Shown here one piece after another: positions 1 to 8,481 of a stretch of DNA of 8,481 nt. The DNA comes from Candidatus Heimdallarchaeota archaeon (GTDB taxonomy: Archaea > Asgardarchaeota > Heimdallarchaeia > JABLTI01), in contig JAUWKS010000099.1 in NCBI GenBank assembly GCA_030614005.1, forward strand, positions 1-8,481. Direction: 5' to 3'. Position 1 is the first letter of the stretch, and every line of letters begins with the position of its first letter. The notes beneath the pieces are model-generated. The model saw nothing but the letters and a program-made list of their open reading frames with translations, did no database searches and had not been told where the DNA came from. A program made the translations under genes and the position numbers.

Positions 1-282
1 TATGGAATAGCTTCTCTTGGATGTAATGCCCCTATATTTTTAGGATTTAGCTTACAAGTTGCATCTCTAGAAACTGTTCTGGAAATGATCTTTGCTTATC
101 TAGCATTTGCACTTCCAATAATTCTGTTAATGGTAGGAGTAACTCTACTAATTATATCTTCAAAAGATGTTATTGTGCAGAAAATGAAGTCAGCTACAAA
201 AATCATCAAAATAGCAAGTGGAGTAATAATGATAATCGTAGGTATATACCTAATTATTGAATTTATTTTGGGAATTGTATAA
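1..282 (+). CDS. ccdA: CcdA/DsbD-family (cytochrome c biogenesis-type) thiol-disulfide membrane transporter, 5'-truncated by window edge
   Basis: Frame 1 is open from base 1 (YGIASLGCNAPIFLGFSLQVASLETVLEMIFAYLAF...), so the ATG at 85 is internal. It has a CxxP motif (GCNAP) like the second catalytic Cys of CcdA, several hydrophobic helices, and a CcdA-like final helix (ASGVIMIIVGIYLI). Stop TAA 280-282. Confidence 0.7.
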   Translation, partial: YGIASLGCNAPIFLGFSLQVASLETVLEMIFAYLAFALPIILLMVGVTLLIISSKDVIVQKMKSATKIIKIASGVIMIIVGIYLIIEFILGIV

Positions 283-283
283 A

Positions 284-817
284 ATGAAAAAAACAACAAT
301 AATAACTCTAACATTTCTTTTTGGAATACTTATTTTTTCAAGTTTTCAACCGACTTACGCTTCAGCGGATTATGGAATAACAAGTATAGAGCATTCTCCT
401 AATCCTCTATTAGTTGAACAAAATATGACCGTTACAGTAGAATTTTACGATTCAAGTGAAGTAGATGCTCTCCGACTTTTAGTATGTGAACTTTCTCCTG
501 TATTCAAATGTGATCCCGCACCAATCATGATGGTAAAAGTAGGTAACACTTTCAGTGCTGAATATGTTTTCACCCAAGAAGTAAATGCAACAATTGGTTA
601 TCACATACAAATAATTTTCTTAAATGAAACTTTTATAATTATACCAGATAGTCAAGATTTTCTAAGTATGGAGAATATAGTTGAACCTCTTACTGGTGAT
701 TTCTACTTTAGTGCTGGGGAAATAGAAGAAGTAAATACTTCTAACGGCTTTGCTATTGGGATGATAAGTTCAACAATCCTAATTGCTGCGATTTTAATTA
801 ATAGAAAAAGAGAATAG
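284..817 (+). CDS. Secreted, C-terminally anchored hypothetical surface protein (P1), 177 aa
   Basis: ATG 284 (1 nt after ccdA stop) is preferred over 257 because it starts a signal peptide (MKKTTIITLTFLFGILIFSSFQPTYA). Four N-x-S/T sequons (NMT, NAT, NET, NTS), a C-x7-C pair, and a C-terminal SNGF + hydrophobic helix + RKRE. Confidence 0.85.
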   Translation: MKKTTIITLTFLFGILIFSSFQPTYASADYGITSIEHSPNPLLVEQNMTVTVEFYDSSEVDALRLLVCELSPVFKCDPAPIMMVKVGNTFSAEYVFTQEVNATIGYHIQIIFLNETFIIIPDSQDFLSMENIVEPLTGDFYFSAGEIEEVNTSNGFAIGMISSTILIAAILINRKRE

Positions 818-889
818 ATGAATAAGTGTCAATAGATATTCATTTTGTCGTACAGTGAAGTAAGATAACAAACCTTAATTTTCATATGG

Positions 890-1567
890 CTACTCTTTTC
901 TTTTCTTCAGAATTTTCTTCATTTTAAGAACACTTATTGATTTTCCATGAGAAATGAATGCTTCTGTTGCTCCTTCATCAATTATTCTTTGCCAACTTGT
1001 ATAAACAAGATCTATATCTTGAGCTACTGAAGGTGGTCCTGGGAATAATCTGAGTGGGAAACCTTGTGCGCAACAACCAATGAATGCCGTGCCTTTTTCT
1101 GTTATCAAGGATATCGTGCCTGCGGTGTGTCCAGGTGTGTGAATAACCTTTGCTTTAACACCAAAGTCTTCCAGTGAATAATTATCTTTGATGACAATAT
1201 CTGGTTCAATTGGATCATAGTTTTTGAATGATTCTGGCATTGTCCATTCTAAGATTTTTGTCAATAAAGTACGTGGTGCAACTTTAGATGAGACTCCTTT
1301 TCGTATATAATCAGCATCCTCTTCGTGAACAAGAATTTTAGCGTTAGTGATTTTTTTCAATTTTTTTAATCCACCAGCATGATCAGCGTGGGCATGGTTG
1401 ACAATGATAAGTTTAATTTCATCTGGTTTAATATTATTTTTTTTCAACAATTTAAGATATCTTTTGATATCCCATCTATACCCAGCATCCATCTGTATAT
1501 ATCCATCTTTTCCCTTAAGAAGTTGAAGTTTATTAAAACCCAGATTAAGAATAATTACATCTTCCAT
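890..1567 (-). CDS. Metallo-beta-lactamase-fold hydrolase (glyoxalase II-like)
   Basis: Motifs DAG, HAHADHAGG (HxHxDH), HTPGHTAG and C-terminal SHG. Confidence 0.92.
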   Translation of the reverse strand: MEDVIILNLGFNKLQLLKGKDGYIQMDAGYRWDIKRYLKLLKKNNIKPDEIKLIIVNHAHADHAGGLKKLKKITNAKILVHEEDADYIRKGVSSKVAPRTLLTKILEWTMPESFKNYDPIEPDIVIKDNYSLEDFGVKAKVIHTPGHTAGTISLITEKGTAFIGCCAQGFPLRLFPGPPSVAQDIDLVYTSWQRIIDEGATEAFISHGKSISVLKMKKILKKRKE

Positions 1568-1590
1568 AGATAAGATGATGAGTTATCAAA

Positions 1591-1600
1591 AATTTAAATA
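1591..1600 (-). promoter_or_regulatory. Putative archaeal TATA box for the MBL hydrolase gene
   Basis: Minus strand reads TATTTAAATT 24-33 nt upstream of the ATG at 1567, the spacing expected for a leaderless archaeal transcript. AT-rich background lowers specificity. Confidence 0.45.
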
Positions 1601-1869
1601 TTGTGGGAGTGAAAGAGAAATATTCAATTTTACTGACATCGAAAAAGTGTTAATAGTCTAGATCAACTCTTTTCGCTTCTATAAGTATGGATAGTTGCTA
1701 ATAATCGTTGTTCTTTCACGATTAAATATAGCTTTATAGAGTATACTAAGAGCGTCAAGAAGGAATAGCGCAAGAATGAAAATAAGATGCGTTACTTTAT
1801 TGACTGAAGTAATAAATACCAAAGCTTAAAGAAGATGTCTGGAACTAAATATTTGTAAATGATTAGTAG

Positions 1870-2265
1870 GTGCTAGAACTGAAAAAATCACAAGTTGAAG
1901 AAATTATTTTGAAGATTAAAAACAAAGCAGTAGGTGATGAGAAGGTTTTAGGTGTTATTGTCTATGGTTCGTTTCTTTCTGAGGATAATTTTCAAGATGT
2001 TGATGTAGCTTTAGCTTTTGAGTCATCCATGAATAAATCAGAAATGTTTTCCAAAAGAATAGAGTATTCCGGAGAATTTCATGATCTATTCGACTTTCAA
2101 GCACTGAATTTATTACCATTAGCAGTGCAAAAGAAAGTTCTAGCTGGAAAAGTTGTGTACGAAACTAGACAACTTTATGACATCGCTTATAACATAATTC
2201 GTGAGTATGAAGATTTTGAGAAATACAGGATTCAATACATAGAAGGTGTGATGCTTGAGGATTGA
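1870..2265 (+). CDS. mntA: Minimal nucleotidyltransferase (MNT) antitoxin of a HEPN-MNT toxin-antitoxin system
   Basis: GTG start, 131 aa, Pol-beta-type motif YGS-x8-DVD (1966-2004), a later acidic residue in LFDFQALN, directly upstream of and overlapping a HEPN gene. Confidence 0.9.
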   Translation: MLELKKSQVEEIILKIKNKAVGDEKVLGVIVYGSFLSEDNFQDVDVALAFESSMNKSEMFSKRIEYSGEFHDLFDFQALNLLPLAVQKKVLAGKVVYETRQLYDIAYNIIREYEDFEKYRIQYIEGVMLED

Positions 2266-2683
2266 TCTCTATATAGCAAAATTTGATCGAATAAAAGAAA
2301 ATATTCAACTAATTCAAGAGAATCTAACTGACAACCTTGAGGATTTTAAGAAACTTGGATTGGTCAAGGATGGTATATATAAGAGATATGAGTACAGTGT
2401 AGAGTTGATTATAGATGTAGTTGCAATGATTAATGCGGATTTGAAACTAGGAATACCAAATGGAACAATAGATGTATTAGAGCAATTACAGAAACAAGAA
2501 ATTTTGAATTCTAAAATGGTTGAAAAAATAAAAGGGATGAGAGGATTTAGAAATATTTTAGTTCATCGTTACGGAAGATTGGATGAAGAGTTAGCTTATG
2601 ATATTATTAAATCAAAATTATCCGATTTCGAAACATTAGAGAAAGAAATAATGGGTATCATTCGAAGAAAAATGAAAGAATGA
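2255..2683 (+). CDS. hepT: HEPN (DUF86/HepT-like) ribonuclease toxin
   Basis: TTG start overlapping the MNT gene by 11 nt, 142 aa, helical, N-terminal RYEYSVE and C-terminal R-x4-H motif RNILVHRY (2549-2572). Confidence 0.9.
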   Translation: MRIDLYIAKFDRIKENIQLIQENLTDNLEDFKKLGLVKDGIYKRYEYSVELIIDVVAMINADLKLGIPNGTIDVLEQLQKQEILNSKMVEKIKGMRGFRNILVHRYGRLDEELAYDIIKSKLSDFETLEKEIMGIIRRKMKE

Positions 2684-2799
2684 AAATACTTGAATAGAAC
2701 ATTAAGCAAAAAAGAAACGAATTCGATTATTCTAAATCAACTCAGAAATTCCATAAAATAGATAGAAAATTATCTGTTCAATAGATTTGTCTGAATGAA

Positions 2800-3783
2800 T
2801 TAATAGTCTATATCTATTCTTTTAGCATTCATAAGGATAAAAAGAGCATCTATAGTCACCCATTCATTCATCTTTTTCTTATTAACTGACTTCCAATCAG
2901 CTGGAGTAAAATAACTGGTTTCTGGATTGGAGGACTGACAATATTTTTCTTCCTTTGGAAATCCACCATCAACTAATCTTTTAGATTCTAGTAAATCAAG
3001 TGCATCATTACATCGGTAATCTTGAAGTTTGTTAGCTTCTGCTAAAACCTTAAGAGCAGAGAGAATGTCATAATGCCAATAAGCAGGATAATGAAGGGCC
3101 AACCATCTTTTGTTGATAACCTCACCATCACTAATTCGTTTGTAGAGATTCCTTTTATGAAATAGCTCTGCTGCTTTATCAATTGCGTTTAATAATTGTG
3201 GGGTTTTTTCTTCTCTTAAATAACGATTAAGAGCCCTCAAAGGTATGAGACTCTCGTGATAAGAAGACTTGTTTGCAGCAGGTTTTTTATCACAATTCCA
3301 ACCACCATCATTCCATTGATGTTGAATTAACCTATCAGCTAATAACTTGCATCTTTCATCGAAAAAACCCAGAGAAACAGCAGCATAAAGACCATTTCCT
3401 TCTTGAGAAGCACAGAAGCGTTGTCTACCTTTAATTAAGGGTTTAGATTTCCAGTGTTTAGGACTAAGTAACCAGTTCATCTCTCTGTTTATACTTGAAA
3501 TTAAATCTCTATCTCCTGGTGGATAGCCTATGTCTGCTAACTGTGCTAAAATCCAGTGAGCACCTTGCCATTTAGTATACACATGAAAAGTTTCACTAGT
3601 TTCATCCTTAGGTAAGTAAGAAAATAAGCTAGAAATTAGTGGTGATTCTTTCTTTAAATTGACTATTAGTTTTTTTACTTCTGAAGTATCATAATCGTGA
3701 TCTAAGAGATAAATATATGTTTTCAATCTAACTGCAGGCTCATCTGAATTCAGTAGTATTGATATGATTGATTTTTCGCTCAA
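2800..3783 (-). CDS. Prenyltransferase/squalene-cyclase repeat (alpha/alpha barrel) protein of unknown function
   Basis: TTG start, 327 aa, QW-like repeats QWNDGGWNC and KRLVDGGF, plus HYPAYWHYDIL and WVT segments recalled from this uncharacterised family. No DxDD cyclase motif. Confidence 0.7.
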   Translation of the reverse strand: MSEKSIISILLNSDEPAVRLKTYIYLLDHDYDTSEVKKLIVNLKKESPLISSLFSYLPKDETSETFHVYTKWQGAHWILAQLADIGYPPGDRDLISSINREMNWLLSPKHWKSKPLIKGRQRFCASQEGNGLYAAVSLGFFDERCKLLADRLIQHQWNDGGWNCDKKPAANKSSYHESLIPLRALNRYLREEKTPQLLNAIDKAAELFHKRNLYKRISDGEVINKRWLALHYPAYWHYDILSALKVLAEANKLQDYRCNDALDLLESKRLVDGGFPKEEKYCQSSNPETSYFTPADWKSVNKKKMNEWVTIDALFILMNAKRIDIDY

Positions 3784-3899
3784 TTAAATAACCAACTACA
3801 AATTAGTTAGATTCAAGTTGAAGAATTGTGATTAAAAAAGTTATGCAAAATAGAATTTAAATAATATCTATTAGTGATTTTGGAATAAAATTCGGCATG

Positions 3900-3907
3900 T
3901 TTTTAAA
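3900..3907 (+). promoter_or_regulatory. Putative archaeal TATA box for P2
   Basis: TTTTTAAA ending 26 nt upstream of ATG 3934. Confidence 0.45.
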
Positions 3908-3933
3908 CAGTTTCAGCTTGATTCTAGCTTGCA

Positions 3934-4578
3934 ATGAGTGTAGTAAAATTAAAACAAAACTTTCTAGTTTTCTTTGTTTTAGCACTTATTAGTATCTCAC
4001 CTCATGAGATTCTTGCGGATGATAATATCGGAAAAGATTATGGAATAGACTCAATTAAACTGGAACCTGAAAACTTAGTTTCTGGAGAAAATTATACTTT
4101 AGCAATCCAATTTTTTGATCAAGCAGACATAAGTTTCTTAACCTTATTTATGTTTCAAATTTATCCTTCTTTCAAGAATGAAACTTCACCAATCAATATG
4201 GAAAATATACCAGGTTATATTCGATGTCCCAACTGTCCAAGATTTGGAGGAAATTTCACTGCAAATTATAATCAAGGAGCTACATTAGGATTTCAATTTC
4301 AAATCACTTATGACAATTTAACTTCCATAATGCTACCAGATTCGTTAAATGTAGTTATTCGAAACCCTCAGTTTTGCTCTGAATTCACAATAGAGAATTA
4401 TAAAAATGAAGATATGTTGTTGTTTGTTTTAGAAAGAATAGACGAAAGATTTTACACTATAGTTTTTACATTTTCAGTGATACTGGTATTGGTAATTTCA
4501 GCATCAATATATCTAAGTATAAAATTAACAGGAAAAAAGAAAAGAAAAAGTGTAAGAAAGATTAATCTTTCTTCTTAG
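3934..4578 (+). CDS. Secreted, single C-terminal TM-anchored hypothetical surface protein (P2), paralog of P1
   Basis: N-terminal signal-like segment, four sequons (NYT, NET, NFT, NLT), CPNC motif, C-terminal TM helix followed by GKKKRK. Aligns by eye with P1. Confidence 0.85.
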   Translation: MSVVKLKQNFLVFFVLALISISPHEILADDNIGKDYGIDSIKLEPENLVSGENYTLAIQFFDQADISFLTLFMFQIYPSFKNETSPINMENIPGYIRCPNCPRFGGNFTANYNQGATLGFQFQITYDNLTSIMLPDSLNVVIRNPQFCSEFTIENYKNEDMLLFVLERIDERFYTIVFTFSVILVLVISASIYLSIKLTGKKKRKSVRKINLSS

Positions 4579-6808
4579 CAATCTTTTCCATTACTTTAGG
4601 ATGTTTAACAACTTTCATGATAGCCCAAAGAAGGATACCAACTAAAACTGCAGCTAGAATAACAAGGAGGATTATCCAGATAGCAACATCGCCAACTGCG
4701 CTTTCATCAAGAAGTCCACCAATTAAACCATCAGCACCTACAGCTAGCATGAGTCCCATAAAGACTGAAGAAGTCAAGGACATTACAACAAGCAAAGTGT
4801 TAATACTTGGACCAGAGGTGTCTTTGAAAGGATCACCAACGGTATCACCAGTAATTGCTGCCTTGTGAGTTTCAGTGCCTTTACCACCAAGATTACCTTC
4901 TTCAATCCACTTTTTGGCATTGTCCCAAGCTCCACCAGAATTAGACATCATGATTGCGAAAACGAATCCTGATAGAATTGCTCCTGCTAGAAAAGCACCT
5001 AGAGCTGCAACACCAAATATGAGTCCAACAATAACAGGTATTGTGAATGATATTATACTGGGCAGAATAAGTTCCACTAAAGCTCCTTTTGTAGCGATAG
5101 CAATTGTCTTATTGAAGTCAGCAGGTTCTGTTCCTTTCAAGATGCCTGGATTTTCCTTAAATTGTCTTCTTATCTCAAGAACCATCTTGGCTGCGTTTTT
5201 CTGAACTGAGAGAATTAACAGAGCAGAGAATAATGCAGGAATAACTACACCAATAAATGCTCCAATAAGAATTTTAATATCTAATAAGTTCATAGTTACT
5301 ATTCCAGCTTCTTCAGCAAATGAGAATAGTAGAGCTAAAACTGTTAAGTTTGCAGAACCTATCGCAAAACCCTTTGTGATGGCTTTTGCTGTGTTGCCTG
5401 CTGCATCTAACATATCAGCTTTTCTAATAACATCTTCTCCAAGACCGCCTTGTTCAGCAATTGCGCGTGAATTGTCGACGATTGGACCAAATGCATCATT
5501 TGAAACAATTGTTCCAACTATAGAAAGCATACCAACAGCTGCTAAAGCAACACCAAAAACACCATCAAGCATGAATGATACTGCCATGGCAACAATTATA
5601 CCAAGAGCTGGAGGAACAACACTGATTAAACCATATGAAAAACCAGAAAGTATTGTTACTGCATGACCTTCTTCTGCTGCTAGAGCTATATTTTTTGTTG
5701 GTGGTTTGTCTTCTCTTGTAAAGTAATCACTTGTCCATCCTATCACAATTCCACTAGCAAGACCGATTAATATTGCGAAGTAATCTCGCCATAGCTGAGT
5801 TTTAGCAGATGGGATTTGTGCTGTAAGTATCCAAATTAATATTGCAGCAAAAGCAGCTACCATTAATGTTGCTAGATAAGTTCCTAAGTTTAGAGCCTTT
5901 CCGGGATTTTCTCTACCTAACCATTTAACGAGGAAAATACCAATTAACGAAGCAACTAAACCTACTCCTGCTATCAATATGGGTAGAATAACAAAGTAAA
6001 TTTCAAAGCCTAAAGCACCAAAGGTTGTACCCAGAATCATAGCTGCAACAATTGAAGCTACGTAAGAGTCGAGAAGATCAGATCCCATTCCTGCAATGTC
6101 TCCTACGTTATCACCGACGTTGTCAGCTATTGTTGCTGGATTTCGTATATCGTCCTCTGGAAGATTGTATTCTGCTTTACCAACTAGATCTGCTCCAACA
6201 TCAGCTGTTTTTGTGAAAATCCCTCCACCACATTTCATGAACAATGCAATTGTAGAAGCACCAAAACTGAAACCTAAAACTACTTTTGTAGCAAATGCTA
6301 GACCTACTAATGGTTCGAATATCCAGTAAATTCCTCCAACACCTAATAAGGCTACACCAACAACAGCTAAGCCCATTACTGAACCACCAAAGAAGGCTAT
6401 ATCAAACCCTTCCTTGACGCTTTTTGTTACTCCTTGTGCTGCTCTTGTGTTAGTCTTAACTCCTACAATCAAACCTAACCATCCAGCAAACATACTAGCA
6501 GCAGATCCTATCAGATAAGCTAATGCTTGTTCCCAATTTAGATCTCCAGCAATTACTGGAATTATGCCATCGGTCATCTCTGATGGTAAGAATAGTAATA
6601 TTACGAAAAACAGAAAACCAACAAATGCCGCTAGAACCAGATATTGGACCCAGAGGAAATGTTTAGCTCCTGTTTCAATATATCCGGATATTTCAATCAT
6701 CTTTTCGTTTCCACGATCTTTTTTCATCACCATTACTGTGAAATAAATCGCAGCTGCGATAGATATAATACCGGCTATAATAGCTATTAAAATAATAAGT
6801 GGTACCAT
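4562..6808 (-). CDS. hppA: Membrane-bound ion-translocating pyrophosphatase, K+-independent signature, atypical ion gate
   Basis: Diagnostic motifs GGGIFTKTADVGADLVGKAE, EDDIRNPATIADNVGDNVGD, DAFGPIVDN, GNTAKAITKG, GGAWDNAKK and GDTVGDPFKDTSGPS. 748 aa with many TM helices. Confidence 0.97.
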   Translation of the reverse strand: MVPLIILIAIIAGIISIAAAIYFTVMVMKKDRGNEKMIEISGYIETGAKHFLWVQYLVLAAFVGFLFFVILLFLPSEMTDGIIPVIAGDLNWEQALAYLIGSAASMFAGWLGLIVGVKTNTRAAQGVTKSVKEGFDIAFFGGSVMGLAVVGVALLGVGGIYWIFEPLVGLAFATKVVLGFSFGASTIALFMKCGGGIFTKTADVGADLVGKAEYNLPEDDIRNPATIADNVGDNVGDIAGMGSDLLDSYVASIVAAMILGTTFGALGFEIYFVILPILIAGVGLVASLIGIFLVKWLGRENPGKALNLGTYLATLMVAAFAAILIWILTAQIPSAKTQLWRDYFAILIGLASGIVIGWTSDYFTREDKPPTKNIALAAEEGHAVTILSGFSYGLISVVPPALGIIVAMAVSFMLDGVFGVALAAVGMLSIVGTIVSNDAFGPIVDNSRAIAEQGGLGEDVIRKADMLDAAGNTAKAITKGFAIGSANLTVLALLFSFAEEAGIVTMNLLDIKILIGAFIGVVIPALFSALLILSVQKNAAKMVLEIRRQFKENPGILKGTEPADFNKTIAIATKGALVELILPSIISFTIPVIVGLIFGVAALGAFLAGAILSGFVFAIMMSNSGGAWDNAKKWIEEGNLGGKGTETHKAAITGDTVGDPFKDTSGPSINTLLVVMSLTSSVFMGLMLAVGADGLIGGLLDESAVGDVAIWIILLVILAAVLVGILLWAIMKVVKHPKVMEKIAKKKD

Positions 6809-6815
6809 TTTCTAA

Positions 6816-6867
6816 ATCACTTTTTTTGTTTTTAAGTAGTTTTCTTGTAAACCATTGATATTTAAAA
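6816..6867 (-). promoter_or_regulatory. Putative TATA box (TTTTAAATA, 6859-6867) and Shine-Dalgarno-like GTGAT (6816-6820) for hppA
   Basis: GTGAT lies 7 nt before ATG 6808 and resembles the archaeal GGTGAT RBS. The TATA-like element 51-59 nt upstream fits a short leadered mRNA containing that RBS. Confidence 0.45.
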
Positions 6868-6921
6868 TTTACTCCTTCTACTTAACGTTTTGAGGATGAA
6901 AAATCGTGTTGACTTTCTAGG

Positions 6922-8223
6922 TTAAATTGTCCACTTTGATTGCTCTTCCTTTTTAGATTTACTTGTTCTGATATCTCTAGTAAGCAATATAATTGCTGTT
7001 ATCATAGCTGCTATTGCAAGTAAGAATAGGAACCCTATTCCCCAAATAATTGCTGTATTATCTAATATTAACCCGAAGATCCATGGAAACAGTGCAGCTA
7101 CGAGACTTGGGAAAGCAAAGAGTAAACTTATCCCTGTAGTCCTCGAACTTTGAGGAACATTTTCTGCTACATACTTGGTCCCTGCTGTAGCTGAAAAATA
7201 TAAGAAACCTATGAAAATAAAATAGAGTGTTATTATCCAGAAATTAGAGATTGTTGATCCTAATAAGAAGATGATTAGTAATATTACAGCAGATCCTCCC
7301 ATAGAAATTATCATTGTCAAGCTTGTTTTGAATTTATCACTAAAAATACCACCTAAAATTGCCGTTAGACCTCCAATTACAAGAAGAATAACAGTAATCC
7401 AACCCGCTTCAAAAATTGGAAAGCTATAGAGGTCAACGAAAATTATTGATAACCATTGAGTAGTGATTTTGAATATTCCTGATCTAAAAGCTGAGTAGAA
7501 TAAACAAGTTATTACGGCAAAAGATATGATAACAACTAAATCAGTTCTAAACCATTTTTTAACTTTATCAGTGCTATTCAAAGATTTACTCTCTTCATGT
7601 TTTTTGACTTCTTCCACTGTAAACCTATAATCTATCAATTTGTTCATGGCAAAGTACATTAGAACGCCTAATACAAGTCCAATGGCGCCAAAAATAATAA
7701 AGAATGTTCTCCATCCAACTAATCGGTCAAATGTTACAACTAAACCAGGAGTGATAGAAGTTCCAATCATCCCAAGTCCAGCGTTTAAAGCCATAGTTAA
7801 CCCTTTCTTGTCTTCATAAAGATCTGCAATTGCAGCATAAGCAACAGGATGATAAAATGATGCTCCTATTCCCACTGTTATAGCTGAAATTATTATCACA
7901 GTAACACCCCATCTTCCTTCTGGAGTATAAGCTGCTATGAATAGATGAACTGCCATGAGAACTATCCCAATGGGTATGAAAATTTTCTTGCTTTTTAGCC
8001 ATCTATCTCCTACTATGCCAACTGCTAGAGAGAACGCTGCAAAAACTAACATTTGCACCATACTTATCATACCTACCTGTCCAGCTGTGAGATTCATTTC
8101 TGATGGTAATCTAATAACCAGCATAGCAGCTGCCAGAACATATGCATAAAAATGATTTAAGAAATGACCAAATATTAGAACAACAAGAGCCAATATAGGG
8201 TTAGAGCTTTTGATTTCTGGCAT
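6922..8223 (-). CDS. Major facilitator superfamily transporter (FsR-like), substrate unknown
   Basis: 433 aa, about 12 hydrophobic helices, motif-A-like GIVGDRW and GGIFSDKF, TM1 HFLNHFY and GIGASFYHP resembling FsR-type MFS proteins. Confidence 0.92.
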   Translation of the reverse strand: MPEIKSSNPILALVVLIFGHFLNHFYAYVLAAAMLVIRLPSEMNLTAGQVGMISMVQMLVFAAFSLAVGIVGDRWLKSKKIFIPIGIVLMAVHLFIAAYTPEGRWGVTVIIISAITVGIGASFYHPVAYAAIADLYEDKKGLTMALNAGLGMIGTSITPGLVVTFDRLVGWRTFFIIFGAIGLVLGVLMYFAMNKLIDYRFTVEEVKKHEESKSLNSTDKVKKWFRTDLVVIISFAVITCLFYSAFRSGIFKITTQWLSIIFVDLYSFPIFEAGWITVILLVIGGLTAILGGIFSDKFKTSLTMIISMGGSAVILLIIFLLGSTISNFWIITLYFIFIGFLYFSATAGTKYVAENVPQSSRTTGISLLFAFPSLVAALFPWIFGLILDNTAIIWGIGFLFLLAIAAMITAIILLTRDIRTSKSKKEEQSKWTI

Positions 8224-8246
8224 TAAATGGTTGGAATTTTAATTAG

Positions 8247-8260
8247 TTAAAAAGTTTATC
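8247..8260 (-). promoter_or_regulatory. Putative BRE-TATA promoter for the MFS gene
   Basis: Minus strand reads GATAAA-CTTTTTAA: purine-rich BRE-like segment next to a TATA-like box 24-31 nt upstream of ATG 8223. Confidence 0.55.
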
Positions 8261-8277
8261 GTAACGAGCTTAAACTT
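8252..8277. repeat. Inverted repeat AAGTTTA-N12-TAAACTT with nested TCGT-A-ACGA
   Basis: 8252-8258 is the reverse complement of 8271-8277, and 8259-8262 of 8264-8267. Confidence 0.6.
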
Positions 8278-8286
8278 CAAACTAGG

Positions 8287-8305
8287 TTGCTTATGTAATA
8301 AGCAA
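8287..8305. repeat. Perfect 8-3-8 inverted repeat TTGCTTAT-GTA-ATAAGCAA (candidate operator)
   Basis: 8287-8294 is the exact reverse complement of 8298-8305, in the divergent MFS/GTPase intergenic region. Confidence 0.7.
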
Positions 8306-8335
8306 GTTTTTTAGAAACGAAGTATTTTTTAGTGT

Positions 8336-8481
8336 GTGGCAAAATCTGAATTCGTTTTCAAAATCACTTTAATTGGTGACGGTGCTGTAGGTAAGACATC
8401 TATTCGTAATCGTTACATGGGTCGTGGTTTCAAAGAGTCACATTTGATGACTCTGGGAGCTGATTTCAGTGTAATTGACAA
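8336..8481 (+). CDS. Rab-like (Ras superfamily) small GTPase, 3'-truncated by window edge
   Basis: GTG 8336 follows an in-frame TAG (8330-8332) and TGT. Translation VAKSEFVFKITLIGDGAVGKTSIRNRYMGRGFKESHLMTLGADFSVID: G1 P-loop GDGAVGKT, Ras-F28-equivalent Phe, switch I Thr, RabF1-like LGADF. Not in the supplied ORF track. Confidence 0.93.
   Translation, partial: MAKSEFVFKITLIGDGAVGKTSIRNRYMGRGFKESHLMTLGADFSVID

Follow-up and report, generated by a model that had tools for sequence, protein, structure and literature searches.

The membrane pyrophosphatase (mPPase) gene in the 8,481-nucleotide stretch of DNA analysed here (the window; contig JAUWKS010000099.1 of a Candidatus Heimdallarchaeota archaeon) raises the question of what an enzyme does that carries a valine in place of the lysine of its ion gate: is it a sequencing artefact or a decaying gene, an uncoupled hydrolase, a member of a group already described, or a pump with a different gate? 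The answer that we favour, with somewhat more confidence than doubt, is that it is probably a working, K+-independent, pyrophosphate-energised cation pump on a separate deep branch of the mPPases, with a Lys-free gate and H+ as the most likely transported ion.

The open reading frame (4562-6808, minus strand) is translated into 748 amino acids without an internal stop. The protein matches the PF03030 (H_PPase) profile over its whole length (positions 1-645 of 645) with 752.4 bits and the solved mPPases with E-values of about 1e-126 to 1e-130, the best match among the solved structures being the collinear Vigna radiata enzyme VrPPase (HMMER, E = 9e-130). Identity amounts to 34-37% with the solved mPPases (structure-based alignment) and to 37-47% with canonical representatives (sequence alignment, end to end). 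The AF2 model (mean pLDDT 93.1, pTM 0.92) reaches Foldseek TM-scores of 0.76-0.91 against the Tm, Vr and Pa mPPases and of at most 0.2 against all non-mPPase folds, and it contains the 16-helix fold of the solved mPPases plus one additional C-terminal helix. From the profile match and the model we conclude that the protein belongs to the membrane pyrophosphatase family (PF03030; TC 3.A.10), whose members are homodimers. The additional helix, which according to the model is likely to be a 17th transmembrane helix, is followed by a Lys-rich tail extending to position 4565 and is restricted to the nearest kin (P0001-P0021). The MFS_1 transporter gene, which is possibly co-transcribed with the mPPase gene, is paired with it also in relatives (MFS protein 53% identical).

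Table 1 Features of the mPPase locus, with residue positions given in the window protein and in the family numbering.
Feature	Coordinates	Strand	Basis or remark
mPPase gene, Lys-free-gate ("KDx") subfamily	4562..6808	(-)	intact ORF + PF03030 + AF2/Foldseek
Additional C-terminal helix, residues 707-735	4604..4690	(-)	sequence + AF2 (pLDDT 64-72)
Val674 at 16.50, codon GTT	4787..4789	(-)	aligned opposite Vigna K742
Asn670 (16.46) + Thr671 (16.47)	4796..4801	(-)	codon reading
Lys475 (12.46) to Thr478 (12.49) in GNTAKAITKG	5375..5386	(-)	K+-independent signature
Arg448 (11.60), codon CGC, in DNSRAIAEQ	5465..5467	(-)	canonical DNAGGIAEM
Asp244 (6.50, kept) through Asp247 (6.53)	6068..6079	(-)	Asp244 aligned opposite Vigna D294
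Lys192 at 5.50, codon AAA	6233..6235	(-)	aligned opposite Vigna R242
Ser185 (5.43), conserved helix-5 gate serine, kept	6254..6256	(-)	codon reading
MFS_1 transporter gene	6922..8223	(-)	directly upstream of mPPase gene, co-directional

Residues were numbered by HMMER alignment to the Vigna radiata H+-PPase (4A01/6AFZ). TM16 of the window protein reads KDTSGPSINTLLVVM, and the canonical ionic gate Asp6.50-Lys16.50-Glu6.53/6.57 is incomplete: Asp6.50 is kept, 16.50 is Val, the semi-conserved Glu at 6.53 is replaced by Asp (Asp247, GAC, 6068-6070; followed by Ser248 at 6.54, codon 6065-6067), and Ala251 stands opposite Vigna E301 (6.57). Position 16.50 is Val in 120 of the 120 nearest clusters; in the subfamily as a whole it is occupied by Val, Cys, Thr, Ala or Tyr. 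Lys is found at 5.50 in each of the 24 subfamily rows compared and in 19 of 20 Asgard loci; of the representatives that do not belong to the subfamily, 88% have Arg there and about 0% Lys. Thr16.47, which takes the place of the usual Ile/Pro, is a further marker of the subfamily. The initial annotation had proposed Val at 16.50, Lys at 5.50 and Asp at 6.53 beside a kept Asp6.50, and the HMMER alignment together with the codon reading confirmed each of these assignments. The register shift that it had named as a possible source of error is excluded, since the stretch from K662 (16.38) to K732 contains no further Lys or Arg by which a shift could restore the gate lysine.

An unusual gate could also result from a base-calling or assembly error at the 16.50 codon, or the gene could be a pseudogene. 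We found no support for such an artefact or decay. The reading frame is intact, and the four gate motifs are identical in 120 of the 120 nearest 90%-identity clusters (68-94% identity) from many samples, a recurrence far above chance. The GTT codon is covered by contigs from three independent studies, with no difference there among those listed (37 differences are unlisted), in a comparison based on assembled contigs, and the listed differences in its vicinity affect third positions of codons and are synonymous. The contigs thus show no sign of the base error that the initial annotation had named as a refutation, and together with the retained catalytic set these observations refute, for practical purposes, the idea of an artefact or a decaying gene, to which we attach next to no probability. 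The runs containing the window sequence are labelled cold-seep and marine-sediment metagenomes. A 1237-base skip at a joint in one X5 contig was considered as a deletion and rejected; its short side is 90% alike and was taken as the conserved motifs of another organism.

The remainder of the protein is canonical in the positions that matter for hydrolysis. The non-subfamily representatives have 89 columns with a conservation of at least 90%, and the window protein keeps 85 of them; three of the four deviating columns lie in the 11.59-11.65 loop and the fourth is 16.50 itself. Every conserved catalytic Asp, Lys and Asn residue is retained, and so are all conserved charged columns, listed as K200, D203, D207, E218, D219, D229, D233, D237, D244 and D438 as well as D445, N472, K479, D629, K632, D655, D659, K662 and D663. 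The earlier statement that the PPi/Mg-binding motifs are intact therefore holds, the hydrolytic centre and the coupling funnel having their full set of conserved Asp, Lys and Asn.

In the phylogeny, which had been suggested as a check, the signature-bearing proteins form one side of a branch with a FastTree support of 100 and an IQ-TREE PMSF SH-aLRT of 100, and the same branch is recovered with an SH-aLRT of 99 when 19 signature columns are masked. The canonical K+-independent, the archaeal Gln5.50/His16.46 and the K+-dependent clades all lie on the opposite side, where the canonical K+-independent clade joins the Gln5.50/His16.46 clade, apart from the window protein. The combination of Lys5.50, Asp6.53, Thr16.47 and Lys12.46 is specific to the Lys-free-gate branch, which comprises many Asgard families and some Clostridia, Paceibacterota and Zixibacteria and is mostly archaeal; the representatives from Clostridia and Paceibacterota show the gate signature as well. 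All 20 sampled Asgard homologues at 49-59% identity carry the signature, one of them retaining Arg5.50. As 20 of the 25 Asgard loci read are of this type, it is the commonest among the sampled Asgard genomes, in many of which it is the only mPPase type. Its members make up a large and deep branch on which purifying selection acts, and the proposal of a distinct subfamily rather than a decaying gene is upheld by its conservation, the phylogeny, the intact catalytic residues and a paralog with the same gate.

A deep branch could still coincide with a group whose gate is already known and which pumps H+ normally. The divergent Na+-regulated H+-PPases of Luoto et al. 2015, with the enzymes of Chlorobium limicola and Cellulomonas fimi, reportedly also carry the Lys conferring K+ independence, which would fit the window protein. 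They are, however, said to be almost wholly bacterial and only 23-34% identical to canonical mPPases. Since the window protein aligns end to end with canonical and solved mPPases at 34-47% identity, membership in this group is very improbable; moreover, its own branch is mostly archaeal and it passes the cut-off of a mainstream model, NCBIfam NF001960 "sodium-translocating pyrophosphatase" (773.8 vs 546). In addition, Lys16.50 is still presented as an invariable gate component of every known subclass in reviews published in 2022-2024 with Luoto 2015 among their references (PMC10897367, PMC9408878). The Gln5.50/His16.46 clade was considered as a candidate for the divergent group and is probably not it, its members being Bathyarchaeota, Njordarchaeales and Fervidicoccus according to cluster names; its proteins retain Lys16.50.

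Lys16.50 is also missing from scattered representatives elsewhere in the family (Asn, Thr, Gln, Glu or Val), which are likewise otherwise intact and often lack the gate Glu. Unlike the window protein, they represent separate losses within the K+-dependent or Gln5.50 clades, with Arg, Gln or Leu at 5.50. Among the representatives, loss of Lys16.50 accompanies loss of the gate Glu (5.6 vs 0.1 of 9 independent pairs, median p 0.03), and the K+-dependent lineage P0139 convergently carries Asp6.53, Thr16.47 and Thr16.50. These linked losses and this convergence point to a co-adapted alternative gate; the corresponding independent-pairs tests of Lys16.50 loss against a change at 5.50 or against Thr16.47 comprise very few events.

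Which of the known classes does the enzyme resemble? With the canonical K+-independent H+-PPases (PaPPase, PDB 8B37; Rhodospirillum rubrum and Streptomyces coelicolor type) it shares Lys12.46/Thr12.49, by which K+ independence is recognised (PMC10897367, PMC5150537, referring to Belogurov & Lahti 2002), the carboxylate at 6.53, Asn16.46, Ser5.43, the full hydrolytic centre and the fold (TM-score 0.82-0.91). It differs from them by Val for Lys16.50, Asp for Glu6.53, Lys for Arg5.50, Thr for Pro16.47 and the basic residue at 11.60, and by its placement beyond a branch with an SH-aLRT of 99-100, so that the K+-independence pair is present, but neither the Glu6.53, Lys16.50 and Arg5.50 set nor a position in their clade is found. 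With the K+-dependent Na+-PPases (TmPPase, PDB 4AV3/5LZQ) it has in common the fold, the catalytic residues and an acidic residue at 6.53 rather than 6.57, whereas it lacks Lys16.50, has Asp for Glu, is separated from them by the main branch and carries Lys12.46/Thr12.49 instead of Ala/Gly, because of which K+ dependence is not expected. Neither the Ala12.46/Gly12.49 pair nor the Glu6.53 of that class is found, and only the NCBIfam name, as assigned by automatic annotation, fits; the database label of these genes as a "K+-stimulated sodium pump" is contradicted by their own Lys12.46. In the plant-type K+-dependent H+-PPase VrPPase (PDB 4A01) the gate chain is R242-D294-K742-E301, to which K192, D244, V674 and A251 correspond in the window protein, with a second carboxylate at 6.53. 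The protein most likely works like the PaPPase-type enzymes, as a K+-independent pump.

What the data show directly are the residues and how far they are conserved, the separateness of the branch and the intact catalytic set, whereas activity, coupling, the transported ion and the balancing of charge are inferred, as follows. The hydrolytic centre and the coupling funnel are canonical, and the mid-membrane gate is built in another way. With the Lys16.50-Glu6.53/6.57 ion pair lost to Val and Asp, Arg5.50 changed to Lys and Thr16.47 contributing an extra hydroxyl near the gate, Asp6.50, Asp6.53, Ser6.54, Asn16.46, Thr16.47 and Ser5.43 could form an all-oxygen cation site free of a competing lysine ammonium. 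The transported cation, together with Lys5.50 paired to Asp6.50, would offset the buried negative charge that is normally balanced by Lys16.50. Gating would rely on movements of helices 6, 12 and 16 and on a hydrophobic gate instead of a swinging lysine, and H+ would be carried on the Asp6.50/Asp6.53 pair.

As to the ion, H+ appears slightly favoured over Na+. K+ independence is known from H+-PPases alone (PMC10897367), and it is because every characterised K+-independent enzyme pumps H+ that H+ is the most likely ion. The same gate can be read as a permanently open Na+ site, formed by the oxygens of Asp6.50, Asp6.53, Ser6.54, Asn16.46 and Thr16.47 and no longer occupied by Lys16.50, in which case PPi hydrolysis would expel Na+ from a K+-independent Na+ or Na+/H+ pump. 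In published models, the Na+ site of H+-PPases is blocked or destroyed by Lys16.50, and in Na+-PPases this lysine has to swing out of the way (PMC5150537, PMC10897367); the absence of a lysine blocking the site thus favours Na+ binding and is an argument against H+. The extra oxygen ligand supplied by the subfamily marker Thr16.47, the carboxylate at 6.53 as in Na+-PPases and the marine-sediment and cold-seep labels of the runs agree with Na+. On the other hand, all characterised Na+-transporting mPPases are K+-dependent and have Ala12.46 (PMC10897367, Table 1), in place of which the window protein has Lys12.46, and its Asp is one methylene shorter than the Na+-ligating Glu of TmPPase. We consider a Na+ pump less likely than an H+ pump, though with Na+ as a close second for the ion.

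The host genome bears on both the ion and the coupling. Both of its A-type ATPase c subunits have the motif IEAxAIYG, in which the carboxylate is not followed by Ser/Thr; this is the H+ pattern, as opposed to the Ser/Thr of Na+-binding rings, and it speaks weakly for H+ as the pumped ion and against Na+. A second mPPase copy (718 aa) bears the same Lys-free gate and the genome has no canonical mPPase, so that the organism relies on the Lys-free-gate type for all its membrane PPases. It also encodes a soluble pyrophosphatase of family I, and PPi removal therefore does not depend on the mPPase. This is relevant to the reading that the enzyme is weakly coupled or uncoupled, hydrolysing PPi (or making it in reverse) with a gate that leaks or does not pump, and serving mainly in PPi control or as a PPi-gated cation conductance. 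Both charged partners of the canonical gate are altered, and since Lys16.50 is central to gating and selectivity in published models (PMC5150537, PMC10897367), its absence could result in poor coupling. However, the gate residues are strictly conserved throughout a deep branch and between two paralogs, which indicates selection on the gate itself, plain hydrolysis is already provided for by the soluble enzyme, and many sampled Asgard genomes have this type alone; uncoupling thus seems improbable to us, and the coupled, K+-independent pump remains the preferred reading.

The Lys-free-gate branch is apparently unstudied. In the full-text literature searched, whose scope stopped short of Luoto 2015, nothing was found on a Lys16.50-less subfamily or on K16.50 mutants, and an Asgard mPPase was mentioned just once, in a single line of a review that classes the Lokiarchaeum enzyme, from its sequence, as a K+-insensitive H+ pump (PMC11210485). 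The coupling of hydrolysis to transport and the choice between Na+ and H+ are still debated for mPPases, and current structural models (Li 2016, Strauss 2024) name three gate elements, Lys16.50, Glu6.53/6.57 and Ser5.43. The branch represents a natural test of such models of gating and ion selection, with the first element missing, the second shortened, the third kept and the K+-independent signature kept. Tentatively, it may constitute a fourth functional class of mPPases with K+-independent binding and transport of Na+ (or of Na+ and H+) at an all-oxygen gate that is permanently free of lysine; alternatively, the midpoint root falls within or next to the branch, and if the family root does lie there, its gate may be ancestral and Lys16.50 a later addition. 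We hold this pair of proposals with low confidence; if either were true, the "swinging lysine" would not be universal in the coupling mechanism. Because the type is the commonest in the sampled Asgard genomes, it is also relevant to reconstructions of energy metabolism in the closest archaeal relatives of eukaryotes.

Several features came to light beyond those in the initial annotation, namely the C-terminal helix, the archaeal (Asgard) source and the linked markers Lys12.46/Thr12.49, Thr16.47 and Arg/Lys at 11.60, a position that is basic in most subfamily members.

The membrane pyrophosphatase (mPPase) of the window matches Pfam H_PPase (PF03030) end to end (752 bits) and all solved mPPases with E-values of about 1e-126 to 1e-130. 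Judged by its sequence, it belongs to the family but lacks the gate by which members are usually defined, i.e. Lys16.50 together with Asp6.50 and Glu6.53 or Glu6.57 (helix.position numbering). All gate residues reported in the initial annotation, which had described Val at 16.50, Lys at 5.50, Asp at 6.53 and a retained Asp6.50, were found at the codon or alignment level. Since neither Lys nor Arg occurs between K662 (16.38) and K732, a register shift that places a basic residue at the gate is excluded.

Features of the window and the second mPPase gene of the same genome
Feature	Position	Strand	Remarks
mPPase ORF	4562-6808	-	uninterrupted, 748 codons
TM16, KDTSGPSINTLLVVM; Val674 (16.50)	4787-4789 (codon)	-	GTT
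Lys192 (5.50)	6233-6235	-	opposite Vigna R242 in alignment
Asp244 (6.50)			opposite Vigna D294 in alignment
Asp247 (6.53)	6068-6070	-	
Ala251 (6.57)			opposite Vigna E301 in alignment
Predicted extra helix and Lys-rich tail, residues 707-748	4565-4690	-	AlphaFold2 and sequence
MFS_1 transporter gene	6922-8223	-	113 bp upstream of mPPase gene, co-directional
Nucleotidyltransferase (Polbeta/MNT) gene	1870-2265	+	overlaps HepT-like RNase gene
HepT-like RNase gene	2255-2683	+	
Remaining ORF	257-817	+	
Remaining ORF	890-1567	-	
Remaining ORF	2800-3783	-	
Remaining ORF	3934-4578	+	
Second mPPase (L002)	G000:C24:49984-52014	-	718 aa, 74% identical, same lysine-free gate, no extra helix

Val16.50, Lys5.50, Asp6.53 and Lys12.46 are present in 120 of the 120 nearest 90%-identity clusters (68-94% identity), most of which stem from MAGs of Heimdall-, Hod-, Thor-, Loki/Promethe- and Hermodarchaea, and one from a Zixibacteria MAG. 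No canonical mPPase copy was found in the genome of the window (3.6 Mb, 126 contigs, about 90% complete). Contigs from runs of three studies on cold-seep and marine-sediment metagenomes cover the Val674 codon without a listed difference, a check made on assembled contigs, not reads, with part of the differences unlisted; those listed near this codon are at third codon positions. The 120 clusters, the paralog with the same gate and the contigs of three studies all but rule out a base error or decay as the cause of Val16.50.

In comparison to about 139 representatives from outside its own branch, the protein departs at 4 of the 89 columns with at least 90% conservation, three of which are located in the loop after Asp11.57 (DNSRAIAEQ vs the usual DNAGGIAEM), the fourth being Lys16.50. 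The conserved catalytic and funnel residues are all kept, which bears out the earlier statement that the PPi/Mg-binding motifs are intact, and the enzyme apart from its gate is intact as well. An AlphaFold2 model built from a 60-sequence alignment (mean pLDDT 93, pTM 0.92) gives TM-scores of 0.76-0.91 when superposed on the mPPases of Thermotoga, Vigna and Pyrobaculum. The comparison thus shows hydrolytic machinery of the canonical kind together with a gate that is different, yet conserved. The model also contains an extra C-terminal hydrophobic helix (residues 707-735, pLDDT 64-72) preceding the Lys-rich tail. This helix is probably a 17th transmembrane helix and would put the C-terminus in the cytoplasm; it is confined to the closest kin (748-778 aa) and missing in the paralog and most of the subfamily.

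The signature was traced across 50%-identity representatives. In the lysine-free-gate subfamily, termed KDx here, Lys5.50, Asp6.53, Ala6.57, Lys12.46, Thr12.49, Asn16.46 and Thr16.47 travel together, position 16.50 is occupied by a small non-basic residue (Val, Cys, Thr or Ala, rarely Tyr) and position 11.60 usually by Arg or Lys. Lys12.46 with Thr12.49 is the classical K+-independent signature. As read from these alignments, the signature is wider than that of the initial annotation, which caught part of it. Outside the Asgard archaea, the signature occurs, for example, in a 68-member Clostridia/Saccharofermentanales cluster and in one Paceibacterota protein. In trees sampled from the 150 representatives closest to the query, which is not a family census, KDx proteins form one side of a branch with FastTree (24 vs 105 rows, support 100), with IQ-TREE under LG+C20 PMSF (19 vs 33 rows, SH-aLRT 100, branch length 0.37) and again under this model once 19 signature columns had been masked (SH-aLRT 99). 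The opposite side holds the canonical K+-independent clade, an archaeal Gln5.50/His16.46 clade and K+-dependent clades comprising Glu6.53 (Na+-type) and Glu6.57 (plant-type) enzymes; the midpoint root of the otherwise unrooted tree falls within the KDx side. The conserved signature, the same-gate paralog, the intact catalytic residues and the branch support in three analyses favour the proposal of a distinct subfamily with a different gate, and not decay.

The window protein appears to lie outside every characterised subfamily. The divergent Na+-regulated H+-PPases reportedly share 23-34% identity with canonical enzymes and are nearly all bacterial, a range and spread that the window protein does not seem to fit. 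A literature search, which did not cover Luoto 2015 on that group, found no papers on a lysine-free mPPase subfamily or on Asgard mPPases, and three subfamilies were still counted in 2024 (PMC11593465). Identities of 94.5% at 16.50 and 86.4% at 5.50 (Holmes 2019, PMC6882861, Table 3) imply exceptions at both positions, which are not discussed there.

On the 129-row tree, Lys16.50 was lost at least 10 separate times; representatives without it include P0139, P0146, P0151, P0173, P0187, P0214, P0254, P0255 and P0263. Among 9 independent pairs, its loss coincided with loss of any Glu at 6.53/6.57 in 5.6 and the opposite occurred in 0.1 (sign test, median p 0.03), in keeping with the literature, which treats these two residues as an ion pair. 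P0139, from a K+-dependent lineage, gained Asp6.53, Thr16.47 and Thr16.50 convergently, and Lys5.50 was found in the KDx branch only among the representatives compared.

In the resting enzyme, Lys16.50 is part of an ion triplet whose other members are Asp6.50 and Glu6.53; the swing of this lysine opens the Na+ site in TmPPase, it neutralises the site in VrPPase, and its motion has been likened to that of the Arg that is essential in F- and P-type ATPases (Li 2016, PMC5150537). Lys16.50, Glu6.53/57 and Ser5.43 are taken to explain selectivity in 'all currently known subclasses', and K+-independence is known among H+ pumps only (Strauss 2024, PMC10897367). In the window protein, the gate ligands would all be oxygen (Asp6.50, Asp6.53, Ser6.54, Asn16.46, Thr16.47, Ser5.43) with Lys5.50 as the sole positive charge nearby, so that the bound cation itself would have to balance the buried charge, a role normally played by Lys16.50. 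This would be the reverse of the known trick at 12.46, where lysine substitutes for K+.

The window protein is probably a working pump. H+ is our tentative candidate for its ion, slightly favoured over Na+, based on the K+-independent signature that it carries. Two A/V-type ATPase c-subunit genes of the same genome (L028:1134-1445, L029:1294-1695) encode IEAxAIYG around the ion-binding Glu and no Ser/Thr after the carboxylate; set beside Na+-binding motifs, this pattern looks H+-type and is weak evidence for H+. A pump for Na+, or for both ions, would profit from a site not blocked by lysine and an extra hydroxyl from Thr16.47, and the sequence-bearing runs are marine-sediment and cold-seep metagenomes; we regard it as only somewhat less likely than an H+ pump. 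An uncoupled enzyme is improbable; the genome additionally encodes a soluble PPase of family I, and simple PPi disposal therefore does not need the window protein.

Homologues were found in 336 of the 399 genomes of the phylum. The KDx gate is present in all 20 extracted hits (several families, 49-59% identity), one of which retains Arg5.50. Only weak hits to the query came from five genomes that represent four further families of the Heimdall class; there, loci L023-L027 encode either the Gln5.50/His16.46 type or a K+-independent enzyme of the canonical kind instead. The lysine-free type is thus the commonest among the sampled Asgard genomes, but not the sole one. The Gln5.50/His16.46 type, of which we found no discussion in the literature, is shared by Bathyarchaeota, Njordarchaeales and Fervidicoccus.

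Within the window, MFS_1 and mPPase form a conserved two-gene unit. The pair recurs in relatives (L031:3545-4906) with a 95-bp gap, the MFS proteins being 53% and the pyrophosphatases 77% identical. The overlapping Polbeta/MNT and HepT-like genes have the layout of a putative MNT-HepT toxin-antitoxin pair. One of the four remaining ORFs encodes a metallo-beta-lactamase-fold protein, and Pfam gave no match for the other three (186-327 aa). The ORF at 3934-4578, which runs on the opposite strand to the mPPase gene, overlaps the 3' end of that gene by 17 bases.
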